DNA from: Escherichia phage ph0011
Strand: one strand, 5' to 3'
Sequence record: OP557969.1
Length of the DNA stretch: 64,000 nt
How positions within the stretch are numbered: the first letter of the stretch is position 1; each line of letters begins with the position of its first letter. The position numbers were made by a program, and so were the translations under genes. Below, piece after piece: positions 1 to 64,000 of this stretch. The notes beneath the pieces were generated by a model that was not told the DNA's origin, did no database searches, and saw only the letters and a list, made by a program, of their open reading frames with translations.

Positions 1-2
1 TG

Positions 3-212
3 CATTTCAAGTACCAAGATGAAGAGGCAGACAATTATCCTTTACCTAATTTAGTACAAATACAGGAAGAGGAATTATTCCAGTACAGTTTAGTATACGA
101 CATTGATATTTGCACGATGCCAGTATTAATTAATATACAAAAAGTGATGCTCGATATGTATGATAAGCTAATACAAGGTATGTCAGGGAGGATCATTGAA
201 ATCGATATATAA
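3..212 (+). CDS. FQ-family paralog, 5' end truncated by window edge
   Basis: Open frame from window start to TAA at 210-212; contains family core motif EEELFQYSLVYD. Confidence 0.5.
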   Translation, partial: HFKYQDEEADNYPLPNLVQIQEEELFQYSLVYDIDICTMPVLINIQKVMLDMYDKLIQGMSGRIIEIDI

Positions 213-408
213 GAATTTACCTAATGCATATATGTTGAAGTACAAAGAGTTTATTAAAGATGTATATGTAGATCCTTTCAATATAAAATTATCAGAGTTC
301 GATGTATTATTTTATCTAGGGACAATAGTACAGGACCAATACGTTAATAATCTAATAAGGTGTTTGAAAAAGGAGATACAATGCAGACCCAAATGTACAA
401 AAAAATAA
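196..408 (+). CDS. small hypothetical protein, family B (LFYLGT motif)
   Basis: ORF track; probable TTG start after GGGAGG at 185-190; motif LSEFDVLFYLGTIVQ shared with ORFs at 381, 11717, 11913. Confidence 0.4.
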   Translation: MKSIYKNLPNAYMLKYKEFIKDVYVDPFNIKLSEFDVLFYLGTIVQDQYVNNLIRCLKKEIQCRPKCTKK

Positions 409-644
409 ACCGTTATTTGTATGCATCAAAGTACAGGGATTTTTGTTTACAAGGAGGTGAGGACGATTTCGGTCTGAGGTTATCGGAATTTAATATGTTA
501 TTTTATCTTGGTACATCCGTACAAGAAGAAATGGTTCAGAAATTTCTCAATAACCTTGTACAAAAAATTAATATTCAAATTATGATGCATAAATTACAGA
601 ATGAGATAAATGAATATGAATCTAGAAATAGTTCAGGATCTTAA
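381..644 (+). CDS. small hypothetical protein, family B (LFYLGT motif)
   Basis: ATG at 381 preceded by AGGAG; motif LSEFNMLFYLGTSVQ. Confidence 0.55.
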   Translation: MQTQMYKKINRYLYASKYRDFCLQGGEDDFGLRLSEFNMLFYLGTSVQEEMVQKFLNNLVQKINIQIMMHKLQNEINEYESRNSSGS

Positions 645-1005
645 AAAAGTAATATTTCTTTTGAATACAAGAAGCTCTTTATATAAGGAGTTCAAAGATA
701 AGGATAGTTCTTTTAAACCAGTATGTATAGAATTCAATGATTTAATTACAGATGCATTGTTTGAATTTTCCGAGAAATATCAAGATACAGTGTTTGGTGT
801 TAGGAATGCTATTCATCCAATTACAGGCACAAGGAAGATAACGTTATCTCATTTTACATTTGACAATAAAGATTTATTCAGTTATAATCCCAGTACATCT
901 TTATATTTTATTCCAAAAGGAGACAAGAATAGTCCGATTCATTACGGATGGATTATATCTTATGTAGTGCAAGGAAAGGAGTATCCTATCAAATGGCACG
1001 ATTAG
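610..1005 (+). CDS. hypothetical protein
   Basis: ATG-initiated 131-aa ORF, same strand, no FQ motif. Confidence 0.5.
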   Translation: MNMNLEIVQDLKKVIFLLNTRSSLYKEFKDKDSSFKPVCIEFNDLITDALFEFSEKYQDTVFGVRNAIHPITGTRKITLSHFTFDNKDLFSYNPSTSLYFIPKGDKNSPIHYGWIISYVVQGKEYPIKWHD

Positions 1006-1145
1006 GACAGGAAGATTATAGTTTAAATATATTATTAAGAAATATTAATGCGGATTATTGTGTATGGGTTAAGAATCGAGACATGATGTATTATGATTTT
1101 TATTTAGATTATGCCATCAAACGCTTTTTAAGAGAAGAATATTAA
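993..1145 (+). CDS. small hypothetical protein
   Basis: In-frame ATG at 993 after AAGGAAAGGAG; short, uncertain. Confidence 0.3.
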   Translation: MARLGQEDYSLNILLRNINADYCVWVKNRDMMYYDFYLDYAIKRFLREEY

Positions 1146-1321
1146 TGAAAGTGGTTAATACAAAAGCAATAAATGATTTAAATGATTCTTTATTAGTAAG
1201 TATTAAGTTGTATTATAATATTCATTTAAAGGGTGGTATTAACGATTTTAGTTATTACTTAAGTGCAATATCACAAGAGCATTTAAATTATCAAGATCAT
1301 TTATTACATCCAAATCATTAA
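1145..1321 (+). CDS. small hypothetical protein (58 aa)
   Basis: Hand-translated ORF below the track cutoff; TAATG start-stop overlap with upstream ORF; fills an otherwise empty interval. Confidence 0.3.
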   Translation: MKVVNTKAINDLNDSLLVSIKLYYNIHLKGGINDFSYYLSAISQEHLNYQDHLLHPNH

Positions 1322-1329
1322 GGCAAATT

Positions 1330-1890
1330 ATGAATGAGATAGAGTTATTATCACACAAGATTAGTACAATAGCTACAGTACTGAACAACAAAAATAAAGT
1401 ACATAGTTCCTTTTTAAGAATTAATAAAGTTGGTAGTAGTTTATATTTGGAAGTAAAAGCGGGTTTTGCAGGACAGTACAATGATAAAATCAAAGAAGAA
1501 GTTAAGGGAAATGAAGATGCTTTCATTGAGGTTTGTGCAACAGTTGGTTCAAATCCAATTTCAGTATCACCGTTAATGCGAAATGAAAATTCAGAATTTG
1601 ATTCCAGTTTCGAAGGTTATTTGTGGTACAATTATGGTGATAATTATTTTATATATCAGAATTCCAAAACGAATTATAGTGAAGAAGGTATAAAATTCAT
1701 TGATCCTTACAATGAAGCAGAAGTATTTCAGAAATCCCTAATATACAATACAAATCAAATGAAGTATCTTATGTTGTTTAGTACAATGCATTTGAATCCA
1801 TTGAAAGATAATTTAAAATTTTTCATTCGTTTAGAATTAGTTGATATTACTTATGATCTTTTAATCCAAGGAAGTAGTTATGAAGTATAA
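1330..1890 (+). CDS. FQ-family paralog
   Basis: ATG ORF; core motif EAEVFQKSLIYN. Confidence 0.65.
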   Translation: MNEIELLSHKISTIATVLNNKNKVHSSFLRINKVGSSLYLEVKAGFAGQYNDKIKEEVKGNEDAFIEVCATVGSNPISVSPLMRNENSEFDSSFEGYLWYNYGDNYFIYQNSKTNYSEEGIKFIDPYNEAEVFQKSLIYNTNQMKYLMLFSTMHLNPLKDNLKFFIRLELVDITYDLLIQGSSYEV

Positions 1891-2194
1891 AATGATGTAT
1901 ACACCATCATTAGTATATGTAGAATTAGAATCAAATGATAATGGGTGGAATTTCATTAAACATATCGATACCAATACATGGTACATGGCTCACTTGGATA
2001 ATAATGTGGTATCAGACCATTTTATGGATTTCAATATCTTAGATGAAGATGAATTTTTCCAAATGCAATTGGTGCTTGACACAAATGGTTTTGATATGGT
2101 ATTATTAAAGAATATACAGAAAGCTGTTGATGAATTAATAGCTGAACATAATTTGAGCGAAATAAGGATTAGTTATGACCTCGAAGTACTGTGA
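1880..2194 (+). CDS. FQ-family paralog
   Basis: ATG ORF after AGGAAG; core motif EDEFFQMQLVLD. Confidence 0.6.
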   Translation: MKYKMMYTPSLVYVELESNDNGWNFIKHIDTNTWYMAHLDNNVVSDHFMDFNILDEDEFFQMQLVLDTNGFDMVLLKNIQKAVDELIAEHNLSEIRISYDLEVL

Positions 2195-2525
2195 GTTTGA
2201 AATTAATAAGTTAAGAGAATGGTTTTATAATATTGAAATTGAGGCCATTCCTTATCATACATATGAACAAAGTGATTTACAATGTATTGATATTAGGGAG
2301 TTGTACAAATATTATCAAAGTGCGTTAGAGATGCATAAATTATTTTTGAGTACGGATTTCTTTATGCAGTATAATTTTGAGGAATATAATAATTATAACT
2401 TAGTACAGAAATACGTAGTAGCAAAGTACATGTACATTCAAGGTATTAAAGGTTGTATTGAATTCAATACTGTTCTTGCTTTAGTTGAGGTAATTTTATG
2501 TACAGCATGTGCATATCTAATTTAG
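2175..2525 (+). CDS. hypothetical protein
   Basis: ATG ORF 116 aa; no family motif. Confidence 0.5.
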   Translation: MTSKYCEFEINKLREWFYNIEIEAIPYHTYEQSDLQCIDIRELYKYYQSALEMHKLFLSTDFFMQYNFEEYNNYNLVQKYVVAKYMYIQGIKGCIEFNTVLALVEVILCTACAYLI

Positions 2526-3016
2526 AGTTTAGTTTAGATGCAGCCTTTAAATTTGCACATAAGATAGAAACAATATATAGTTTTTTTAGTGAAGTTTATG
2601 AAGTTTGTGCTAAACGATATATCGATACAATAGACATTAGCAATAAGTTCGATGTATGGCACAAAACAATCCAAAGCAAAAAGCAGTGTGCAGCAGTTTT
2701 TAGTGTTTTATCATTTAATCCCAGCAATTGTTACCCAGAGAAGCATGAACGTTATCCCAATGACGACATGTGGTTTGTGTACAAAGAAGATGCTGATATG
2801 TCGTCATTTGAAGTTCCTGATAATTTTGATATCAGTGATTTAACAGAAGAGTGGTGGTTCCAGCAGAATTTAGTACATGATGATATTGATTTATTTTTCT
2901 ATATCGTGTTCAAAATACTTTATCACAACAATATAGTTAAAGATAGTGTATCGTTTTCATGTCTATATATTGATGAGTTGTTCGAAGATATCAAAAATCT
3001 CAAGCCTGTATCGTAA
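2498..3016 (+). CDS. FQ-family paralog
   Basis: ATG ORF; core motif EEWWFQQNLVHD. Confidence 0.65.
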   Translation: MYSMCISNLEFSLDAAFKFAHKIETIYSFFSEVYEVCAKRYIDTIDISNKFDVWHKTIQSKKQCAAVFSVLSFNPSNCYPEKHERYPNDDMWFVYKEDADMSSFEVPDNFDISDLTEEWWFQQNLVHDDIDLFFYIVFKILYHNNIVKDSVSFSCLYIDELFEDIKNLKPVS

Positions 3017-3031
3017 GATATGGGCTTTTTT
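3002..3031 (+). terminator. candidate weak intrinsic terminator
   Basis: AAGCC...GGCTT stem around stop codon followed by TTTTTT. Confidence 0.35.
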
Positions 3032-3033
3032 GT

Positions 3034-3062
3034 TTGACTCAAGTACAAATGAATGGTACAAT
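3034..3062 (+). promoter_or_regulatory. sigma70-like early promoter
   Basis: TTGACT-N17-TACAAT about 25 nt upstream of the ATG at 3088. Confidence 0.45.
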
Positions 3063-3087
3063 GTGAAATCATTTTAAGGAGAACCCT

Positions 3088-3636
3088 ATGGAAAATTTTC
3101 AAATACCACAAGATTACGATACAGCGAAAGAGATGGTACACAAGGTTCATTACATTTTTAATGAATTAATTATTGCAAATTCATCCTGTATGCAAATTGA
3201 GTTAAAGGGTATTAATAGTGAAGAAGTTTTTTTGGCTTCTCCAAGTTCAATTATTCCGTTGTATGGTATGGACCGTTTATGGTTCATGAGAGATGCACCA
3301 ATTGACAGGTACAAAATACAAAAAAAATCAGAGAATGATTTTCTTTATGATTATTTTAATATTTCATTACAAGCACACGATATAAGTACAATGAGTGCAG
3401 AGGAATATTTTCAGCACAGTACAGTGTATAGTCCAGAAGAAATCTTTGTTGTTATGCTTGTTGCAAAATTGAGTACTGTTGATTTTGGGACGTACCCAAA
3501 TAAATCATTCAAGATTATTATTCCTGCATTTGTTGATCTTTATGATTTCATTGTGCACAAGAAAGAAAGTACAGTGTACGATATGCAGCGTTCAAATATC
3601 AGTTTAATTGCAGTAAGTGCAGGGGAATTAAAATGA
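3088..3636 (+). CDS. FQ-family paralog
   Basis: ATG after AAGGAG; core motif AEEYFQHSTVYS. Confidence 0.7.
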   Translation: MENFQIPQDYDTAKEMVHKVHYIFNELIIANSSCMQIELKGINSEEVFLASPSSIIPLYGMDRLWFMRDAPIDRYKIQKKSENDFLYDYFNISLQAHDISTMSAEEYFQHSTVYSPEEIFVVMLVAKLSTVDFGTYPNKSFKIIIPAFVDLYDFIVHKKESTVYDMQRSNISLIAVSAGELK

Positions 3637-4241
3637 ACATAGACCAATTAATGAAGTACAGTAAAAGTACAGTTCCAGTACTAAGTAAAGTGTTAGATGC
3701 CTTCACTGCTAAGTACCCTGAAGGTTCAGAGTTAAATATTCCTTTTACTACACCAGGGATTGATGATACTTACATGGTACACATTGGTAGTTCAGGTATT
3801 GTTTTGAAGCAAAAGTACAGTGATAGTGAATATTATGGTTTGAAACTGGATAAAATTTCAGGAGAGAAGACACCTTTTGAGTTTTGGATTCCGAATAGTA
3901 TTGAATCATGGAATACACATATTAATAAGAGAGACGAAGGTAATATTTCTCTTGTAAATTATAAGGAAAAAAGATTTGACGTATTTTATTATTACAGTAC
4001 AGATACGTTTCCAGAAGAGATTTATTTAAATTCAGAGATGTATGAAGATATTGAATCATTTTTCTTTCAGTTATCATTGGTACATGATATCATGCCATTG
4101 CAAGCGTTCAGGGATGAAATAAATTTAGCGAAAGAGATTTCGGATATGTTACCTGAATTTAGTGTTCTTTATGGTAGTAGAGCTTTACCTGAAAATGTGT
4201 ATATAGAATTTATTTCTTGTGTTCAAGGATTGAATATATAA
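3633..4241 (+). CDS. FQ-family paralog
   Basis: ATGA overlap with upstream stop; core motif ESFFFQLSLVHD. Confidence 0.7.
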   Translation: MNIDQLMKYSKSTVPVLSKVLDAFTAKYPEGSELNIPFTTPGIDDTYMVHIGSSGIVLKQKYSDSEYYGLKLDKISGEKTPFEFWIPNSIESWNTHINKRDEGNISLVNYKEKRFDVFYYYSTDTFPEEIYLNSEMYEDIESFFFQLSLVHDIMPLQAFRDEINLAKEISDMLPEFSVLYGSRALPENVYIEFISCVQGLNI

Positions 4242-4242
4242 T

Positions 4243-4437
4243 ATGAACGAAGATGATATCAAAAAAAGGCATACGAAGTTTGAACTGCTCCCTGACGAAA
4301 TCCACATTGATATAGTTAATTTTAACATCAAAGCGTCCTTGCATCCTATATCACAAGATGATTTTGACAACAGAGTGCTTAACATAGTGGTGATTTTGTG
4401 CTATAATCATTTCAGTGAATATTTTAACAAAAGATGA
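4243..4437 (+). CDS. small hypothetical protein
   Basis: ATG ORF 64 aa directly after upstream stop. Confidence 0.45.
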   Translation: MNEDDIKKRHTKFELLPDEIHIDIVNFNIKASLHPISQDDFDNRVLNIVVILCYNHFSEYFNKR

Positions 4438-4444
4438 GGTACAT

Positions 4445-4966
4445 ATGTATCAGCACACGTACAATACATCATATGAGTATGGGTACAGCATTTTGAAGAT
4501 TATCAAAGCGTTAGAGGGTGGATTGCTTAGTCATAAGTACACCAGAGTAGGTGACAATTGGTTCAGAAATGATGATGATGAGTTCAGAAGTCATAAAATC
4601 GTTTACAGTAATAATTACAGTGCTAATTATCTTCAGGATGTGGTTATGTGCTTTGAATACGTGTTACAGTTCAGGGGTTCCATCAGACCAGAGTTAAGAG
4701 AACACATGTACATTCGATACCTACCAATGCTTGAGGATGAGAAATCAATATTCAATTCAGTACACCACAGAGTACGAGATAGAACATTCAGGAATATTTT
4801 GGAAGATGAAGCTGCCTATTTTCAGCGATCATTGATTGATGCTCCTGATGTGTTACAGATGCAGAATTTGTATAATGTATTAGATGCGAACATCGATACT
4901 GATATCTTTTTTTCCTTAAGTGATTATGAAACATGTTTGGAAGATTTAAAGGAAATAGGATTATGA
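4445..4966 (+). CDS. FQ-family paralog
   Basis: In-frame ATG at 4445 after GAGG; core motif EAAYFQRSLIDA. Confidence 0.65.
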   Translation: MYQHTYNTSYEYGYSILKIIKALEGGLLSHKYTRVGDNWFRNDDDEFRSHKIVYSNNYSANYLQDVVMCFEYVLQFRGSIRPELREHMYIRYLPMLEDEKSIFNSVHHRVRDRTFRNILEDEAAYFQRSLIDAPDVLQMQNLYNVLDANIDTDIFFSLSDYETCLEDLKEIGL

Positions 4967-5307
4967 GTGGATTTACAGTATATATAGTAAACGTCAGTAC
5001 AGATGGTAGTTTAATTGAATTTGATGTAGTTGATGACGATGATAATGCATATGGTATTAAGGTGCAAGACAATGTTGTGCAGTTCAGTACAAGAACAAAT
5101 TACGAAAATCCAGTTCCTGTTCCTAATTTCATAGAAGACGAAGCTGTACGATTCCAATACGAAACTGCCTTTGACAATATAGCGATGCATATTATTATGC
5201 AACACAGTTTAGTTCAATTAGTTCCTTTATTTAGACAAAATGTATATGTACATGAATTGTCGATTAATAACGTTCAAAGTTCCGTTTTGTTCGGCACAAA
5301 TATGTAA
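4963..5307 (+). CDS. FQ-family paralog (divergent)
   Basis: ATG at 4963 overlapping upstream TGA (ATGA); motif EAVRFQYETAF. Confidence 0.55.
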   Translation: MSGFTVYIVNVSTDGSLIEFDVVDDDDNAYGIKVQDNVVQFSTRTNYENPVPVPNFIEDEAVRFQYETAFDNIAMHIIMQHSLVQLVPLFRQNVYVHELSINNVQSSVLFGTNM

Positions 5308-5316
5308 GGAAGGATA

Positions 5317-5859
5317 ATGAGTTTATTAGATACCATAGAAAAAGACAGAAGTGCCATTAAGAGATTAAAAAATCTGGTTCTGTGTATTGTGAACAACGTT
5401 GAAAAGTTTGAAGTCCAAGGAAGAATTGGTGATATTTCACATACAGGAATAAAATCCCTGAAGTCAGATTTATTAATTCATAAGGAAGATAAATTATTAT
5501 TTGTATTGAGTTCAGATTTATTGGTTGCAAGTAATGGTTTCAATTCGGTATCAACACAAGATGGTAGTACTGGATTATATCTATCACAGGGTGTACAGAC
5601 GAATGAACATAAGTGTTTTAGTTCAAGAGTACAGAATCCCTTTAAGTTTAATACAGAACAAGCTACAGAGCTTTTTGAGGCTTCAGAAGAGATGTTATTT
5701 CAGTACAAAATGGTCTATACAGATTTTGAAATACGATGCCTATACGCTGTTAAGCATTATGTACAAGAGTTCGAAGATTTAAATTATCTTTTAGTTCGAA
5801 CGAATACGAAGAACATTGACATATTAGAAGATTACATTTCAACAGTTGTTAGTGTGTAA
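5317..5859 (+). CDS. FQ-family paralog
   Basis: ATG after GGAAGGA; core motif SEEMLFQYKMVY. Confidence 0.65.
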   Translation: MSLLDTIEKDRSAIKRLKNLVLCIVNNVEKFEVQGRIGDISHTGIKSLKSDLLIHKEDKLLFVLSSDLLVASNGFNSVSTQDGSTGLYLSQGVQTNEHKCFSSRVQNPFKFNTEQATELFEASEEMLFQYKMVYTDFEIRCLYAVKHYVQEFEDLNYLLVRTNTKNIDILEDYISTVVSV

Positions 5860-6034
5860 TGGGATGTTGCTTATGAAGGAGTTATTTGATGAACAGTTCA
5901 ATGTATTAATGGATAATATTCTTTTTTATAGCCTTGGTAGTAAACGAGGAAATCGTGCTTACAATATAGATTACATATTAACTGTGTTGAGTTCACAGTA
6001 CACATATGCTGTGCAGAGGACATATTATGAATAG
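5846..6034 (+). CDS. small hypothetical protein (start uncertain)
   Basis: ORF track only; track start is TTG, in-frame ATG at 5873; weak. Confidence 0.25.
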   Translation: MLVCNGMLLMKELFDEQFNVLMDNILFYSLGSKRGNRAYNIDYILTVLSSQYTYAVQRTYYE

Positions 6035-6212
6035 TTATAGTGGTGTTGCTAAGGAGAAGTTAAATTGTAGTTTAGATTTTGGCTTAAATGATTTTCTTAC
6101 GTGCACAATGTTCAGGAATGATGATTATGAACAATCCGTAATTTCGTTGTATAGATATTTTGAAATAATTTACACAAGATACCTTAGAAGGTTAGAGGGA
6201 TTGGAATTATGA
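6027..6212 (+). CDS. small hypothetical protein
   Basis: In-frame ATG at 6027 after AGAGGA. Confidence 0.4.
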   Translation: MNSYSGVAKEKLNCSLDFGLNDFLTCTMFRNDDYEQSVISLYRYFEIIYTRYLRRLEGLEL

Positions 6213-6427
6213 TTTATGAACAAAAAGTACCAAGTGGTTATAGTGTTGATGGTTTTGAATTCATGATGGATTTGGTTTTAAAGAATACATTAGTAGTACA
6301 CCGTGCATTACCGGACCATGTAGATAGTGCGGTTCAACGAATAATGAATGTATACGAGATGACGAGTCGAAAGCTTTGTGCAATGAAAAGGATTGAAGAA
6401 ATCAAGCGTTCTAGGATGAATAATTAG
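6209..6427 (+). CDS. small hypothetical protein
   Basis: ATGA overlap with upstream stop; 72 aa. Confidence 0.45.
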   Translation: MIYEQKVPSGYSVDGFEFMMDLVLKNTLVVHRALPDHVDSAVQRIMNVYEMTSRKLCAMKRIEEIKRSRMNN

Positions 6428-6567
6428 AGACGTTTCGTATGATGTATTCAAACGTACAATAAAACAATACTATATAACTTTTTATAATTGATATTTTTTA
6501 AAAAATACACAATCACAACGTGCTCCTTTTATTGGAATTTACCTTATTAATTATAGTTGAGGGGAAG

Positions 6568-6945
6568 ATGGAAATGAAATATAAAGATTTTCATATAGGG
6601 ACATGGATGTACACTGGTGAGTTTATTACGTGCTGTAATTTATACAAGCGTGATTTAAACTACTCAAGGGAGAAGGTTATAAAGTTCGCAGATTCACAAT
6701 TTTATTTTATGGAGTTAAGTACTGGAATTCGTGTTAAATCAACCGTTATGCTGGATTATACAGTTCTGGATGAGGCACAATTATTTCAGGAGTCATTAGT
6801 ATTTGATAAGAAGTACAACTGTACATTAGAAGAGATAGTTGAAATCCAGCGTAGGATCAAATTTATTCACAAGGATTGTATCGATAAATGGTGTAAAACT
6901 GGTGAAACTAATTTTAGTAATTATTTCAATCTAGGGGAAGAGTGA
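6568..6945 (+). CDS. FQ-family paralog (short form)
   Basis: ATG at 6568 after GAGGGGAAG; core DEAQLFQESLVFDKKYNCTLEE. Confidence 0.7.
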   Translation: MEMKYKDFHIGTWMYTGEFITCCNLYKRDLNYSREKVIKFADSQFYFMELSTGIRVKSTVMLDYTVLDEAQLFQESLVFDKKYNCTLEEIVEIQRRIKFIHKDCIDKWCKTGETNFSNYFNLGEE

Positions 6946-7301
6946 TGGAATTTGATTTTGTAATATCAGTACATTCTTTCAAGAATAGTTTTCAGTACTT
7001 TTGTAATTTAAACAAAGGTGATTTAATGCACAGTGCAAATGAGTATATTCATTACACTGCTGGTAAATTTACATTTATTGATTACGATTCATTACAGTAT
7101 CCACATCAGGATATGCCGGACTTTACATTAATGGATGAGGCCGAACTATTCCAAGCTGCATTAGTATTCGATAAGAAGTACTTGTGTACACTAGAAGAAG
7201 TAATTGCCATACAAAATGAAATAAAAGAGTATGCTGCTTTGAATAAATCCAATGTAAGTATTAATCAAGAATACAAATTCAATATAGGAATTACAGAATG
7301 A
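6942..7301 (+). CDS. FQ-family paralog (short form)
   Basis: ATGA overlap; core DEAELFQAALVFDKKYLCTLEE. Confidence 0.7.
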   Translation: MMEFDFVISVHSFKNSFQYFCNLNKGDLMHSANEYIHYTAGKFTFIDYDSLQYPHQDMPDFTLMDEAELFQAALVFDKKYLCTLEEVIAIQNEIKEYAALNKSNVSINQEYKFNIGITE

Positions 7302-7663
7302 CATTTGATTATTCGATATACGTTTGCAAGTCCAGAACGGGGTGGGATTTGTGCTGTAATCTTGTCAAGGGTGACTCGGAACATGAGTTGAGTTTATATA
7401 TTCAGTACTCGGATTTGTGTTTTAATTTTATTGATGTATTGTATGATGACTTCGACTATAACTCTGAAAGTATTACAGATTATACAGTACTGGATGATGC
7501 TGAACTATTTCAAGCTTCTTTGGTGTTTGACAAGAATAAGTACTCATGTACAATAGAAGATATGATTTTTATACAAAATGAAATGAAGAGATATGTCAAA
7601 GAAAACACCTTTGATACATCTACACCAACAACAAGTAATTATTATTTCAATACAGGTGAGTAA
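7298..7663 (+). CDS. FQ-family paralog (short form)
   Basis: ATGA overlap; core DDAELFQASLVFDKNKYSCTIED. Confidence 0.7.
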   Translation: MTFDYSIYVCKSRTGWDLCCNLVKGDSEHELSLYIQYSDLCFNFIDVLYDDFDYNSESITDYTVLDDAELFQASLVFDKNKYSCTIEDMIFIQNEMKRYVKENTFDTSTPTTSNYYFNTGE

Positions 7664-7664
7664 T

Positions 7665-8006
7665 ATGGAATATGATTTTTCTATTTATATGCCTATAATT
7701 AGTTCACAAGATGTGTATTGTAATCTTAATAAAGGTGATTACGAACACAAAATGGATCAGTACATTAAATTTAATGGTGCGTACTTTAGCTTCATTGATT
7801 ATCAGGCCAAAGGATCAGTTGTAGAAAATATGAAAGACTATACAACAGTACATGGTGAGGCTGAAATATTTCAAGAGTCATTAATATTCGACAAGAAGTA
7901 CTTGTGTACTCTAGAGGAAGTAATTGAACTCCAACAGAAGATGAAAGAATATAGAAGAATCTACACAGAGACTGGTTCCAAAGATAGGTATCGTTTTAAG
8001 CTATGA
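7665..8006 (+). CDS. FQ-family paralog (short form)
   Basis: ATG at 7665 directly after upstream TAA; core GEAEIFQESLIFDKKYLCTLEE. Confidence 0.7.
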   Translation: MEYDFSIYMPIISSQDVYCNLNKGDYEHKMDQYIKFNGAYFSFIDYQAKGSVVENMKDYTTVHGEAEIFQESLIFDKKYLCTLEEVIELQQKMKEYRRIYTETGSKDRYRFKL

Positions 8007-8188
8007 ATAAAAAAGAACAAATGGAATCATTCATGAATACAATACTTCGACGATTCGTAATTGATATTAGACATAACAACATTACCAGGAATGACATGTG
8101 CTTCGGTACATATAATATTAGTGAATTGTATATAGCTAATATTCACATGGTGTACCGAGATTATATCCAGACACTACACGGGAGTTGA
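8003..8188 (+). CDS. small hypothetical protein
   Basis: ATGA overlap; 61 aa. Confidence 0.45.
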   Translation: MNKKEQMESFMNTILRRFVIDIRHNNITRNDMCFGTYNISELYIANIHMVYRDYIQTLHGS

Positions 8189-8189
8189 T

Positions 8190-8660
8190 ATGAGTTTTGA
8201 AAGAGCATTAGAAATTGCTAAGTTAATTGATGTATGTAAAAAAGAAATAGTGCTCAACAGACTCAATGGGTATCTATTCAAGGAAGGTAAATCTTATTGC
8301 CGAATGATATACGATGACAGTAGTGAATATATTCACATGTATGAAGAAAATCTTGATGAATCTGAAACAACACTCACTGGGTGTGATGTTAATCTGGAAG
8401 ATAATTACATGTACTTCTGTCGTGATGCTGATATTTTAATACAAGAAACATCATATCAAACTGGGAATCCAGAGGTATATCTTCCATATTCAGTACTGGA
8501 TAATGACTGGGGAAGTGAAGAGTTCTACTTCCAGCAGAATACTATCTACGATGAAGATGTACTTGACAAGCTTGTCATTCTGTGGTACTTTAAGAACACT
8601 GATACTCCTAACTTCTATATAGATTTGGATCTACTAAGAGTTATTAATGAGGATATATGA
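8190..8660 (+). CDS. FQ-family paralog (long form)
   Basis: ATG after GGGAG; N-terminal MSFERALEIAK; core PYSVLDNDWGSEEFYFQQNTIYD...WYFK. Confidence 0.7.
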   Translation: MSFERALEIAKLIDVCKKEIVLNRLNGYLFKEGKSYCRMIYDDSSEYIHMYEENLDESETTLTGCDVNLEDNYMYFCRDADILIQETSYQTGNPEVYLPYSVLDNDWGSEEFYFQQNTIYDEDVLDKLVILWYFKNTDTPNFYIDLDLLRVINEDI

Positions 8661-9097
8661 GTTTAGTAAGTGCACTTGAACTGGCACACAAAATACACAA
8701 CTTCCATGATAAAATAAAAAGTGGGTTTTATGGTGATAACGTAAGTGAATTTGGTAATGAGTATTATCTATCAAGTTCAAATACATACGCTGATGATATT
8801 TTACTTATGGGTCATGATAAAGACAATACTATACAGTACTCTTCATGTAGTCAATATGCTAGTTTTATGGTATATATTCCAGGAACTAAGATTACTTTTG
8901 ACACATCAAATACACCTGTTGACTTCGGGGTACTTGATGGTCCATGGGGTACTGAAGAGTATTACTTCCAACAGAGTCTTATTTTTAGCCAAGAGATGCT
9001 TGATACCTTGGTTGTGTTGTGGTACTTTAAAGAATTGAATTTTGAACCATTCTTTCTTGACTGGGGAGCATGTGAGTATTTAAGTTCAGGAGAATAA
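8657..9097 (+). CDS. FQ-family paralog (long form)
   Basis: ATGA overlap; N-terminal MSLVSALELAHK; core GPWGTEEYYFQQSLIFS...WYFK. Confidence 0.7.
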   Translation: MSLVSALELAHKIHNFHDKIKSGFYGDNVSEFGNEYYLSSSNTYADDILLMGHDKDNTIQYSSCSQYASFMVYIPGTKITFDTSNTPVDFGVLDGPWGTEEYYFQQSLIFSQEMLDTLVVLWYFKELNFEPFFLDWGACEYLSSGE

Positions 9098-9099
9098 TA

Positions 9100-9567
9100 A
9101 TGTCATTGCGAAGTGCATTGAAAGAAGCAAAGAAGATCCATAATTACATGATTATGGTACAAGAAGGTTCCGTGCCTGGTGTATATAAAACATCTGATAC
9201 TGAATTTTTCGTAAAAGATCGAGATGATTATGATGAGTCAGAGATATGTGCAGAAACGTTAGTACTGCACATTGATACGGATGATACTGATGACTGTGAA
9301 TATCAGATGCACAATCAATACCTTAGTTATTATAGGGATGAAGATATTATAATTTACACTCCTGATTACGATGATGATAACATAATCATTCCGTATTCAG
9401 TTCTGGAAGGTCCATGGGATAGTGAAGAATATTATTTCCAGCAAAGTACTGTGTATAATGAAGATGTTTTAGATGTTATTGTAATTATGTGGTACTTTAA
9501 AAGTATTGATTCTGACAGTTTCTATTTCGATTATGAATACGTAGAGAATACTGTAGGGGGAAGATAA
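9100..9567 (+). CDS. FQ-family paralog (long form)
   Basis: ATG after AGGAG; N-terminal MSLRSALKEAKK; core GPWDSEEYYFQQSTVYN...WYFK. Confidence 0.7.
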   Translation: MSLRSALKEAKKIHNYMIMVQEGSVPGVYKTSDTEFFVKDRDDYDESEICAETLVLHIDTDDTDDCEYQMHNQYLSYYRDEDIIIYTPDYDDDNIIIPYSVLEGPWDSEEYYFQQSTVYNEDVLDVIVIMWYFKSIDSDSFYFDYEYVENTVGGR

Positions 9568-10010
9568 TGTCATTACAAAGTGCTCTTGAAAAAGCAAAAG
9601 AACTTCATGCATATATTGAAGATATTAAGGCTGGGAAGTTCGAAGAAATATACAAAGCCGAGAATGGTAACTACTACAAGGATAGTGATTTTGCTACAAC
9701 TACAGTTATTCTTGGGTTGAATTCCAAAAGTCCAGTAGACTTTTCTCAATACAATCCAGATGCAGAATTTATTAGTTATGCTTATGGTGGCGAAATCCGT
9801 TTTTATAATCGCAGCAGACCTTTAAAATTGAACTTTGAAGTACTGAAAGGTCCGTGGGATAGTGAAGAGTACTACTTCCAGAATAGAACTTTGTATGATG
9901 ATGAAGTTCTAGATACTTTAGTTATTATGTGGTACTTTAAAAGTATTGATAGTACAAGATTTTATTTGGATTATGAATATGTACGTGAAGTTTATAAGGG
10001 TAAACGATGA
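9567..10010 (+). CDS. FQ-family paralog (long form)
   Basis: TAATG overlap; N-terminal MSLQSALEKAKE; core GPWDSEEYYFQNRTLYD...WYFK. Confidence 0.7.
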   Translation: MSLQSALEKAKELHAYIEDIKAGKFEEIYKAENGNYYKDSDFATTTVILGLNSKSPVDFSQYNPDAEFISYAYGGEIRFYNRSRPLKLNFEVLKGPWDSEEYYFQNRTLYDDEVLDTLVIMWYFKSIDSTRFYLDYEYVREVYKGKR

Positions 10011-10321
10011 AATTCTTATACAATATTCAGTACATTCCGGGTACAATTAGTTTAATGTATTTCTTCGACCATGATAATTTCCAACATCTTGCAGTTAGGA
10101 GATGTAATGAATCTTTAATGATCGAATATCTTCACGATTGTGATTATCTTCCTGACTTACTTGAATGTGATTACAGAGATGAGCATGAATCATTTCTGTT
10201 TCAGGAATCACTTGTATGGGACAAGAGAATAAATTTTTATGTTTTACTTGAGATACAAAAACAAGTAAAGTACTACTGGGATTACTTAATCACCCAAGAC
10301 TATATAGAGATTGAAATATAA
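10007..10321 (+). CDS. FQ-family paralog (short form)
   Basis: ATGA overlap; core HESFLFQESLVWDKR. Confidence 0.65.
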   Translation: MKFLYNIQYIPGTISLMYFFDHDNFQHLAVRRCNESLMIEYLHDCDYLPDLLECDYRDEHESFLFQESLVWDKRINFYVLLEIQKQVKYYWDYLITQDYIEIEI

Positions 10322-10764
10322 TGTACGAAAGTGATCTTAAGCACGCTGAAGAATTAGTTAATATAGTAAAGTTCTTTCAAAATAATGTAAAGTACTTAGA
10401 CTATAAAGGGGCTTATATTAGTACTATAAGTGTTGGTACAGATATTCTAGGATTAGGCAATGAATATAAGTACGAGTCCCATGATTATGACTTGGAATTC
10501 AAGTACTTCGTATGGGATTCTGGAACTTTCTATTCTATAGATGAAGATGGCAAATATTTTGAATTCACAGAAGAAGAAGTTCTATTCTTAAATTCAGAAG
10601 ATGCTTACTTTCAATATAGTACTATATACCCAAACGCGGCGTTAAGAGCTTTAGTAGTTTTTAATGCATTTCTGAAAGAGAACTTTAACAATTCTATATT
10701 CATTGATTTAGATTATGTATATGAACTAAATCAGGTGATATATATGGAGTCCAGAAAAGAATGA
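10321..10764 (+). CDS. FQ-family paralog
   Basis: TAATG overlap; core SEDAYFQYSTIYP. Confidence 0.65.
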   Translation: MYESDLKHAEELVNIVKFFQNNVKYLDYKGAYISTISVGTDILGLGNEYKYESHDYDLEFKYFVWDSGTFYSIDEDGKYFEFTEEEVLFLNSEDAYFQYSTIYPNAALRALVVFNAFLKENFNNSIFIDLDYVYELNQVIYMESRKE

Positions 10765-11216
10765 GTTATGAAAGTGCACTAAAAAAGGCTAATGATATTC
10801 TACGCGTTGTTCAGTTCTTAAAGGACTATCCTGTTTATGTAGATGATGAACGCAGAGAAGTTTCTAATGGCACGAAGATTACAATTGATTCTTTATTTGA
10901 CACTAGCAGCAACAACTGTAGTACTATTGAATTAGCATACGATTATATTTCATTGAACAGAAAATATGATGAAGTTACGATAGAGCGTCATGAGGATGAA
11001 GAATCTTTTAAAATTTCTGATATTTTATCCCTGAGTACTGAAGAAGGGTACTTCCAGGGAAGTACTCTTTATAATGAAGAAACACTTGACAATCTATGTA
11101 CATTTAGTGTACTATATCAGAAGTCAGTACTGGATATATTTTATCTAGACACTGAAAAACTTGATAGGTTAGTTGATTTCGTTACTATAGAAGAGGCATC
11201 CTTTGAGAAAAATTAA
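10761..11216 (+). CDS. FQ-family paralog
   Basis: ATGA overlap; N-terminal MSYESALKKAND; core TEEGYFQGSTLYN. Confidence 0.65.
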   Translation: MSYESALKKANDILRVVQFLKDYPVYVDDERREVSNGTKITIDSLFDTSSNNCSTIELAYDYISLNRKYDEVTIERHEDEESFKISDILSLSTEEGYFQGSTLYNEETLDNLCTFSVLYQKSVLDIFYLDTEKLDRLVDFVTIEEASFEKN

Positions 11217-11739
11217 CATTAATGATTATGATGCATTACAAGATTTATCAAAAAAGATTCGCACTATCGTACCAGTACTGAAGAAATGCAGTACTGGATT
11301 AATCGATCCTAGTACAGTTATTAGTGAGAAGTACAATTTTCATAAACTGTTACAAGGGAATGGTGCATTCCAGAAGTGTGAGATACGTGAGACACACGTA
11401 ATTGATACATCATTGTTTTCTATTGGTGCACCTGTGTCGAATAATACTATTTTCCTAGACAACGCTGGAAATATTCAACAATTAACATTTAAGAAAAGGA
11501 AAAAGAACAATAACATTGGTGTGTATGCGATGAAGTGGGGTCAACCTGATTTGAAGCGTGAAATTCACATCCCTAAGTACAATTACAATGCATTTGACGA
11601 ACAGTGTTTTCAACTATCGTGTACTGACCCTGACTATGCTATCATTCAGTTCTATATGGAATTGCAGATTGCATTTAACAGTAATTTGTATATTAACTTA
11701 TTGGCGATGAACATCGATGAAGTATTCAAAAACATTTAA
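11203..11739 (+). CDS. FQ-family paralog (divergent), probable TTG start
   Basis: No in-frame ATG near 5' end; TTG at 11203 after GAAGAGG; motif FDEQCFQLSCTDP. Confidence 0.5.
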   Translation: MRKININDYDALQDLSKKIRTIVPVLKKCSTGLIDPSTVISEKYNFHKLLQGNGAFQKCEIRETHVIDTSLFSIGAPVSNNTIFLDNAGNIQQLTFKKRKKNNNIGVYAMKWGQPDLKREIHIPKYNYNAFDEQCFQLSCTDPDYAIIQFYMELQIAFNSNLYINLLAMNIDEVFKNI

Positions 11740-11935
11740 TCGAATTGAATACATGAGAACTGTGAGTGCAGTGTGGGACATATGGTTCACTACTAAACCA
11801 AAAATGGATTACCATGACTTTAAGCTATTGTTCTTCGTTGGCTCTAACAAACAGGATGTTGCAATGAAGGGTTATATTCAGCACTTACAGGAACTAATCC
11901 AGAAGAGAATATATGAAAATAATAGACCAAGATGA
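11717..11935 (+). CDS. small hypothetical protein, family B
   Basis: ATG ORF; motif DFKLLFFVGSNKQ; overlaps upstream gene by 23 nt, start uncertain. Confidence 0.45.
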   Translation: MKYSKTFNRIEYMRTVSAVWDIWFTTKPKMDYHDFKLLFFVGSNKQDVAMKGYIQHLQELIQKRIYENNRPR

Positions 11936-12104
11936 TATTGCTAAACTATTCAATATATATTCTTCTAAAATGATGCAAATCGACTCATATAGTACTGAAT
12001 TCAAAGAATTAAAAGTACTGATGTATTTGGGTACACAACATCAGGAACAAGTTGTTAAAGAATATATTGATTCATTACAGAAGGATATACGTTATGTACA
12101 ATGA
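11913..12104 (+). CDS. small hypothetical protein, family B
   Basis: ATG ORF; motif LKVLMYLGTQHQEQVV. Confidence 0.5.
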   Translation: MKIIDQDDIAKLFNIYSSKMMQIDSYSTEFKELKVLMYLGTQHQEQVVKEYIDSLQKDIRYVQ

Positions 12105-12648
12105 GCTTGACTTAGCATTTGAACGTGTAAAAATCTTCATTGAAACTTATCTTATGCACAAAACTATATTGAAAACAAAAGGAATATGGTTCACTGATAA
12201 ATTTCTTACTATGGCTAAGAGAGATGGAATGGAACATCTTTACTGTACAGATAGTGCCAGAATTTCAGTACTGAATTATGATGAAAGTGTATCATCTGGT
12301 ACTAGTTTAATTTCGACATATAATGATAATATTACTAGTATTATGTATACTAAAAATTGTTCAAATGTTTCTGTATATAAAAACTGTGATAGTTCATTAT
12401 CGTACAATATCGATCAGTACTTTTATCCTAATACAGAAGAAAACATCTTTCAAAATAGTCTTATATTGGATGATACATCTAATAAATGTATATATCTTTA
12501 TAATAAATTAAAAGAGTACATTGATAACAGTTCAATTAGAACTAATACATTCAGTGTTTCTGTTTTAAATTATAATAAGGAAGATGTGTTTTATTATACA
12601 GAAATTGAAAGAATACATACAATGTATAAGGAACTACTATGTTATTAA
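12094..12648 (+). CDS. FQ-family paralog
   Basis: In-frame ATG at 12094 after GAAGGA; core TEENIFQNSLILD. Confidence 0.6.
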   Translation: MYNELDLAFERVKIFIETYLMHKTILKTKGIWFTDKFLTMAKRDGMEHLYCTDSARISVLNYDESVSSGTSLISTYNDNITSIMYTKNCSNVSVYKNCDSSLSYNIDQYFYPNTEENIFQNSLILDDTSNKCIYLYNKLKEYIDNSSIRTNTFSVSVLNYNKEDVFYYTEIERIHTMYKELLCY

Positions 12649-13241
12649 ATGCAAATAAATGTTGTAGTGCTGATGTTCATGTATATTTTAAGAAATTAGT
12701 CAATGATATCATCTATATGCAAGAAATCATTTATCACAAAAGAATGGACTTAGAAAAAGCATTAGCTCAGTTCTCTTTTAATCTAGATGGTGATATATCT
12801 TTAGATGGTGATGGGTTACGTATAACATTAGACAGCAATTCCAATAGAGTTTTCTTTTGGATAGATAATAAATTATGTTCCTCAATTTGTCGCACTTTTT
12901 ATAACCCTATTTCGGACTTGTATCAATTGGTTTATTCGAAAGGTGCGGTTGAAGCATCATATGGTGATAGTTTTGCACTAGGGAAGTCCATTCCATATAT
13001 GCAAACATTTGATATTGAATTAGTCAGTACTGATGAAGATGTAATGTTCACAAATGATCTAACGATGCAGCGTGAATCTGCAATGAGATATATAACAAAT
13101 TCAATGCATACCTTCTTTAAAATAGCAGAATTTGATAATGTATATATATCAAATGTAAATATTTTCACTGACTTGTGTCAGTTTTTGAGAAATATTTTTG
13201 ATTTTGATGAAAGATATTCTAAGTTTTATACTGAGGTTTAA
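12639..13241 (+). CDS. hypothetical protein (possibly a divergent FQ-family member)
   Basis: ATG ORF 200 aa; only a weak motif-like segment DEDVMFTNDL. Confidence 0.55.
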   Translation: MLLNANKCCSADVHVYFKKLVNDIIYMQEIIYHKRMDLEKALAQFSFNLDGDISLDGDGLRITLDSNSNRVFFWIDNKLCSSICRTFYNPISDLYQLVYSKGAVEASYGDSFALGKSIPYMQTFDIELVSTDEDVMFTNDLTMQRESAMRYITNSMHTFFKIAEFDNVYISNVNIFTDLCQFLRNIFDFDERYSKFYTEV

Positions 13242-13246
13242 ATCAA

Positions 13247-13606
13247 ATGAATACCATTAGTATTACGTACTACACAACTAAAAAATACGTTTGTTGTTTA
13301 CTTTCTTTGAAGACTAATGATGATATGTTCAATAATGTGGCATATACATTAGAATTGTCAGAAGATGGTTTTCAATGTCATGAAGCATACTCAAATACAC
13401 GTGAAGATACAATTGATACTACGCTCATGCAAGAGGATGAATTATTTCAAGAAAGTTTAGTATGGGATAAAAAGTACTATTGTGATTTTGATTTTCTATG
13501 TTTAATCCAGAAAGAAATGAAAAGGATCTTCGACAATTATCCAGTGAAGAGATTAAGTTCTGGACCAGAGCAGTACAGGAGGATGATATTCCGATATGAA
13601 GACTAG
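13247..13606 (+). CDS. FQ-family paralog (short form)
   Basis: ATG after GAGG; core QEDELFQESLVWDKKYYCD. Confidence 0.7.
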   Translation: MNTISITYYTTKKYVCCLLSLKTNDDMFNNVAYTLELSEDGFQCHEAYSNTREDTIDTTLMQEDELFQESLVWDKKYYCDFDFLCLIQKEMKRIFDNYPVKRLSSGPEQYRRMIFRYED

Positions 13607-13931
13607 ATTAGTAAAAGTAATGTATGCTACACATATTAAACTACTTCTTGTGAAATTTGATTATAATAAAAAACACAATGAGTTTTATACTTTAATTCGT
13701 AATGAAGAATCATTTTCATTGAGATGTAATAATATACCAATGAAAATAAACGATTACACCACATTAGATGAGGGAGAACTATTCCAAGAATCATTAGTTA
13801 TTGATAGTAATATAAAAATAGATATAGAAATTATTAAGCAGTACCAGACGTTATTAAACAAAATTATGAATTGTTATCCCTGTAGAATAGAAGGTAATAT
13901 GCAATTTAAATCGAAAATGTACGAGTTGTGA
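13596..13931 (+). CDS. FQ-family paralog (short form)
   Basis: ATG ORF; core DEGELFQESLVID. Confidence 0.65.
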   Translation: MKTRLVKVMYATHIKLLLVKFDYNKKHNEFYTLIRNEESFSLRCNNIPMKINDYTTLDEGELFQESLVIDSNIKIDIEIIKQYQTLLNKIMNCYPCRIEGNMQFKSKMYEL

Positions 13932-13938
13932 GGTTTTT

Positions 13939-14475
13939 ATGTTAGATAAAATAATCAATACTGGAACACCATACAACCATCTTAAGTTGGATACATTTGA
14001 GTCAGCATTAAGTACTGCCCAAGATATAATTGATATTATTAAGTACATTAAAGAAAATAAGATAAAATGTTTAAAAAAGATAAATCATTCAATGTACAAA
14101 GATGACGACATTCATGTATCAGTTCTAAAGCCAAAAGATAAAGTAAATGGGAGAGATTTTTATAATAATAGTGGACAGTATGAATGCGAATATGACCCAG
14201 AATTTCGTGGCGGGTTCATGTGCTACAGTAAAAATGACACATCACATATTGAGATACGTACAATAAACGGTGGTATAACTAGATTGGAGTTCATTGATAT
14301 AGTTTTAAATCAGGAAAATTACTTCCAACAAACATTAATTTATCCTTCTTATTATGTAGGAGTACTATTCATGTACAAGTACTTCTATGTGCACTTAAAT
14401 GAAGATTTCTATATAGACTTAGAAGATTACCAATTAGTATGGGAAGAAATGATAGAACTTCGCAATAACACTTGA
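13939..14475 (+). CDS. FQ-family paralog
   Basis: ATG after GAGG; core NQENYFQQTLIYP. Confidence 0.65.
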   Translation: MLDKIINTGTPYNHLKLDTFESALSTAQDIIDIIKYIKENKIKCLKKINHSMYKDDDIHVSVLKPKDKVNGRDFYNNSGQYECEYDPEFRGGFMCYSKNDTSHIEIRTINGGITRLEFIDIVLNQENYFQQTLIYPSYYVGVLFMYKYFYVHLNEDFYIDLEDYQLVWEEMIELRNNT

Positions 14476-14501
14476 CCCCCACCAAATCTTTGTGATATAA
14501 T
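14472..14501 (+). promoter_or_regulatory. sigma70-like early promoter with extended -10 (TGTGATATAAT)
   Basis: TTGACC-N18-TATAAT with TG two bases upstream of the -10; intergenic. Confidence 0.5.
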
Positions 14502-14534
14502 CTCTTTAAATTAATTGTAAAGGGTTATATCGCA

Positions 14535-15008
14535 ATGTCACCAGACCTCAATTTCGATAATGCACAAAAAATCGCACAATATATCATTAAACTTCATAAG
14601 TTTCTCATAACAGTTAAAGAGGATATAATTCTACCCAAAGGTAAACTTTATGTGGGCAAAAATTATTTGTCATATCGTGGAAATTTATTGTATACTACAG
14701 ATGAAAATTTCTGTGGTATTCGTGTAATTGACGATGTACCAACAGGAAACTTTATCTCATATTGTTTCCGTACATCTAGTCGTTTTAAGTACTATCATCC
14801 TAGATATGATGATGAACATGACACATTTGATGTTAGGACAGAAGAAGATTTTTTCCAGAACAGTACTTTACACGATGAGAGAATTGTGTTGAGTTCTACA
14901 ATTTTTACAGTTCTTAAAGATGAACTCAACGACGCAAATGATAGATTCTATATGGATTTAAACTTCGTAGATGAAATTATGGAGTACATGGAGACGAATG
15001 GTTTATGA
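14535..15008 (+). CDS. FQ-family paralog
   Basis: ATG after AAGGG; core TEEDFFQNSTLHD. Confidence 0.7.
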   Translation: MSPDLNFDNAQKIAQYIIKLHKFLITVKEDIILPKGKLYVGKNYLSYRGNLLYTTDENFCGIRVIDDVPTGNFISYCFRTSSRFKYYHPRYDDEHDTFDVRTEEDFFQNSTLHDERIVLSSTIFTVLKDELNDANDRFYMDLNFVDEIMEYMETNGL

Positions 15009-15475
15009 TTACAACAACATATGATTACGATGGTGTTTTGGAATTTGCATCTAACATTCATCGCATTGCTAAGGAGTTCAGAAGTCCCGAACCGTTTGGT
15101 GGAATGTTCCATTATGACATGTTCAGTTCACCCAAAGGAAAACTTGCCTATAAAAATAATAAGGGTAATCAAGTATATGCTGAAATCTTTGACGATAATG
15201 ACTTTCACTACAAAGCCGAATACATTTCATATTGTCCTGGGTCTGATTTGAAGATTTATATTGATAGGGATAAAGAAAATGTATTTGTTCCATATACTGA
15301 TTTAGTCTTCATGTCAGAGGAAATGTACTTTCAGGAATCATTGATTCATGATATAAAAGTTCTTAATGCTATATTATTATATGGTACACTACTTAATTAT
15401 TACAAATACAATCAAAGATTCTTTTTAGATTTAGAAGTATACTATATATGCGTGGATTATTTGAATGCAAAATAA
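15005..15475 (+). CDS. FQ-family paralog
   Basis: ATGA overlap; core SEEMYFQESLIHD. Confidence 0.7.
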   Translation: MITTTYDYDGVLEFASNIHRIAKEFRSPEPFGGMFHYDMFSSPKGKLAYKNNKGNQVYAEIFDDNDFHYKAEYISYCPGSDLKIYIDRDKENVFVPYTDLVFMSEEMYFQESLIHDIKVLNAILLYGTLLNYYKYNQRFFLDLEVYYICVDYLNAK

Positions 15476-15827
15476 GAAAACAATTCAGTACATCACTGAT
15501 GGCAATGAATACTTTGCTTCAAGATATGAATTCAGTGAGGGTCATTTCGTAACTTATATACCTGAATATAATCAGTTTTATCTCCAGATTTACCAAAAAG
15601 ATTCCAATATAAATGAATTATATACCGAAATAAAAATCCCAGATTATAGTACTTTATCAGAAGAGGAATTGTTTCAGGAGAGCACGATCAGTACTGAAGA
15701 TGTATACGAACTAATTGAATATCAGAAGGTACTTAAATATTTCCATAAATCACATGATATAGAAATGGATATGGTTAAACCGTGGCGTTATAATACATAT
15801 GAGGTAAATTATGTTAGAAATGATTAA
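15465..15827 (+). CDS. FQ-family paralog
   Basis: ATG ORF; core SEEELFQESTIST. Confidence 0.65.
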   Translation: MQNKKTIQYITDGNEYFASRYEFSEGHFVTYIPEYNQFYLQIYQKDSNINELYTEIKIPDYSTLSEEELFQESTISTEDVYELIEYQKVLKYFHKSHDIEMDMVKPWRYNTYEVNYVRND

Positions 15828-16224
15828 AATCATACAACGCTGTCTTGTTGACAAATATGGTATATATGGATATAGTTTAAGTGCTCCTATTGACAAAAAC
15901 AAAACAACCTATGTAAGCTATAATGCAGTGCGTGGGTTTGATATATTCATTAGTACTAATCATCAAATTAAACAAGCTAAAGATGTGTCTATGATGGCCC
16001 CTGACGAGTTGTTTCAGTACAGCTTAGTTCTTCCTACATGTATCGATATACATCGTCTAGGAGCTATACAGAAGGTTTTACGTGAACATAAAATACTACC
16101 TAATAAAATTACACACATCCCAGAAACAATCTTCAAAACCATAGAAGTAGAAACCCCTGATTATATGTTAAGTGATGATGAGTTCTACGAGAAGCACTTC
16201 CCTGGTAAAGTTTGGAGAGACTAA
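15811..16224 (+). CDS. FQ-family paralog
   Basis: ATG after GAGG; core APDELFQYSLVLP. Confidence 0.65.
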   Translation: MLEMIKIIQRCLVDKYGIYGYSLSAPIDKNKTTYVSYNAVRGFDIFISTNHQIKQAKDVSMMAPDELFQYSLVLPTCIDIHRLGAIQKVLREHKILPNKITHIPETIFKTIEVETPDYMLSDDEFYEKHFPGKVWRD

Positions 16225-16691
16225 TGAACCGAAAGTACAGAGAAACTATGAAGTTCACTAAGGAGTGTTTAGAGGTAGTTGATTTCATTTTCGATAACAA
16301 AGACTCTCTGGGTCATCACTTCGTAATTACAAAGAAAGAAGATAAGAGATACAAGTGTCAAAGACTAGGATACAGTATTGAGTTCTCCTTAATGAGTGAT
16401 GGAATGATTAACTCCTTATATGAATGTGGGAAGACTGATTACATTTCATTTAGATCATGGAGTGATAATATAATGTTCTTGAGTCCTAATGGAAGTAAAT
16501 ATCCATTTCTTAATGATTTATCAGAAGAAAGTTACTTTCAAAATAGTTTAATTTACACAGAAAAAGAACTCAAGATGCTATTCATTATGTCGTACTTTAA
16601 AAAGTACTGCAAATTTAAATTATTATCTTTTGAGATTTCATCAATGAAAGTATTCATTAAAAATGTAAAAGAATTAAAGAGGGTTTTTTGA
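16224..16691 (+). CDS. FQ-family paralog
   Basis: ATG at 16224 (TAATG overlap) after GGAGAG; core SEESYFQNSLIYT. Confidence 0.65.
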   Translation: MNRKYRETMKFTKECLEVVDFIFDNKDSLGHHFVITKKEDKRYKCQRLGYSIEFSLMSDGMINSLYECGKTDYISFRSWSDNIMFLSPNGSKYPFLNDLSEESYFQNSLIYTEKELKMLFIMSYFKKYCKFKLLSFEISSMKVFIKNVKELKRVF

Positions 16692-17233
16692 TGTACATAG
16701 AAAATGATAATGTAAAATGCATTTCTGACATTTGTATAAAATTAATGAAAATTTTCATTAACCCAAAATACAAGACTCGTTTATTACGTCATAACATTGA
16801 TGAACATTGTGTAATTACTATTTTAGGTAGTATGCTTGATGTAAAGTACGATGGAAAAATTCTTTTTGGTATAAGAGAAGAAAAGATTGAAGATTCCTTC
16901 TTTACTCCTAAAGATAAATTTGAACCTTCTGATTATAAAGTAATTATTCGTGATGATACACTATACATTAGTAGTGATTATTCCAACTTTTTGGACCAAA
17001 TATATACTGAAAATGTTGACTACTATCATGAATTATTAGATTTACCAAAAACTGACATAGATATGGAGAGAATTAAATTTTCATTATCATATAATGAGTT
17101 CTTAGGTATACAAACATATTATTCACTCAAAGGAAAGATTCCACCTTCTATGTATATAAGGATTGAGATTGGTAATGTATTCAATGAAAAAGTTCTATCA
17201 ATTGCTGATAAAATATTGAGGGTTGAATTATGA
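16691..17233 (+). CDS. hypothetical protein
   Basis: ATG at 16691 overlapping upstream TGA; 180 aa; no clear FQ motif. Confidence 0.55.
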   Translation: MYIENDNVKCISDICIKLMKIFINPKYKTRLLRHNIDEHCVITILGSMLDVKYDGKILFGIREEKIEDSFFTPKDKFEPSDYKVIIRDDTLYISSDYSNFLDQIYTENVDYYHELLDLPKTDIDMERIKFSLSYNEFLGIQTYYSLKGKIPPSMYIRIEIGNVFNEKVLSIADKILRVEL

Positions 17234-17802
17234 ATATTATGAATTTTACAAATTACCAATTTCATAGGCTTGAATTTCGTCATTGTGTTGCATTTGCAAA
17301 AACATTGATGTGTATCATTGACACTCTTTCAAACAAATCATTTCTAAAGGATAATGATTTATTTCTGAAAAAAAATCGTGTGGCATCATCCGATGTCGGT
17401 GTCGAACTATATGTTGAGATCAGTGTTGATACGGAAGATAGTTCAAGAGTGGGGTGTATTGGCACTATTGGTACACATTGTTTTACATGGAATCCAAATA
17501 CAAGTCAAGTTCGTATTGATAGAAACAATTCACGTTGGGTTAATCTTAGTACTGAACCCGATTTAGAATCAGTAATGTTTCAGTTGAGTTTAATACACGA
17601 ACCTAATGAACTTCTTTATATTATTGTATTCAGTTATCTTTCACAAAATTACGATAAACCAACAGGGTTTTTCATAGAATCGGATATAGATGAAATTATG
17701 GAAGAGATTCCTAGTTTAAAGCATATTTTAGTACAGAAAGATTTCTATGAAGACTTCAGAGATTTATATGACATGCACTTAGGGTTATTTAAGAATGGAT
17801 AA
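17230..17802 (+). CDS. FQ-family paralog
   Basis: ATGA overlap after GAGGG; core LESVMFQLSLIHE. Confidence 0.65.
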   Translation: MNIMNFTNYQFHRLEFRHCVAFAKTLMCIIDTLSNKSFLKDNDLFLKKNRVASSDVGVELYVEISVDTEDSSRVGCIGTIGTHCFTWNPNTSQVRIDRNNSRWVNLSTEPDLESVMFQLSLIHEPNELLYIIVFSYLSQNYDKPTGFFIESDIDEIMEEIPSLKHILVQKDFYEDFRDLYDMHLGLFKNG

Positions 17803-18313
17803 AGATGGTATTCTAATTAGACTAATTAAGAGTTTGATGAAGTTCACAAATAATGATGTCGATACATACAAAGTTGGGGATATTGAATTCAAATCATTTG
17901 GTATGTACGGTGAAGCCAAAACATATTATGCATCAATAAAATTACAAGAATCACACGAAATGTTAATATCGTTATCATACGAAGATGTTGACCCAAGATG
18001 GAGTTCCAGTATCTCGTTATCGAGAATGGTAATTCGTAATAATCACCGATACATTTCGTCAAGGAATACTCCTAACTTGTTTGATATTGTTTTGAATGAA
18101 AATACCAACCCTATATCTAAACATGATATCGTACCTTTAACTGATGAAGTTCGTTTTCAGTTGAGCACCATTTGTGACGAAGATGTAATATCATGTATGA
18201 AAATTTACGAGAAGGTTGGGAGTGATATTCCCATGAACTATTACCTAACCATCGATGGAACGTACATCCGAGATGATGTTCTTGTGTACATTGACAGTGT
18301 TTTACCAAAATAA
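17795..18313 (+). CDS. FQ-family paralog
   Basis: ATG ORF; core TDEVRFQLSTICD. Confidence 0.65.
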   Translation: MDKDGILIRLIKSLMKFTNNDVDTYKVGDIEFKSFGMYGEAKTYYASIKLQESHEMLISLSYEDVDPRWSSSISLSRMVIRNNHRYISSRNTPNLFDIVLNENTNPISKHDIVPLTDEVRFQLSTICDEDVISCMKIYEKVGSDIPMNYYLTIDGTYIRDDVLVYIDSVLPK

Positions 18314-18334
18314 AGACCCGTATGGGTCTTTTTG
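18313..18334 (+). terminator. rho-independent terminator
   Basis: AAGACCC-GTAT-GGGTCTT hairpin followed by a T-run, immediately after the stop at 18313. Confidence 0.6.
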
Positions 18335-18344
18335 TGTTTTAGGC

Positions 18345-18373
18345 TTTACATAAGCATTCAGGTGTGTTATACT
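18345..18373 (+). promoter_or_regulatory. candidate sigma70-like promoter
   Basis: TTTACA-N17-TATACT upstream of the ATG at 18401. Confidence 0.4.
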
Positions 18374-18400
18374 TGATTTTAAATAAAATTGGAGGAATAT

Positions 18401-18964
18401 ATGAGTACTGAATTAATTAAAGAAGTCACATTACTTCTGAAACATTGTTTTAAGTACATTCCTGATACTGGTTCACGCCAGTACATTAAAGTTAATGAGA
18501 AATATAACATTAATGTCTTAAAGAATGAAACCGTTAACAGTTATGCAAACATTGAGTTAGATGTTGAGGACAAATACACAGCATTACACATCATTTCGTC
18601 AGGCGATAGAAAACAAGATTATCGTTCTACATTTTATGATGAGAGTGTTACTGTTGGTTATAACTTTCATAAAAATAAAATTGCGTACAAGAATACATAC
18701 ACACATGAAGTAATTGAAGAGTACAATTATAAAATTAAAAAAGACGAGTACGATGTACTTTTATTCAATGCGAACCTCATACATAATGCTTGCACAGTTC
18801 GCAATCTTATGTTAGCATATGAAATTCCAAAGGTGATAGAAAGAAATGAATTGATAATCTTCAAAACTATTTTAAAATTCAGTACAGAAGAATTAGAAGA
18901 ACTAGTACTGGCTCTTAAGATGTTCATCAATGAATATGTGCCTGTTAAATTAGAGGACTTATAA
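18401..18964 (+). CDS. FQ-family paralog (divergent)
   Basis: ATG at 18401 after GGAGGA; C-terminal region LLFNANLIHN...LMLAYEIPK parallels downstream paralog (IFQRSLLNN...LMLCYEAAK). Confidence 0.6.
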   Translation: MSTELIKEVTLLLKHCFKYIPDTGSRQYIKVNEKYNINVLKNETVNSYANIELDVEDKYTALHIISSGDRKQDYRSTFYDESVTVGYNFHKNKIAYKNTYTHEVIEEYNYKIKKDEYDVLLFNANLIHNACTVRNLMLAYEIPKVIERNELIIFKTILKFSTEELEELVLALKMFINEYVPVKLEDL

Positions 18965-19548
18965 TGCAAGCTGAACACATTCAAATTATGAATTTGATGC
19001 ATGACATTGCGGAACTATCTGATAAGTACGATATTACTGTTCATGAGTCTATTGGAAATTATCGACTTAAAGTTGAAAACAAATCACCACATCGTTTTGG
19101 TTCTGTGACACTGGAGTCTTATAAAGATTACGGTTATGGAACGGCAAAAAAGGGTTTCTGGGATACTATGGCAATGTATATACGTACATCAAGACGTAGA
19201 GAACAAATCGGTTCAATTACGCCAAATATGATATTTGTCAATGCTGTACACAGTGATATTAATCGAATTGTTGAATCTAATTTTGGTGACGTTGAGAACG
19301 ATACATATTTGGAAATTCCACCAGAACTAGACCAATGTGAAGACATTCGTGAAGCATACATTTTCCAGAGATCATTACTTAACAACTTCAATGAGTTTCA
19401 GTACTTGATGCTTTGTTATGAAGCTGCAAAAGCTATTAAGACTGGTGAATTGGTAATGTATAATAATTTCATTAACTGCAAATCCGATACACTTAAAGAG
19501 TTACACACTGCCATCAAAAACATCAAGGATACATATGAACGCTTATAG
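18964..19548 (+). CDS. FQ-family paralog
   Basis: TAATG overlap after GAGGA; core REAYIFQRSLLNN. Confidence 0.65.
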   Translation: MQAEHIQIMNLMHDIAELSDKYDITVHESIGNYRLKVENKSPHRFGSVTLESYKDYGYGTAKKGFWDTMAMYIRTSRRREQIGSITPNMIFVNAVHSDINRIVESNFGDVENDTYLEIPPELDQCEDIREAYIFQRSLLNNFNEFQYLMLCYEAAKAIKTGELVMYNNFINCKSDTLKELHTAIKNIKDTYERL

Positions 19549-20113
19549 TTATATGACAGAACGTCATCAGATATTATATGATATCAGTACTAAAATGTTA
19601 TCAATCGTTAATAGTGGAAAAGAAATTGAAAAACAATACCTCATCCGTGATGTAGCAATTTCATCTAAATGTTGGTCCAATGAATATTACAACCACGGTA
19701 TTCTTACGATTTCTGGTGCTAGAAATATTTGTATTGTAAAAAATAAAAACAAAAGTAATGAAGAGTGTGAGATTAGAACCGATATACAAATTAAGGATGA
19801 TGGAAGTTTTTCACACTACCCATTTCATATTAGTACTATTGGTGTTTTATATAATATTAAAGTACTATTCGGTGATGAAGAGTATAAGTTAAAATATATC
19901 GACCCAGAATCGAGTACAGTCCAAGAAGACCTGTTTCAGATGAGCACAATTATGCCCGAAGAAGTTCTTAGTACTGTTGTTTTTTGTAGTTTAATTTATC
20001 ACGAATACAAAAAGAACCAATTCGATTTCCACATGATAGGAACGTACATCTTCAATAATTTGAATGTAGATCGTTTAAAAGCATTAAATTCAGCAATGGA
20101 TAAGGTGCTATAA
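19535..20113 (+). CDS. FQ-family paralog
   Basis: ATG ORF; core VQEDLFQMSTIMP. Confidence 0.65.
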   Translation: MNAYSYMTERHQILYDISTKMLSIVNSGKEIEKQYLIRDVAISSKCWSNEYYNHGILTISGARNICIVKNKNKSNEECEIRTDIQIKDDGSFSHYPFHISTIGVLYNIKVLFGDEEYKLKYIDPESSTVQEDLFQMSTIMPEEVLSTVVFCSLIYHEYKKNQFDFHMIGTYIFNNLNVDRLKALNSAMDKVL

Positions 20114-20541
20114 TGACAAGAGATGATTGTTTGTACATATGGGATGTAGTTGAAAATACACTTTCAAATCCAGAAAAATATAAAACACAAAAAAGACAGC
20201 GACATAAAACATGGATAGATTTGTTCGTTGAGGACATACACGCAGTGACTATTTGGGATTCACCGAGGGCATCAGCATCTACTCTATTGGACAATGAATG
20301 TATTGATTGCATTAATTCCACTTTTCATCTACACGGTTCTACAATTTTCGGTACATTTCTGGATATTGAAAATAAAGATGATATTGATTCACTTGCGTTA
20401 CAATATCAAGTACTGTATAATACTAAATTAATTTATGATTTAGTTCTAGCTTCTTATGTGTATAAATTAATGAAGAAATATAATTATATTTCTGTTTCAG
20501 TTTATACTAAGGATATTCTTTCATTAAGAGACAAAACATGA
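20113..20541 (+). CDS. hypothetical protein
   Basis: TAATG overlap; 142 aa; no clear FQ motif. Confidence 0.55.
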   Translation: MTRDDCLYIWDVVENTLSNPEKYKTQKRQRHKTWIDLFVEDIHAVTIWDSPRASASTLLDNECIDCINSTFHLHGSTIFGTFLDIENKDDIDSLALQYQVLYNTKLIYDLVLASYVYKLMKKYNYISVSVYTKDILSLRDKT

Positions 20542-21047
20542 ATTTATTAAATGCACGCGAATTGGTTGAGATGTATGAGATATTGTCTACATATAAAAAT
20601 TCACCTGACGATGTAATTATCAACAAAAAGTTCCATGTCAGTGTTGATCATATGACAAATATAGATATGATTTCTTTGGTTGAAAGTAATAAGTCAGGTC
20701 TTGAACGTGATATCATGCGTTTGATTTATATTCCCAAACCATCATATCCTAATGATAGTTCAATTAGTAATGAGACTTTTATATATAATCCTTATACTGA
20801 TTGTACTTTAGTTTCGGTATCGAATCAGAAACAAGATACTTTTCAATTCATCTATACCAGTACTGATAACCTTGAAGAAATCGAATTCCAAAATAATACA
20901 TTAAGTCCATGTGGAAGTATTATTGCATTCATGTCATATCTGTGGTCAATCAAATCAGATACCATAGTATATAGTTCAAATTATACACAGGATTGTATTG
21001 TTGAATCATTTAAAGTTCTAAAGGAATACTATGAAAATAACAAATGA
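20538..21047 (+). CDS. FQ-family paralog
   Basis: ATGA overlap; core LEEIEFQNNTLSP. Confidence 0.65.
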   Translation: MNLLNARELVEMYEILSTYKNSPDDVIINKKFHVSVDHMTNIDMISLVESNKSGLERDIMRLIYIPKPSYPNDSSISNETFIYNPYTDCTLVSVSNQKQDTFQFIYTSTDNLEEIEFQNNTLSPCGSIIAFMSYLWSIKSDTIVYSSNYTQDCIVESFKVLKEYYENNK

Positions 21048-21612
21048 TTTTATTAAAAGTTTAGTACACCCTATGCTTAGTGTTATGAAAAAATCACAGT
21101 CTCTACCTGAAGATAACGATTACAAGTATAATCGTTTTGATTCAGATGTGTTTTGTATTGAAATGGAAATTAATAACAATCGTGATTTTTATTTAAAATT
21201 CAAAGAATCTTCAAGTTCGTACTACAATTTTGACATGAATTTCAAAATGGACACAAATATTGAAGAAAACGCAATTTCAAATCATATTAGTAGAAATGGT
21301 TTTATGTATAGATCTAATATGCATAATAATAAAAAAAGTGTTAGATCTAAATGGAACCAGCAATTCACTAAAATTTGTGAAATTGATAGCAGTACTTTTG
21401 GTGAAGAACAATATTTTCAATTAAGCACAATTCATGAACTACCACCATATGATTTTGTTAAAACATGGTTTGATATTCATAATATAATTGATGAAACAAT
21501 TGAACTTCCATTTAGTTTATCAATATCATATACTGCAACTAAAACGTTTATTTTTACTGAAGATATGATTATGAAAAAAATATGGGCAATGCTCCCTCTT
21601 ATGAGTGATTAA
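21031..21612 (+). CDS. FQ-family paralog
   Basis: ATG after AAGGA; core GEEQYFQLSTIHE. Confidence 0.65.
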   Translation: MKITNDFIKSLVHPMLSVMKKSQSLPEDNDYKYNRFDSDVFCIEMEINNNRDFYLKFKESSSSYYNFDMNFKMDTNIEENAISNHISRNGFMYRSNMHNNKKSVRSKWNQQFTKICEIDSSTFGEEQYFQLSTIHELPPYDFVKTWFDIHNIIDETIELPFSLSISYTATKTFIFTEDMIMKKIWAMLPLMSD

Positions 21613-21624
21613 CGGAGAAACTAC

Positions 21625-22176
21625 ATGAATCAAAGTCATGATCTTTTTAAATTATGTGCATCCAAAGATGTTGAAGGATGGACAGATAAAGTCAATACAA
21701 TCATCAATAGATTCCGAGTCTTTAGTGCTCGTGCACGAAGTGATGGTTCTATGAATTTCAAATATTCAATGACAATTGATGGTGTTGTAATTCATGTAGA
21801 TGAAGAAAAACTATCTATTAATCTACATGATTCATGTGTATTTGCTATTCATCAAAAGATGGGTTCAGGATGGGGTTGCAACAACATGAACTCAAAAGCA
21901 TTCTTTTGGGTTGGTCATTACAATACAGTTCTTGATCCTTCCATCAAATCCAATCTATTAGTTAATAATATCGTTTATGATTTATCGTATCCAGAAGAGT
22001 CACATTTTCAATTGAGTACATTACATAATTTAGTCAAATATGAAGATTGTGTCAAAGCATTAGAATTATGTCATTCAATTGATCTTAAAGATAAGTTGAT
22101 ACAAATTTACCCGTTGTTCTTCCATGAAGAAGTACAATGCACACTTGAACATATTTTATATGGGTACGATAAATGA
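21625..22176 (+). CDS. FQ-family paralog
   Basis: ATG after GGAG; core PEESHFQLSTLHN. Confidence 0.65.
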   Translation: MNQSHDLFKLCASKDVEGWTDKVNTIINRFRVFSARARSDGSMNFKYSMTIDGVVIHVDEEKLSINLHDSCVFAIHQKMGSGWGCNNMNSKAFFWVGHYNTVLDPSIKSNLLVNNIVYDLSYPEESHFQLSTLHNLVKYEDCVKALELCHSIDLKDKLIQIYPLFFHEEVQCTLEHILYGYDK

Positions 22177-22775
22177 GAAAAAGTTACCAAGAAGCTATTG
22201 ACCTAATTCGAGAAGTTATTAAGGTTGCACCAGGTGCAATAGCATTCAAGAAGTCTCTATATAAGAAATATGGTCCCATGTCAAGTATGTGCTGTCAAAA
22301 GAAACGTAGTAAATTCACTACGCAGTACTGGCATGACTCTATTATCTTGAGTAATGAACATCAGCGTATTTTAACAATCGAATCAGTAGATAATCAATAT
22401 GGGGAAGGATTGATTTGTATTCCTGACTATGATGAAATTAATTTCAATTGTGGGGATTATGAGACAACATTATTATTACACGAGGGTTATCCTGAAGGTG
22501 ATGTAATGGCAGAGTATAATCCAAAAACAAAAATACTGAAACGTGGTATACAGTTCAAAATCGATAACAAAGATGATGTGGAAGCTGCACTAATGCAACT
22601 GAGTACAAGCGAACCTATCTCTATTGATGTAGAAGAGTTATGGGGAATCATTTCAGTACTTAATGAGTGTTATAAAATTAAATCATTGCATAAGTACTCT
22701 ATAATTTTACATACTAATTGTGCAATGATAAAATGTAAGAACATACAAGAGATGGTGGTTCCAGATGAACTTTAA
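22173..22775 (+). CDS. FQ-family paralog (divergent, F replaced by M)
   Basis: ATGA overlap; motif VEAALMQLSTSEP. Confidence 0.6.
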   Translation: MRKSYQEAIDLIREVIKVAPGAIAFKKSLYKKYGPMSSMCCQKKRSKFTTQYWHDSIILSNEHQRILTIESVDNQYGEGLICIPDYDEINFNCGDYETTLLLHEGYPEGDVMAEYNPKTKILKRGIQFKIDNKDDVEAALMQLSTSEPISIDVEELWGIISVLNECYKIKSLHKYSIILHTNCAMIKCKNIQEMVVPDEL

Positions 22776-23349
22776 AGAAATAGAAAGTAAAATTAAGTAC
22801 TTCAAAGATATCAAAAAACTTTGGGAAAAGTATAAAATTGTTTATCAATTCCAAGATGATGATACTGTTCAAACCATTGATATTAGTATTCGTGTGAAGT
22901 TCAAGAATGGTAGTTATGGTGAAGTTAAATTGAATTCTATGGGTGTATATCTTAGAGACTATGATGGTTCCACTCTTGCACAATTTGACTTCACACCTGA
23001 CCCTGATGATATGTTACTGAGTGAAATCAATGCGTATGACCTTGAGATGTTTGGTGGGAAACCTTTATTATTCCGCTTATCAGATGAATGGGATGAGGTT
23101 TACTACACATACAAAGATGGAGTGATTCGAGACGTGAATGATGAGGTTGTAAATGATATGGAAGAACGTCTATTCCAAGAATCATGTGTGTCATCTGAGT
23201 CATATACATACCAATACCTACTTGACATGTTCGATTTGTATAGTAAAATAGATTCAGAAATGGGTACATTGGGTATTCATTATCTCACAATAAATGACTA
23301 TGCTCAACTCGAAACCGCAGTGAAAGCATTATCTAAAGTTCTGAAATAG
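22765..23349 (+). CDS. FQ-family paralog
   Basis: ATG ORF; core MEERLFQESCVSS. Confidence 0.65.
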   Translation: MNFKEIESKIKYFKDIKKLWEKYKIVYQFQDDDTVQTIDISIRVKFKNGSYGEVKLNSMGVYLRDYDGSTLAQFDFTPDPDDMLLSEINAYDLEMFGGKPLLFRLSDEWDEVYYTYKDGVIRDVNDEVVNDMEERLFQESCVSSESYTYQYLLDMFDLYSKIDSEMGTLGIHYLTINDYAQLETAVKALSKVLK

Positions 23350-23358
23350 GAATGAATT

Positions 23359-23772
23359 ATGAAACTGTATCATGCGAGTACTGTAAAAATTGATAACTTT
23401 TATATCCCGTATGGTGGCCTTCATATGGGAGGTAAACACAGTGCACTTGAAGCTGCATTACGCAAGCTAAGAAGCCCACTGAACGTTGTTGCCGCTGATA
23501 CAGTATACTTGCATACTTTAGAAGTTGATGTTGACAACGTGCTTCTATGGGAGGATTTGGGTAGTGATGATGAGTGGCGTTCACTAATTGAACATTGTAA
23601 TTCTAAAGGTTACGATGCTGTTCAATACACAAATGAATACGAGCCGGATAATGTTCCTAGTTATATGATTTGGGATACGTCTAAGGTTCGCATTGTCGAA
23701 GTTGATGCTATGCATATGGATGATGCAGAAATGATCATCGAAGATTTCCTTGATGAATATGAAGGTGTATAA
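23359..23772 (+). CDS. hypothetical protein (non-family gene within the array)
   Basis: ATG ORF 137 aa; no FQ motif. Confidence 0.6.
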   Translation: MKLYHASTVKIDNFYIPYGGLHMGGKHSALEAALRKLRSPLNVVAADTVYLHTLEVDVDNVLLWEDLGSDDEWRSLIEHCNSKGYDAVQYTNEYEPDNVPSYMIWDTSKVRIVEVDAMHMDDAEMIIEDFLDEYEGV

Positions 23773-24290
23773 TGATTGAACCTATGACAGTACTAGCACG
23801 TACTAAATTATTATTGAAGATTGGTGAGATATTAACTGATATTTTGTACAGTGAGATTGATATACATGAATTATGCATTATACAACCATGGGAATTAACC
23901 AAATTCTCTGCGTTCTATCGTTTATCATATAAAGGGGAAACAGTTCTGGACTGGAACCCCAAAGCCAGATTTATGGAGTATGCAGCTTTATATGGAACAT
24001 GTGGTGGAATAACAAATGATTTTAAAGAAATTAAAACTCAAACAGCGTCACATGAATTTAATGATTTATTATATCCAGAATTTAAGTTAACAGAAGAATC
24101 ATTATTCCAGCACTCATTAATTTTAAAAGATCTTAATGATTTAGAGTACTACAAAGAATTAGTAGATATTTTTATGAATACACGACTTTCAAAAGATATT
24201 GTGATATTCTGGTATACAGAGCATGTTACGGAGGAATTGCTTACTGAATTTCTTCTAAATATGACAGCTATAAAGGAGAAGTTATGTTAG
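23772..24290 (+). CDS. FQ-family paralog
   Basis: TAATG overlap; core TEESLFQHSLILK. Confidence 0.65.
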   Translation: MIEPMTVLARTKLLLKIGEILTDILYSEIDIHELCIIQPWELTKFSAFYRLSYKGETVLDWNPKARFMEYAALYGTCGGITNDFKEIKTQTASHEFNDLLYPEFKLTEESLFQHSLILKDLNDLEYYKELVDIFMNTRLSKDIVIFWYTEHVTEELLTEFLLNMTAIKEKLC

Positions 24291-24757
24291 ATATTTTAGG
24301 AAACATCGATACTGCAAATTATTTTATCCAAGACGCACTGTTTAATACACTACAAAAAGGTTTAGAAGTTCGTCACAATGTATACCAAGGTGATGGTTAT
24401 TTCGTTGATATTATTGAGGCACGAAAGAATACGTTTAATCTTAACGTTACGACGCTTGGAAGACAGAACATTGCACGAATTTTAGTAAGTAAAGATGAAA
24501 TTGTATTAAGATACAGTGCTAAGTTTATGCTGACTTACAAGAAAAAAACTGACATGTTCAGTACTAATTTATTTGATGAGCCATTTGACCTTGAAGATAT
24601 TGAAGCTACTTTCTTCACTCAAAGTACTATGGTAAAATACACTGATGTTCAATTTTCAGCAGACGTTATGTCTGAAACATTACAAATGATCAAGGTATTA
24701 TTTTATGCTTTTGAGCAATTTAGAGAAGAAAGAAATAAGGTTAACAACCACAGATGA
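24284..24757 (+). CDS. FQ-family paralog (divergent)
   Basis: ATG after AAGGAGAAG; motif IEATFFTQSTMVK. Confidence 0.6.
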   Translation: MLDILGNIDTANYFIQDALFNTLQKGLEVRHNVYQGDGYFVDIIEARKNTFNLNVTTLGRQNIARILVSKDEIVLRYSAKFMLTYKKKTDMFSTNLFDEPFDLEDIEATFFTQSTMVKYTDVQFSADVMSETLQMIKVLFYAFEQFREERNKVNNHR

Positions 24758-25118
24758 ACTAATAGAGGCGATTACTAAGGATTCAAAATACCATAAAGGG
24801 ATTCGTCTATACTTTATAGATACTGGCTCAATGGAAGGTACATACATTTATGGCTCACAATCTTTGTCTTATGTTGTAATACCAAATAAAAATGTAAAAA
24901 TCTTTTTAGGTTCAAGTAAAAAAGCGTTCTTGACAGTTAATGACAACAGTGTTATTATGAATTCCTTGGGTCATGACAAGGTAGAAATTGATCTAAACAC
25001 ATTAGAAGAAATGGATTTTTTTCAGTACGAGTGTTTAGGCGTTGACTTACATGGTATCAGTAGTGATATGATAAAATCATTAATTAAATATTTCAAGGGT
25101 GTTTATAAATGTATCTAA
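24705..25118 (+). CDS. FQ-family paralog (start unresolved)
   Basis: Core LEEMDFFQYECLG; only in-frame ATG lies 53 nt inside the upstream gene with no RBS. Confidence 0.5.
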   Translation: MLLSNLEKKEIRLTTTDELIEAITKDSKYHKGIRLYFIDTGSMEGTYIYGSQSLSYVVIPNKNVKIFLGSSKKAFLTVNDNSVIMNSLGHDKVEIDLNTLEEMDFFQYECLGVDLHGISSDMIKSLIKYFKGVYKCI

Positions 25119-25606
25119 CAAAATCGATGAAAAATTCATTTGATAAGATCAAGAGTGTTCTTGGTGGTGAGCATATTACTAGTGTGACTCAAACGGCTGA
25201 CCAAATTCAATGCAGTTCAAATGATTATACTGTAATTCTAGGTTTACATAGTCTACGTTTGACAATAGTAAATAATATTGACAACACTGCAATTGTAATA
25301 ACACCATGCCATATCAAAAATGAAAATGGTGTATATCTTCATCATATGGGAACAGTATTTCATATTTTTAATACAAATGAAAATATTGTTAAAGAATACA
25401 ATACACTTAATATTGATTCAGGTGAATTATTTCAAATGAGCACGTTGTACTCATGTAATTTTACAGATACTTCACGTATTTTACCATTCTTCTTAGAAAT
25501 TATTAAGAAAATGGAAAATTTAAAACGTGAATACAATAAAGAAATGGTTCCTGAAGCTATATTAAATATTACTAATGCTATAGAGAAGTATAATTCAGTG
25601 ACTTAA
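25109..25606 (+). CDS. FQ-family paralog
   Basis: ATG ORF; core DSGELFQMSTLYS. Confidence 0.65.
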   Translation: MYLTKSMKNSFDKIKSVLGGEHITSVTQTADQIQCSSNDYTVILGLHSLRLTIVNNIDNTAIVITPCHIKNENGVYLHHMGTVFHIFNTNENIVKEYNTLNIDSGELFQMSTLYSCNFTDTSRILPFFLEIIKKMENLKREYNKEMVPEAILNITNAIEKYNSVT

Positions 25607-25648
25607 TAAAAACGCACATGGAGTGCATGAGAAGATCAAGGATAGATC

Positions 25649-26122
25649 ATGGAGATTAAAACCGTTGAAAATGGGGAAATTGATGACATTTTAGAGTTGG
25701 ATGCCTTCAAAGTTCATGATATAATGTTCAATGTGAAAGACATTATTCAATGTCTGTTTTTGTGCAGCAAGACTATGCATGACTTTTTTCACAACCCAAA
25801 TACAAATGTTTTTATACTAACAATCAGTACTGAAAGCTCGTTCATCATGGGTATGCCTATGAGTACGAATGAACAGTATATTGATTGTGTTATTCGCAAT
25901 AACGATAGTATTACACCTCAATCTGAAGTACGTAAAAAGAAAAACACTTACACAATCAAAGATGATAAAATTATGATGTGCTGTAGTAAGGGGTTTATAT
26001 TAGATAATTTTATTGTCAAAGATAGTTATCATGACTTTAAAGTTTCCGAAAACCAATCTAATGTAGTTCTTTATGCAAGTGACATAGAAAGTCTAACAGT
26101 AAAAGATCCCAGTTTGGAGTAA
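25649..26122 (+). CDS. hypothetical protein
   Basis: ATG ORF 157 aa; no family motif. Confidence 0.55.
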   Translation: MEIKTVENGEIDDILELDAFKVHDIMFNVKDIIQCLFLCSKTMHDFFHNPNTNVFILTISTESSFIMGMPMSTNEQYIDCVIRNNDSITPQSEVRKKKNTYTIKDDKIMMCCSKGFILDNFIVKDSYHDFKVSENQSNVVLYASDIESLTVKDPSLE

Positions 26123-26234
26123 TTATGTCGAAGAAAGTTAATAATTTCGTACAGAAACACATGAATGAGTTTAATAAACCTCAAACACATGTGGATCGTA
26201 AAAAAGAAATGAAAAATGGTAAAGTAAAACATAA

Positions 26235-26262
26235 GTCGAGATTTATTCTCGACTAATTTTTT
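26235..26262 (+). terminator. candidate rho-independent terminator
   Basis: GTCGAG-ATTTATT-CTCGAC hairpin followed by TAATTTTTT. Confidence 0.45.
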
Positions 26263-26285
26263 GTCCAAATTTATGGAGATTGTAT

Positions 26286-27134
26286 ATGTTAGATAGTACA
26301 GAATTTCGCAACTTCAAAAAGTATTCAGTACTTGAACATATCAACGAATTTCTGAATTCTCCAACACCATTTGGTATCAGTACATCAGATTCATACGATG
26401 GATATAGAATCTTCACATGTAATGACTTTCAAATTTCTGTCAAAAAAGGTACTTCAAAAGAAGTTGCAATTCGTGATGTAGTACTGTATAGCGATTCTTC
26501 CATTTCTTACTGTCATGATGTGAACAATTTTGAATCTCTTTCAACACCTAATTGTTCATACTACAAATCCCATGACACGATGATGTATAAAGAACAACAT
26601 ATCAATGGCGTTTCGTTCTATAAAACTAGCAGTGATAAATCATATACATCTAGAGATGATTTTGGAAAATACACATGTACTATGTACACGGATAATGAAA
26701 AAACAAATTACACTCATTCATTCGAGTCCAAATTCAAAGAAAGTGAAGTTTCAAATATCACTATACAAGAACAGGTATCAGAAGGCATTGTTTATCGTAG
26801 CACTGCATTCTTTCGCATGAAAGATATTGAATCTGGTAGGCCAATGATGTATAATATTGATATATACATGCAAGGTGAAATATCTGAAGTAGTGATTAGT
26901 GTTGGATATCGTACTAGCTTCACATTTACGATAAACTCACCAGATGCATCATTGGTACACCTCTTTGACAAATTGTATACATTCCAAGTTGAGTTTTGTC
27001 TCAATTCAAACGAATATCAAATATTCGATATATTAAAAAGTAATATCATTAATAAATTAGAATATTACTATAAGTTGGGTGGGAAGATGAGTATAGTTAA
27101 TACAATGATACATAATATAAAAGAAACATTATAA
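26286..27134 (+). CDS. hypothetical protein
   Basis: ATG at 26286 after GGAG; 282 aa. Confidence 0.6.
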   Translation: MLDSTEFRNFKKYSVLEHINEFLNSPTPFGISTSDSYDGYRIFTCNDFQISVKKGTSKEVAIRDVVLYSDSSISYCHDVNNFESLSTPNCSYYKSHDTMMYKEQHINGVSFYKTSSDKSYTSRDDFGKYTCTMYTDNEKTNYTHSFESKFKESEVSNITIQEQVSEGIVYRSTAFFRMKDIESGRPMMYNIDIYMQGEISEVVISVGYRTSFTFTINSPDASLVHLFDKLYTFQVEFCLNSNEYQIFDILKSNIINKLEYYYKLGGKMSIVNTMIHNIKETL

Positions 27135-27150
27135 ATCTGGAGGATTTGGT

Positions 27151-27444
27151 ATGGATACTAAATTCAAAATTATTTTTAAAACGAAGCCGTATATACCATA
27201 TACTGCCGAACGTTTTATACCACCTGGTGCAGAGGAAATTATTCACCAAGATGGTACAAAGTTATATCTAGTTCCATGTTCATATGAACGTGCAGTAGAA
27301 ATGCTACTCATGAATTCTAAACTATGCACAAATAAGTATATTAGTTACCTATATAATGAACATATCTTAGAGTTCAATGATGAAAATATGTTTATTCTTG
27401 CAATTGAAGATTTTAATAAATGGTTTGAATTTATTAAAGTCTAA
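27151..27444 (+). CDS. hypothetical protein
   Basis: ATG after GGAGGA; 97 aa. Confidence 0.6.
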   Translation: MDTKFKIIFKTKPYIPYTAERFIPPGAEEIIHQDGTKLYLVPCSYERAVEMLLMNSKLCTNKYISYLYNEHILEFNDENMFILAIEDFNKWFEFIKV

Positions 27445-27457
27445 TGAAAAAAATAAT

Positions 27458-27486
27458 GTGGACAAATTAAATCCCTGTGATATAAT
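27458..27486 (+). promoter_or_regulatory. sigma70-like early promoter with extended -10 (TGTGATATAAT)
   Basis: GTGGACA -35-like, about 16-17 nt spacer, TGaTATAAT; intergenic upstream of 27517. Confidence 0.5.
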
Positions 27487-27516
27487 GTTCGCATCTTTTT
27501 GATAACGGAGATATAG

Positions 27517-27903
27517 ATGAATACAAGTTCAATCCTAAAAGCAATTGGTGGTGTTTTACTCATTGAGGTGAAAGGTGAACCAAAACTATGCTGTTTAGAA
27601 GATATGAAGAACACAAAACACTTCAGTACTGGTCAGATTTTCAATGCAATTCGCGTTCTGAATGACAAATCCATTGCTGATTATGGTAAAGTTTGGCCTG
27701 TATATCAAAATTCTGATGGTGAGATCAGTTCTGATTGGAAAACAATTGAAGAAGTTCGACAAAATTGTGATTGTGATTGGGACTTTATCGTTGAAGTATG
27801 TGACCAACTACAAGAAGATGTACCAGAAATCGTAGAACGAAAGGAAGTTCTGGCAAATCTAGAAAAATTCCGTAATGGAACACTCCAATACGACACAATC
27901 TAA
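27517..27903 (+). CDS. hypothetical protein
   Basis: ATG after GGAG; 128 aa. Confidence 0.6.
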   Translation: MNTSSILKAIGGVLLIEVKGEPKLCCLEDMKNTKHFSTGQIFNAIRVLNDKSIADYGKVWPVYQNSDGEISSDWKTIEEVRQNCDCDWDFIVEVCDQLQEDVPEIVERKEVLANLEKFRNGTLQYDTI

Positions 27904-27952
27904 TCTGCTTATTTAAAAATAGCTAGTTAACATTATATAAAAGGAATTTAAA

Positions 27953-28258
27953 ATGGAAGACAATGGAATGAAATTTGATATGTTTGAGGGTGTGCCTGAG
28001 TTTGATTTTAACAAACTTGAAGAAGGTGAAGCCACTGAACTTGTCAGTGTTACGCTTAAAGCTGATACTAAAAAGAAATATTCACCATCAGTTCGTGCAC
28101 GCTCAAAAGAAGAATATGAAACATTTATTGAGAGTATTCATTATGAAACATTCTATCACAAAGATGGAACTCCATATGAAGTACGTGTAACAGTTCTGAA
28201 GCCTGAAGTAAACCCAATGGAAAATCTACGTCCTGTTTACTGCTGGGCAAGCCACTAA
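27953..28258 (+). CDS. hypothetical protein
   Basis: ATG after AAGGA; 101 aa. Confidence 0.6.
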   Translation: MEDNGMKFDMFEGVPEFDFNKLEEGEATELVSVTLKADTKKKYSPSVRARSKEEYETFIESIHYETFYHKDGTPYEVRVTVLKPEVNPMENLRPVYCWASH

Positions 28259-28267
28259 TAAACCATA

Positions 28268-28298
28268 GGACGGGATATAATATCTCGTCCTTTTTTTT
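28268..28298 (+). terminator. rho-independent terminator
   Basis: GGACGGGAT...ATCTCGTCC hairpin followed by T8, just after the stop at 28258. Confidence 0.55.
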
Positions 28299-28310
28299 GT
28301 CTGGAGATAT

Positions 28311-29159
28311 ATGAAACTTTATCTAATCGTTGACTACAGTAAGGGTTATTATGACTACGCAGAAGAATCTGAAGGGTATTGCTCGTCTACTAATGTCAAT
28401 GTACGCACCAGTAGTACACATGAGCATGAATCTATTACAAATCTAAAAGATTTTATTGCATATCGAGCATTTGAAAAGAATTTCTGTCGTAGTAGATATT
28501 CGAAGTTTGAGTACCCGTTAATTGATGTTCCTGATGAATTGATGTTCCAGTTAATGCTCACTGGAGTACAAGATTATGATTACATTGCGTACAATCACAT
28601 TACTAAGAAAATTTATATCGGTACGTCAACGCATGACATTTCTATGTATGCATCATGCCCCGATGATCGAATGAATGATAGAAAATCATACTATAGTGGT
28701 TCAGTTGGTTCAAATGTTCCATCAAATAAAAATTTATTCTTTGAGTACGAGTTTGATAATCATCGAGGGAAAACAGACCGAGAAGATTATTGTACTGAAA
28801 TTAATAGTTCAAATGGATATGAAGAAGTGAAAGAAGCAATAATGCCATATATCCTAGACAAGTACTACAAAGATTTTCAGTACTGTAGTAATTTTCTAAT
28901 CCGAAATTCTATCAAAATCGGTCGTCAAAGCACTGCATTCTCTAAGTACTACAATGATTCCCCTGTTGCTGAAAATGAATACTGTAATGTTCTCTCAATC
29001 CCACGTGAAGATATGGTATTCATGTTCACATCTTTCATTGAAGATGATGAGTTGTATGTAAAAAACAAGCACAGGTTCATGCTAAGTAATATTGAGGTTA
29101 TGAGAAGCTTAAGTGCAGATATATTAACGAATTTCACTGAAAAAACAGAATACAACTGA
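28311..29159 (+). CDS. FQ-family-related protein (atypical, long C-terminal extension)
   Basis: ATG after GGAG; motif PDELMFQLMLTG near residue 75 of 282. Confidence 0.6.
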   Translation: MKLYLIVDYSKGYYDYAEESEGYCSSTNVNVRTSSTHEHESITNLKDFIAYRAFEKNFCRSRYSKFEYPLIDVPDELMFQLMLTGVQDYDYIAYNHITKKIYIGTSTHDISMYASCPDDRMNDRKSYYSGSVGSNVPSNKNLFFEYEFDNHRGKTDREDYCTEINSSNGYEEVKEAIMPYILDKYYKDFQYCSNFLIRNSIKIGRQSTAFSKYYNDSPVAENEYCNVLSIPREDMVFMFTSFIEDDELYVKNKHRFMLSNIEVMRSLSADILTNFTEKTEYN

Positions 29160-29189
29160 GACATACCATAAGTTTATGATATAATATAA

Positions 29190-29220
29190 GGTGACAGCAG
29201 AATATGTTGTCACCTTTTTT
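29190..29220 (+). terminator. rho-independent terminator
   Basis: GGTGACA-11 nt loop-TGTCACC hairpin followed by TTTTTT, 30 nt after the stop at 29159. Confidence 0.6.
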
Positions 29221-29762
29221 AATCCTGAAAGGTTCCTTTAAAGGAAACGTTTAAAACCTAATCCACTCGAAAATGTAGAGGGTAGATGAGTAGTCCTTTC
29301 AGTACGAACAGCAGATGAAACCCGTTAGATGATGGCATAGTTTGAACCACTCACGGCAATGCGGCTGTATAAAGAACTCCAATAGGATAAAGAGAGTTCC
29401 TCGATAGACATATAAGGATCGCACCTTACCAATTATCTAAGGGAGATTTCATGAGAAATATGCGGTCGGAATTATACAATATAGTTGCGTCCAAATTTTG
29501 TGAAATCAAATACAAGTACTGGTCATATGGTATTTGTATTATGTGTTGGGATGTTTAAGACCAACGACCGTTGCTACAAGAACCGCGATAGAGAGAAACC
29601 GAGCAACCCGCTTTCGTCTCGTATGAGAATTCGTGATATGAACTATGTGAAGACCACCAGCGTCAAATTTTTTTGTTCTTTCCCCTGCGGGGGGATGAAA
29701 TATGCTCAAACAAACCTCGTCAATATTAATTAAAAGAATTATTATTACTTGTAGAATTTGAC
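29221..29762 (+). other. ORF-free island of about 540 bp; candidate structured non-coding RNA or regulatory region
   Basis: No convincing ORF on either strand in an otherwise densely coding genome; appears locally G+C-richer by eye with several short inverted repeats (e.g. CCCCTGCGGGG at about 29682-29692). Confidence 0.3.
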
Positions 29763-30386
29763 ATGCGTAGCATGGATAATTCTACTGGTGTTGATGTAAT
29801 CAACATCACGTATATATTCATTGAAGTTTCCACAGGAATAATGATGGCATTTATTAAAAAACAAAAAACATTTACCTATAAGACTTTGGATTTTATTGAT
29901 TGCGAAAATCAAACACAGAATGAAGATAACTTTACTGGATTTGTTGTTATTAAAGAAAAAGGATGTATTTCGTATATCAAGGAATTACAAAATGGAATTG
30001 AAGTAACGTCGGTTAAATTACTTCCTACACAAAAGCCAACAATATCCAAAGCACAATATGGTAATTATTTTGAGGAAAGATATAGTAATAATTTAATAAG
30101 TGTTAAGGCTCATATTATAAAAGGAGAACTAGAAGGAGAATATAGAAAATTCAATCCACAAGGAAAATGTGTTTGGGTTAAATACTTCAATTCAGGAAAT
30201 GATGTAACATCTGAAATAATTGAGTTTTTAGGTTTAACATGTACCCCTGAAACTCTTCATGACTACAAATTTAATGCTGAAGAAGAGTTTAATCTGATGA
30301 TGCGTTATGGAACACATTTTAAATTTTTATATGAATATAACATTGACAGTGGTGTTTTTGATAGGATAGTACAAAACTGTCTTTAA
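29763..30386 (+). CDS. hypothetical protein with MORN/YwqK-like repeat segment (start uncertain)
   Basis: ATG ORF; segment GEYRKFNPQGKCVWVKYFNSG resembles MORN-type repeats; alternative ATG further downstream. Confidence 0.45.
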   Translation: MRSMDNSTGVDVINITYIFIEVSTGIMMAFIKKQKTFTYKTLDFIDCENQTQNEDNFTGFVVIKEKGCISYIKELQNGIEVTSVKLLPTQKPTISKAQYGNYFEERYSNNLISVKAHIIKGELEGEYRKFNPQGKCVWVKYFNSGNDVTSEIIEFLGLTCTPETLHDYKFNAEEEFNLMMRYGTHFKFLYEYNIDSGVFDRIVQNCL

Positions 30387-30402
30387 CAAAAGGATTTATA
30401 AC

Positions 30403-30927
30403 ATGTCGAAGAAGGATACTTCGAAGAAAAAGCAATCAGTACATTTCAGTACTGGAAAAGATAACTGGACAACTCCAAAGGATTTCTTTGAAGAGTTGGA
30501 TGAGTTATGGGGATTCACACTTGATGCTGCTTGTGTTGATGAGACGGCATTATGTGAAAATTATTTTACACCAAATGACGATTCTCTATCACAGGATTGG
30601 GGAAAGAATATAGTTTGGTTAAACCCGCCATATAGTGATTTGAAAACATGGTTATCTAAAGCAGTAGATGCGTATAATAAAGGAGCAACAGTCGTAATTC
30701 TAGTTCCATCACGAACTGATACAATAGCCTTCCATGAATATGCTGCAAAAGTTTGTGATTGTATTTGTTTCATTAAAGGAAGATTACGATTTGGTATCCC
30801 AGAAGAACCAGAGAAGAAGACAGATTCAGCACCATTTCCTTCATGTCTTATAGTTCTTGATAATTACTTAACTACTGCTAAAATAAATTATCTTAAATCT
30901 ATTGGGTTGGTAATGAAGAAACTATGA
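30403..30927 (+). CDS. dam: DNA N6-adenine methyltransferase, phage Dam family
   Basis: ATG after AAGGA; motifs WTTPKDFFEEL and catalytic NPPY (VWLNPPYS) typical of phage N6-adenine methyltransferases. Confidence 0.88.
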   Translation: MSKKDTSKKKQSVHFSTGKDNWTTPKDFFEELDELWGFTLDAACVDETALCENYFTPNDDSLSQDWGKNIVWLNPPYSDLKTWLSKAVDAYNKGATVVILVPSRTDTIAFHEYAAKVCDCICFIKGRLRFGIPEEPEKKTDSAPFPSCLIVLDNYLTTAKINYLKSIGLVMKKL

Positions 30928-31457
30928 AAGAAACATGTATTTTATCATTTATGAGATGTAACCCTGTACATAATGGACATGGTTTAGTTTTTGAAAAGGC
31001 CAAAACATTACAAGAACAGTACAATGCTGATTTGAAAATATATCTAAGTACCAGTACTGACAATATAAAAAACCAACTCCCACCTGAACTAAAAATGTAT
31101 TATACAGAGGGATTTTATCCTTCAGTACAAGAGAACATCTACACCGAAGACAATCTATTTGATATAATGAGAGAACTGGATGGAAAATACTTAGATGTAT
31201 TTTTCATATGTGGTTCAGACCGTATTGAATCTTTTCAGAAAACTCTTGACAGTTACAATGGGAAATTATATAATTTTTGTAATATAAAAGCAATTCAAGC
31301 AGGTATTGATCGCCAATCAAGTCAATATAGTTCAACACAAATGCGTAACTTCGCAAAAAATGAAGATTTTGATAATTTTCGAGAATTTTTACCAGGTAAT
31401 GATGAGGACTTAAAAATTCAATTATTTGAAGATGTTATCAAATACATGAGGAAATAA
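30924..31457 (+). CDS. HxGH-motif nucleotidyltransferase (NMN/NaMN adenylyltransferase-like)
   Basis: ATGA overlap with dam; N-terminal CNPVHNGHG (HxGH) and C-terminal SSTQMRN (ISSTxxR-like) motifs. Confidence 0.7.
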   Translation: MKETCILSFMRCNPVHNGHGLVFEKAKTLQEQYNADLKIYLSTSTDNIKNQLPPELKMYYTEGFYPSVQENIYTEDNLFDIMRELDGKYLDVFFICGSDRIESFQKTLDSYNGKLYNFCNIKAIQAGIDRQSSQYSSTQMRNFAKNEDFDNFREFLPGNDEDLKIQLFEDVIKYMRK

Positions 31458-31459
31458 CT

Positions 31460-31753
31460 ATGACAGTACTGTTCAAAACTAATCCAGTTCTTTGGGAACA
31501 AAATGAGCAAGCAGGATTCCGTTCTATCCATGTTGAATACAAGGGTAACACGGTAGTTGCAATTATTGCTAATAAAACTTTAGGAAAATGGACTGCACAA
31601 GTTGTTCCTATGGGATATTCTTATACATCTGATGAGGTAGAATTTTTGGCTGATCTTTATCGTCAAATGCCTTTTATCATTAATGTTCTAGAACAAAGTG
31701 ATACATTAACACATGAAGATGTAATCAACTTTCTTGGAAACTTACATGTGTGA
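31460..31753 (+). CDS. hypothetical protein
   Basis: ATG after GAGGA; 97 aa. Confidence 0.6.
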   Translation: MTVLFKTNPVLWEQNEQAGFRSIHVEYKGNTVVAIIANKTLGKWTAQVVPMGYSYTSDEVEFLADLYRQMPFIINVLEQSDTLTHEDVINFLGNLHV

Positions 31754-32033
31754 TGTGATTAATCTTACTGGATATTTTTTACAAGAATCAATGATTAAAT
31801 TTAGTGAACACTTTCCAGTACTGGATGGTATAGAAATGTGGCATGTTAAGCCACTTTTCAACTCTTTCAGTAAAGAGCACAAAATGTTATTGACAGAAGC
31901 GAGTAAATCTAATAACATATGTGAAATCAAGATTGGTGTGAATGTCTATAAAGGGTTGGTAATCTTTTTTGACAATAACAGCAATTATTTTTATATTGTT
32001 AAGGAGCATTACGTTGACAAATACAAATACTAA
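31746..32033 (+). CDS. hypothetical protein
   Basis: In-frame ATG at 31746; 95 aa. Confidence 0.45.
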   Translation: MCDVINLTGYFLQESMIKFSEHFPVLDGIEMWHVKPLFNSFSKEHKMLLTEASKSNNICEIKIGVNVYKGLVIFFDNNSNYFYIVKEHYVDKYKY

Positions 32034-32625
32034 TACATACTTTAGATATCTTCGCCTTGGTCTTTCCCTACGTCCTATTCGTGGTAAGTGTGATTCGCTT
32101 ACAGATCTTGATTATGCATATGCATTACATCATGAAGGTGTACAGTATGTATTAGGTGATTATGGCGAATTTGAAGAAACAAATGACAGTACTGCTATTA
32201 ATGCAGGTGTTGAAAATCTTAACAACATTGCTAATAGTTCTCGTCATGATATTGTGTTACAAATCCAGAACTTTATTGAACAACACACAGGTAAACGTGT
32301 TTGGTGCTATGTAGGCACTGATGCACAAATGTCAATTTCCTTCGGGAACGATGAAGGATATGTTGCACAGCTTATTATGGATTTTGAATCTGAAGAGAAG
32401 TTTTTAGAATTTAAAGAGAAAATCATCCAGTCACTCGTTGATATGGGTATCCCAGAAGATAAAATGCCAGAAGTTCAAAACATCGATGAATTTGTTTTGA
32501 TTCCATCTGATGAAAAGTATGATGCAATGTTTACTGCTCTTAATATTCCCGGAGTTATTGTGGAGTACTTTGATGATGGTGATGATAGTATCTATATCGA
32601 CCTAGATGATGATGATGATGAATAA
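32014..32625 (+). CDS. hypothetical protein with poly-acidic C-terminus, probable TTG start
   Basis: No in-frame ATG; TTG at 32014 is 7 nt after AAGGAG; C-terminal DDGDDSIYIDLDDDDDE. Confidence 0.45.
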   Translation: MTNTNTNTYFRYLRLGLSLRPIRGKCDSLTDLDYAYALHHEGVQYVLGDYGEFEETNDSTAINAGVENLNNIANSSRHDIVLQIQNFIEQHTGKRVWCYVGTDAQMSISFGNDEGYVAQLIMDFESEEKFLEFKEKIIQSLVDMGIPEDKMPEVQNIDEFVLIPSDEKYDAMFTALNIPGVIVEYFDDGDDSIYIDLDDDDDE

Positions 32626-32632
32626 TGCAAAC

Positions 32633-32659
32633 AGCCCGACATAAGTTCGGGCTATTTTT
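32633..32659 (+). terminator. rho-independent terminator
   Basis: AGCCCGA-CATAAGT-TCGGGCT hairpin followed by ATTTTT. Confidence 0.6.
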
Positions 32660-32671
32660 GTAAGGAAAAAT

Positions 32672-32941
32672 ATGAATTACAAAAATATACAATTCACTTA
32701 TATGGAATTATTTAAATTACACCATAAAAACAGAAGTTCTAACACAATTATTAAAAATGCGTTTACCCATAAACTATGGACAAATTACCTAGAAGAATTG
32801 CGTGAATATTTTGTTGATACTGAAATTTTCATTGGTGGTAAAAAACGAAAAATACTTAGAGTCGATAGTTTTGGTGGTCGATTAGTTCTTTCATATAAAC
32901 TTAATAACGATCTATGTTCTGTGAATTTGGTAGATTTATGA
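32672..32941 (+). CDS. small hypothetical protein, family C (N-terminal NIQFTY motif)
   Basis: ATG after AAGGA; MNYKNIQFTY; C-terminal beta-rich segment shared with next four genes. Confidence 0.6.
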   Translation: MNYKNIQFTYMELFKLHHKNRSSNTIIKNAFTHKLWTNYLEELREYFVDTEIFIGGKKRKILRVDSFGGRLVLSYKLNNDLCSVNLVDL

Positions 32942-33198
32942 ATTATAAAGATTTCCAATTTACATTCAAATATATTCGTAGTATAGCAGATAAAAATAAT
33001 AGTGTGTTTTTAGAAGACACATGTTCTGAAATGATTAATACTGTTCGTGATAGGATTAAAGAAAAATTCAGTACTGTTATTATTAACGATGAACATGCAG
33101 AATTTTCAGATATAATAATTCGACGAGATGGTAAAGTTGAGGTTCAGTACTACACTGATTTTGGATTTACCAGTGTTACGTTGGAGATATTCCCTTGA
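32938..33198 (+). CDS. small hypothetical protein, family C
   Basis: ATG at 32938 (ATGA overlap); MNYKDFQFTF. Confidence 0.55.
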   Translation: MNYKDFQFTFKYIRSIADKNNSVFLEDTCSEMINTVRDRIKEKFSTVIINDEHAEFSDIIIRRDGKVEVQYYTDFGFTSVTLEIFP

Positions 33199-33506
33199 GA
33201 TTAAATTTAAATGATATTCAATTTACATATAAAAATATATACGATTTGTATGATATGTATCTTTTTAGTGGGAAGATTGGTAACCATACTGAATCAAAAG
33301 AATCACCATTTATCCAAAATTACTTTGATTACTTAGATGCAGTTGGTGAATATATAAAAAAGAATTACAGTACTTACACTGATGGAGATGATATGTTTGA
33401 ATATTCAGGTATAAAATCTTATCAAGGAATTATCCATGTTGAGTTTCTTGAAAAAACTGATAGGGAGTTTATAGAGATCAAAGTGATGAAGTTAACGGAC
33501 CTGTAA
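33195..33506 (+). CDS. small hypothetical protein, family C, probable TTG start
   Basis: TTG after GGAG; LNDIQFTY motif. Confidence 0.5.
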   Translation: MRLNLNDIQFTYKNIYDLYDMYLFSGKIGNHTESKESPFIQNYFDYLDAVGEYIKKNYSTYTDGDDMFEYSGIKSYQGIIHVEFLEKTDREFIEIKVMKLTDL

Positions 33507-33516
33507 GGATTGACAT

Positions 33517-33807
33517 ATGATTCTTAATGATATACAATTCACATATAGAGTTTTATACATGGAGTACTCTCATACTGATCCTAAAGACTATCACTATTAT
33601 GAAACCTTTCGAACGATATGGATTGAATTTTTAGATGAATTAAAAGCGTATTACGGTAGTGTTCGTATTGTTCGTGATGGTAGAATTTACACTTGTAAAG
33701 ATGTTGTCAGTCATAGTGGTAAGCTACGATTAGAATTATATACAGAAGGACATGGTTGGATTGGTGTAAATTTACTGGATTTAGATAATGAAACACAACT
33801 TAAATGA
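33517..33807 (+). CDS. small hypothetical protein, family C
   Basis: ATG after AAGGA; MILNDIQFTY. Confidence 0.6.
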   Translation: MILNDIQFTYRVLYMEYSHTDPKDYHYYETFRTIWIEFLDELKAYYGSVRIVRDGRIYTCKDVVSHSGKLRLELYTEGHGWIGVNLLDLDNETQLK

Positions 33808-34066
33808 CATACAAGTGTTCTATAGCTTCGTATATGAATCTTATGCATCAGAAGGTTACTATGAAAGTGTGTATTATTTTTTATGGCAACAATACCGTAC
33901 TATAGTACGAGATTTATATATAGGAAAATATATAACATACTGTGATAGTAGAATGATGTGCACAGATGTTCTTAGTTATCATGGTAGGTTGGTATTCCAG
34001 TTCGAAGACAGTGAAGGTAGTATGTCTTTAAATGTAAGAGATTTAAAAGGAGTGCATTTTGAATAA
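33788..34066 (+). CDS. small hypothetical protein, family C
   Basis: ATG ORF; NLNDIQVFY motif. Confidence 0.55.
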   Translation: MKHNLNDIQVFYSFVYESYASEGYYESVYYFLWQQYRTIVRDLYIGKYITYCDSRMMCTDVLSYHGRLVFQFEDSEGSMSLNVRDLKGVHFE

Positions 34067-34259
34067 GTGTCCATATTGTAACAGTACTCAATTAGCTCGT
34101 TTCCGTTTAGATTCAGACTGGGCCACTGGTGCTGGTGATTTCTTTCCTATCAATGATGATGCAGAATATACAGAAGAACAGCACAAAGATTTTGATAAAT
34201 CATGGCGACCTGACATTGAGTGCATTTATTGTCTTAATTGTGAGCGTATACATGACTAA
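34059..34259 (+). CDS. small zinc-ribbon protein (CxxC...CxxC), probable TTG start
   Basis: TTG after AAAGGAG; CPYC ... CIYCLNC cysteine pairs. Confidence 0.45.
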   Translation: MNKCPYCNSTQLARFRLDSDWATGAGDFFPINDDAEYTEEQHKDFDKSWRPDIECIYCLNCERIHD

Positions 34260-34515
34260 AGCTGAACTGATCGTACAAACACTGCGTTTATTGAGGGATT
34301 TAGATATCCCACGCATGGATGTGAAACTTGAAGATATCTACATTGAATCTCTTAGTGAAGATTACACCGATACCGTAATGATGCTGAATGACGTGCTTTA
34401 TCGTATAGATAGCATCAGTCGTCTTGGAAGTACTTTAAAAGTGAATATGGAAAGAGTTGATAAACTTTATGTACATATATATAGTCTACCTATTTCAATA
34501 TTAAACTATAGATGA
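34252..34515 (+). CDS. small hypothetical protein
   Basis: In-frame ATG at 34252; 87 aa. Confidence 0.4.
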   Translation: MTKAELIVQTLRLLRDLDIPRMDVKLEDIYIESLSEDYTDTVMMLNDVLYRIDSISRLGSTLKVNMERVDKLYVHIYSLPISILNYR

Positions 34516-34802
34516 ATATTATATTGATACAAAAAACATATGCGTTATTGATGAAAGAATATACTAATACTTATGATGAAAAGTGCAGTGCAAATCATAA
34601 TATGTATAAATTCATTACCCAAGAGTACAGGGATTATATATATGCTGCGTTAGTGGGTAGATATTTCAGTACTAAAAAACGTAAAGAACTCAAAGTTGTA
34701 GATATTACTTTTTTCTACAACGGGCATATAACAATTCATGGTGTTGAACATAATTCACAAATATATCGTAACTATTCATTCAATGAGGTAACAATTATAT
34801 GA
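34512..34802 (+). CDS. small hypothetical protein
   Basis: ATGA overlap; 96 aa. Confidence 0.5.
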   Translation: MNIILIQKTYALLMKEYTNTYDEKCSANHNMYKFITQEYRDYIYAALVGRYFSTKKRKELKVVDITFFYNGHITIHGVEHNSQIYRNYSFNEVTII

Positions 34803-34981
34803 GAGTAGTATTTTTTATCTGGAGTCTTTTCTCACTAGCAGTACTGACAGTTTCAGGTGCTTATTCTTTTTTAACAATGAACACATGGTATGTTAATTTA
34901 CTATTCCCAATTGTTGGTGTCGGTTTAGGATTTACTTTACATAGTGTATGTAAGGATTACAATGACAAATACAACAAATGA
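34799..34981 (+). CDS. small predicted membrane protein
   Basis: ATGA overlap; two hydrophobic segments in 60 aa. Confidence 0.45.
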   Translation: MRVVFFIWSLFSLAVLTVSGAYSFLTMNTWYVNLLFPIVGVGLGFTLHSVCKDYNDKYNK

Positions 34982-35240
34982 AGTTCTTATTGCTGAAACA
35001 ATGAATATGATTTATTTTATTACTACGGCACAGGATTTGTCTTATCCAGTGAAATCGTTACTTAGGTCAATGTATATTGATATTGTAAAAGAATATTATA
35101 AATCTAAACACAGAAGTATTATTAGTGTTTATCGTGATTATGAAAGGATTCGTATTTTATTCTGGAACAAGAACCGAGTTCGTGAGGAATGTGATCTAGT
35201 AGATTTTAAATTAGAGAATCTTTATTGTTACAAAATTTAA
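34962..35240 (+). CDS. small hypothetical protein
   Basis: In-frame ATG at 34962 after AAGGA. Confidence 0.5.
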   Translation: MTNTTNEVLIAETMNMIYFITTAQDLSYPVKSLLRSMYIDIVKEYYKSKHRSIISVYRDYERIRILFWNKNRVREECDLVDFKLENLYCYKI

Positions 35241-35296
35241 AAGATGATAAATATTTTACAAAAGAATGTTTTTTTAGAAAAAAAAGGATTTTGTAA

Positions 35297-36781
35297 ATGA
35301 AAGTATGTACGAATTTAAATGTTACTGGTGATATAACGTCTAATGGGATGACGTTAAGCAAGAATCATAATTATGAGAATTTTAGTGACCTACAAGAAAG
35401 ATGTACTAAAATGCTTTTACAATTTGATAAACCTGAAGTATACGATCCTGATATTACTATTACAATAACTACTAAAAATGTAAATTATACATATAAAGGA
35501 CCAATTGATGGTATGTGTGATATAGAAAATCCTTCATTGTATAAAATTTCCATGTATGTATACACTGACAAAGAGTATTTTATAAACGATGTACAATTAT
35601 CAGATGATGGTAGTTTTCATTTTTCTAAAACGAATAATGGCTCAAAACAATTTAGACTAATTAGAATATCTGATAATAAATGGATTGATACATTAGAATA
35701 TGCATTATTGACTAGAAGTTATATAATACCAGAAACTGAAGATTCGCAAGTTAGAAATACAATGAAAGATCGTTGTTACACATATGATCAAGCGGCAGTT
35801 GCTATTGCATTAATGGTACAAAACCACCCAGAGATGGATAGATATGTATATGGTTTGTGTCAATTGGTTGAGGAAAATGGTGGAATAAAATTTTTTGTTA
35901 ATAGGATATCGGCATTTTCCAATAGAGCATACTATAGAATGGGTAATGCTGCATGGGTATTATATGGATTAGCTTTTTACTTATGGAAATTCCCAGATGG
36001 GGTATATGCGAATTTGGCCCGTGAAAAACTTTTGTTAGGGTTAGAATGGGTATCAACTTTTAAAGTAACTACACCCGGTGATAAAAGAGAAGGTTTATAT
36101 ATGGGTGGAAAAGGAAAATTTATCAATAATGGTTCTCAATTTGACCCGAATTACATTGCTAGTTGGTGTGCAATGGAACACAATTTAGATCTTTGGTTTT
36201 TATTTGATCTATGCTCTGTTATTGGAATTCAGAATTATGATACAATAGCAAAGGAATTACATAATAATATAAATGATAAATTGTGGATAGAAAGTGAAGG
36301 ACGTTTTCGTCAAGGTGTACATGAAACAACAGATGATAATGCTGCTGCATTAGATCAATCATCATGGGGTGGTTTGTATTCTTTATATGCAGATGGTAAT
36401 GATACAAAAGCAGTAAAATGTCACAAATATATGGAACGTTTTATGTTTGGTACGTTGGAATGTGAGGGATATACGCCTTATAATAAATTATTTGGTTATC
36501 CAAATGCAGTACAAGGTGTATGGACTGAAGGAACTGCTGGTGTGGCTTTGTTTGAACGTGCATTGGGTAATGACAGAACTGCCGCAAAATTAATTGCTAA
36601 TTTGAAGCCTATATGTGACCCAGTTTATGGATATCGTGACTCATGTGATGACCCAGATTACGATGTTCTTCCAGATTGGCCTTCCTCGTGTAATACAGCA
36701 TGGATTATTCTGGCTATTAACCCACAAGGTTTCTGGAAAGTTGAAGCCCCACTGATGGATATTGGGCTTGTGAAATATTAA
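35297..36781 (+). CDS. large hypothetical protein, possible alpha/alpha-toroid (six-hairpin) glycoside-hydrolase-like fold
   Basis: ATG after AAGGA; 494 aa; repeated aromatic/Gly-rich segments (NAAWVLYGLAFY, LDQSSWGGLY, VWTEGTAGVALF, SCNTAWIILA); fold call is my pattern-based guess. Confidence 0.5.
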   Translation: MKVCTNLNVTGDITSNGMTLSKNHNYENFSDLQERCTKMLLQFDKPEVYDPDITITITTKNVNYTYKGPIDGMCDIENPSLYKISMYVYTDKEYFINDVQLSDDGSFHFSKTNNGSKQFRLIRISDNKWIDTLEYALLTRSYIIPETEDSQVRNTMKDRCYTYDQAAVAIALMVQNHPEMDRYVYGLCQLVEENGGIKFFVNRISAFSNRAYYRMGNAAWVLYGLAFYLWKFPDGVYANLAREKLLLGLEWVSTFKVTTPGDKREGLYMGGKGKFINNGSQFDPNYIASWCAMEHNLDLWFLFDLCSVIGIQNYDTIAKELHNNINDKLWIESEGRFRQGVHETTDDNAAALDQSSWGGLYSLYADGNDTKAVKCHKYMERFMFGTLECEGYTPYNKLFGYPNAVQGVWTEGTAGVALFERALGNDRTAAKLIANLKPICDPVYGYRDSCDDPDYDVLPDWPSSCNTAWIILAINPQGFWKVEAPLMDIGLVKY

Positions 36782-36793
36782 TTATAATAAAAA

Positions 36794-36825
36794 ATGAACA
36801 TATAAAAATATATGTTCATTTTTTT
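36794..36825 (+). terminator. rho-independent terminator
   Basis: ATGAACATATA-loop-TATATGTTCAT hairpin followed by T7. Confidence 0.6.
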
Positions 36826-36826
36826 A

Positions 36827-36854
36827 TGGACATTATTAATATTTGTGATATAAT
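36827..36854 (+). promoter_or_regulatory. sigma70-like early promoter with extended -10 (TGTGATATAAT)
   Basis: TGGACA-N16-TGaTATAAT directly downstream of the terminator. Confidence 0.5.
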
Positions 36855-36894
36855 ATTGGATAAGGAACAATAACTAACACAAGGAGTGTGGAAA

Positions 36895-37623
36895 GTGCTT
36901 GACCGTATCCGTTTTGCCACAGAGATGGCGAATGAATTAAACATGGCAAATTTTCAAATGTTAACATCAGTGATGGCTGAACATGCATGTGCTTATTCTG
37001 TAAGTGGTGTGCAGTGTGGTCAGGAGAATATGTTAGCAGATGTATATAGCGAAGTTCAAAGTAAACAATACAGTGTAAAGACGTACAAGGATAAGTTCGT
37101 TAGTCTTTATATGAATGAAGACATTTCAGAAGACCGCAAATATACTGATTTTATTATTGAACGAAGAGTATCAGGTGTATCTAATCCTAACGCACCAAGT
37201 GATGAAGTTTTTTCAGAAGTACTGAAAGATATATACGAAAATGAATTGAAAAGTAAGAATCATTACAATGTACGTGAAACTAACACTGTGCTCTTGGGAT
37301 ATGATGAAGACGATCAATATTATTATTTCCGTATGACAGAAGTCCCTTTTGAATACAAATCACCAAGTACTACTGCTGTAAAAGAATTTACCGAGAAAAG
37401 CAAGAACTACAAGAAACATGAAGGCAACCGTTGTAGTATAAATGGTTATAATGAAGATGGTGTTCATATATATGAATGGGTTCATCCTAATTGCCAGACA
37501 TATACCCGTTGCTTGAAGAAACGTTATAATTTAGAAGACAATGAATCCTTCTACTTTAAAGTTAAGAAACAAAGCTATACTCGCCCTGAAGATTCAGAAT
37601 TGATGGGTATGGTATATTTCTAA
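36895..37623 (+). CDS. hypothetical protein (start uncertain: GTG at 36895 or ATG at 36925)
   Basis: ORF track frame; AAGGAG at 36881-36886. Confidence 0.5.
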   Translation: MLDRIRFATEMANELNMANFQMLTSVMAEHACAYSVSGVQCGQENMLADVYSEVQSKQYSVKTYKDKFVSLYMNEDISEDRKYTDFIIERRVSGVSNPNAPSDEVFSEVLKDIYENELKSKNHYNVRETNTVLLGYDEDDQYYYFRMTEVPFEYKSPSTTAVKEFTEKSKNYKKHEGNRCSINGYNEDGVHIYEWVHPNCQTYTRCLKKRYNLEDNESFYFKVKKQSYTRPEDSELMGMVYF

Positions 37624-37632
37624 GGAACTGTT

Positions 37633-37914
37633 ATGGATTTTTACCTACACACATGGTCATACGAACAATACATTACATTATATCTTGAGATTATTAATAC
37701 TGATCCCAGATATGGTTGTGATTTTGCTGATATTATAAAAGAGTATGCAGATGAGTTTGAGTTTGTATATCTTGGCTCTGACCTATTCGTGAAGAGTGTA
37801 GGTAAAACCGGACGCATCACTGAGATTGATTATGATACTGTTAGTGTGAATTTCTATGTTGATTTTCCTTGTGATGGCGTTGATGGTGTATATTGTCTAT
37901 ATGAAATAATTTAA
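37633..37914 (+). CDS. hypothetical protein
   Basis: ATG after AAGGA; 93 aa. Confidence 0.6.
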   Translation: MDFYLHTWSYEQYITLYLEIINTDPRYGCDFADIIKEYADEFEFVYLGSDLFVKSVGKTGRITEIDYDTVSVNFYVDFPCDGVDGVYCLYEII

Positions 37915-37931
37915 ATTTTTAGGCCAGCGTT

Positions 37932-37955
37932 TGCTGGTCTTTTTTCGCAGGTACA
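37932..37955 (+). terminator. rho-independent terminator
   Basis: GGCCAGC-GTTT-GCTGGTC hairpin followed by T6. Confidence 0.6.
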
Positions 37956-37958
37956 AAG

Positions 37959-38258
37959 ATGATTAGTATAGATTTAATTAACAGTACTATAAAGTTGTTG
38001 GCTGATGTAGTGAGAGAATCCAATGGAACTGTATACCCATCAATGTATAAAATCTTTGAACGATACATCAAGGATTGTAACATATCCTTATATGGACTGG
38101 CGGTTGATATAGACGACCACTATGAAATTAATACTTCATATAAAACAGGAATGTTAATTGGTATTAATATGATGGGATATTTTCCTTATTACTGTATAGG
38201 ATTACCAGATAGTACTATGGTAGATTACCCAGCCAGTACTATTAAATTAAGAGGATAA
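37959..38258 (+). CDS. hypothetical protein
   Basis: ATG ORF 99 aa. Confidence 0.55.
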   Translation: MISIDLINSTIKLLADVVRESNGTVYPSMYKIFERYIKDCNISLYGLAVDIDDHYEINTSYKTGMLIGINMMGYFPYYCIGLPDSTMVDYPASTIKLRG

Positions 38259-38265
38259 AACTAAA

Positions 38266-38844
38266 ATGAATGTATTAGAATTAAGTACTAAGCTTATTAG
38301 TATGCGTAATGAGTGGTACGATTGGTTTTATAAAGGCACTGATATGGATTTTTCAAAATATCCATTTATGGAATCAGGATGTGATGCAAACTACCGCTGG
38401 TTGAGCAAAAGTGATTCTGGTTTATTCATTCGAATTGATGATAGTGGTCAAGGAATTTTAAAAGATTTAATTCGAGTTGAAGAACTCGTCCATGACAATT
38501 GGTGTGATAATGATCCATACCTTGGAAATATGATTTATGTAAGTGAAAATGATTGCATATTCGTTATCCAGCGTCATGGTGATTCTATGTTTTATGTAGC
38601 AGACAACAGTACACCTGACGGTGCGGCAGCCAGTGAACTTATGCCTAAGATTGGTATATTGGAATTTGGATTACCTGAGCACTTTCAGATTAGTACTTTA
38701 TACGATATTCCACCACTTGAGTTCTTTGAAGAATTTAAATTATACTACAATGATCTTCAAAAATTGAGTTCTGAACATCGAATTGAAATAATAGTCAAGT
38801 ACATGGATGGGACAAAATTAACCGATACGGGGATAGAATTTTGA
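38266..38844 (+). CDS. FQ-family paralog (outlier copy)
   Basis: ATG after GAGGA; core LPEHFQISTLYD. Confidence 0.65.
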   Translation: MNVLELSTKLISMRNEWYDWFYKGTDMDFSKYPFMESGCDANYRWLSKSDSGLFIRIDDSGQGILKDLIRVEELVHDNWCDNDPYLGNMIYVSENDCIFVIQRHGDSMFYVADNSTPDGAAASELMPKIGILEFGLPEHFQISTLYDIPPLEFFEEFKLYYNDLQKLSSEHRIEIIVKYMDGTKLTDTGIEF

Positions 38845-39530
38845 TTAAAGATTTAGATAGAATTTTATATGTACTAAGGGGTGTGATTACATTGCATCCA
38901 CAGATTAATCGCATGGAGCGTGTATTTGAATTAAAATCAATAGAAACTCCATATTCACATATATCAAATGTAGTTGGATCATTCAGTACTGAAGACTCTC
39001 CATATGATATTTGTGTATGTGAAGTACAACCAAGTTCGGATATTGGATTTGCTATTTTTGATAAAAATCGAAATCTTATTAGTATGTTTCAGTGCAATAA
39101 TCCTTTTTGGAAAACATGCCTGTATCCAGAGTGGGCTATGCTTGATCCAACAAAGAGTAACATTAAAGTGTACGACTCTAAAAACAAAGAAGTCGTTATT
39201 GATTTGGATGAGTCAATGACTGAGGAAGAACACTTTCAGTTAATGATGTTGCGAGCTATGCCTGAATACAATGCAATGATTAACACTGTGAAATATATTA
39301 ATGATACTATGCAATCATTGCGTACACATGAGTTTTGTCATCCAGTATTGTATGAAAATTTAGATTTAGACTTCAGTACTATTAAATTTAAAGATAATGT
39401 TGTAAATTACATTCAAGAGAATGTTAAATTTGATTTTATTAATACTATGAATAATAATCCAAAAACAAATTTCAGGCATCAGTATAATGAATCGCTCTCT
39501 AATGGACGCGATACCAGTTGGTGGAAATAA
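38841..39530 (+). CDS. FQ-family paralog (outlier copy), probable TTG start
   Basis: TTG overlapping upstream TGA; core TEEEHFQLMMLRA. Confidence 0.5.
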   Translation: MIKDLDRILYVLRGVITLHPQINRMERVFELKSIETPYSHISNVVGSFSTEDSPYDICVCEVQPSSDIGFAIFDKNRNLISMFQCNNPFWKTCLYPEWAMLDPTKSNIKVYDSKNKEVVIDLDESMTEEEHFQLMMLRAMPEYNAMINTVKYINDTMQSLRTHEFCHPVLYENLDLDFSTIKFKDNVVNYIQENVKFDFINTMNNNPKTNFRHQYNESLSNGRDTSWWK

Positions 39531-39531
39531 T

Positions 39532-39795
39532 ATGAATATCCAAGATAGATTACAATTGTTGTGCACACTTGAACAAGCTGCTTATGAACTTGTTAATAAA
39601 ATCTCTGAAGAACTTCCCAAAGGAACTAGAGTTCGTGTTCGTGAAATGGATTATGTAACGGGTGAAATTGAAGAAAAAGTTTTAACAGTGGTTAAAGTAA
39701 CATACTATGAGTCAGAGCTATCAATTCAATGTAAGTCAGATAATGGTTACATTTCCTACTATGGCACTGATATAGAGATGGAGGTAATCAAATGA
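39532..39795 (+). CDS. small hypothetical protein
   Basis: In-frame ATG at 39532 after GGTGGA. Confidence 0.5.
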   Translation: MNIQDRLQLLCTLEQAAYELVNKISEELPKGTRVRVREMDYVTGEIEEKVLTVVKVTYYESELSIQCKSDNGYISYYGTDIEMEVIK

Positions 39796-40934
39796 CCCTT
39801 TTACAAATATATGAAGATTTGATGCACTTATGTAATACCCGTGAGGCTTTCTTTTATGTAGATCATAAAAGTCCTGCTGGTGGCACATATCGTGTATTCA
39901 GTTATCGACTAGCATCATATACTGATTTCATGCAACCGAATGCATTGGAAACCCGTGGTTCTATGTGGGAAATCGATGACGATGGCAACATGATACGTTG
40001 TGCATCACGTTGTATGAAAAAGTTCTTTAATGCTTACGAAAATCCTGCTACGATGTTCCCTGCTGATACCAAATGTGATGACATTGCAGTAGTGATGCCT
40101 AAGTTGGATGGTTCAATTATCAGTTCTTACCGTGATAATGATGGTATTATTCGTTGTAAATCACATACCTCATTGTATTCTGACCATGCAATTAACAGTA
40201 CTCGACTAATTAACGAGAACCAGAATTTGTATCAGTACATTGATGAAGCTGAACGTTTGGGTTACACGGTTAACATGGAGTACACAAGCCCAGAGTACCG
40301 AATCGTATTGCCATATCAGGTAGAACAACTATTTGTTCTAAACGTCCGTCATCGTGTAAGTGGTGAATTGTTGTGTGGTAAAGCATTACGCGAAAAGTTT
40401 CCTTGTCTTTCACAGTACAGCACCAATATGACAGGTAAAGATATTCATCACACGTTTCCGGTAAGAAATACATTTCGTGAAAGTGTTGAAGAAGTTCATA
40501 AAATGCTTGATATTGAGGGTTTTGTTTGTATTCTAAAAGATGGGACAATGTGTAAAATAAAGACGGATTGGTATAGTTCATTACATCTAACAAAAGACAG
40601 TATCATTATTGATTCACATTTGTTCGAAGCTGTGTTAAATGGTTCAAGTGACGACTTGAAACAATTATTCAGTACTGACGAATATGCTATGCAAAAGATA
40701 TTGAGAATGGAACAATTGGTATTTTCGTGCTATAATTCATTACAAGATGAGGTAGAAAACTTCGTCAATACACACAAGCACTTGGGACGAAAGGAATTCG
40801 CAATGAAGGTTCAGGAGTGTTTGACTAATGAACTAAATCGTCAGGGCTTGGCCTTTGCAATGTATAACAATAAGTATGTTGATTATAAAGAAACTCTTAT
40901 CAAATACATGAAAGTAGTACTAAAGGACTTTTAG
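39792..40934 (+). CDS. rnlA: RNA ligase 1 (T4 Rnl1/gp63-like)
   Basis: ATGA overlap after GAGG; 380 aa; N-terminal segment FFYVDHKSPAGGTYRVFSYRLASYTDFMQPNALETRGSMWEID closely parallels T4 Rnl1 as I recall it, including the adenylylation-site lysine context. Confidence 0.9.
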   Translation: MTLLQIYEDLMHLCNTREAFFYVDHKSPAGGTYRVFSYRLASYTDFMQPNALETRGSMWEIDDDGNMIRCASRCMKKFFNAYENPATMFPADTKCDDIAVVMPKLDGSIISSYRDNDGIIRCKSHTSLYSDHAINSTRLINENQNLYQYIDEAERLGYTVNMEYTSPEYRIVLPYQVEQLFVLNVRHRVSGELLCGKALREKFPCLSQYSTNMTGKDIHHTFPVRNTFRESVEEVHKMLDIEGFVCILKDGTMCKIKTDWYSSLHLTKDSIIIDSHLFEAVLNGSSDDLKQLFSTDEYAMQKILRMEQLVFSCYNSLQDEVENFVNTHKHLGRKEFAMKVQECLTNELNRQGLAFAMYNNKYVDYKETLIKYMKVVLKDF

Positions 40935-40966
40935 TATAATCTATAGCCTAAGCACAAGGAGAAGTG

Positions 40967-41221
40967 ATGGCTAAACCTAAGTATAGAAATGACGGTTCCC
41001 TTTCTCCAACAGAGTTCAGGAAGATACAAGAAGAAATCGATACATTACAGCACAAACGCTCTAAGAAAGGTGTGAAGATTAGTAAGAAACGAATCGAGAA
41101 TACTTTCGGTTGTAGTAGTACTGAATATAAAAAGAAAAGGAAACCGAAAGATGTTAGACCGAGAATATATGATATTACTCGTTATACATCAAGACGTGAA
41201 AATAAGTTTGATCCACTATAA
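40967..41221 (+). CDS. small basic hypothetical protein
   Basis: ATG after AAGGAG; Lys/Arg-rich 84 aa. Confidence 0.55.
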   Translation: MAKPKYRNDGSLSPTEFRKIQEEIDTLQHKRSKKGVKISKKRIENTFGCSSTEYKKKRKPKDVRPRIYDITRYTSRRENKFDPL

Positions 41222-41230
41222 GGAGTTCAT

Positions 41231-41461
41231 ATGAAAGTTGAAGTTCAGCATAGTATTGTTCAAGATATGTCGGTAGTGAAATTTCATTCTCTGAAAGATT
41301 ACTTCAGGTGTATCAAGTTTCTAGAAGAATCTCATTTACAGTGGACTCCATTGAAATACAGTTCATTTAATGATACAGCTAGTATTCGTTGTGATGAATC
41401 TGTACTTGTAAAAATTACAAAACGATTTGGGTTAGGTAAAATTAATGAGCACAGTAAATGA
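41231..41461 (+). CDS. small hypothetical protein
   Basis: ATG after AAGGAG. Confidence 0.55.
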   Translation: MKVEVQHSIVQDMSVVKFHSLKDYFRCIKFLEESHLQWTPLKYSSFNDTASIRCDESVLVKITKRFGLGKINEHSK

Positions 41462-41699
41462 CCTAAAATACTACAACCAAACTGCGGATACCTTTATTAC
41501 CCATTTATATGAAGAATTCAGTCGTATCCGCAATGAATATACTGGTAAATGTATTTTATATAGCTTTTATCATAGTGGTGAAATTGAACTTGCTTACATT
41601 ACTAAAGTGAAGTTTTCAGATGACTATCAATTACTCTTTGAATTAGACAATAGTTTCGTTATTGAAGCTAATTTGATAGTTGATGTACTAGATAAGTGA
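41445..41699 (+). CDS. small hypothetical protein
   Basis: ATG ORF 84 aa. Confidence 0.5.
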   Translation: MSTVNDLKYYNQTADTFITHLYEEFSRIRNEYTGKCILYSFYHSGEIELAYITKVKFSDDYQLLFELDNSFVIEANLIVDVLDK

Positions 41700-41705
41700 G
41701 GACAC

Positions 41706-42020
41706 ATGAATAAAGAACTTGCTCAAAAAGGCATTGATCAGTTAAAGTACATTGAAAAGGAACTAATAGAATCAGTTGAATTAATGGTCGAAGATTTCGT
41801 GTTTGATTTTAAGAAAACATTGATTGGATGTAAAGTCAAATGCTGGGACCATACTATCAGGGAATGGTTTAGTACTATAATCCTTGATGTTAAAGTATCG
41901 CGTACTGCTTTTGGTAACTTAGTAAATGGTGAATGCTTTGTATACACTGAATACAATAACGGAACAAGACACCTTTCAAAAGGATGGCACAGACTCGAAG
42001 ATGTAGAATTCATTGAGTAG
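41706..42020 (+). CDS. small hypothetical protein
   Basis: ATG after GAGGA. Confidence 0.55.
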   Translation: MNKELAQKGIDQLKYIEKELIESVELMVEDFVFDFKKTLIGCKVKCWDHTIREWFSTIILDVKVSRTAFGNLVNGECFVYTEYNNGTRHLSKGWHRLEDVEFIE

Positions 42021-42032
42021 TAAGGAGTAATA

Positions 42033-42965
42033 ATGCCGACTATCACACTAACAGTTGGTTTACCTGGATGTGGTAAAACAACATGGGCAGTACAAGAGAT
42101 TAAAAAAGCCAAATCCAAGACTATCAATATCAACCGTGATGATATTCGTGAATCGATGGCTGGGTCACATGATGCTTACAAATTCAATGATGCTAATGAG
42201 AAGTACGTAACTAATTTACAGTTCAGTGCAGCAAAATTAGCAGCAGAGAATGGTTGGAATATTATTGTATCCGACACAAACCTTAAACCACATTTCCGTG
42301 AACAATGGAAAATGTGGGCTAAAGATAATGGTTATGATTATAAAGAAAAGAACTTCTATGATGATTTTGTACCAAAGGAAGACCGTGGTGCAGATGTTCA
42401 TGAATTCTTTAAGATTAAAGAGTTTGTAAAACTTTGTAAGAAATATAACCTCCAGCGTGAGCGTTCAGTACAAGATAATATCATTGACACAATGGCAGAT
42501 ACGTACTATTATAGTAAGGCATTGCATATTGGTTACTATGGTAATTCTCGTGAAGAAGCGATTATCGTTGATATCGATGGAACTCTTGCTCATAAATGGA
42601 ACCGCAATCCATTTGATGAAAGTACAGTTCTCCAAGATACACCAGACGAAGAAGTTATTTTGTCTGTTATCGCCGAAGCAGTTTTTCATAAACGCAAGAT
42701 TATTGTCATGAGTGGTCGTACTGAAGGGTGTCGTGCTGACACAGAACAGTGGTTGAAGAATTGGGGTGTTCCCTACGATGCATTGTTTATGCGAGGCATT
42801 GATGATAAACGTCCCGATGATGTTGTTAAATTCGACCTGTACATGAAAAATGTGGTTGATCATTACGATGTTAAAAAAGTATATGATGACAGAGCACAAG
42901 TCGTATTCATGTGGCGTAAACTACTTGGATTGAAAGTGATGCAAGTTGCGGAAGGAAATTTTTAG
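42033..42965 (+). CDS. pseT: polynucleotide 5'-kinase/3'-phosphatase (T4 Pnk-like)
   Basis: ATG after AAGGAG; P-loop GLPGCGKTT in kinase domain; phosphatase DxDGT motif (VDIDGTL); collinear with T4 PseT as I recall it. Confidence 0.92.
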   Translation: MPTITLTVGLPGCGKTTWAVQEIKKAKSKTININRDDIRESMAGSHDAYKFNDANEKYVTNLQFSAAKLAAENGWNIIVSDTNLKPHFREQWKMWAKDNGYDYKEKNFYDDFVPKEDRGADVHEFFKIKEFVKLCKKYNLQRERSVQDNIIDTMADTYYYSKALHIGYYGNSREEAIIVDIDGTLAHKWNRNPFDESTVLQDTPDEEVILSVIAEAVFHKRKIIVMSGRTEGCRADTEQWLKNWGVPYDALFMRGIDDKRPDDVVKFDLYMKNVVDHYDVKKVYDDRAQVVFMWRKLLGLKVMQVAEGNF

Positions 42966-42973
42966 TACAAAAA

Positions 42974-42997
42974 GGGATCAGTATATGATCCCTTTTT
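42974..42997 (+). terminator. rho-independent terminator
   Basis: GGGATCA-GTATA-TGATCCC hairpin followed by T5. Confidence 0.65.
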
Positions 42998-43034
42998 CTT
43001 TTAAGGTACATTATAGTGAATGTAACAACACAAA

Positions 43035-43193
43035 TGTTATTACGAAAAGATTATTTAGAAAATATAGAAAGATTCTATAGAATGTCTTTGTATGAAAATA
43101 AGCATAAAAATTATAATTTTGATAAACTGCTAAATTCCAGTACTGATGATTATTTATTTTCATCAATGTTTTATGTGAGAGGATTATTGTAAT
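43035..43193 (+). CDS. small hypothetical protein (52 aa)
   Basis: Hand-translated ORF below the track cutoff; TAATG overlap with the next gene. Confidence 0.25.
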
Positions 43194-43452
43194 GGATAAA
43201 TTTCATACAGATATAACACAGATAGGTAACCTTATCAATAGTCTAATTACTGATTTAGAAGAAAAGTACTTAGGGCGAAATGTATACGTAGAAATGTATG
43301 AAACATATGGTGTTATTGATATGATTTATTATAGTGCATTGAAATATGAAATACGTTTAACTGTATGTTTATATGAAAAAGGTACATTTAAAAGAAGTTC
43401 TGCAATCCGTCAAGTCGGAGTTGACGACATTGAATTATACGAGGAACAATGA
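43192..43452 (+). CDS. small hypothetical protein
   Basis: ATG ORF 86 aa. Confidence 0.55.
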   Translation: MDKFHTDITQIGNLINSLITDLEEKYLGRNVYVEMYETYGVIDMIYYSALKYEIRLTVCLYEKGTFKRSSAIRQVGVDDIELYEEQ

Positions 43453-43703
43453 TGTTTGAGCAGGACTTAGAGCTATTCAAAAGTTATATTGAGTACTTAG
43501 TTACTTTAGAAAAAGAGCTAACTGCAAAGTACAAGGGTGTTCGTGTTCAGTGCTGGTATGACGATTGTGATTATAAACGTGAACTTATTATTGACCGAAT
43601 ATATTTCATCGATGGTGTATTGAATGTACATGGTGTTAATGATTTTGGACATTCATATACTTATTCAAATAATGCAAAATTCAAGAGGATTGACAATGAA
43701 TGA
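43449..43703 (+). CDS. small hypothetical protein
   Basis: ATGA overlap after GAGGAA. Confidence 0.55.
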   Translation: MMFEQDLELFKSYIEYLVTLEKELTAKYKGVRVQCWYDDCDYKRELIIDRIYFIDGVLNVHGVNDFGHSYTYSNNAKFKRIDNE

Positions 43704-43998
43704 GTATTATCAAAATTTATTCAAATACATAAAACTAATAGATGATCTTGCTTTTGATTTTCTTAGTACTGATAAAGTTGATGAGCCTTTATATTATGAT
43801 TGTATTGGTTCACTTTGTTCATATGAAAAAGAAATATTAGAAAACAATTTACCATCAACGCTCTGTATTATCAATGGTTCTAAAGCGGTGGTGGTAGATG
43901 TTAATTTTTATAAATCACTTAATACAATTGTTTACAAGTTTGATAACACTGGGTTTAATCATATAACAGGTAATATTAAATCTGTGAGGTTCTTATGA
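43696..43998 (+). CDS. small hypothetical protein
   Basis: In-frame ATG at 43696 after AGAGGA. Confidence 0.5.
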   Translation: MNEYYQNLFKYIKLIDDLAFDFLSTDKVDEPLYYDCIGSLCSYEKEILENNLPSTLCIINGSKAVVVDVNFYKSLNTIVYKFDNTGFNHITGNIKSVRFL

Positions 43999-44291
43999 AT
44001 TTAAAACATTTGTTAGAACAGGCTCATTTATTGTATAGCTGTGCTGATGGTTCTGGTAAGGAGTATAGTGAAGTTTATTTAGAACTGTTTAGAACGGAAA
44101 TACACATAATTAGAAGATACTTAATTGATAATAAAACTGAAGTAAAAGTTAGATACCATAATGGTACTTTAAAGAATGGTATAATTATTGGATTGATAGT
44201 TTCACGAATGTCTAGTAATATTAAAGTTGCAATTAGATTAATGACTGATGATGGTGTCTACACCATAGAAGTAAGTGAGATTATATATTAA
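43995..44291 (+). CDS. small hypothetical protein
   Basis: ATGA overlap. Confidence 0.55.
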   Translation: MNLKHLLEQAHLLYSCADGSGKEYSEVYLELFRTEIHIIRRYLIDNKTEVKVRYHNGTLKNGIIIGLIVSRMSSNIKVAIRLMTDDGVYTIEVSEIIY

Positions 44292-44597
44292 ATGGATATA
44301 CAAACATTCAATAAACTTAAGTACTACGACAATGGTTTTACTATTATTATTAATGAACTGGATGGGATACCATATGAGTATCATAATGGTGTAATGAAAA
44401 TATTAAAAAGTATTTGTGATGATTTAAAAACTATATTTGAAAATGAATATGTTTACGACTTAGGCATAAACAATAAAAAATTATACATAAAGAAATTCAG
44501 TGGGACGCATTGTGGGCTGATGGTTAATTTGGGTTTATGTGCTGACAATAATTTTGAAGCATGTAGTTTATATCTGGATGAAATGCGAATCTCATGA
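44292..44597 (+). CDS. small hypothetical protein
   Basis: ATG directly after upstream TAA. Confidence 0.55.
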   Translation: MDIQTFNKLKYYDNGFTIIINELDGIPYEYHNGVMKILKSICDDLKTIFENEYVYDLGINNKKLYIKKFSGTHCGLMVNLGLCADNNFEACSLYLDEMRIS

Positions 44598-44655
44598 GAC
44601 ATATCTTGAATCGGTGATATAATTTCATTACAACACTGACAATGGAGTAGATGTT

Positions 44656-44985
44656 GTGGATGACGATTTTTTTAAAACGTTGGATAAAACGATAGTTATT
44701 CTATCTAGTTCATTAATGCACATTTTCAGTACTGATAATTCTTATAGTTCACATACATTTGATTTAATATGTAATAACTATGTAAATGGTATATCAGATG
44801 ATTTATGTCCATTTATTGCATATTTACTCGATGATAGTGAAGAATTTAATATATGCAACATTAGTTGTGGATTTGGTGATTGGATTGTGTTAAATGAACG
44901 TGGTGGGATCTGTTTATACACCGAAGATATTGGTAAATTTATATATAAAGGAGTAGAATATGTTAACAATCGCAGCAGTTATTAG
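44656..44985 (+). CDS. hypothetical protein, probable GTG start
   Basis: ORF track frame; GTG 9 nt after GGAG. Confidence 0.4.
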   Translation: MDDDFFKTLDKTIVILSSSLMHIFSTDNSYSSHTFDLICNNYVNGISDDLCPFIAYLLDDSEEFNICNISCGFGDWIVLNERGGICLYTEDIGKFIYKGVEYVNNRSSY

Positions 44986-45550
44986 TGTACTAGGCGTAGC
45001 CATTACAGGTATGCTTGCTTACAATTACAACCGTAGTGTTATCGGTTATGTACTACTTAGTCTAGTACTAACACCAGTACTAGCCATCGTTACTTTATTA
45101 GTATTAGGTGAACGTAAAATCAACTTCATTATTAATGATAAACGTGATCAAGTTACACCCGAACCCGAAAAAGTTATCAATGAAGAACGAGAAGAGCAAA
45201 AAGTTGAAGTTCAAATGAAAGTGAATGTTCACAACGCACTTGATGAAACTGACCCTAAAGTTAATATTACTGTTGTTCCTAAAGTCAATGAAGTAAAGCC
45301 TAAAACAGCAACAAAAAGTTCTAAATCAAAGAAAAGCACCAAGACCACAAAGAAAGCTCGCAACACAAAAGGTAAGAATAAAAACAAAGTTCAAGATGAA
45401 CCACAACAAGACACACATGATCATACTTCCCATATTATTACAGCAGCTACAACCGCAGCAGTTGTGACACCATATATCTCTTCTGCTGATACTGGTTCAT
45501 ATGATAGCTCTAGCTGTGATTCAAACACTAGTTCTGGAAGCGGTGATTAA
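44960..45550 (+). CDS. predicted membrane protein with Lys-rich basic tail
   Basis: ATG after AAGGAG; two N-terminal hydrophobic helices then KSSKSKKSTKTTKKARNTKGKNKNK. Confidence 0.6.
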   Translation: MLTIAAVISVLGVAITGMLAYNYNRSVIGYVLLSLVLTPVLAIVTLLVLGERKINFIINDKRDQVTPEPEKVINEEREEQKVEVQMKVNVHNALDETDPKVNITVVPKVNEVKPKTATKSSKSKKSTKTTKKARNTKGKNKNKVQDEPQQDTHDHTSHIITAATTAAVVTPYISSADTGSYDSSSCDSNTSSGSGD

Positions 45551-45552
45551 CA

Positions 45553-45885
45553 ATGAAACATCTTGTACAATATAATCAGTACTTGATTTCATTACACAAA
45601 ATGAAAGATGATTTCTTTAGAAGTGCTGAGATTGAACTCGTTGGTAAGATAGTAAAATTTACTGACGAGTATATCAAAAGATACACTGACATAGATGATG
45701 ACCCAGAGTATGAATCATACTACCAGTACATAAATCAATATACTAGAATGCGAATTGTTGGAATTTTAAAATTCGGTATACGATTAGTTGCACATGTGGA
45801 ATTCATCAATTACGAAGCAATTGATGCAGCAGCCTTTGGGGATGAAATTAGTTTAGATCATCTTATACTAGTTGATGAGGAATAA
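45553..45885 (+). CDS. hypothetical protein
   Basis: ATG ORF 110 aa. Confidence 0.55.
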   Translation: MKHLVQYNQYLISLHKMKDDFFRSAEIELVGKIVKFTDEYIKRYTDIDDDPEYESYYQYINQYTRMRIVGILKFGIRLVAHVEFINYEAIDAAAFGDEISLDHLILVDEE

Positions 45886-45887
45886 TA

Positions 45888-46103
45888 ATGATTACATTTT
45901 TTGCAATATATGGGTTTGTTGCGTTTTGTTCATTTATATGTAACTTTCTAGTACTAAATTGGAATTGTTTCAAAGATGAAATCATAACTGCAATGAGTCT
46001 GCAATCAGCAGCACTAATGGCTATAATTTGGCCTGTAACTATGGTGTATCTTTTTATCTCAATAATAAAAGATATCACATCCCACTTCAAGAGAAAGAAA
46101 TAA
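45888..46103 (+). CDS. small predicted membrane protein
   Basis: ATG ORF; hydrophobic 71 aa. Confidence 0.5.
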   Translation: MITFFAIYGFVAFCSFICNFLVLNWNCFKDEIITAMSLQSAALMAIIWPVTMVYLFISIIKDITSHFKRKK

Positions 46104-46354
46104 TGTTTAACACAGACTATTCACATTTACGATATCTTATGTCTTTGGCTGATGATTTTATTAATGATTTGAAGCCTAAGTATATTGGACAGGAAGTAAG
46201 TTTGATAAACTCTAGGGGTTATGGAAAGTACATTATTACTGATATGTATATTAGCGGTGGAGAATGGCGTTTCAAAGTTAATACGTATCTTAAAGATGGT
46301 TCTTTTGCAGGTACACAAGTTACAAAACACACTAACATTATATGGTTGAAATAA
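46103..46354 (+). CDS. small hypothetical protein
   Basis: ATG at 46103 (TAATG overlap). Confidence 0.5.
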   Translation: MFNTDYSHLRYLMSLADDFINDLKPKYIGQEVSLINSRGYGKYIITDMYISGGEWRFKVNTYLKDGSFAGTQVTKHTNIIWLK

Positions 46355-46356
46355 TA

Positions 46357-47100
46357 ATGAAACATTTCTTAGAAGTTACAGTACCGGATGATAAAGATTT
46401 ATATATTGTTGGTGATTTACATGGTAATGGAAAACTGTGGGACGCGACTAAGAAAGAGTTCGGTGTCACCAACGAAGATTACGTGTTTTCTGTTGGTGAT
46501 GTTATTGACCGTGGTGACCAGAACTCTAAGCTTCTATTTGAATTCCTTTTCGGTGAAAACCGTTTTATGATTACTGGGAACCACGAGATGATGTGTGTTG
46601 ATTCTGAAACTCATCGTGACTGGTATCACTGTTGGGTCCAAAATGGTGGAGATAAGTTCATTGATGAAGTTGGGGTAACAGGCATTCAATTCTTTCGTCA
46701 GTACTTAAATGATCTCCCTATGATTATCCAAATCAATCACCGAGGATTGAAGATTGGGTTAGTTCATGCAGGTGTTCCATTGGAATATACAACATGGGAA
46801 CGTTTCGTTAATGGGACAAAATCACTTAGTGCTGATATAATTGAGAAGTGCTTGTGGGAACGTGATACATTTGACTACTGCAAGAAAAATAACACATATT
46901 ACGCCCCTAGACTTGATGGTATCCATTGCGTATTTAGTGGTCATACCGCAGTATCTGACCCACTCATTTATGGTAATCGTATTTGGATTGATAGTCAGTT
47001 TTTAACAGGTGATTTGACTCTTGCAACTCCACAAAGCGGTGGGATGAGATACTTACGTAAAGAAAAAGATGAGTACTCATTCAATCGTTTCAAAAGGTAA
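46357..47100 (+). CDS. metallophosphoesterase (Ser/Thr-phosphatase-like)
   Basis: Motifs GDLHG, GDVIDRG, GNHE characteristic of calcineurin-like phosphoesterases; start could also be the ATG at 46342. Confidence 0.75.
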   Translation: MKHFLEVTVPDDKDLYIVGDLHGNGKLWDATKKEFGVTNEDYVFSVGDVIDRGDQNSKLLFEFLFGENRFMITGNHEMMCVDSETHRDWYHCWVQNGGDKFIDEVGVTGIQFFRQYLNDLPMIIQINHRGLKIGLVHAGVPLEYTTWERFVNGTKSLSADIIEKCLWERDTFDYCKKNNTYYAPRLDGIHCVFSGHTAVSDPLIYGNRIWIDSQFLTGDLTLATPQSGGMRYLRKEKDEYSFNRFKR

Positions 47101-47105
47101 TAATT

Positions 47106-47366
47106 ATGCATGACGTAATTAAAAAATACTTAAATGATAGATATGTCCTGACAAAATCTATTAATTCTATACTAAAAGACCATGCTAATCAAATACATGA
47201 GATTCTATCCGAGAAACTTATTGGTTGTTCAGTTGAATTTGACTACAAAAAGAATATCGGAGTTATTCGACGTGTAGTTGATGTTTATGAACAAAATGTA
47301 TATGTTGAAATTGTATATGATGGTAAATTATTACAACTAAGTACTGAAGATTTGACATTTTTATAA
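47106..47366 (+). CDS. small hypothetical protein
   Basis: ATG after AAAGG. Confidence 0.55.
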   Translation: MHDVIKKYLNDRYVLTKSINSILKDHANQIHEILSEKLIGCSVEFDYKKNIGVIRRVVDVYEQNVYVEIVYDGKLLQLSTEDLTFL

Positions 47367-47376
47367 GGAAATAGAA

Positions 47377-47604
47377 ATGAAAGTAATTCAAGTTATGGTA
47401 GAAAAATACCAAACTGAAGATGGTCGCATTTTTGATTCAGCAAAACAAGCTGAACATCATGAACGTATTATTTCTGGTACACGTAAAGTGTGTCCTACAT
47501 GTAATGGAACACAACAAGTACCGTCAGAGGATTACCGCAGCTTTTATGCTTGTCCACAGTGTGACGGTAAAGGTTACGTAGAAAAACAAGAGGTATGGAA
47601 ATGA
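47377..47604 (+). CDS. small zinc-ribbon protein
   Basis: ATG after AAGGA; CPTC ... CPQC cysteine pairs. Confidence 0.55.
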   Translation: MKVIQVMVEKYQTEDGRIFDSAKQAEHHERIISGTRKVCPTCNGTQQVPSEDYRSFYACPQCDGKGYVEKQEVWK

Positions 47605-48014
47605 AATTATATTGCTTAACTAATATGTATTGTCAAGGTGTCCAAGCTGGTATTCAAGCATTTCATGCTGGAGTTAAACTAATCAAAGAATATGAAGGTT
47701 CTTCGTTCAGTACTATGATTGATGAATGGTACAATGAGCATGAAACTATTGTAGTACTAAATGCGGGTGGACATGATAAATTAAATTCTTATTATAAAGA
47801 CCTTAACAAACAGGGAACAGTTCCGTTTGCCAAATTCAATGAAGCTGGATTGAATGATGCTATTACATGTATAGCAGTACTGTGTACATCTGAAATGGTT
47901 GAAGATATGTCTATTATGCGTATGAATCTTCCTGCTGGTGATCAGTTAATGCAGGTGAAATATGGATCATTATTTGACACATTAAAAGCAATTAGTACTA
48001 TGAGGACTATTTGA
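47601..48014 (+). CDS. hypothetical protein
   Basis: ATG at 47601 (ATGA overlap) 8 nt after AGAGG. Confidence 0.55.
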   Translation: MKLYCLTNMYCQGVQAGIQAFHAGVKLIKEYEGSSFSTMIDEWYNEHETIVVLNAGGHDKLNSYYKDLNKQGTVPFAKFNEAGLNDAITCIAVLCTSEMVEDMSIMRMNLPAGDQLMQVKYGSLFDTLKAISTMRTI

Positions 48015-49213
48015 TGGATTTTCCAGAGAAGTTATTTGTTGCACGTTCCTATATAAACCACAACCAAGTTAATGGTTATATTATCGATGCAACAAAATCA
48101 CACACAAAAGCATTCGAAACAAAGAAAGAAAGAGCTGAGTACTGGGCCAACAAGAACAAACTCCCATCGTTGTATATTGATAATGTACCAACTACAGGTT
48201 TTTGTGTAGTTGATAAATTGACAATTCATGCACGTGAAACATATTTCACTATCCGACATCCTGAAGGATTTGAATTTATGATTAGTTCCAAAAACATGAA
48301 TGATTTGATTATTAATAATGATATAATTAAAGGTGTTTTTGTTGACCCAATGTTTTTCAATAATAACTTAGAGTTGATCAATGGTAAAACAAAAGCATTT
48401 GCTAAGTTGGTTGATAAAGAAAATAAAAAAGAAAAACAAAAAGAAATTGTAGCAGGACTCAAAGTTGGTGATGGCTTCACTTATAACAAAGAAGATTACT
48501 ATTACTGTGGTAAAGTACATGCAATTTGTATAAAGAAAACTAAAGAATTTGCATACCCAGATAAAAGTTCAGTATATCATTTAGTGTTTAATAGTTCTCG
48601 TGGAACTTATGCTTTGAATCAACGTTTGGATAATTACAAACTGGAACCTCGTGCTCTTTTGAATAAGAAGACTACAACAGATGAAGAAATTAAACTTGCT
48701 AATGAATTTTGGCAAAGCTATAGAACAAACAGACATAACCCATTAGGTGAATCTAACATTCCAGTACTGGTACACAATAAATCATTTAAAGCAAAAGACC
48801 TTAAAATTAAATACGAAGAAATAAATGTTGATGATCTTATGAACAATGGACGTTTCAACGAAAACGTACCATTCATGACTAAAGATAATGAACAATCTTA
48901 TCGCGTATTTTTTGGTGTAAGTAATAATACAACACGTAGTTATTACGGGCGTAGTGGAGATTACACTATCCATTACAATGATAAATTTGAACGATTTAGT
49001 GCATATCCAGTTCAAATAGATGATAATGGAATTATGGTAATGGATGTTGATATTAACACACACTCTTCATTCAGTACATGGAATGGTCATCGTTCTCCAT
49101 TCTTTCCACCAAATGAACGCAAAACATCAAGTACTCGTTACTATCAAGATAAGCCGTGTCACGTACAACTAGCAATCAGCAATCCACTTTACATTGGAAA
49201 GTATTATCTATAA
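48014..49213 (+). CDS. hypothetical protein (399 aa)
   Basis: ATG at 48014 overlapping upstream TGA, 8 nt after GAGGA. Confidence 0.65.
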   Translation: MDFPEKLFVARSYINHNQVNGYIIDATKSHTKAFETKKERAEYWANKNKLPSLYIDNVPTTGFCVVDKLTIHARETYFTIRHPEGFEFMISSKNMNDLIINNDIIKGVFVDPMFFNNNLELINGKTKAFAKLVDKENKKEKQKEIVAGLKVGDGFTYNKEDYYYCGKVHAICIKKTKEFAYPDKSSVYHLVFNSSRGTYALNQRLDNYKLEPRALLNKKTTTDEEIKLANEFWQSYRTNRHNPLGESNIPVLVHNKSFKAKDLKIKYEEINVDDLMNNGRFNENVPFMTKDNEQSYRVFFGVSNNTTRSYYGRSGDYTIHYNDKFERFSAYPVQIDDNGIMVMDVDINTHSSFSTWNGHRSPFFPPNERKTSSTRYYQDKPCHVQLAISNPLYIGKYYL

Positions 49214-49224
49214 AGGAATATACA

Positions 49225-50643
49225 ATGAGCATTTTAGCAATTATTGAAAGCATTAAAAATACTAGTAGTACACTAGGCAAAAAAGCTATCCTTGAACAAA
49301 ATAAAGATAACTTAACTTTACAAAAAGTACTGAAATATACTCTCGACCCTTCAATTGTAAGTGGCTATAAGAAACTCCCTGCCGCTGATGACGTAGATCA
49401 ACATATGACGTTAGATGAAGCAATTGATAAGCTAGAATGCATTTACAAGCGTAGCTTGACAGGAAATGCGGGGCGTGATTTCATTGCTTCAGTACTGGGT
49501 TCAGTATCAGAAGATGATCAGGAAGTTCTCCGTAAAATGCTCACTAAGAACCTTGATTGTGGTATCCAAGAAAAGAACTGCAATGATGTGTTTGGTAAAG
49601 GATTCATCAAAGACGAACCATATATGCGTTGTTCTTTGATTGACAAAAAGACTGCAAAGAACATTAACTTCAAAGACTATGGCTATGCAGTCTCTGAGGT
49701 GAAAATGGATGGTCAGTACTTGAACCACGTTGTCATTAATGGTTCATTAACTTCTACATCCCGTAATGGTAAACTCTACGACTTCCTGGGTTGTCGTGAT
49801 GGTGAGATGGCAGGTCTTGCTCACATCATCCAAAGTAAAGATGAACGTTTTAGTAGTGGTGTAGTCTTTATGGGTGAAGGTGTAGTACTGGATACTGATG
49901 GAGAAACCATTCTCCCGCGTACTACAGGTAATGGTATTATTCAGAAAGCTGGAAAAGATTCAATCACTCAAAGTGAAGCAATGCGTACTGTATTCGTTCT
50001 ATGGGATGTTGTTCCATATGATGCATTCAGTGAAGGTGTATGGAATGTAAAACGTAAAGAACGCCGCGAGATCTTAGTTGGTGCAATCAATGAACTCGGT
50101 AGTGAATTTGTTCGTATGGTTGGGTTCCGTAAAGTTAACAACATCAAAGAAGCATTTGAGTACAACAGTGAACTGATGAACAAAGGTGAAGAAGGTTCAG
50201 TACTGAAATGTGAAGATGGTATCTGGAAATCTCATACTTCTCCTAAGCAGTTGAAAATGAAACTTAAGATGCAATTGGATTTGCGTATTGTTGGTTTCAA
50301 TGAAGGTGAAGGTAAGCGTAAAGGTAGCCTTGGTTCTTTACAACTGGAAAGTGCATGTGGTACACTAAAAGTAAATGTAGGTACAGGTATCCGTGAAAAA
50401 GATGCCGAATGGACGTTTAAAACCATTTGGGAAAGAATGCAAGAACTCATTGGTAAAGTAGTAACCGTGGAGTGCAATGATATAGTACAAGATAAGCGTA
50501 CTGGCGAACCATCACTATTTTTACCTGTGTTTATTGAATTTAGATTTGACAAAAACACTTGCGACGATTATACTCGTATCTTAGAAATTCGTGATAGTGC
50601 AGTTGAAGTGTTTTCAAACAGTATTATTGAAGTTTTAGGTTAA
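49225..50643 (+). CDS. 30: ATP-dependent DNA ligase (T4 gp30-like)
   Basis: ATG at 49225 after AAAGGAA; N-terminal KKAILEQNKDN and active-site KMDG (Kx-DG) motif; overall collinear with T4 DNA ligase as I recall it. Confidence 0.9.
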   Translation: MSILAIIESIKNTSSTLGKKAILEQNKDNLTLQKVLKYTLDPSIVSGYKKLPAADDVDQHMTLDEAIDKLECIYKRSLTGNAGRDFIASVLGSVSEDDQEVLRKMLTKNLDCGIQEKNCNDVFGKGFIKDEPYMRCSLIDKKTAKNINFKDYGYAVSEVKMDGQYLNHVVINGSLTSTSRNGKLYDFLGCRDGEMAGLAHIIQSKDERFSSGVVFMGEGVVLDTDGETILPRTTGNGIIQKAGKDSITQSEAMRTVFVLWDVVPYDAFSEGVWNVKRKERREILVGAINELGSEFVRMVGFRKVNNIKEAFEYNSELMNKGEEGSVLKCEDGIWKSHTSPKQLKMKLKMQLDLRIVGFNEGEGKRKGSLGSLQLESACGTLKVNVGTGIREKDAEWTFKTIWERMQELIGKVVTVECNDIVQDKRTGEPSLFLPVFIEFRFDKNTCDDYTRILEIRDSAVEVFSNSIIEVLG

Positions 50644-50662
50644 CCATTTATTGGAGGTAATT

Positions 50663-51454
50663 ATGAAATTTGTCGTAACATCTGATGTACACGGTAGTAC
50701 TGATTACCTCCATAGTGGGGATTACAGCGATACAGTACTGATTATTGCGGGAGACTTCGATGAAGTTAAACGAAGTCGTTATCGTACTGGTATTGAATCA
50801 CTGTGTAAGCAGTTCAAGAATGTAGTTCTGGTTCCAGGAAACCATGAGTATTATGGTTCAAACATTCACAAAACGCATCGAGTACTGTCCGATATGCAAG
50901 ATGAGATTCCAAATTTCATCTTTTTGCAAAACAAATTTGTATGGCTGGATGGTGTACTGCTCGTTGGTAGCACACTATGGACTGACTTTGATAAAGGCAA
51001 TGCACTGGTTAAGTTTGATGCTCAACAAAAGATGAATGATTATAAACACATTCGTCATGGAACAACATCAGAACCGTGGAAACGTAAACTCAAACCTGAT
51101 GATGTTGAGTTCATGCATTATCAGGATAAACAATTTATCAAAAATTCAGTTGATACAGTTCGTCTAATGAATGATAATGATATCAAGGTTGTGGTGGTAA
51201 CACATCATGCACCAAGTTATCAGAGTGTATCTCCGAGATACAAGAATGACTCACTGAATGGATGTTATTGTTCTGATATGGACCAGTACATCGAAGATTT
51301 GGGTGCTGATGTTTGGATTCATGGTCACGTTCATAGTAGCTTTGACTACCACATTGGTAAGACACGTATCATTTGTAATCCACGAGGCTATGAATCGTAC
51401 AGTGGTGCTTGTGAGAATTTTGATTACAATCCAAAATTTGTAGTTGAAATCTAA
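50663..51454 (+). CDS. metallophosphoesterase
   Basis: ATG after GGAGG; motifs SDVHG, GDFDE, GNHE, GHVH typical of the calcineurin-like superfamily. Confidence 0.75.
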   Translation: MKFVVTSDVHGSTDYLHSGDYSDTVLIIAGDFDEVKRSRYRTGIESLCKQFKNVVLVPGNHEYYGSNIHKTHRVLSDMQDEIPNFIFLQNKFVWLDGVLLVGSTLWTDFDKGNALVKFDAQQKMNDYKHIRHGTTSEPWKRKLKPDDVEFMHYQDKQFIKNSVDTVRLMNDNDIKVVVVTHHAPSYQSVSPRYKNDSLNGCYCSDMDQYIEDLGADVWIHGHVHSSFDYHIGKTRIICNPRGYESYSGACENFDYNPKFVVEI

Positions 51455-51463
51455 GGTAAGGTT

Positions 51464-51859
51464 ATGATACATACATTTCACATTGATGATAAGATGCTTG
51501 TTATATTGAGTTGCTGTCATATGTTTCAACGATTGGGTATGCGTATGCTATACTCTTGTGACAAAATCCAATACTACAATCCTGATGGTACTGGTACAGT
51601 GATGAAAGATAGATATAACTTCACCCGTGATGTAAAACGAGCAGACGATTTAGATTCATTTGTGGGAAAGGCGTATGTTCTTGTTCATGATGACAGTCGT
51701 GGTGATGTGTTACCATTCAGCACTTTATCAATTAATATGTTCTTTAAATATGAACAATTTTCAAATACACTAAGAATGATTGAGATTGATTTTGATAACA
51801 TTCCTGTTGGTACACGTTATGAATTTCTTTATGCCCTTACCACAATAGGGGTGTACTGA
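51464..51859 (+). CDS. hypothetical protein
   Basis: ATG after AAGG; 131 aa. Confidence 0.55.
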   Translation: MIHTFHIDDKMLVILSCCHMFQRLGMRMLYSCDKIQYYNPDGTGTVMKDRYNFTRDVKRADDLDSFVGKAYVLVHDDSRGDVLPFSTLSINMFFKYEQFSNTLRMIEIDFDNIPVGTRYEFLYALTTIGVY

Positions 51860-52242
51860 TGGAAAATGTCGTTGTATATGTATTTGAGATCAATAATGAA
51901 ATCAAGTACGTAATTAATGGTTATAAACATTACACAAGAGCAGACCGAAAGCTGGAAATATATTCAAAAGAAGCAAGAAACTACTGCTTAGGTGATGATT
52001 CAGTTGAGGTTTGGATTGATGGAAATGCAGAGTATTTTGATGCTGACTTCTATGATGATCTTGACAAATCAAATGACTTGTACATTTATGTAGAAAATGA
52101 ACATTATTACACAAATTCTTTGTTTGACATTACCGACAGTACAGTATATGATACTGCTATGGTTAAGTTACTAAAGATTGACCACGATATGTTTAATAAA
52201 CATACAATTTGTGGTTTATTAGATTTTTTCAGAAACTTGTAG
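51859..52242 (+). CDS. hypothetical protein
   Basis: ATG overlapping upstream TGA; 127 aa. Confidence 0.55.
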   Translation: MENVVVYVFEINNEIKYVINGYKHYTRADRKLEIYSKEARNYCLGDDSVEVWIDGNAEYFDADFYDDLDKSNDLYIYVENEHYYTNSLFDITDSTVYDTAMVKLLKIDHDMFNKHTICGLLDFFRNL

Positions 52243-52267
52243 ACAAATACGATCACTGTGATATAAT
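52240..52267 (+). promoter_or_regulatory. sigma70-like early promoter with extended -10 (TGTGATATAAT)
   Basis: TAGACA-N16-TGaTATAAT in the intergenic region upstream of the ClpP-like gene. Confidence 0.45.
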
Positions 52268-52301
52268 ACTCACATAAATGAAACAATAGAGGAAAATAAC
52301 A

Positions 52302-52997
52302 ATGGTTGAACAATTCAATTTTGGTGGTTATGCTAATGGTGAAGTAAGTAACATTTCTATTCCATATGTAGTTGAGAAAGTTAATGGTTCAGAACGTACA
52401 TATGATCTAGCATCTCGTATGATGCAAGACCGTATCATTTTCCTTGATACTGACTTCAATGACCAAATGGCACATATCATCAAACAACAATTGGTGTGGT
52501 TAGACTCACAAGGTGATTCCCCTATTACATTCTATATTAGCTCACCGGGCGGTTCAGTACACGCAGGATTGGGTATTGCAGATGTTGCCAAGTCTTGTGT
52601 TTCACCAATTCGTACTGTAGTAATGGGTTATGCAGCTTCAATGGGGTGTTATACTCAATCGGTAATTGGTACTAAAGGTTTTCGTTTAGGTGGTAAGCGT
52701 TCTTACTTTATGTGTCATCAAGTAAGTTCTGGCACACAAGGTTTAATTACCGACCAGAAGATTTCACTTAAACATTCTGATGAATTGAATACACTATTGA
52801 CCAAAGAAATCGCAGAAGCAGTAGGTGTTTCTCATGAACAACTACTGAAAGATGCAGACCGTGATTTGTGGTTGAATGCTGAAGAAGCACTCGAATATGG
52901 TGAAAAAGGATTTATCGATGGTATTATCCTTGGACCACGCAACGAGAAAGGTCAATACCTAGTCAAGCGTCGTGGTGGTGTTGAAGAGTGGGTGTAA
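52302..52997 (+). CDS. ClpP-like serine protease (peptidase S14 family)
   Basis: ATG after GAGGAAAA; segments RIIFLDTDFND, ISSPGGSVHAG, GYAASMGC (Ser), MCHQ (His) align with canonical ClpP. Confidence 0.85.
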   Translation: MVEQFNFGGYANGEVSNISIPYVVEKVNGSERTYDLASRMMQDRIIFLDTDFNDQMAHIIKQQLVWLDSQGDSPITFYISSPGGSVHAGLGIADVAKSCVSPIRTVVMGYAASMGCYTQSVIGTKGFRLGGKRSYFMCHQVSSGTQGLITDQKISLKHSDELNTLLTKEIAEAVGVSHEQLLKDADRDLWLNAEEALEYGEKGFIDGIILGPRNEKGQYLVKRRGGVEEWV

Positions 52998-53045
52998 AAT
53001 AGTTTTATTGATACCCCAAATGGGGTATCATCTTTTGGAGATTAT

Positions 53046-53336
53046 ATGAAAGTTCTAGTTCGTAATAATACTGAAGTGGAAAGTGTATTAGATGATTCCG
53101 ATTTTATTAATGTTGCATTCGACCAAATGAGCACAGTAGTGCTTGAATTAAAAAATATAGATGAAGCCGAACGTGTACTGAATGGATTTGCAATTGTGCT
53201 TGAATTAATGAAAGAAGTATTAATTAAAAAGAACATGAATCCAGGTGATGTGGTTAAACATGCAGAAGCTGAGCGTAAAGAACACGGGTCATTCTCTGAT
53301 AAAAAATACATTCAAACTGATGAGGTAAAAGAATAA
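53046..53336 (+). CDS. hypothetical protein
   Basis: ATG after GGAG; 96 aa. Confidence 0.55.
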   Translation: MKVLVRNNTEVESVLDDSDFINVAFDQMSTVVLELKNIDEAERVLNGFAIVLELMKEVLIKKNMNPGDVVKHAEAERKEHGSFSDKKYIQTDEVKE

Positions 53337-53337
53337 T

Positions 53338-53784
53338 ATGTCCAATGCACAATATAAAGATGGTTATGACGCATACAAAGCAAAAGTAGTTCTAAGTGCT
53401 GAACAACTAAAAATGCAGCACCCATTGTATCGTCAGGGTTATCGTGCAGCACAAGCAGAATCGATGAAGAAAAATAATGTAACTTTCCCTACGACGTTAT
53501 ATGATATTCCAAAACGCCCACACATTTTTAAAGCAGAATGGACTGATATTATGGCAGCAACTAAACGTCCTCGTTTTGCTAAACTTCACACTGATGAAGG
53601 TCGATGGCTACTAATGGGTATTATGAAAGCAGTTGAGAATCAATCTCACAAAATCGTTCGTTATAAAGATGTTGTGGCTATGGTTGATAAAGCATTTGAT
53701 CTCGTGCTACAATACGGCTATGAAGAAGGCGTATTAACTGTTGCAGATTGTGAACAATATCAGTACACACCTTTTCAAAAATAG
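53338..53784 (+). CDS. hypothetical protein
   Basis: ATG ORF 148 aa. Confidence 0.55.
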   Translation: MSNAQYKDGYDAYKAKVVLSAEQLKMQHPLYRQGYRAAQAESMKKNNVTFPTTLYDIPKRPHIFKAEWTDIMAATKRPRFAKLHTDEGRWLLMGIMKAVENQSHKIVRYKDVVAMVDKAFDLVLQYGYEEGVLTVADCEQYQYTPFQK

Positions 53785-53795
53785 TATAACAAAAA

Positions 53796-53822
53796 GGAAT
53801 CCAGATCTGGATTCCTTTTCTT
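53796..53822 (+). terminator. rho-independent terminator
   Basis: GGAATCCAGA/TCTGGATTCC palindrome followed by a T-run. Confidence 0.65.
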
Positions 53823-53875
53823 ATTACTGTATACTTAAATGAATATATGAAATTAGTTCTGGTTTAGAGGACATA

Positions 53876-54400
53876 ATGAAATATACACAACTAAACAACA
53901 ATGATACTAATATATGGTTAGGAAATATATCTAAAACACTTGAATTGGTTAAATTCACACTACAAAAATCGGTCGATATTGAAATTAATATTAAGAAAGA
54001 AATATTAAAACATTATCATAAAAATAAATTTTACAAGTTTATTTCTAAATTAATCTATGGGTTATATGATATTGAAGATATTTGTATTGGGTACAGTACT
54101 GGTATTTGTTTCACTACTGATGGTATAATGAATGATTTAAATTTTCGACTAACCCGCGAAGAACAAGATTTTCGTATATTTTGTGATAATATCATGAATG
54201 AAGATAAAATCCAATTTGTGATTGAATTGAGTCAGATATGGTCTGTATATGCAGACAAACCATTCGAAATTAATGAATCAGATATATTAAACTATATTCG
54301 AATAATGAAAATTCATGATTTATGTAAAAACGCATTACTAAGTATTGGAGCCTATGATGAAGCATACGACGTGGTTAAAGATAGCAGAAGTGGTTGCTGA
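53876..54400 (+). CDS. hypothetical protein
   Basis: ATG after GAGGA; 174 aa; 3' end overlaps the cd start by about 44 nt in another frame. Confidence 0.5.
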   Translation: MKYTQLNNNDTNIWLGNISKTLELVKFTLQKSVDIEINIKKEILKHYHKNKFYKFISKLIYGLYDIEDICIGYSTGICFTTDGIMNDLNFRLTREEQDFRIFCDNIMNEDKIQFVIELSQIWSVYADKPFEINESDILNYIRIMKIHDLCKNALLSIGAYDEAYDVVKDSRSGC

Positions 54401-54836
54401 AGAAAGTAAATGTCTTTCTCAAAAAGTTGGGTGTGTGATTGTTAAAAATAACCGAGTATTGAGTACTGGTTATAATGGTACTCCATCTAAACAACCTAAT
54501 TGTTGTGATGTTAATCAACATTTAGTTAAGAATGGTCGTTTTCAAGACTGGATTAGTGATGAAGCAAAGCATGAACACCATGAGTGGAGTAATATTCATG
54601 AAATACATGCAGAAATGAATGCACTGTTATATAGTTCTCCGACTGAGCGTCAAGGTTCAACACTTTACACAACACTCCAACCGTGTTATACTTGTTCTAA
54701 ATTGATAGCGGGGAGTGGTGTTTCTCGTGTAATTTATCAAAAAAGTTATCCTCGTACTCCACCAGAGGCTATTAAAGTACTGGAAGATGCTGGGATTATT
54801 GTAAATTGCATTTATGATAAGGATCTTGACAAATGA
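54357..54836 (+). CDS. cd: dCMP deaminase
   Basis: ATG 6 nt after GGAG; zinc-binding motifs HAEMNAL and PCYTCSKLI (HAE...PCxxC) and ESKC N-terminal segment as in T4 Cd; the ATG at 54354 is an alternative start. Confidence 0.88.
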   Translation: MKHTTWLKIAEVVAEESKCLSQKVGCVIVKNNRVLSTGYNGTPSKQPNCCDVNQHLVKNGRFQDWISDEAKHEHHEWSNIHEIHAEMNALLYSSPTERQGSTLYTTLQPCYTCSKLIAGSGVSRVIYQKSYPRTPPEAIKVLEDAGIIVNCIYDKDLDK

Positions 54837-55090
54837 CATTATTGGCAATCGCTGGTTTTTTGTTTATATTAGTTTTCTTGTTATTATTGGTAATGTTTGT
54901 TATTGATGATAACGATGGATATTTCAGAAATTATAAAGTACGCTTTTCTGCACAAAATAATAAGTATTATATTGTGAATTGTATTAAACATCGTGAAAAG
55001 AATGTAACAAATAGATTTGGATTTACAATTTATTACAAAGACCGCGTAGAGGCTGATATGATTTGTCAAAAACTTAACACAGTAGAATAA
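54833..55090 (+). CDS. small predicted membrane protein
   Basis: ATGA overlap; N-terminal hydrophobic helix. Confidence 0.5.
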   Translation: MTLLAIAGFLFILVFLLLLVMFVIDDNDGYFRNYKVRFSAQNNKYYIVNCIKHREKNVTNRFGFTIYYKDRVEADMICQKLNTVE

Positions 55091-55118
55091 AAAAAGGAGC
55101 CATATGGCTCCTTTTTTA
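55088..55118. terminator. bidirectional rho-independent terminator
   Basis: A-run, GGAGCCA-TA-TGGCTCC hairpin, T-run; sits between convergent + genes and the minus-strand gene. Confidence 0.7.
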
Positions 55119-55320
55119 TGTTTTTACGTAAGATGTATAGATCATTATTCAATTTGATTTTGTGAATCATATACATAGAACAAAAACCTCCAACACCTGC
55201 TTTTTCATCTTTTAATTTAATGAAGAAAGTATCATCTCTTAGACTTTCATCTGAATTTTCGATACTATCAATAGAAAAAGGAAGTCTTCCGGTTAATGCA
55301 ATTATGCTACTCTAAGGAAA

Positions 55321-55342
55321 GTGCATGATAATTATCATGCAC
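55321..55342 (-). terminator. candidate hairpin downstream of the minus-strand gene
   Basis: GTGCATGATA/TATCATGCAC palindrome 15 nt beyond the stop; weak U-run. Confidence 0.3.
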
Positions 55343-55356
55343 TATATTATTAAAAA

Positions 55357-58029
55357 TTAAGCACTGATTGTTACAGTTGCAGTATCTTTTTTATTACCAT
55401 CCACTGTAGTCACTGTAATGATTACAGAACCTTCTTCTAGAGCAGTTACTAATCCATCATCACTAATAGATACTTTAGTAGGTTTATCTGCACTATAAGT
55501 TACTGATTTGTTAGTTGCTTTAGCTGGTAGAACTTCTGGAACTAGTTGAACTGTTTTAGTTCCTGATAGTGAAAGTTCAGTAGTTTTAGGTGTTAAACTA
55601 ACACTGGATACTGGAACTGGAATATTAACGATTACTGATGTTTGACCAGTAACATCACTACCATCAGCGGCAGTAGCGATAATATTTGCAGTACCATTAG
55701 TTAGTGCAGTTACGATACCAGTATTAGCATCTACTTTAGCAATTTCTGGAGCACTGGATGACCAAATTACATTTTTATTGGTTGCATCACTTGGGGTAAT
55801 TGCAGCAGCCATTTGTTTAGTTGCATTCAATGTAGTCAAAGTTTGATCTTTAGGAGTTACATCAATTGCAGTTACTGGCACTGGAATATTAACAGTAATA
55901 ACACCTTGACCTGTTTTACCACTTCCATCAGCAGCAGTTGCGATAATGTTTGCAGAACCGTTAGTTAACGCAGTTACAACACCAGTACTAGCATCTACTT
56001 TCGCTACAGCAGGTTTACTGGAAGACCATGTTACAGATTTATTTGTTGCGTTAGTTGGAAGAACTTCAGCAGCCATTGCTTGAGTTGCGTTAACAGCAGT
56101 CAATGTTTTAGTTGCTGGAGTAACATTAATAGATGCGACTGGAACTGGAATTGCTACAGTTACCGCACATTTTGCAGTTTTTGCTCCATCAGCAGTTGTT
56201 ACTGTGATATCAGCAGTGCCATTTGCTACAGCAGTGATTAAACCAGTTGGACTAACAGTTGCCACTCCATCAGCAGAAGTACTATAAGTTACTGCTTTGT
56301 TGGTAGCATTAGGTGGTAGTACAGTTGGTGTTAGTTGTTGAGTATCACCGACTGAAGTTAATTTAGCACTTGTTGGAGATACTGATACACTTGCAACAGG
56401 AACTGGAATGTTAACAGTTACCACGCAAACTTTAGAAAATCCACCATCAGATGTGGTTGCTGTAATATTTGCAGTACCGTTTGCAACAGCAGTGATTAAA
56501 CCAGTTGGACTTACCGTTGCGACACCCTCAGCAGAAGTAGTGTATGAAATATCTTTACGACGAGCGTTATCTGGAATAACAGATGCAGTTAGTTGTTGAG
56601 TAGCACCTACAGAAGTTAGGGTTGCTGTCAACGGAGTCATATTAATTCCAGTTACTGGGATCGTTACATCAATCACTGATTCAGCAGTTTTAGCACCATC
56701 ATCAGTGGTAACAGTAATAGTTGTAGTACCGTTATCAACCGAAGTTACTAGACCAGTATTACTAACTTTTGCTACGTCTGGATATGAAGAAACATATGAA
56801 ACTGCTTTATTGGATGCAGTTGCAGGAGCAACGGTTGTTTCTAATTGTTTAGTATCACCTAATGTTGAGAATGTATAAGTACTAGGAGTCATTGTGACAC
56901 CAGATACTGGTGTTTTCACTGTGATTGTAGTAGTGTCCGTTTTAGCACCATCTTCGGTTGTAGCTGTAATCACCACTGTGCCGTTAGCCACACCAGTTAC
57001 TAGACCAGAAGTAGGGTTAACAGTTGCTATATCAGGTGTTGCTGAAGACCACGTGACGTTTTTATTAGTTGCATCATCAGGAGATATTGTAGCAGTTAAT
57101 TGTTGAGTACTGCCAACGTTAATTGATGCAGTTTTAGGAGAAACAACAACACCACTAACTGGAGTTGTTACAGTAACAGTACATTTTGAAACAAATGAAC
57201 CATCAACTGTAGTTGCAATTACATCAGTACTGCCATCTGCAATACCAGTTACCATACCAGTTGGACTTACAGTTGCGAAGCGTGGTATACTGGATGACCA
57301 AATAACACTTTTATCACTTGCATCATCGGGTGATACGGTAGCTGTTAGTTGATGAGTTTTACCAACACCAAGAGATAGAGTTGAAGGAGAAACAACAACA
57401 CCACTAACTGGAGTTGTTACAGTAAATGCACAAACATCGGTGAAACCACCATCATGAGTAGTAACTGTTACATTTGCATTACCATTAGCACGGGCAATTG
57501 CTAAACCAGTTTGAGCATCAACTTCAACTATTGTTGGAGCAGAGGAACTATAACTTACTGTTGGATCATTTGCATAATCTGGATTAATTGTAGCTGATAG
57601 TTGTTGTGTGCTACCAACTTTAAGTGCTACTACTTTGGGTGAAATAATAACACCATTAACTGGTGTAGTATAATCACGTTTAACCACACGACCATTGTTC
57701 AATTTAATAATACGACCCATATAAAGAGTAGCATATCCCTTACTAATCCCATCATCTACATAAATCATAAATGAATTGTCTTGAACCATATTAATTGCGT
57801 CTACTGGCTTAACAGTATTTGGAATGTCGATACCACGGGTATCATACCAACACATGGAAACTTTGTAATATATATCACCATTATCATTGATGAGATCATA
57901 CACGTTACTGGAACGTTGACGGTTAATATATAAAGTTTCGGTTAATACCTTACCATCGATTTTAGCGACAGAAACTTTAATACCACCAATACCAAATGGC
58001 AATTTACCTTCACTAGATATTGCTTTCAT
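55357..58029 (-). CDS. large virion-surface-type protein with about nine to ten tandem Ig-like (Big_2-type) domains
   Basis: 890-aa ORF, the only strong minus-strand gene; AAGGAAA RBS; repeated 85-90-aa units TPVSGV..SP...L.VG.TQQLTATV.P.DATNK.V.WSS..P..A.V...G.VT.VA.GT..ITATT.DG; ~120-aa non-repeat N-terminal domain. Confidence 0.85.
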   Translation of the reverse strand: MKAISSEGKLPFGIGGIKVSVAKIDGKVLTETLYINRQRSSNVYDLINDNGDIYYKVSMCWYDTRGIDIPNTVKPVDAINMVQDNSFMIYVDDGISKGYATLYMGRIIKLNNGRVVKRDYTTPVNGVIISPKVVALKVGSTQQLSATINPDYANDPTVSYSSSAPTIVEVDAQTGLAIARANGNANVTVTTHDGGFTDVCAFTVTTPVSGVVVSPSTLSLGVGKTHQLTATVSPDDASDKSVIWSSSIPRFATVSPTGMVTGIADGSTDVIATTVDGSFVSKCTVTVTTPVSGVVVSPKTASINVGSTQQLTATISPDDATNKNVTWSSATPDIATVNPTSGLVTGVANGTVVITATTEDGAKTDTTTITVKTPVSGVTMTPSTYTFSTLGDTKQLETTVAPATASNKAVSYVSSYPDVAKVSNTGLVTSVDNGTTTITVTTDDGAKTAESVIDVTIPVTGINMTPLTATLTSVGATQQLTASVIPDNARRKDISYTTSAEGVATVSPTGLITAVANGTANITATTSDGGFSKVCVVTVNIPVPVASVSVSPTSAKLTSVGDTQQLTPTVLPPNATNKAVTYSTSADGVATVSPTGLITAVANGTADITVTTADGAKTAKCAVTVAIPVPVASINVTPATKTLTAVNATQAMAAEVLPTNATNKSVTWSSSKPAVAKVDASTGVVTALTNGSANIIATAADGSGKTGQGVITVNIPVPVTAIDVTPKDQTLTTLNATKQMAAAITPSDATNKNVIWSSSAPEIAKVDANTGIVTALTNGTANIIATAADGSDVTGQTSVIVNIPVPVSSVSLTPKTTELSLSGTKTVQLVPEVLPAKATNKSVTYSADKPTKVSISDDGLVTALEEGSVIITVTTVDGNKKDTATVTISA
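55360..57670 (-). repeat. in-frame tandem repeats of about 255-270 bp encoding Ig-like domains
   Basis: Recurrent nucleotide and peptide units visible across the gene body. Confidence 0.65.
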
Positions 58030-58066
58030 ATACTTTCCTTTATAAAATTGTATTGTATTGTTATAT

Positions 58067-58074
58067 TATTTATA
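58067..58074 (-). promoter_or_regulatory. T4-type late promoter (TATAAATA)
   Basis: TATAAATA on the minus strand 38 nt upstream of the ATG at 58029. Confidence 0.45.
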
Positions 58075-58265
58075 TTATAACAAAATTATTTTAGTATTAA
58101 AAAGGTGTTCGAATGCTTCTTGAAATCTGGCTTGGACAGGTCAATCTTTGCTTTTAAAATGGAATTGTAAACTGCCTCCTGATATGATATCATAGTTTAA
58201 ATGGTAAATCAATAAACTTAACAAAAAAAACTTGCTACTACAGTCATAATTGTTCAATTTTGTAC

Positions 58266-58294
58266 TTGACATAATTAATCAATTATTGTACTAT
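58266..58294 (+). promoter_or_regulatory. candidate sigma70-like promoter
   Basis: TTGACA-N17-TACTAT about 35 nt upstream of the ATG at 58330. Confidence 0.4.
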
Positions 58295-58329
58295 TGTTAA
58301 TGTTCCTTAACTCAAATCCGAGGTAATCA

Positions 58330-58935
58330 ATGAAACTATTCTTGAAAGAGATTGTACAAACCGTTGTTTTAATCGCTGCATTAAATTTTCCAGCAGCGGC
58401 AGAAGTTTCAAAAAAAGCATCTGTTCTTCTATTAAATGAACAGGTTGTATCAATGGATGGTGAACTAAATGATAATACGGTACAAGAAGTAGAGCAGTTG
58501 TGGAAAGAAAAAAGATTTAAAATTTTAACAATTACATCACCTGGGGGTGATTTTGATGCTGGTATTAAAATGGCAAATTTTGTTAGAGACAATGGTATAA
58601 ATTTAATTGTTTCTAAATATTGCAATTCGGCATGTACTGTGGTATTCTTTAGTGTATCCCCAGAAAAGCGATATATGACAAATCAATCAGTACTGGGATT
58701 GCATAATATTTCAATCAAAAGTAACGTTAAAGATATGGATCATACTTTCGTATCTGTTAGACAACTATCATCATTTACTGAAGAAATGGCAACAAAAGTA
58801 GGATTTTTATTTACACTATATTCAGCTAATGGTATTCCACCTAGCATTCTATATAAAGTTAGTCGTTCACGTGGTGAAGATGTTGTTATCTTAACAAAAA
58901 CAGACCTAATAAATTACGGTTCAGTCAATCCATGA
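58330..58935 (+). CDS. putative secreted ClpP/SppA-fold serine peptidase-like protein
   Basis: ATG after GAGG; N-terminal signal-peptide-like hydrophobic segment; ITSPGGDFDAG and CNSACTVVFF resemble the ClpP/S49 SPGG and Ser regions. Confidence 0.45.
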   Translation: MKLFLKEIVQTVVLIAALNFPAAAEVSKKASVLLLNEQVVSMDGELNDNTVQEVEQLWKEKRFKILTITSPGGDFDAGIKMANFVRDNGINLIVSKYCNSACTVVFFSVSPEKRYMTNQSVLGLHNISIKSNVKDMDHTFVSVRQLSSFTEEMATKVGFLFTLYSANGIPPSILYKVSRSRGEDVVILTKTDLINYGSVNP

Positions 58936-59003
58936 AAATAATTATAATAACAGGATGATTATGTTGTTCTTCCTTTGTTATTAACTATATCGGAAATATA
59001 ACC

Positions 59004-59264
59004 ATGACAAACATCCAGAATTTGACATCTATTATTTTTTATGCTACAGTGGTGATATATGCTATTGTACTTATTTTAACAGTTTTTATATACAAAGATT
59101 ACAAAAAAGGCTTTATTAATAGCACAACAATCAAGTTCAATTCTAAATTTAAAGAAATTATATTTTATGTTTTGACAACATCATATTTGTTGTGTATATT
59201 GTTACTAGGGCCATTGATTTATATTTTATATACAACATTATTTGCAATTGGAGCTATTTTATGA
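59004..59264 (+). CDS. small predicted membrane protein
   Basis: ATG ORF; two hydrophobic helices; stop overlaps next start (ATGA). Confidence 0.5.
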   Translation: MTNIQNLTSIIFYATVVIYAIVLILTVFIYKDYKKGFINSTTIKFNSKFKEIIFYVLTTSYLLCILLLGPLIYILYTTLFAIGAIL

Positions 59265-59857
59265 CATGTATTATTGCACACACTAACGGTGTAACTTCAT
59301 TTATTGCAGGGGACAAGATGGGGAGTGATGGTTTTACGAAATCAATCCAAACAGAGCCGAAAGTGTTTGAGAAAGAATTCGTAAAGATTAGTGGTGATGA
59401 CGGCTTGACTCGTACAAAAGATGTTATGACTTTTGGATTCACTACATCATTTCGTATGGGGCAACTGCTAACTTACAATTTAAATTTACCAGACCAAAAT
59501 TCAAATGAGACGTTTCTACAGTACTTAGTACTGAAAGTTATTCCTATTATTCGCCAAATGTTTAAAGACGAATGGGGTGCACGTGATACATCACAAGATG
59601 TTGGTGGTGGTCAATTTATTATTTTACACAATCATAAGATTTATGAAATTCAGGAAGATTTTTCAGTTCTCCAGTCAAAATCAAGTATTGCATCAGTTGG
59701 TAGTGGTACATATCATGCAATTGCAGCGATGCAAGCATACATTGAACTCGAAAAAGAAACTAACGTACAACTTCATGAACGTATCAAATCTATTTTCAAA
59801 ATTGTCAGTGATAATGTGTCGAGTGTAAGTGAAGAGTTTGATGTATTAAAATATTAA
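59261..59857 (+). CDS. proteasome-type Ntn-hydrolase (HslV-like peptidase)
   Basis: ATG at 59261; N-terminal MTCIIAHTNGVTSFIAGD (Thr directly after Met) and IASVGSGTYHAIAAMQAYIE parallel HslV TTIV...IAGD and IAIGSGGPYA segments. Confidence 0.65.
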   Translation: MTCIIAHTNGVTSFIAGDKMGSDGFTKSIQTEPKVFEKEFVKISGDDGLTRTKDVMTFGFTTSFRMGQLLTYNLNLPDQNSNETFLQYLVLKVIPIIRQMFKDEWGARDTSQDVGGGQFIILHNHKIYEIQEDFSVLQSKSSIASVGSGTYHAIAAMQAYIELEKETNVQLHERIKSIFKIVSDNVSSVSEEFDVLKY

Positions 59858-59872
59858 AATTATAAGAGAGAA

Positions 59873-60067
59873 ATGATGGCATACACAATTTATGAATGGA
59901 TTTTGAGTTTTATTATAGTATTTTTTATGGTTGTAATTTACAATAATGCTAAATGCTTATATAGAGATTTAAAATCCAATGGTTATCATGCAAACAATAA
60001 TTTAATGTATGCCTATCATATTGGAATCATTCTATTATTATCAATATATTTAATTGGCTTTATATAA
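59873..60067 (+). CDS. small predicted membrane protein
   Basis: ATG ORF; hydrophobic 64 aa. Confidence 0.5.
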   Translation: MMAYTIYEWILSFIIVFFMVVIYNNAKCLYRDLKSNGYHANNNLMYAYHIGIILLLSIYLIGFI

Positions 60068-60076
60068 GGATTACGT

Positions 60077-60829
60077 ATGATATCAGAAAAATTCATAAGT
60101 AATGAGGGAAACAAGAGATTACTTATCATCTCAGGAGCAGGTCTTTCCGTTGAAAGTGGTATGGACCCATTTCGTTTCGATGATGGCCTATGGGATACAT
60201 TTAAAATTAATGATGTATGTAATATTGCAAATTTAGATACAAAATATCATATTGTTCATTCGTTTTATAACACGCTGCGTGTTAAACTGGGTCAATGTGA
60301 ACCAAATGCAATGCATTATTTTATAAAATCATTAGAGGAACAATATGGTGATTGTTTCCTTCATATGACTTCAAATATGGATGATCTTTACACCCGTATT
60401 GGCGGTAAAGAACTTAAACTTCATGGTAATTTATGTGAAGTGATAGAAAATTATAGTATTAATGGTGATGATTACAACATTGTTAACTGTGGTTATGAGC
60501 CATATATCCCAAAACATGATATTTTTGCTAAACCAAATGTAGTGATGATTGGTGAGTATCATCGTTATGTAGATGGTGTACGCCTACCAATATATGAAGA
60601 ACGAAATAATGTCTTGAAATCCCTTGATGAAAATGATACAGTTATTGTTATTGGTAGCAGCGATACTGTTCTTGTATGGTCCCGATTGGTAGCATCATTG
60701 CCATGTTATAGTGTCAATGTTAATATTAGAAAGAATGATAATGATTTTTTGTTTAATGAAAAAATTATCAAGCCAGCAACCAAAGCAATACCACAACTAG
60801 AGACTATAATTAAGGAACGTATGAAATGA
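60077..60829 (+). CDS. Sir2-like (sirtuin family) protein
   Basis: ATG after AAGGA; LLIISGAGLSVESGMDPFR (GAGxS.ESG..FR), LHGNL (catalytic His), VVMIGE and TVIVIGSS motifs; canonical Zn CxxC pairs not evident. Confidence 0.78.
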   Translation: MISEKFISNEGNKRLLIISGAGLSVESGMDPFRFDDGLWDTFKINDVCNIANLDTKYHIVHSFYNTLRVKLGQCEPNAMHYFIKSLEEQYGDCFLHMTSNMDDLYTRIGGKELKLHGNLCEVIENYSINGDDYNIVNCGYEPYIPKHDIFAKPNVVMIGEYHRYVDGVRLPIYEERNNVLKSLDENDTVIVIGSSDTVLVWSRLVASLPCYSVNVNIRKNDNDFLFNEKIIKPATKAIPQLETIIKERMK

Positions 60830-61377
60830 GTGTTAAAGAAGTTCCCTTTGGTGAATATGGTTCACGTGCAAATTTTGTATTCTGCTATTTCTTTGCAAGA
60901 GGATGTAATCCCTACGAAAACTATGAGTTGAATGATATACCAGAAGTAAATTTAGTATTACTTCAACTACGATGGGATGGCCTTCTGGGTGGATGTGGTG
61001 GTACAGTTGAAAGTACTGATATCTCATTAGAAGATGCGTTGCGTCGTGAAATACAAGAAGAAATGAACTACTATATTTTTGTTTCTCACCTAAAACCACT
61101 TAAAACGTTTGAAATTTACCCAGGTGCAAACAGTCATAGTTTCAGTTATGAAGTAACATATGATGAGTTAAAATACATTCGTGATGGGTATACAACTGCC
61201 AAACATGCAAGTGCCGAAGTTGCTGGTGTAAATTTATGTCACATTTCTCGTTATTCTAAGGGACAAAATCGAGAAGCGGGATATAATAATCTTATGACAC
61301 AGAACTTCATCGGTACAGCAAAACACGAATTAGCGTATCTGGTACAAAAAGAGAACTTACTAATTAGCTATCTATAG
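60826..61377 (+). CDS. Nudix-like hydrolase (tentative)
   Basis: ATGA overlap with the Sir2-like gene; Nudix-box-like GCGGTVE...RREIQEEMN with non-canonical spacing. Confidence 0.45.
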   Translation: MSVKEVPFGEYGSRANFVFCYFFARGCNPYENYELNDIPEVNLVLLQLRWDGLLGGCGGTVESTDISLEDALRREIQEEMNYYIFVSHLKPLKTFEIYPGANSHSFSYEVTYDELKYIRDGYTTAKHASAEVAGVNLCHISRYSKGQNREAGYNNLMTQNFIGTAKHELAYLVQKENLLISYL

Positions 61378-61387
61378 GAGTTTAAAA

Positions 61388-61708
61388 ATGTCTTACTCTA
61401 TGTTTTTGGATGACATTCGTGATGCAAAACAATATTACCCTAATCAAGATATGGTAGTATGTCGTGATTTTAACAGTGCGTGTGAATATGTTGTTAAAAA
61501 TGGAATTCCAGCATTTGTATCATTTGACCATGACTTGGGTGATATGAGTGGAGACGAAAAAACTGGATATTCTTTTGCTAAATTTCTTATTGATTATATG
61601 TTTGATAATAATATTAAAGAACCGTTTGAGTACTTTGTGCACAGTAGTAACCCAGTTGGTAAAGTTAACATTGAAACATACTTAAACAATGGATTTAATG
61701 CATTATGA
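61388..61708 (+). CDS. hypothetical protein
   Basis: ATG after AGGAG; 106 aa. Confidence 0.55.
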   Translation: MSYSMFLDDIRDAKQYYPNQDMVVCRDFNSACEYVVKNGIPAFVSFDHDLGDMSGDEKTGYSFAKFLIDYMFDNNIKEPFEYFVHSSNPVGKVNIETYLNNGFNAL

Positions 61709-62007
61709 TTCAAACACATATTAAAAGTATCATTTGCACTATACTACTAGGTGTAGGAGTTCTATGGTTCAGTAATTATCACGAGAACACTAAGCGTACA
61801 AATATTCACTATAATACCGCAGAAGTTGTAAGTTTAGGACAATGTAGTGAGTACAAATGTTCGTTTATGTACAAAACCAGTAATGGTGAAGTACGTAATG
61901 GACTATCTAGTGAACCAGTTTCGATTGGTCAAATTGTTTACCAGGAGTGCTGGGAAGAAAAGGTTCGAGGTTCACGATGTTATGTTGAATACGAACCAAA
62001 AATGTAA
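61705..62007 (+). CDS. hypothetical protein with N-terminal transmembrane segment
   Basis: ATGA overlap; hydrophobic N-terminus. Confidence 0.5.
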   Translation: MIQTHIKSIICTILLGVGVLWFSNYHENTKRTNIHYNTAEVVSLGQCSEYKCSFMYKTSNGEVRNGLSSEPVSIGQIVYQECWEEKVRGSRCYVEYEPKM

Positions 62008-62070
62008 TAATAACATGAGTCAATAATAATAGCCGAGTACAAGGATGTACTCACAATTCAAGGATGTTTT

Positions 62071-63510
62071 ATGAAAAAATATACAATTGACACAAACGTA
62101 CTACTATCTGATCCAAATGCATCTGTTGCTTTTGATGGTGCTGCAATCATTCTACCATTTACAGTACTGGAAGAATTGGATTCGATTAAGAGTCGCAATG
62201 TTGATGTTTCACGTGATGCTCGTGTTGCGATTCGTAACATTGAAGCAATTATTGCAGAGGCATCACATAATGAGATTAGTTGTACTGGTGTTAATATTGC
62301 TGATGTTCATACCAATATGAGTCCTGAAAGCAAATTGTTTGTTATTACAAACGAAGAAGCTGAAGCACTAATTCGTACTAAGGCAATTGAAGATAAAGTT
62401 CAAACACTTCTCAAAAGTTCTGTACCAGATGATAAAATTATCTTAGTCGCTTTAGCAACTGATTCAGTACTGGTTACCCGTGATATCAATATGCGTATCA
62501 AGGCTCTTAGTTATGGAGTTGAAGTACAGGATTATCGTCATGATGTGGTTATCGGTGATAGCGATCTAATGCACGTAGGTCAACATCATCTCGATATCGA
62601 TTTCTGGGCAGAATTCAGTGGGATTGAAAATGCTGAAATTAAATCTGAAAAAACAGGTCGCCGCCTGTATCATTATATCCCAACACATCTAATCAAAGAT
62701 CTTCTTCCACAAAATCTTTGTATTGGTGACTATCTATATGATAATGCTGATGTGCTCTTTGTTTACGAAGGTCAGTCTGCAATCGAAGAAGATGATGGTA
62801 GTCTAACACCAGAAGATATTTTGGTCTTCCAAGATATTGGTCAATCTGTTGCATTACGTGCTAATGTATGGGATATTAAAGCTAAGAATGTCAAACAAGC
62901 ACTAGCTATTAATAGTATTCTCGATCCCGATGTACATCTAACAGTTCTACTAGGTTCTGCTGGGACAGGAAAAACACTAATTACGATTGCTACTGCACTA
63001 GAGTTAGTTCTGGAAAAACGTAAATACGACCGTATTATCTTCTCTAAAACACAAGATTCACAGTTTGAAGATATCGGATTCTTGCCTGGTTCAGAGGCCG
63101 AGAAAGTGATTCCATTTTGTGGTCCAGCGATTGACGCACTAGAGTACCTACATAAAGATGATGCAAATCCACAAGGTAGCATTGAGGAAATCATGAAACG
63201 TAATGTTATCCAGTTCAAAGCATTGAACTTTATTCGTGGTCGTTCTTTTGCCAATACAATTCTAATTGTGGATGAAGCACAGAACTTAACACCAGCCCAG
63301 CTAAAAACTGTCTTGACAAGAGCCGGAGAAAACTGTAAAGTAATCATACTTGGTAACCTAGCACAGATCGATAACAAGTTTATCAGTCCAGTAAACAGCG
63401 GTCTAACTTATGTAACTGAGAAATTTAAAAATTGGTCTGGTTGTCGTATCATTGAATTGGAAGGTGTTGTTCGTTCACCACTTGCTGAATTTGCTGAAGA
63501 AAATATGTAA
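62071..63510 (+). CDS. phoH: PhoH-like ATPase with N-terminal PIN domain (YlaK type)
   Basis: ATG after AAGGA; PIN-like N-terminus (YTIDTNVLLSDPNA...LEELD); Walker A LLGSAGTGKT, Walker B ILIVDEAQNL. Confidence 0.88.
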   Translation: MKKYTIDTNVLLSDPNASVAFDGAAIILPFTVLEELDSIKSRNVDVSRDARVAIRNIEAIIAEASHNEISCTGVNIADVHTNMSPESKLFVITNEEAEALIRTKAIEDKVQTLLKSSVPDDKIILVALATDSVLVTRDINMRIKALSYGVEVQDYRHDVVIGDSDLMHVGQHHLDIDFWAEFSGIENAEIKSEKTGRRLYHYIPTHLIKDLLPQNLCIGDYLYDNADVLFVYEGQSAIEEDDGSLTPEDILVFQDIGQSVALRANVWDIKAKNVKQALAINSILDPDVHLTVLLGSAGTGKTLITIATALELVLEKRKYDRIIFSKTQDSQFEDIGFLPGSEAEKVIPFCGPAIDALEYLHKDDANPQGSIEEIMKRNVIQFKALNFIRGRSFANTILIVDEAQNLTPAQLKTVLTRAGENCKVIILGNLAQIDNKFISPVNSGLTYVTEKFKNWSGCRIIELEGVVRSPLAEFAEENM

Positions 63511-63538
63511 TATTGTATGGGACAATATGTCCCATACA

Positions 63539-63547
63539 TGATATAAT
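63539..63547 (+). promoter_or_regulatory. candidate extended -10 promoter (TGaTATAAT)
   Basis: Follows an 8-bp hairpin immediately after the phoH stop; upstream of the ATG at 63580. Confidence 0.4.
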
Positions 63548-63579
63548 GCTGTTATCATAATACAGAAGGAGATAGTAAA

Positions 63580-63768
63580 ATGGCTAAACAACCTAAGAAA
63601 AAAGAACCAGTAGCTAAAGTTAAAAAAGCAAAAGTTATTACATCCACAGAACAACGTATGTACGAACAACGTAAGAGTGAAACACTTTCTGGTCTACAAG
63701 CTCTTCGCAAACAAGGAGTCCTAACTCGTGCACAATATCGTAAGTTGGTAACACAAAAAGGTTATTGA
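63580..63768 (+). CDS. small basic hypothetical protein
   Basis: ATG after AAGGAG; Lys-rich 62 aa. Confidence 0.55.
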   Translation: MAKQPKKKEPVAKVKKAKVITSTEQRMYEQRKSETLSGLQALRKQGVLTRAQYRKLVTQKGY

Positions 63769-63870
63769 TACATTTGAAGTAATATTATGGGGTTCTTAAT
63801 AAATAACCTTATAAGAATAATAATACTTTTTATTAAATTAAAAAGAACTCCATGTGTTATTTCAGTTTTT

Positions 63871-63897
63871 ATCCCTGTCGGTTGGCAGGGATTTTTT
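63871..63897 (+). terminator. rho-independent terminator
   Basis: ATCCCTG-loop-CAGGGAT hairpin followed by T6. Confidence 0.5.
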
Positions 63898-63994
63898 CTA
63901 TCTATGTATTGACAAAAGGATTAATTTATGAGAACATGTATAAAAGGCCGTATGACATTCCATTAGGTTAGTTTTTAACTTAAAGGAGATATAT

Positions 63995-64000
63995 ATGTTT
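63995..64000 (+). CDS. start of a gene truncated by the window end
   Basis: ATG 8 nt after AAGGAG at the last six bases of the window. Confidence 0.3.

What the first reader, a model, noticed from the sequence alone, without database searches (positions are those of the whole stretch)
55357..58074. Single opposite-strand gene: late-promoter-driven Ig-like repeat protein
This 890-aa protein has about ten Big_2-type Ig-like repeats and is the only strong minus-strand gene. It sits between a bidirectional terminator and a TATAAATA late-promoter motif and looks G+C-richer than its flanks by eye. It is probably a late virion surface or decoration protein (Hoc-like or adhesin-like), possibly acquired horizontally and inserted among early genes.
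Basis: partly seen in the sequence, partly recalled or inferred. Interest (0 to 1): 0.7.

Follow-up and report, generated by a model that had tools for sequence, protein, structure and literature searches.

The report
Jumbo-phage virion protein with nine Ig domains
This is a late-expressed surface protein of a giant E. coli-type phage, made of a small lineage-specific anchor module followed by nine Ig-like domains; it belongs to a protein family already detected in the virions of related phages, so it is a fairly ordinary though unusually long member.

Summary
ORF 55357-58029 (-) encodes 890 aa with nine (not ten) Big_2 domains. It is the only real minus-strand gene in the window. It lies between a bidirectional terminator and the only intergenic TATAAATA.

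The window comes from a Rak2-like jumbo phage (Asteriusvirus; closest is UE-S1, ~90% nt). The gene fills a slot next to dCMP deaminase, on the opposite strand, that is conserved across at least five genera. It is therefore ancestral, not a recent insertion. The extra G+C comes from amino-acid composition: GC3 is 0.125, against 0.263 for the window.

Residues 1-122 form a separate all-beta module with no matching solved fold. The module also occurs on its own (phAPEC6 gp347, found in virions at 75% coverage) and fused to 1-9 Big_2 domains or other Ig-like cargo (CBB_112 is also in virions).

ATAAATA is about tenfold depleted in the window but conserved upstream of the orthologues. The lineage encodes a gp55-like late sigma factor.

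Best reading: a late virion-surface protein with an N-terminal anchor and a flexible Ig arm for weak adhesion. It resembles Hoc in function but is not homologous to it. Where it sits on the virion and what it binds are unknown.

Novelty: new member of a known kind.

The parts
58067..58074 (-). TATAAATA, T4-type late-promoter-like -10 element, beginning 45 nt upstream of the ATG
   Evidence: Only 2 copies in 64 kb against 15.1 +/- 3.6 expected. The ATAAATA core occurs 5 times against about 45-50 expected. The surrounding block is identical in UE-S1 and A4. ATAAATA is present upstream of orthologues in 9 of 10 IMG/VR loci and in L019. CBB Porf_112 is listed as a late-like promoter.
58033..58040 (-). 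Ribosome-binding site AAGGAAAG, ending 3 nt (TAT) upstream of the ATG (AAGGA core 6 nt upstream)
   Evidence: Read directly from the sequence. Conserved in UE-S1 and A4.
57664..58029 (-). N-terminal module, aa 1-122: a lineage-specific all-beta putative virion-anchor domain. Residues 1-11 are conserved but predicted disordered.
55360..57663 (-). Array of nine Big_2 Ig-like domains, aa 123-890. Domain coordinates: R1 57412-57663, R2 57163-57411, R3 56911-57162, R4 56659-56910, R5 56407-56658, R6 56149-56406, R7 55885-56148, R8 55621-55884, R9 55360-55620.
   Evidence: Pfam PF02368 E = 9.3e-136, 9 stretches. Domain boundaries and the nt identity matrix, 51-74% between repeats. R1 modelled as a beta-sandwich with pLDDT mostly 84-98 in 10-residue blocks. 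TRF detects only the R7/R8 pair.
55357..55359 (-). Stop codon (TAA)
55320..55343 (-). Conserved hairpin just after the stop codon, followed by a weak U-tract. Probably a leaky terminator or an RNA-stabilising element.
   Evidence: -13.3 kcal/mol, z = -5.2. Conserved in UE-S1 and A4, where in A4 it precedes the intact gene A4_463, which has no ATAAATA of its own.
55123..55311 (-). Pseudogene remnant of a second, stand-alone N-module gene (A4_463-like). It has no start codon and an internal deletion of roughly aa 20-70.
   Evidence: tblastn to A4_463 aa 74-122: 75.5% identity, E = 3e-20. Protein and DNA alignments.
55090..55117 (.). Bidirectional intrinsic terminator (A6-GGAGCCATATGGCTCC-T6). 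It closes both the plus-strand unit ending at 55090 and the minus-strand unit.
   Evidence: The identical stem occurs at the same position in the distant relative L019.

Best explanation
The gene encodes a late-expressed, non-essential virion-surface protein of a Rak2-like (Asteriusvirus-type) jumbo myovirus.

Expression: the phage's gp55-like sigma factor probably initiates transcription at the TATAAATA element (58067-58074). The transcript probably reads through a leaky hairpin and a dead paralogue and ends at the bidirectional terminator (55090-55117).

Protein: it has two parts. Residues 1-122 form a lineage-specific all-beta module that attaches the protein to the virion. Residues 123-890 are nine tandem Big_2 Ig-like domains. 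These should form a flexible arm of roughly 30 nm projecting from the particle. The arm probably mediates weak, reversible binding to carbohydrate-rich surfaces (host envelope, capsule or mucus), which would increase encounters with the host.

Evolution: whole domains have been gained, lost and reordered, so relatives carry 0, 1, 2, 6, 7, 8 or 9 domains on the same anchor.

Status of each step:
- Shown here: domain architecture, synteny, motif statistics and conservation, and the amino-acid origin of the extra G+C.
- Shown in relatives by published MS: virion incorporation of the anchor module, both alone and with one Ig domain.
- Inferred: late timing, the anchoring role of the module in this particular protein, arm length, adhesive function, and position on the virion (capsid or tail).
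For: Architecture.

Anchor module:
- PHROG 'virion structural protein' families.
- 58 Rak2-like phage records, and no phages outside that group, carry the module.
- 101 cluster representatives have the module at residues 1 to ~122 and total lengths of 102-1859 aa.
- The cargo is Big_2, invasin D3/Big_1, HYDIN/ASH Ig-like domains, or unknown.

Virion presence in relatives:
- CBB_112 (PMC5259590).
- phAPEC6 gp347, the module alone, has the highest coverage of all 62 virion proteins: 75.2%, against 74.9% for the major capsid protein (PMC7247149).

Late expression:
- TATAAATA occurs 2 times against ~15 expected; ATAAATA 5 times against ~45-50.
- A second intergenic ATAAATA in the window precedes a tail-fibre gene (phrog_13714, E = 6e-184).
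- The motif is conserved upstream of orthologues.
- The CBB late-like promoter table includes Porf_112.
- A gp55-like sigma factor is present in the lineage.

Ancestral slot.

Native codon usage.
Against: - There are no transcription or proteome data for this phage or for any long-array orthologue (UE-S1_422 and A4_464 are annotated only as 'hypothetical').
- The MS evidence concerns proteins whose N-module is only 28-38% identical to this one.
- The position on the virion is unknown, and the fold search gave no informative match.
- Adhesion by Big_2 arrays is a general expectation (Fraser et al. 2006, cited in PMC5259590) and was not tested.
- The Yersinia orthologue lacks the ATAAATA motif. 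121Q_472 also has none in the 150 nt upstream.
- T4-type late transcription also needs gp33 and gp45, and no homologues were found in CBB.
Confidence: 0.7

Rival explanations
1. It is the phage's major tail (tube) protein or another core tail component, as RefSeq names several orthologues ('major tail protein').
For: RefSeq and GenBank annotations of GAP32_111, CBB_112, the RaK2 and K64-1 orthologues, and XbC2. Many PHROG 'major tail protein' families match.
Against: The PHROG matches cover only the C-terminal Ig part of those profiles, for example 66-148/154, 156-244/245 and 378-460/461. The N-module shows no tube-like or Hcp-like fold. The gene varies from 0 to 9 Ig domains and decays to pseudogenes, which would not be tolerated in a core tube protein. 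It lies far from the tail gene cluster.
Confidence: 0.03
2. It is a recently acquired foreign adhesin gene, inserted by horizontal transfer into an early-gene block.
For: Opposite strand. G+C is 0.384 against 0.319. Big_2 domains are promiscuous among phages and bacteria: 1190 phage records match.
Against: The slot and orientation are the same in at least five genera. GC3 of 0.125 is below the window mean of 0.263, and the extra G+C is fully explained by the Thr/Val/Ala/Ser/Gly/Pro content. The N-module is specific to this phage lineage. Individual Ig domains (R2, R8) with no close counterpart could still have come from unsampled relatives by recombination.
Confidence: 0.05
3. It is a primary receptor-binding protein or side fibre that determines host range, rather than an accessory adhesin.
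For: Variation between closely related phages in domain number and order, as is typical for host-range genes. PHROG and PDB matches include tail-fibre and 'surface protein' entries. 121Q, phAPEC6 and CBB carry unexplained hair-like fibres on the tail and capsid.
Against: There is no distinct C-terminal receptor-binding or enzymatic tip domain; the last domain is another Big_2. 121Q-type phages infect E. coli with no Ig array at all. Dedicated tail-fibre genes exist elsewhere, including in this window at 35297-36781. The CBB hairs measure 119 nm, which does not fit its one-domain orthologue.
Confidence: 0.12
4. It is not a virion component at all but a protein that acts in or on the infected cell, for example in superinfection exclusion or on the cell surface or lysate.
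For: There is no direct proteomic evidence for this protein or for the long-array orthologues. It lies among metabolic genes.
Against: Homologous N-module proteins are found in purified virions of two phages. No TM-family or signal-peptide-type family hits appeared in Pfam; no dedicated signal-peptide or TM predictor was run. The promoter type is shared with structural genes.
Confidence: 0.07

Closest known systems
Rak2-like jumbo-phage 'Ig domain-containing / structural protein with Ig domain' family (RaK2 ORF496, GAP32_111, CBB_112, Serratia BF gp105; phrog_10468), together with the stand-alone 14-kDa virion protein family (121Q_471, PBECO4, phAPEC6 gp347; phrog_33171)
   Same: Same N-terminal module, 28-38% identity in the distant members and 92-98% in A4 and UE-S1. 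Same slot next to dCMP deaminase on the opposite strand. Same ATAAATA-type upstream motif. Big_2 cargo.
   Different: Nine Big_2 domains, against 0-2 in the characterised members and 6-7 in UE-S1 and A4. Two domains (R2, R8) have no close counterpart. The accompanying stand-alone paralogue is a pseudogene here.
T4 Hoc (highly immunogenic outer capsid protein)
   Same: A dispensable, late, Ig-like array displayed from the virion through a separate anchor domain. Proposed weak adhesion to glycans or mucus (functional analogy, from established knowledge).
   Different: No detectable sequence or fold homology. The Ig domains here are Big_2. The anchor is N-terminal here and C-terminal in Hoc. There are nine Ig domains here and three in Hoc. 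The binding site on the virion is unknown.
Lambda gpV-type major tail proteins with a C-terminal Big_2 domain; Big_2 decoration domains of siphophage and myophage structural proteins (Fraser et al. 2006)
   Same: Big_2 domains displayed on the virion surface. This is the source of the 'major tail protein' annotations.
   Different: There is no tail-tube domain. Similarity is limited to the Ig domain.

Membership tests
Big_2 (PF02368) Ig-like repeat proteins | Match to PF02368 above the gathering score, in tandem ~80-aa units | tested here: met
   442.5 bits against a cut-off of 22.8, 9 stretches. Nine units of 83-88 aa. R1 modelled as a beta-sandwich.
Rak2-like N-module virion protein family (phrog_33171 / phrog_10468) | N-terminal ~120-aa module with the conserved motifs (M-K-x-I-A ... 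P-F-x-x-x-G-I ... Q-R-S ... D-L) | tested here: met
   phrog_33171 E = 1.4e-16, phrog_10468 E = 4.5e-08. Invariant columns. Profile search.
Rak2-like N-module virion protein family (phrog_33171 / phrog_10468) | Conserved genomic slot: opposite strand, adjacent to dCMP deaminase and a small hypothetical gene | tested here: met
   Window ORFs 54345-54836 (deaminase) and 54833-55090. Same arrangement in UE-S1, A4, 121Q, GAP32, BF, RaK2, CBB and L019.
Rak2-like N-module virion protein family (phrog_33171 / phrog_10468) | Incorporation into the virion | not testable with these tools
   Shown by MS/MS only for CBB_112 and phAPEC6 gp347. Not known for this protein.
T4 Hoc family | Sequence or profile homology to Hoc | tested here: not met
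   No Hoc family or chain appears among the Pfam, PHROG or PDB sequence hits.
T4 Hoc family | N-terminal Ig-like domains followed by a C-terminal capsid-binding domain | tested here: not met
   The polarity is reversed: the non-Ig module is at residues 1-122 and the Ig domains run to the C-terminus.
T4 Hoc family | Binds the centre of major-capsid-protein hexamers | not testable with these tools
   phAPEC6 and 121Q do have an unassigned protein at the hexamer centre, but nothing links it to this family.
Lambda gpV-type major tail protein | N-terminal tail-tube domain | tested here: not met
T4-type late promoter | TATAAATA element at a suitable distance upstream of the gene | tested here: met
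   58067-58074, 37 nt before the ATG. Strongly depleted elsewhere in the window. Conserved in orthologues.
T4-type late promoter | gp55-type sigma factor encoded by the phage | tested here: inconclusive
   Present in CBB (CBB_244) with 74%-identical full-length homologues in Asteriusvirus coliphages, and its C-terminus matches cyanophage gp55. It is not inside this window, and the source genome is not available. No gp33 or gp45 homologues were reported for CBB.
T4-type late promoter | Late timing and a mapped transcription start | not testable with these tools
   No transcriptome was found for any Rak2-like phage that carries this gene.
Bidirectional intrinsic terminator | G+C-rich hairpin flanked by an A-tract and a T-tract, stable on both strands | tested here: met
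   (-17.0 and -18.3 kcal/mol; z = -5.9 and -5.4).

The most novel reading that the evidence does not exclude
The 122-aa N-module is a previously unrecognised high-copy virion anchor whose fold is absent from the PDB. It may account for one of the decoration densities still unassigned in the T=28 capsids or sheath rings of 121Q and phAPEC6, such as the 'fibre-anchoring' protein at the hexamer centres. On this reading, the number of Ig domains attached to it (0 to 9 in different phages) sets the length of a virion 'fur', and the stand-alone paralogues compete for the same sites and so set its density. This would be a Hoc-like system that arose independently and is length-tunable.
Probability: 0.2. 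Interest if true: 0.55.

Novelty: new member of a known kind. Interest (0 to 1): 0.3.

Why it matters
Ig-like arrays on phage surfaces are thought to help phages hold on to host or mucosal surfaces. This locus gives a natural series of 0, 1, 2, 6, 7, 8 and 9 domains on one conserved anchor. That series could be used to test how arm length affects adsorption. It also offers a candidate for virion densities still unassigned in 121Q and phAPEC6.

For annotation, 'major tail protein' is a misnomer for this family. The N-terminal module links the 14-kDa 'virion structural protein' of 121Q-type phages to the long Ig proteins. The strong genome-wide avoidance of ATAAATA supports it as the late-promoter core in this lineage.

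None of this overturns current understanding.

Tried and rejected
1. Foreign origin from G+C. Rejected: GC3 is lower than the genome's, and the excess is explained by amino-acid composition.
2. Recent tandem duplication. Rejected: repeats are 51-74% identical at the nucleotide level, and TRF sees only the R7/R8 pair. Differences between phages are whole-domain gains and losses plus one order swap.
3. 'Major tail protein'. Rejected.
4. Hoc homology. No evidence.
5. The weak phmmer hits of the N-module to Borrelia OspA (E = 6e-5, 0 stretches passing on their own) were treated as compositional beta-sheet noise and not followed.
6. The word-indexed protein search with the N-module alone found only 2 proteins. 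A profile query was needed.
8. The exact 890-aa protein is not in public assemblies.
9. The UE-S1, fEgEco12 and A4 papers say nothing about this gene.
10. The sigma-70 promoter scan of the region was no better than chance: 24 found against 27.9 expected.
11. The degenerate hairpin just upstream of the promoter, intact in UE-S1 and A4, does not fold in the window.
Full report
**Observation**

The window holds an 890-aa ORF at 55357..58029 on the minus strand. Pfam Big_2 (PF02368) matches at E = 9.3e-136 in nine stretches. A recurring (T/I)-P-V linker divides residues 123-890 into exactly nine domains of 83-88 aa.

The six other minus-strand ORFs of 100 aa or more all lie within longer plus-strand ORFs. 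This is the only real minus-strand gene among about 124 plus-strand ORFs.

TATAAATA sits at 58067-58074 (-), beginning 45 nt before the ATG, and an AAGGA ribosome-binding site follows it.

The hairpin at 55090-55117 folds strongly on both strands (-17.0 and -18.3 kcal/mol; z = -5.9 and -5.4) and has U-tracts on both sides.

G+C is higher in the gene: 0.384, against 0.319 +/- 0.034 for plus-strand genes.

All elements of the observation are confirmed.

**Source and synteny**

The window is about 89-92% identical in nucleotide sequence to Escherichia phage UE-S1. It is 82-87% identical to 121Q, PBECO4, phAPEC6 and other Asteriusvirus jumbo phages of about 350 kb.

A single opposite-strand gene of this family lies immediately after dCMP deaminase and a small hypothetical gene in several genera:

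| Phage (gene) | Length |
|---|---|
| UE-S1 (UES1_422) | 633 aa |
| A4 (A4_464) | 722 aa |
| GAP32 (GAP32_111) | 303 aa |
| Serratia BF (gp105) | 301 aa |
| RaK2 (ORF496) | 212 aa |
| CBB (CBB_112) | 218 aa |
| Metagenomic relative L019 | 820 aa and 298 aa, in tandem |

The position and orientation are therefore ancestral to the Rak2-like group. The gene is not a recent insertion.

**Composition**

The extra G+C lies entirely in codon positions 1 and 2 (GC1 0.50 and GC2 0.55, against 0.41 and 0.28 for the window). This follows from the amino-acid content: Thr 18.6%, Val 13.9%, Ala 11.7%, Ser 10.3%, Gly 6.5% and Pro 6.0%.

GC3 of the Ig region is 0.125, below the window mean of 0.263. Applying the window's own codon usage to this amino-acid sequence predicts a G+C of 0.415, which is higher than the observed 0.392. 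Composition therefore argues against foreign origin.

**Two-part architecture**

Residues 1-122 are not Ig-like. They match two PHROG families annotated 'virion structural protein' (phrog_33171, E = 1.4e-16; phrog_10468, E = 4.5e-08).

The same module occurs in three forms:
- Alone: 121Q_471, PBECO4, phAPEC6 gp347 and A4_463, each about 125 aa.
- Truncated: 121Q_472 and A4_466.
- Fused to Big_2 domains.

tblastn finds the module in 58 phage records, all of them Rak2-like jumbo phages.

A profile built from module-only proteins finds 101 cluster representatives among 1.84 billion proteins. In nearly all of them the module is at residues 1 to ~122, and total lengths run from 102 to 1859 aa. The cargo behind it is Big_2 arrays, invasin D3/Big_1 domains, HYDIN/ASH-type Ig-like domains, or sequence with no Pfam match. 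This pattern fits a conserved N-terminal anchor that displays interchangeable, mostly Ig-like cargo.

**Structure**

AlphaFold2 with a 23-sequence alignment gives a confident all-beta model of the module (pLDDT 83.6, pTM 0.77). Residues 1-11 are highly conserved but predicted disordered, which suggests (as an inference) a partner-binding arm.

- Foldseek against the PDB gives nothing better than E = 0.39.
- BFVD returns only members of the same phage family.

The fold is therefore not that of any solved decoration protein, Hoc, or tail-tube protein.

**Experimental evidence in relatives**

CBB_112 (module plus one Big_2) was detected in purified CBB virions with 4 unique peptides and 24.3% coverage (PMC5259590).

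phAPEC6 gp347 (14.1 kDa, the module alone) was detected with 8 peptides and 75.2% coverage. That is the highest coverage of all 62 virion proteins, just above the major head protein at 74.9% (PMC7247149). The module alone is therefore sufficient for virion association, and it is probably abundant.

Low-resolution maps of phAPEC6 and 121Q show several decoration components that remain unassigned:
- a hexagonal network on the capsid;
- a fibrous protein anchored at each hexamer centre;
- ring-like hairs on the sheath;
- a decoration protein at two levels of the tail.

Nothing yet links this family to any one of them.

**Promoter**

TATAAATA occurs twice in 64 kb against 15.1 +/- 3.6 expected, and never on the plus strand.

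The ATAAATA core occurs 5 times against about 19-29 expected per strand. Three of the five sites are intergenic and point towards a downstream gene:
- this gene;
- 35247 (+), about 50 nt before a tail-fibre gene (phrog_13714, E = 5.7e-184);
- 63799 (+).

The other two lie antisense inside plus-strand coding sequence.

The block from the motif to the ATG is nearly identical in UE-S1 and A4. ATAAATA lies 35-45 nt upstream of the orthologue in 9 of 10 IMG/VR loci and in L019, although the flanking sequence has diverged.

The CBB authors found ATAAATA by MEME upstream of 35 structural genes, and the first entry in their list is Porf_112.

The gp55-like sigma factor CBB_244 has full-length homologues at about 74% identity in Asteriusvirus coliphages, and its C-terminus matches gp55 of T4-like cyanophages.

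Late expression is therefore well supported by inference, but it has not been shown directly.

**The 3' end of the unit**

Between the stop codon and the terminator lie two features:
- A hairpin conserved in UE-S1 and A4 (55320-55343; -13.3 kcal/mol, z = -5.2).
- The remnant of a stand-alone N-module gene. Positions 55123-55269 match A4_463 residues 74-122 at 75.5% identity (E = 3e-20).

The window and UE-S1 both lack the 15-nt segment that holds the RBS and ATG of A4_463. Each carries a different internal deletion.

In A4 the intact paralogue follows the same hairpin and has no ATAAATA of its own. The hairpin is therefore probably leaky, and the bidirectional terminator is probably the real end of the transcript (inference).

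**Array evolution**

Repeats within the gene are only 51-74% identical at the nucleotide level, so they are old.

| Phage | Ig domains, in order |
|---|---|
| Window | R1-R2-R3-R4-R5-R6-R7-R8-R9 |
| UE-S1 | R1-R3-R4-R5-R7-R9, each 94-99% identical to the window domain |
| A4 | counterparts of R1, R3, R4, R5 (65-76%), then R7 (93%), R6 (86%), R9 (93%) |

In A4 the R6 and R7 counterparts are in the opposite order to the window. R2 and R8 have no close counterpart (best 67-69% and 74-75%).

Differences between strains are therefore gains, losses and shuffling of whole domains at the conserved linkers. L019 shows that a long array on the same anchor also exists in a separate lineage with GAP32-type synteny.

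**Interpretation**

The best-supported reading is a late, dispensable virion-surface protein. Its N-terminal module binds the particle, and nine Ig-like domains form a flexible arm. The arm would be roughly 30 nm long if each domain spans 3.5-4 nm (an inference from general knowledge of Ig-like domains).

The likely role is weak, reversible adhesion to carbohydrate-rich surfaces, as proposed generally for phage Ig-like domains (Fraser et al. 2006, cited in PMC5259590). In this sense it works like T4 Hoc. It is not a Hoc homologue, and its polarity is reversed.

The 'major tail protein' label on several orthologues reflects similarity to Ig domains only.

**Verdict**

- The gene is a new and unusually long member of a family already annotated and detected by MS in relatives.
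- What this analysis adds: the anchor module is recognised as the link between the 14-kDa virion proteins and the Ig-array proteins; the domain-number series is laid out; and the strong avoidance of ATAAATA is quantified.
- The protein's position on the virion and its ligand remain unknown.

Noticed in passing
window 35247-35253 (+) and gene 35297-36781 (+): One of only two plus-strand ATAAATA sites lies about 50 nt upstream of a 494-aa gene matching tail-fibre protein families (phrog_13714, E = 5.7e-184). It is probably a second late-promoter-driven structural gene embedded in the plus-strand block.
   Followed up: partly
whole window: The ATAAATA core is about tenfold depleted (5 observed, ~45-50 expected from Markov models), and TATAAATA is absent from the plus strand. 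This looks like genome-wide avoidance of a functional late-promoter signal.
   Followed up: partly
window 63799-63805 (+): A third intergenic ATAAATA follows ORF 63580-63768 and faces a gene that runs off the end of the window. Its identity was not checked.
   Followed up: no
window 55123-55311 (-): Decayed copy of a stand-alone N-module gene (A4_463-like), with no start codon and an internal deletion. UE-S1 carries an independently deleted copy.
   Followed up: yes
window 58075-58329: The divergent intergenic region keeps DNA similarity to the flanks of A4_465 and A4_466 (truncated N-module copies), but the coding parts are missing. The hairpin that sits just upstream of the promoter in UE-S1 and A4 is degenerate here (no stable fold). 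A sigma-70-like site (TTGACA-17-TACTAT, 58266-58294, +) faces the ClpP-like protease gene at 58330.
   Followed up: partly
window 53876-54400 (+): Homologue of a 'virion structural protein' (phrog_19307, E = 1.6e-57; 121Q_468 and GAP32_108), located on the plus strand directly before dCMP deaminase and overlapping its start. The neighbourhood is therefore not purely early or metabolic.
   Followed up: no
L019 7467-7500 and window 55090-55117: The terminator stem GGAGCCATATGGCTCC is identical in the window and in a distantly related metagenomic jumbo phage, at the same position after the N-module gene or genes. That is unusually strong conservation for a terminator.
   Followed up: no
L019 4001-7466: An uncultured Rak2-like phage (Logan ERR13998736) has two N-module genes in tandem at this slot: 820 aa with about 8 Big_2 domains, and 298 aa with 2. 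The longer one has ATAAATA upstream and the shorter has CTAAATA.
   Followed up: partly
L017 (Yersinia phage fHe-Yen9-04), 3582-4619: This orthologue carries the N-module fused to a non-Ig C-terminal region with no Pfam hit (345 aa). It lacks the ATAAATA motif upstream.
   Followed up: no
window 58330-58935, 59192-59857 and upstream ~51-53 kb: Several ClpP-like or HslV-like protease genes cluster around the locus (phrog_26024 'protease'; 121Q annotates 464, 473 and 475 as proteases). Their role was not examined.
   Followed up: no

Follow-up and report, generated by a model that had tools for sequence, protein, structure and literature searches.

An old, diverged array of nine Big_2 domains in a probable virion display protein of an Asteriusvirus-like jumbo coliphage

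Introduction

Ig-like domains are common on phage particles, where their contribution to weak binding of glycans or mucus continues to be debated. The capsid decoration protein pb10 of phage T5 joins an N-terminal particle-binding domain, which is alpha-helical and sits at hexamer centres, to one solvent-exposed Ig-like domain (PMC5292684), and that Ig domain led to its early mis-call as a tail protein (PMC7602432), as has happened to orthologs of the protein described in this study. Hoc of phage T4 is an elongated Ig-like string on the virion, dispensable in character, for which weak glycan or mucus adhesion has been proposed (PMC7602432). On cell walls, the Periscope Proteins (SasG, Rib, Sgo_0707 and CdrA) build stalks of tandem Ig-like or similar domains with short proline-rich linkers, and may have a constant distal domain; closely related strains differ in repeat number, a rapid change driven by the high DNA identity among the repeats (PMC8201768). 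Finally, in major tail proteins of the lambda gpV type a Big_2 domain is appended to a phage structural protein.

Here we describe a gene with likenesses to each of these systems in a 64,000-nucleotide stretch (hereafter the window) of Escherichia phage ph0011 (OP557969.1), an Asteriusvirus-like jumbo coliphage. Its 890-amino acid product consists of a 121-amino acid N-terminal domain (N-domain) and nine in-frame Big_2 (PF02368) units, U1 to U9. Judged from the domain calls, this is the layout of Hoc and pb10, with exposed-type Ig-like domains and a separate N-terminal domain. Unlike pb10, it has nine Ig domains in place of one and a putative anchor that is predicted to be all-beta; this N-domain has no detectable similarity to the pb10 anchor, homology to the particle-binding domains of Hoc and pb10 was not found, and the Pfam search of the protein returned no sequence or family match to T4 Hoc. 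The locus resembles the Periscope Proteins in its tandem Ig-like stalk, its short proline-containing linkers and the differing repeat numbers of close relatives, and possibly also in a constant distal domain, with U9 always terminal and conserved (PMC8201768), but its units, at 49–73% DNA identity, fall short of the highly identical repeats of those proteins, and it would belong to a phage particle rather than a cell wall. The lambda gpV-type proteins likewise carry Big_2 on a phage structural protein, but theirs is a single unit behind a tube-forming N-terminal domain that is lacking here.

Results

An earlier model-made, first-pass annotation of the window had reported in-frame tandem repeats of 255–270 bp at 55360–57670 in an Ig-like protein gene. 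The array is real and occupies exactly 55360–57666, with units that measure 249–264 bp (83–88 amino acids), and the motifs quoted for it are present: IPVPV linkers open U6–U9, and U3 and U6–U9 contain ATNK.V.[WY]S. Pfam calls nine Big_2 stretches (E 9.3e-136, 442.5 bits against a gathering cut-off of 22.8), the best of them covering profile positions 1–79 of 79. The same nine units were recovered by a family HMM built in this analysis, which found no further Big_2 unit in the window outside this gene. Unit boundaries were set from the protein, as Tandem Repeats Finder sees the U7/U8 pair alone (period 264, 1.9 copies, 75% matches). Residues 1–115 of the N-domain match positions 1–111 of the 125-position profile phrog_33171 (E 3.9e-15), placing it in that family. 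The array has a strong codon bias, with a GC3 of 12.5%. The parts of the gene are as follows, with reference to its close alleles in phages UE-S1 (UES1_422) and A4 (A4_464):

55357..58029, minus strand: complete gene, N-terminal anchor domain (putative) and nine Big_2 units; from the ORF, Pfam and PHROG matches and synteny
57667..58029, minus strand: N-domain (aa 1–121), putative virion-anchoring module
57415..57666, minus strand: U1 (aa 122–205), proximal Big_2, present in all three close alleles
57166..57414, minus strand: U2 (aa 206–288), bracketed by a 41-nt perfect repeat, absent from UE-S1 and A4
56914..57165, minus strand: U3 (aa 289–372)
56662..56913, minus strand: U4 (aa 373–456), DNA 99.2% identical to its UE-S1 counterpart
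56410..56661, minus strand: U5 (aa 457–540)
56152..56409, minus strand: U6 (aa 541–626), absent from UE-S1, placed after rather than before U7 in A4
55888..56151, minus strand: U7 (aa 627–714)
55624..55887, minus strand: U8 (aa 715–802), absent from UE-S1 and A4, youngest-looking duplicate
55360..55623, minus strand: U9 (aa 803–890), distal terminal unit

The last unit of all three alleles, U9, shows 93–95% conservation in UE-S1 and A4 and is one of those that differ most from the rest of the array, though still a Big_2 domain. Of the nine, U6 most resembles the lone unit found in distant orthologs (70% amino acid identity to that of phage CBB).

The gene is a lone minus-strand gene among plus-strand neighbours, lying between a dCMP deaminase gene and ClpP-like/Sir2/NUDIX genes on the opposite strand, and all relatives have it at the same position. 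Candidate expression signals flank it:

58067..58074, minus strand: TATAAATA, resembling the core of T4-type late promoters, 45 nt upstream of the ATG, putative promoter
58036..58040, minus strand: AAGGA, Shine-Dalgarno-like, separated from the ATG by 6 nt and unchanged in UE-S1, A4 and Logan contig L011
55320..55343, no strand assigned: perfect palindromic hairpin with a 10-bp stem, 14 nt beyond the stop codon and present also behind the A4 gene
55090..55117, no strand assigned: bidirectional terminator-like hairpin (A6-stem-loop-stem-T6) between convergent transcription units

The core TATAAATA is depleted in the 64 kb, with two copies against 15.1 ± 3.6 expected, and the second copy is antisense to plus-strand genes; the copy upstream of the gene is kept at −44/−45 in UE-S1, A4 and L011, that is, in four genomes including this phage. 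A core so depleted and yet conserved upstream, with hairpins on both sides, suggests a late-expressed cassette.

Syntenic orthologs have the N-domain with no Big_2 unit (121Q gp471, PBECO4 and phAPEC6 gp347), with one (RaK2 gp496, CBB_112 and Munch_133) or with two (Serratia BF_105), nine being the maximum among the syntenic Big_2-type orthologs examined. The N-domain is 24–98% identical in amino acids to those of the Rak2-like syntenic orthologs, whose C-terminal domains are of the Big_2 type, while in other relatives it bears Invasin_D3-like or HYDIN-like Ig arrays (up to 1859 amino acids) or a non-Ig module. By tblastn the N-domain family occurs in 56 jumbo-phage records; 9 columns of its alignment are invariant. 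A profile of ten N-domains retrieved 22 relatives from a collection of 5.8 billion proteins, each with 0 or 1 Big_2; single-sequence protein searches returned one fragment (threshold 1e-10), and two with the N-domain alone. Neither a protein-pattern scan of IMG/VR nor a DNA scan of it with an invariant U9 33-mer gave a match, nor did a scan of JGI metagenomes with an invariant N-domain 30-mer. PMC13070987 names vB_EcoM_JNE01 as a relative of A4; this phage was absent from all phage-collection searches. The papers on UE-S1 and fEgEco12 do not mention the protein.

Mass spectrometry has detected two orthologs in virions, phAPEC6 gp347, consisting of no more than the N-domain (8 peptides, 75% coverage; PMC7247149), and CBB_112, the N-domain with one Big_2 (4 peptides, 24% coverage; PMC5259590), and by analogy the nine-unit protein is probably a virion component. 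Unassigned decoration densities are present in phAPEC6 at hexamer centres and on the tail. A capsid site is not assured, because the major capsid protein alone explains the density in the 4.1-Å capsid reconstruction of phiKp24 (PMC9700779). A structural model of the N-domain had no informative structural neighbour and no tail-tube neighbour, and a PDB sequence match of the N-domain to engineered OspA beta-hairpin repeats was judged spurious. We also rejected the protein as the long 'hairs' of phAPEC6 and CBB, where the orthologs have 0 and 1 Ig domain and the CBB hairs measure 119 nm (PMC5259590).

The high similarity between units claimed in the first-pass annotation was overstated. Protein identity between units is 35–67%, and the best DNA pairs are U7/U8 (72.7%), U5/U6 (66.7%) and U2/U3 (65.5%). 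At shared amino acids the same codon is used in 52% of cases against 48% expected from codon usage, pS between units is 0.45–0.68, and dS is 0.7–1.0 even in the closest pairs, by a simple Nei-Gojobori (NG86) estimate that is approximate given the strong codon bias. Synonymous sites between units are thus essentially randomised and the duplicates are old. That annotation had itself conceded that units alike only as proteins would undermine its proposal of slipped recombination, and this is the situation in almost the whole array; since similarity is almost wholly at the protein level, frequent slipped-strand or homologous unequal exchange is not expected. A mutational pattern of the diversity-generating retroelement kind was sought in U7/U8, U5/U6 and U2/U3, where mismatches had no A-specific bias (21–35 of 72–88). 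Exact direct repeats of at least 18 nt number only two in the gene:

57385..57425, minus strand: 41-nt perfect direct repeat, left copy (U1/U2 linker), with a UE-S1 junction inside it
57136..57176, minus strand: 41-nt perfect direct repeat, right copy (U2/U3 linker), spacing 249
56486–56511 and 56228–56253: 26-nt exact direct repeat in units U5/U6, spacing 258

Two full-length close alleles were compared with the window, each of the three ORFs being intact and in frame. They encode nine Big_2 units here, six in UE-S1 and seven in A4, with common units at 93–99% identity, which is repeat-number variation of the kind described for Periscope Proteins. UE-S1 has U1, U3, U4, U5, U7 and U9 in common with the window at 94–99% DNA identity (dS 0.03–0.18, compared with 0.10 for the N-domain and 0.17–0.93 for flanking genes) and lacks U2, U6 and U8; its three junctions lie exactly in the conserved inter-domain linker, at identities of 41 nt, about 11 nt and about 14 nt. 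The unit order of A4 is 1-3-4-5-7-6-9, its fourth unit being a U5/U6 chimera, and dS to the window ranges from 0.12 in U7 and U9 through 0.25 in the N-domain to 0.7–1.05 in U1, U4 and U5, with flanking genes at 0.77 to more than 2. The A4 allele is a mosaic that records exchange between phages, and between phages the gene and its promoter region are conserved far better than the flanks; some length differences may therefore have come by inter-genomic recombination instead of slippage within the gene. Whether a unit was lost in UE-S1 or imported into this phage is resolved for U6 alone, which A4 also has. A short U8-like patch in UE-S1 unit 5 was considered as a trace of gene conversion and dismissed as too weak (93% against 89–91%). 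Among public Logan contigs, L011 stops exactly 30 nt into the 41-nt repeat (U1/U2 linker), and those for P0001 and P0002 end at or before the first linker and so give no unit count.

Discussion

We think it probable that the gene encodes a late, virion-surface Ig-like display protein whose old array changes length rarely and in precise units. Its 121-amino acid beta-rich N-terminal domain would attach to the particle, and the nine Big_2 domains, joined by short proline-containing linkers (TPV or IPVPV), would extend outwards as a flexible filament of roughly 30–35 nm. Such a filament would most likely provide weak, multivalent adhesion to the carbohydrates of bacterial or mucosal surfaces, a role already proposed for other Ig-like display proteins of phages. 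The array probably originated in old tandem duplications of one Big_2 domain, distant orthologs having 0–2, with copies that then diverged until their similarity was essentially at the protein level. Rare length change would take the form of recombination or deletion of whole units, in frame, at the linker, the sole place where DNA identity persists, while co-infecting phages would also shuffle alleles. For U2, the surrounding 41-nt repeat is a plausible substrate for deletion.

A more far-reaching account, which we regard as unlikely, would make the N-domain a previously unrecognised, structurally novel, universal adaptor on Rak2-like jumbo-phage particles for interchangeable filaments of 0 to about 20 domains and at least three Ig types. 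In the present lineage filament length would be actively tuned in the manner of a phage periscope, conserved U1 (proximal) and U9 (distal) would flank a variable stalk, linker DNA would be kept identical, as the 41-nt repeat exemplifies, and such proteins would contribute to the 'hairs' of phAPEC6 and CBB. Were this true, unit loss or gain would be possible but restrained, with the rest of each unit free to diverge.

Alternatively, the fibre could be static, the 6-, 7- and 9-unit genes being old, separately evolved alleles of a cassette exchanged as a whole among phage genomes, as might be read from a gene and promoter region far closer between phages than the flanks. This is quite unlikely: six units are 94–99% identical to UE-S1 with three interspersed units missing, and therefore the insertions or deletions are much younger than the units, while the A4 mosaic lies within the array, so that crossovers occurred inside it and not around it alone.

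Distinctly improbable, in our judgement, is a high-frequency, periscope-like locus at which intragenic slippage or unequal exchange continually yields length variants within a population. The whole-unit, in-frame differences between close relatives (9, 6 and 7) do bear out the annotated suggestion that repeat number varies; the suggested route of slipped recombination sits poorly with units that are not highly similar in DNA. For such a locus speak these differences, the 41-nt perfect repeat around U2, the 26-nt exact repeat linking U5/U6 and the Logan contig break at the junction repeat, although a unitig end at k=31 suffices for that break without polymorphism. Weighing against it are the 49–73% DNA identity with synonymous sites at chance level, the mere 11–14 nt or so of exact identity at two of the three UE-S1 junctions, a good recombination substrate for at most one unit (U2), and the definition of Periscope Proteins by highly identical DNA repeats, with most variation at the highest identity (PMC8201768).

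It is very improbable that the copy-number differences are artefacts of short-read assembly, with repeats collapsed in UE-S1 and A4, whose genes are deposited at 1.9 kb and 2.2 kb. In a de Bruijn graph U2 can be looped out through the 41-nt perfect repeat, at which public Logan contigs do break, and in principle such a short-read collapse could account for the missing U2 of UE-S1. But around the other two missing units identity extends over only about 11–14 nt, the units are too diverged (≤73% identity) to collapse, the three ORFs are intact and in frame, and the differing A4 unit order is unexplained by collapse. Least credible of all is a major tail (tube) protein, the annotation that several orthologs bear: for it speak strong PHROG matches to such families and the names under which databases list CBB_112 and the RaK2/K64-1 orthologs, but the 'major tail protein' matches fall in the Big_2 units, a tube-forming N-terminal domain was not found, and the labels arise because lambda gpV-type proteins carry a C-terminal Big_2.

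The locus thus belongs to a familiar class, that of phage Ig-like display proteins, and is no new kind of system. With its description the misleading names 'major tail protein' and 'hypothetical protein' are corrected for this group of phages, and the locus indicates that an array of diverged domains remains able to vary in length by whole units via short conserved linker DNA alone. Culturable coliphages and their relatives offer a natural length series of 0, 1, 2, 6, 7 and 9 domains on one conserved anchor, which would allow a direct test of filament length against adsorption, host range and mucus retention.

The Ig gene and its repeat array

The array of nine tandem Big_2 units in the Ig gene is real. 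The gene encodes a jumbo-coliphage virion protein and is the sole minus-strand gene within a run of plus-strand genes. On one side it is bordered by a ClpP protease, small open reading frames (ORFs) and a dCMP deaminase, and on the other by a ClpP-like protein, Sir2 and NUDIX. Pfam identified nine Big_2 (PF02368) stretches in the product (E 9.3e-136, 442 bits, cut-off 22.8) and gave no match in the first 121 residues (N-domain), of which residues 1–115 match phrog_33171 ('virion structural protein') in PHROGs; the numerous PHROG hits labelled 'major tail protein' or 'Ig domain' lie within the Big_2 repeats. Cuts at the linkers define nine in-frame units, U1–U9 from proximal to distal, of 83–88 amino acids (249–264 bp) each, which together span exactly 55360–57666, where the first-pass annotation had correctly placed the array. 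No Big_2 units were found in the remainder of the 64-kb window. Third-position GC (GC3) of the array (minus strand) is 12.5% versus 18–26% in neighbouring genes, while its overall GC is higher than that of the window (39% versus 32.5%); such an extreme third-position bias would fit either strong expression or a separate history.

Features of the Ig gene and its surroundings
55357–58029, minus strand: Ig gene, single ORF, 890 amino acids
57385–57425 and 57136–57176, minus strand: 41-nt perfect direct repeat in the U1/U2 and U2/U3 linkers
Within U5 and U6: 26-nt exact repeat
58067–58074, minus strand: TATAAATA, first copy, 45 nt upstream of the Ig gene ATG; conserved in phages UE-S1 and A4 and Logan contig L011
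7682–7689, minus strand: TATAAATA, second copy, antisense to plus-strand genes

Similarity among units

The first-pass annotation had described the units as highly similar and therefore open to repeat-number change by slipped recombination. Their DNA identity is only 49–73% between pairs (highest in U7/U8, 72.7%; U5/U6, 66.7%; U2/U3, 65.5%), with 35–67% protein identity. Tandem Repeats Finder detected the U7/U8 pair alone, and a gapless repeat finder returned short segments in 5–8 copies at 60–85% identity and a spacing of 249–264. The proportion of synonymous differences between units (pS) is 0.45–0.68, and dS (NG86, approximate given the codon bias) reaches 0.72–0.98 even in the three closest pairs. 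Shared amino acids use the same codon in 52% of cases versus 48% expected from array codon usage; a residual DNA signal is confined to U7/U8 (67%). By these figures the likeness among units is essentially at the protein level, apart from the two exact repeats, and the high DNA similarity does not hold. This is the outcome that the first-pass annotation had itself named as counting against its proposal.

Unit pairs other than those with the 41-nt and 26-nt repeats have at most 16 nt of exact identity in common. We estimate that, with every in-register unit pair counted, a 41-nt perfect run at ~65% background identity would arise by chance with a probability in the 1e-4 range, and the repeat points to recent homogenization or a recombination footprint. 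DNA identity is highest in the linker (mean pairwise 0.59 at the junction versus 0.40–0.46 elsewhere).

RecA-dependent exchange in Escherichia coli needs ~23–27 bp of perfect identity, at a rate rising with length, while RecA-independent slippage between close direct repeats can use shorter identities at low frequency, and T4-type phages undergo deletions between ~10-bp repeats. A good recombination substrate would thus exist at U2 only, where the two 41-nt copies lie 249 bp apart; the 26-mer shared by U5 and U6 is marginal and, if used, would yield a hybrid U5/U6 unit. Since the other pairs share at most 16 nt, the array is not suited to frequent slippage, and it differs from the Periscope Proteins of bacteria, in which the repeats are almost identical at the DNA level (PMC8201768).

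Whole-unit differences among close alleles

High-stringency matches to the Ig gene came from only two phage records, both Escherichia phages classed as Asteriusvirus, UE-S1 (ON568341, 358 kb) and A4 (ON286972, 355 kb), which hold the only two complete close alleles in the collections searched. Both orthologs are shorter than the window protein. That of UE-S1 (633 amino acids, six units) comprises U1, U3, U4, U5, U7 and U9 at 93.7–99.2% DNA identity and is without U2, U6 and U8; that of A4 (722 amino acids, seven units) is ordered U1, U3, U4, U5, U7, U6, U9. All three UE-S1 junctions lie exactly on unit boundaries in the linker, that of U2 inside the 41-nt repeat and those of U6 and U8 at ~11 nt and ~14 nt of exact identity. 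Between the window and UE-S1, orthologous units differ by a dS of 0.03–0.18 versus at least 0.7 for paralogous units, so the indels are much younger than the duplications.

Because U6 is also present in A4 (86% identity), it was most simply lost by UE-S1. U2 and U8, found in neither relative, were either lost twice or brought into the window lineage from an unsampled allele; at 65–73% identity to their neighbours they could not be recent in-situ duplicates. The UE-S1 and A4 genomes may have been assembled from short reads, in which case the absence of U2 could reflect collapse over the 41-nt repeat, but collapse cannot account for the missing U6 or U8, nor for the A4 unit order. At least three whole-unit changes have clearly occurred among alleles otherwise 94–99% identical, always at the linker. 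Repeat number therefore does vary (six, seven and nine units), as first proposed, although the units are too diverged to form a slippery tract. The first-pass interpretation is partly supported. Length does vary, most probably by infrequent recombination that is precise to the unit, either within the gene or between co-infecting phages, rather than through such a tract.

Logan contig L011 (ERR11566739) holds at 10001–10641 a near-identical copy of the 5' end of the Ig gene, in which two extra nucleotides (AT) within an (AT)n run shift the reading frame of the N-domain (product P0002, 76 amino acids). The contig breaks off exactly 'C plus 30 nt' into the 41-nt repeat, in agreement with a unitig end at a repeat for k=31; this suggests that its phage also carries the duplicated linker. 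The break is uninformative on length polymorphism.

Exchange of the cassette between phages

Across the window, UE-S1 and A4, conservation is far higher in the Ig gene and the stretch 5' of it (55357–58125) than in the adjacent genes.

dS between the window and close alleles
UE-S1, N-domain and shared units: 0.03–0.18
UE-S1, flanking genes: 0.17–0.93
A4, N-domain: 0.25
A4, U7 and U9: 0.12
A4, U6: 0.41
A4, U1, U4 and U5: 0.7–1.05
A4, flanking genes: 0.77 to saturation (>2)

Codon bias (GC3 12.5% versus 18–26% in the flanks) lowers dS somewhat but cannot explain a tenfold contrast within the gene. Moreover, the fourth unit of the A4 ortholog is a U5/U6 chimera, and the 90 nt before the ATG are near-identical in the window, UE-S1, A4 and one Logan contig. 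Together with the contrasts in dS between gene and flanks and within the array, these features indicate recent lateral exchange of the Ig cassette, in which the cassette and pieces of its array have moved between lineages through homologous exchange.

The T4-type late-promoter core TATAAATA is strongly depleted in the 64-kb window (2 copies versus 15.1 +/- 3.6 expected from shuffles), which suggests that this phage avoids it outside real promoters. A perfect palindromic hairpin follows the Ig gene stop codon, and a bidirectional terminator lies between the convergent transcription units; this layout resembles that of a self-contained late cassette. Upstream of the putative late promoter, a hairpin and T-run at 58100–58125 (minus strand) is degenerate in the window (GAAGC...CACC TTTTT), and its counterpart in UE-S1 and A4 is a clean terminator-like stem (GGAGC...CTCC TTTTTT).

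A conserved N-domain with varied C-terminal strings

The N-domain is present in 56 records from Rak2-like jumbo phages, with locus and orientation always unchanged. It is followed by no Big_2 unit in 121Q gp471, PBECO4 and phAPEC6 gp347, one in RaK2 gp496, CBB_112 and Munch_133, two in Serratia BF_105 and Yersinia fHe-Yen9-03 g098c, and six, seven and nine in UE-S1, A4 and the window. A profile search of a 5.8-billion-protein collection gave 22 relatives with none or one; HMMER, run exhaustively over 1.84 billion representatives, gave 56 relatives of up to 1859 amino acids, in which the C-terminal part is another kind of Ig-like array (Invasin_D3/Big_1-like or HYDIN/ASH-like). Directly upstream of g098c, fHe-Yen9-03 g099c (4995–6032 of that locus, L008) has an N-domain whose C-terminal partner is an unrelated module of ~210 amino acids that is not of Big_2 type. 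Its pairing with varied Big_2 counts, other Ig arrays and an unrelated module marks the N-domain as a conserved, reusable adaptor, with the C-terminal string as its exchangeable payload. U6 shares 70% amino acid identity with the lone CBB unit, more than it shares with most units of its own array, which fits expansion from a one-domain ancestor.

Further paralogs were also seen. A decayed N-domain-only second paralog (55123–55310, minus strand), between the Ig gene stop and the terminator, has a ~55-residue internal deletion and no start codon, and shares 75.5% identity over 49 amino acids with A4_463 (E 3e-20); A4 keeps an intact 124-residue version at the corresponding position. A4_466 and A4_465 (6273–6776 of the A4 locus, L002; proteins P0042 and P0044) are pieces of a third type, intact members of which (1095 and 1859 amino acids) join an N-domain to up to ~19 HYDIN/ASH-like Ig units. 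The small ORF 121Q gp472 is possibly a further N-domain fragment of this kind.

Two relatives have been found in virions, phAPEC6 gp347 (N-domain only, 14.1 kDa; 8 peptides, 75% coverage; PMC7247149) and CBB_112 (4 peptides, 24% coverage; PMC5259590), and a host-interaction role was suggested for RaK2 gp496 by its authors (PMC3622015). phAPEC6 has decoration densities without an assigned protein on capsid hexamers and tail; the phiKp24 capsid map was accounted for without decoration proteins (PMC9700779).

The window protein belongs, in enlarged form, to a conserved family that joins an N-domain adaptor to an Ig-like payload. Phages are already known to display Ig-like proteins on their particles, with domain numbers that differ by lineage. 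What is new is this particular gene, with the highest unit count of any syntenic ortholog examined, together with linker junctions precise to the unit and the mosaic exchange. Ig-bearing phage proteins such as Hoc and pb10 (PMC7602432, PMC5292684) serve as models for a surface-filament role. By analogy, nine Ig domains would form a flexible surface filament providing weak multivalent carbohydrate adhesion. If each Ig domain is ~3.5–4 nm long, its predicted reach would be roughly 22 nm for six units, 26 nm for seven and 33 nm for nine.

Follow-up and report, generated by a model that had tools for sequence, protein, structure and literature searches.

Neighbouring genes for a predicted exported ClpP-fold protein and a proteasome-beta-like Thr1 hydrolase in an Asteriusvirus jumbo coliphage

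Genes at the locus

The DNA analysed here (64,000 nucleotides of Escherichia phage ph0011, referred to as the window) belongs to a jumbo coliphage of the genus Asteriusvirus (121Q/PBECO4-type), with a nucleotide identity of 92.9% to Escherichia phage UE-S1 and of 86-87% to 121Q/PBECO4. It carries two hydrolase-like genes that are already annotated in the RefSeq record of 121Q, as 'protease (ClpP-like)' and 'peptidase HslV family'. These genes and their surroundings comprise the following features:

58266..58294, + strand: sigma-70-type promoter-like site ahead of the ClpP-like gene, TTGACA and TACTAT at a spacing of 17 nt, from a consensus scan (10/12 matches)
58330..58935, + strand: predicted exported Ser/His hydrolase of ClpP fold (S14-like), 201 aa (Pfam, profile, AF2, alignment)
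59004..59264, + strand: ORF of 86 aa, two TM segments predicted (ORF list, hydropathy)
59261..59857, + strand: propeptide-less Ntn (Thr1) hydrolase of the proteasome-beta/HslV type, 198 aa (PHROG, profile, AF2, Foldseek, alignment)
59873..60067, + strand: ORF of 64 aa that lies between the HslV-like gene and Sir2, two TM segments predicted (ORF list, hydropathy)
60077-60829, + strand: Sir2 (Pfam)
60826-61377, + strand: Nudt16-like Nudix (Pfam)
61388-61708, + strand: cREC_REC (Pfam)
61705-62007, + strand: TM protein, a downstream neighbour
62071-63510: PIN/PhoH, after the TM protein

The block from Sir2 to the TM protein (60077..62007) consists of downstream neighbours and lies outside the protease pair. 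A search within the window for paralogues of the ClpP-like or the HslV-like protein found none. The 86-aa ORF, whose stop codon shares the sequence ATGA with the start codon of the HslV-like gene, is kept in UE-S1 and 121Q, and the 64-aa ORF is also present in 121Q (L015). Sequence searches of such small ORFs covered these two (TM86 and TM64), and the family searches, Pfam among them, gave no match for either. Small two-TM ORFs border the HslV-like gene in several phages, with no obvious mutual sequence similarity by eye; for this reason, and because phage early regions often contain ORFs of this kind, a partnership with the HslV-like gene is not claimed.

Folds and active sites of the two proteins

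Family profiles were needed for both proteins: in single-sequence searches, the HslV-like protein had neither a phmmer match in the PDB nor a match in Pfam, including the Proteasome family, and phmmer against the PDB gave spurious toxin matches only for the ClpP-like protein. The ClpP-like protein scores above the gathering threshold of Pfam CLP_protease (PF00574), though marginally (23.6 bits), and its family profile matches PDB ClpP at 1.7e-5, with the catalytic Ser and His aligned. The significance of this match came from the diversity added by an exhaustive HMMER search, a shallow profile confined to the genus (A2) reaching E = 0.05 only. The AlphaFold model (pLDDT 93.1), in which an N-terminal helix is followed by a low-confidence linker, has the ClpP alpha/beta fold, and its structural matches are ClpP only. 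In 38 diverse relatives S70, G72, G73, C98, S100, C102 and H125 are invariant. These residues make up an SPGG motif (S70, G72, G73), a C98-x-S100-x-C102 motif round the predicted nucleophile, and H125; by alignment, S100 takes the position of the ClpP nucleophile and H125 that of the ClpP catalytic His, SPGG being the G-G oxyanion motif. D185 (in 'RGED') was aligned by eye to ClpP Asp171, a position that holds D in the window and D, N, S, T or E among relatives. Since the Asp of the ClpP triad thus has no invariant counterpart, catalytic competence appears plausible, though not certain.

Residues 1-24 of the ClpP-like protein resemble a signal peptide (K2 and K6, a hydrophobic core at 8-20, and FPAAA/E) according to a hydropathy and AxA heuristic, by which signal-peptide or lipobox N-termini occur throughout the family. 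The product is accordingly predicted to be exported, an uncleaved signal anchor being equally possible. Among approximately 2000 relatives, some of them on bacterial chromosomes, most are predicted to be exported or lipoproteins, and all of their cluster names read 'hypothetical protein'; neither a dedicated Pfam family nor a characterised member was found for an exported ClpP-fold family with a Cys-flanked nucleophile. The secreted ClpP-fold protein of the original prediction is borne out as to its fold (Pfam, profile and structure search), and its secretion is suggested by the heuristic reading of the N-terminus.

The protein differs from ClpP proper (S14) in several respects. With 25 bits it does not come near the NCBIfam ClpP cutoffs (228), and it does not conform to the cytoplasmic tetradecamer that docks ClpX or ClpA through N-terminal loops and hydrophobic pockets: where ClpP has the axial loops that dock the Clp ATPase, the phage protein has a signal-peptide-like helix and a linker. 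Its Ser is flanked by two invariant Cys and is not accompanied by an invariant Asp. Moreover, it is predicted to be periplasmic, in a compartment devoid of ATP and of Clp ATPases, and from this location it would have to work without any Clp ATPase. The membrane-associated proteases of the ClpP class, SppA (S49) and NfeD/1510-N, use a Ser/Lys dyad. In the alignment of the phage family, by contrast, the His at the ClpP position never varies and no Lys is invariant, and SppA and NfeD score lower than ClpP as structural matches. By fold, nucleophile and general base, the protein belongs with the ClpP/crotonase-fold serine peptidases of clan SK, which take in both S14 ClpP and S49 SppA.

The HslV-like protein matches phrog_1040 ('peptidase HslV family') at 1.3e-21. 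The search for homologues gave 324 (relatives have 175-200 aa), and the family profile matches only T1-family structures in the PDB, with HslV at 1.8e-7, and aligns to E. coli HslV over its full length with Thr1 in register. All top Foldseek matches of the AF2 model (pLDDT 94.3, pTM 0.90) in the PDB are HslV, the beta-proteobacterial proteasome homologue (BPH) or proteasome beta (HslV at E 1.8e-10, probability 1.00). As modelled, the fold is the alpha-beta-beta-alpha Ntn sandwich of proteasome beta subunits, with helices at residues 64-73, 85-104, 150-167 and 171-185. An HslV-like Ntn-hydrolase had been expected at this position, and structural searches returned protease folds for both proteins; the non-protease folds that the original prediction had named as speaking against it did not appear.

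The ORF begins with Met-Thr-Cys, without a propeptide, and the Thr noticed at the outset directly after the initiator Met aligns with HslV Thr1 and is Thr or Ser in 147 of 148 unique homologues. In all 148, D18, K34, G59, G117 and G147 (ORF numbering) are invariant. The mature numbering gives Thr1, Cys2, Asp17 and Lys33, the oxyanion Gly being ORF G59, the equivalent of HslV G45; the register of Asp17, Lys33 and this Gly is borne out by the alignment to E. coli HslV. A G-S/C-G motif lies at ORF residues 147-149. Since there is no propeptide, mere removal of the initiator Met, which the small penultimate residue would permit to MetAP, would expose Thr1 beside Asp17 and Lys33 in a cytoplasmic Ntn hydrolase. 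Beyond the catalytic set, the family has its own invariants, namely Cys2 and T-[ST]-S-F-R-M-x-Q at the start of helix H1, the invariance of SFRMxQ in the larger set being partly an artefact, since the motif was used as a retrieval pattern. The Rak2-like clade, to which the window belongs, has in addition an insertion of approximately 16 residues (~38-55) between Lys33 and the oxyanion Gly, which forms an extra beta-hairpin next to the active site in the AF2 model.

HslV (ClpQ, T1B) shares with the phage protein the fold, the lack of a propeptide, a Thr1 made available by Met removal, the Asp17/Lys33/Gly45 equivalents and a G-S-G-like motif, and by sequence it comes first among solved structures, at an identity of 16-19% only. 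The phage protein has, unlike HslV, the invariant Cys2 and the SFRMxQ motif, and no HslU-like gene was seen at any examined locus with an HslV-like gene. It is not an HslV orthologue, because it lies below the curated NCBIfam cutoffs (NF003964, 17.8 bits with a cutoff of 137; TIGR03692, 17.5 bits with a cutoff of 157.75). The highest TM-scores to the model come from BPH (5OVS, 5OVT, 5OVU), at 0.68-0.73; BPH has no known unfoldase partner (PMC8665760), as is likewise the case for the phage protein, from which it differs by an identity of 12-17% and a separate sequence cluster.

Phage proteasome homologues have been described by Fuchs et al. 2021, and the family probably fits the AAH group of that work, a placement that rests on agreement with the published description and on taxonomic distribution. 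Alpha-proteobacteria, Actinobacteria and many phages have AAH, which are compact group-I proteasome homologues with H1-H4. Both AAH and the HslV-like proteins are proteasome-beta-like, have ~180-200 aa, H1-H4, no propeptide and Thr1/Asp17/Lys33 plus the oxyanion Gly; the extra hairpin belongs to the Rak2-like clade. The 198-aa phage protein, with H2 at 85-104, is not of the H2-less type of ~140 residues. Cellular matches include Azospirillum, Gluconacetobacter, Streptomyces and Actinoplanes, and the family also occurs in Patescibacteria, but it is large and mostly phage-borne (197 isolated-phage records and at least 583 viral contigs, T5-like coliphages included). For phage proteasome homologues, no conserved context or AAA+ partner has been reported (PMC8665760), and literature searches for functional work on the phage HslV-like proteins gave genome-description papers only.

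Conservation of the gene neighbourhood

The ClpP-like and HslV-like genes lie ~5 kb apart in EJP2, with NMNAT/NAMPT between them, and in RaK2 the order is ClpP-like, NMNAT, HNH, NAMPT, Sir2, Nudix, cREC and PhoH, with the HslV-like gene absent. That they are neighbours in ph0011 probably reflects loss of the NMNAT-NAMPT genes, which keep the two apart in relatives and are missing from this lineage; NMNAT, NAMPT and the small ORFs of EJP2 were looked for in the window and none was found. Of 80 diverse viral loci that contain an HslV-like gene, one (121Q) has the ClpP-like gene in its vicinity and two have the Sir2/Nudt16/cREC set, no neighbour family being common to more than 10. By hmmsearch over the loci examined, the ClpP-like gene was detected in Asteriusvirus loci only. 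In the T5-like phage EPS7, the genes around the HslV-like gene encode RNR, DHFR, ThyA and RNase H; other phages have it next to portal-MuF or NAD-ligase/HD_4 genes. The predicted compartments differ as well, being the periplasm for the ClpP-like and the cytoplasm for the HslV-like protein. All this makes it likely that the pair consists of two unrelated, independently inherited accessory hydrolase genes that are neighbours by chance and act in different compartments, not as one machine.

One candidate for a recurrent ClpP/HslV pairing came from an unrelated phage (L006) and was rejected: the neighbour there is a cytoplasmic ClpP-superfamily protein of a different family (hhalign probability 14%), and it has no BLAST match to the ClpP encoded at 52302 in the window.

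The original prediction had tentatively placed both genes in one accessory module with the Sir2-like and Nudix-like genes. In its more specific form, the HslV-like gene, whether or not joined by the ClpP-like one, would belong with Sir2, Nudix and cREC to, for example, a host-takeover or counter-defence island centred on NAD+/ADP-ribose, the protease removing a host factor. The order HslV-like, Sir2, Nudt16-like, cREC, TM, PhoH is indeed kept in 121Q, UE-S1, EJP2 and L011, Sir2 still comes after the HslV-like gene in L010 at only 43% identity, relatives carry NMNAT and NAMPT in the same region (L011 also Acb1), and the genes are co-oriented without a predicted + strand terminator between them. 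However, vertical descent alone predicts synteny inside one phage clade, and RaK2 retains NMNAT-NAMPT-Sir2-Nudix-cREC-PhoH without the HslV-like gene. The conservation of the Sir2-Nudix-cREC-TM block in RaK2, EJP2 and L011 does not depend on the protease genes, 78 of the 80 diverse HslV-like loci are devoid of Sir2, Nudix and cREC, and the context of the HslV-like gene varies as described. PADLOC defence models gave zero matches with six locus proteins. A common module is thus unlikely, and this part of the prediction had to be corrected, although a lineage-specific link of the HslV-like gene to NAD-related genes is possible, since its order with Sir2 is kept down to 43% identity within the Rak2-like clade (L010, L011, EJP2).

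Possible roles and transcription

Taken as two separate hydrolases, the proteins would act as follows. A Sec-type signal peptide would export the ClpP-fold Ser/His hydrolase to the periplasm, where, under oxidising conditions, a putative C-x-S-x-C disulfide may brace the nucleophile turn of Ser100, the likely role being a limited cleavage of presumed substrates that are exported, periplasmic or part of the envelope. The HslV-like protein would most likely be an ATPase-independent peptidase, presumably acting on unfolded proteins, or on specific ones, of host or phage.

Alternatively, the HslV-like protein could be a specific amidohydrolase, or a connectase-like transpeptidase or ligase, that acts on a defined substrate instead of being a bulk protease. 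The invariant Cys2 and T-[ST]-S-F-R-M-x-Q beyond the catalytic set would fit this function, as would the lack of a known unfoldase partner and the insertion specific to the clade, which falls at the S3/S4 site that in connectase bears the active-site lid (PMC8665760). This is nevertheless improbable: the closest structures are self-compartmentalising proteases, no evidence of a conserved substrate gene was seen nearby, and the SFRMxQ invariance owes something to retrieval.

E. coli possesses HslU. The phage protein might supplant host HslV, dock onto this HslU and redirect the ATP-dependent protease to new substrates, for which it speaks that its nearest solved relatives by sequence are HslV, that of E. 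coli included, and that these phages have no HslU of their own (PMC7823757). Such a hijack seems quite unlikely, given the low identity to HslV, a fit at least as good to the ATPase-independent BPH (TM 0.68-0.73 vs 0.61-0.65 for HslV) and the extra hairpin beside the active site in the Rak2-like clade. In addition, AAA+ co-occurrence was not found for phage proteasome homologues, and the family is present in Actinobacteria and Patescibacteria, whereas Table 1 of Fuchs et al. gives no HslV in Actinobacteria. A part for the ClpP-like protein in morphogenesis, as a head maturation protease, or a part as a catalytically dead scaffold is highly improbable: the orthologue is named 'head maturation protease' in some GenBank records (fEgEco12, WPEC5), and there is a weak likeness to head-maturation models related to ClpP (NF045542 at 1.3e-4, well short of the cutoff), but against this stand the signal-peptide-like N-terminus, the predicted exported or lipoprotein nature of most of the ~2000 relatives, a gene position outside the head module, phAPEC6 proteomics, which puts a T4-type prohead core scaffold/protease in that module, and the invariant Ser and His.

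A broader and rather speculative proposal, with little probability at present, is that the AAH-type Thr1 peptidase is a host-takeover or counter-defence protease working with the adjacent NAD+/nucleotide-signal genes (in relatives NMNAT-NAMPT, Acb1, Sir2, Nudt16-like Nudix and cREC) and that, separately, the exported C-x-S-x-C ClpP-fold proteins form an ATP-independent periplasmic protease family of ~2000 members, used by jumbo phages for envelope remodelling or superinfection exclusion. If the host-takeover part were true, the protease might eliminate an effector or a sensor of host immunity, its neighbours restoring or reshaping NAD+/ADPr pools.

Under the preferred reading of two independent genes, the analysis confirms how two accessory genes are already annotated in a phage genus that is well sampled. 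Two points of value remain, a tractable E. coli phage such as ph0011 being a convenient system in which to find the substrate, partner or phenotype of phage proteasome homologues, and the exported ClpP-fold family with its Cys-flanked nucleophile being the second; neither is surprising enough to specialists to rank high on the basis of sequence and models.

As regards transcription, the number of promoter-like sites across the region is not above shuffled expectation; at the site upstream of the ClpP-like gene, the -35 TTGAC(A/T) and a -10-like hexamer are retained in UE-S1, 121Q and EJP2. Because all genes between 58330 and ~62007 point the same way, overlap or leave short gaps, and have no predicted + strand terminator among them, their co-transcription is likely, and the accessory region that holds both hydrolase genes is probably transcribed early.

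Layout of the region and expression signals

The region most likely encodes two independent accessory hydrolases. One is predicted to be a ClpP-fold Ser/His enzyme that works in the periplasm without ATP, the other a Thr1 peptidase of the cytoplasm belonging to the AAH type, one of the proteasome-homologue groups of Fuchs et al. (2021). All ORFs of the original prediction are present as described, including the MTCIIA start, the Sir2 and Nudix genes downstream and a genuine ClpP homologue at 52302-52997.

Features of the region (window coordinates)
52302-52997, +, ClpP homologue (PF00574, 1.6e-41, match spanning the full length)
55357-58029, -, Ig-like repeat protein, 890 aa, about nine Big_2/Ig-like repeats
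58330-58935, +, ClpP-like ORF, 201 aa
59004-59264, +, ORF with two predicted transmembrane (TM) segments, 86 aa, 5' of the HslV-like gene
59261-59857, +, HslV-like ORF, 198 aa, starting MTCIIA...
59372-59425, +, hairpin insertion, HslV-like residues ~38-55
59873-60067, +, small two-TM ORF adjoining the HslV-like gene
60077-60829, +, Sir2
60826-61377, +, Nudt16-like Nudix
61388-61708, +, cREC_REC protein

G+C content is ~30-35% throughout the window. Across 57000-62000, nucleotide identity is 92.9% to UE-S1 and 86-87% to the 121Q/PBECO4 group, all of them Asteriusvirus jumbo myoviruses of ~350 kb. The HslV-like start is the ATG at 59261, as opposed to the upstream GTG of a mechanical ORF list; GGAG lies 8-9 nt 5' of it, homologues share the Met-Thr-Cys beginning, and the ATG overlaps the stop of the 86-aa ORF as ATGA, an arrangement predicted to couple the two translationally.

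A TTGACA-N17-TACTAT site (58266-58294) precedes the ClpP-like gene, with both elements, -35 and -10, kept in UE-S1, 121Q and phage EJP2, and no terminator-like site was found on the + strand from 58330 to 62007. Early co-transcription by the host RNA polymerase is plausible; the density of promoter-like sites in this AT-rich region does not exceed that of shuffled sequence. Just 3' of the ClpP-like gene, the intergenic sequence at 58936-59003 (AATAACAGGATGATTATGTTGTTCTTCCTTTGTTATT) hardly differs between the window, UE-S1 and 121Q; it could form an imperfect hairpin, with no T-run.

The HslV-like protein

As a single sequence, the HslV-like protein retrieved no Pfam or PDB match and reached only sub-cutoff NCBIfam HslV scores (17.8 bits against 137); it did match PHROG 1040, 'peptidase HslV family' (1.3e-21). 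A word-seeded HMMER database search returned 324 homologues. In a 48-sequence alignment Met1, Cys3, Asp18 and Lys34 are among the invariant residues and Thr2 is nearly so; without Met these become Thr1, Cys2, Asp17 and Lys33, the catalytic numbering of HslV and proteasome beta subunits. The family profile matched only T1-family structures, with HslV first (1.8e-7), then proteasome beta and BPH, the beta-proteobacterial proteasome homologue. The alignment with E. coli HslV runs full length, with Thr, Asp, Lys and Gly59 falling on Thr1, Asp17, Lys33 and Gly45, respectively. A confident AlphaFold model (pLDDT 94.3, pTM 0.90) gave Foldseek matches exclusively to HslV (E 1.8e-10), BPH (TM 0.68-0.73) and proteasome beta subunits.

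A further 160 loci yielded 148 unique homologues. All of them keep D18, K34, G59, G117 and G147, and in 147 the start codon is directly followed by Thr or Ser, in agreement with the nucleophile originally proposed next to the initiator Met. SFRMxQ served as the retrieval pattern for this larger set, where its invariance cannot be counted; it was already invariant in the 48-sequence alignment, whose search did not use it. Together, the catalytic register, the T1-only profile and Foldseek matches and the sub-cutoff HslV scores bear out the suggested HslV/proteasome-beta fold; more precisely, the protein is a Thr1 Ntn hydrolase of the proteasome type that lacks a propeptide, and it is not an HslV orthologue. 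In the Rak2-like clade (the window's phage group, at least 43% identity) a beta-hairpin of about 16 residues, modelled with confidence, is inserted after Lys34 and before Gly59, at S3/S4, where connectase carries an active-site lid (PMC8665760).

Phage-borne proteasome homologues (PPH, AAH and CPH) were described by Fuchs, Alva and Lupas in 2021, with neither an informative genomic context nor an AAA+ partner (PMC8665760). PPHs have ~140 aa and lack H2, and AAHs occur in alpha-proteobacteria, Actinobacteria and many phages (PMC8665760). With H1-H4 and 198 residues, the HslV-like protein is not of the PPH type; it fits the description of AAH, an assignment made on these traits, as its cellular relatives are found in Azospirillum and other Alphaproteobacteria and in Actinobacteria, as well as in Myxococcota, Patescibacteria and some Firmicutes. 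HslV genes without HslU have also been noted in Salmonella jumbo phages (PMC7823757).

The ClpP-like protein

Pfam CLP_protease matches the ClpP-like protein just over the gathering score (5.5e-5). A word-seeded search gave no more than 11 relatives, seemingly confined to Asteriusvirus-type phages, whose profile barely matched ClpP in the PDB (E 0.05); exhaustive HMMER searching raised the number to 2026, and the deeper profile reached ClpP at 1.7e-5. Across 38 diverse relatives S70, G72, G73, C98, S100, C102 and H125 are invariant; they make up the motifs S-P-G-G and C-x-S-x-C together with a conserved His. The central Ser of C-x-S-x-C falls on the nucleophile of ClpP and the His on its catalytic His; the position of the triad Asp, aligned by eye, varies.

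The AlphaFold model (pLDDT 93.1) has an N-terminal helix (2-19), a low-confidence linker and an alpha/beta core. Secretion, also part of the original prediction, agrees with an N-terminus that by a hydropathy and AxA heuristic resembles a Sec signal peptide (K2, K6, hydrophobic core 8-20, FPAAA|E); by the same heuristic, about 34 of the 38 relatives have such N-termini and several have lipoboxes. Export would take the protein away from ATP and Clp ATPases, and would accord with a putative disulfide joining the invariant Cys residues on either side of the nucleophile. The gene is mosaic: nucleotide similarity to 121Q-type phages starts at ~58528, residues 25-66 belonging to another allele lineage and the remainder being nearly identical to the 121Q type. 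One relative (P0130) combines a window-type N-terminus with a divergent middle.

Both folds are correctly interpreted and already on record: RefSeq 121Q lists gp473 as 'protease (ClpP-like)' and gp475 as 'peptidase HslV family; protease (ClpYQ-like)', and several other records carry similar labels. No functional study of either family was found in the literature, and the main residual value lies in two functionally uncharacterised families present in a tractable coliphage.

Genomic context

The proposal that the protease pair and the Sir2 and Nudix genes form one accessory module is not supported. Among the loci first compared, HMM searching detected the ClpP-like family in no others than the window, UE-S1 and 121Q. 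RaK2 (Alcyoneusvirus) has the order ClpP-like, NMNAT, HNH, NAMPT, hypothetical, Sir2, Nudix, cREC, membrane protein, PhoH, with no HslV-like gene at this locus. In EJP2 ~5 kb separate the ClpP-like from the HslV-like gene, with a reverse-strand adhesin gene, NMNAT and NAMPT between them, and L011, another locus of the clade, has the HslV-like gene between NMNAT/NAMPT and Acb1-Sir2-Nudt16-cREC-PhoH, with no ClpP-like ORF detected by HMM search. As NMNAT and NAMPT were not found in the window, the adjacency of the two protease genes is what remains when the NMNAT-NAMPT block is absent; the EJP2 small ORFs searched for in the window were not found either. The two proteins are also predicted to act in different compartments.

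Isolated phages with the HslV-like family account for 197 records, among them T5-like Epseptimavirus and phages of Aeromonas, Vibrio and Xanthomonas; at least 583 viral contigs also carry it. Among 80 diverse viral loci surveyed with 10 kb flanks, the exported ClpP-like gene lies near it in one (121Q itself) and Sir2/Nudt16/cREC in two; de novo clustering found no neighbour family in more than 10. The commonest neighbours are a portal-MuF fusion, an HD_4 protein, a PheRS-like protein, an NAD-dependent ligase and dCMP deaminase; in EPS7 the gene sits amid RNR, DHFR, ThyA and RNase H genes. Within the Rak2-like clade, Sir2 still follows the HslV-like gene down to 43% identity, which is explained by vertical inheritance of gene order; a lineage-specific link has a small probability.

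In ~10 of the 80 loci (for example L019, 3218-5374, and L071, 2827-4845) the HslV-like gene is directly 3' of the portal-MuF fusion and 5' of an S78 prohead protease/capsid gene, so that its setting there is a head module, very different from that in the window. Short ORFs predicted to have between one and several TM segments, usually two, directly flank it in several unrelated phages (L011 5707-5988; L012 14298-14510 and 15153-15344; L014 4594-4902; L006 5555-5710), show no obvious similarity among themselves by eye, and may be there only because early regions are rich in ORFs of this kind.

The Sir2, Nudt16-like Nudix, cREC_REC, TM protein and PIN-PhoH block (60077-63510, +) is conserved across Rak2-like phages. 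Upstream of it, L011, L012 and L013 carry NMNAT and NAMPT, a known phage NAD+ salvage pair, and L011 an Acb1-family gene (7019-7465); the region looks like a variable NAD+/nucleotide-signal accessory island.

The ClpP homologue at 52302-52997 is labelled 'head maturation protease' in RefSeq 121Q and RaK2, a doubtful label, since phAPEC6 virion proteomics places a T4-type 'prohead core scaffold and protease' (gp227c) in the head module and the gene sits amid ligase, phosphoesterase and dCMP deaminase genes. The Ig-like repeat gene is divergent from the ClpP-like gene; its orthologues have 633 aa in UE-S1 (L002, 1880-3781) and 125 aa in 121Q (gp471, 'virion structural protein; Ig domain'), so that, beside the 890 aa in the window, repeat number varies strongly within Asteriusvirus.
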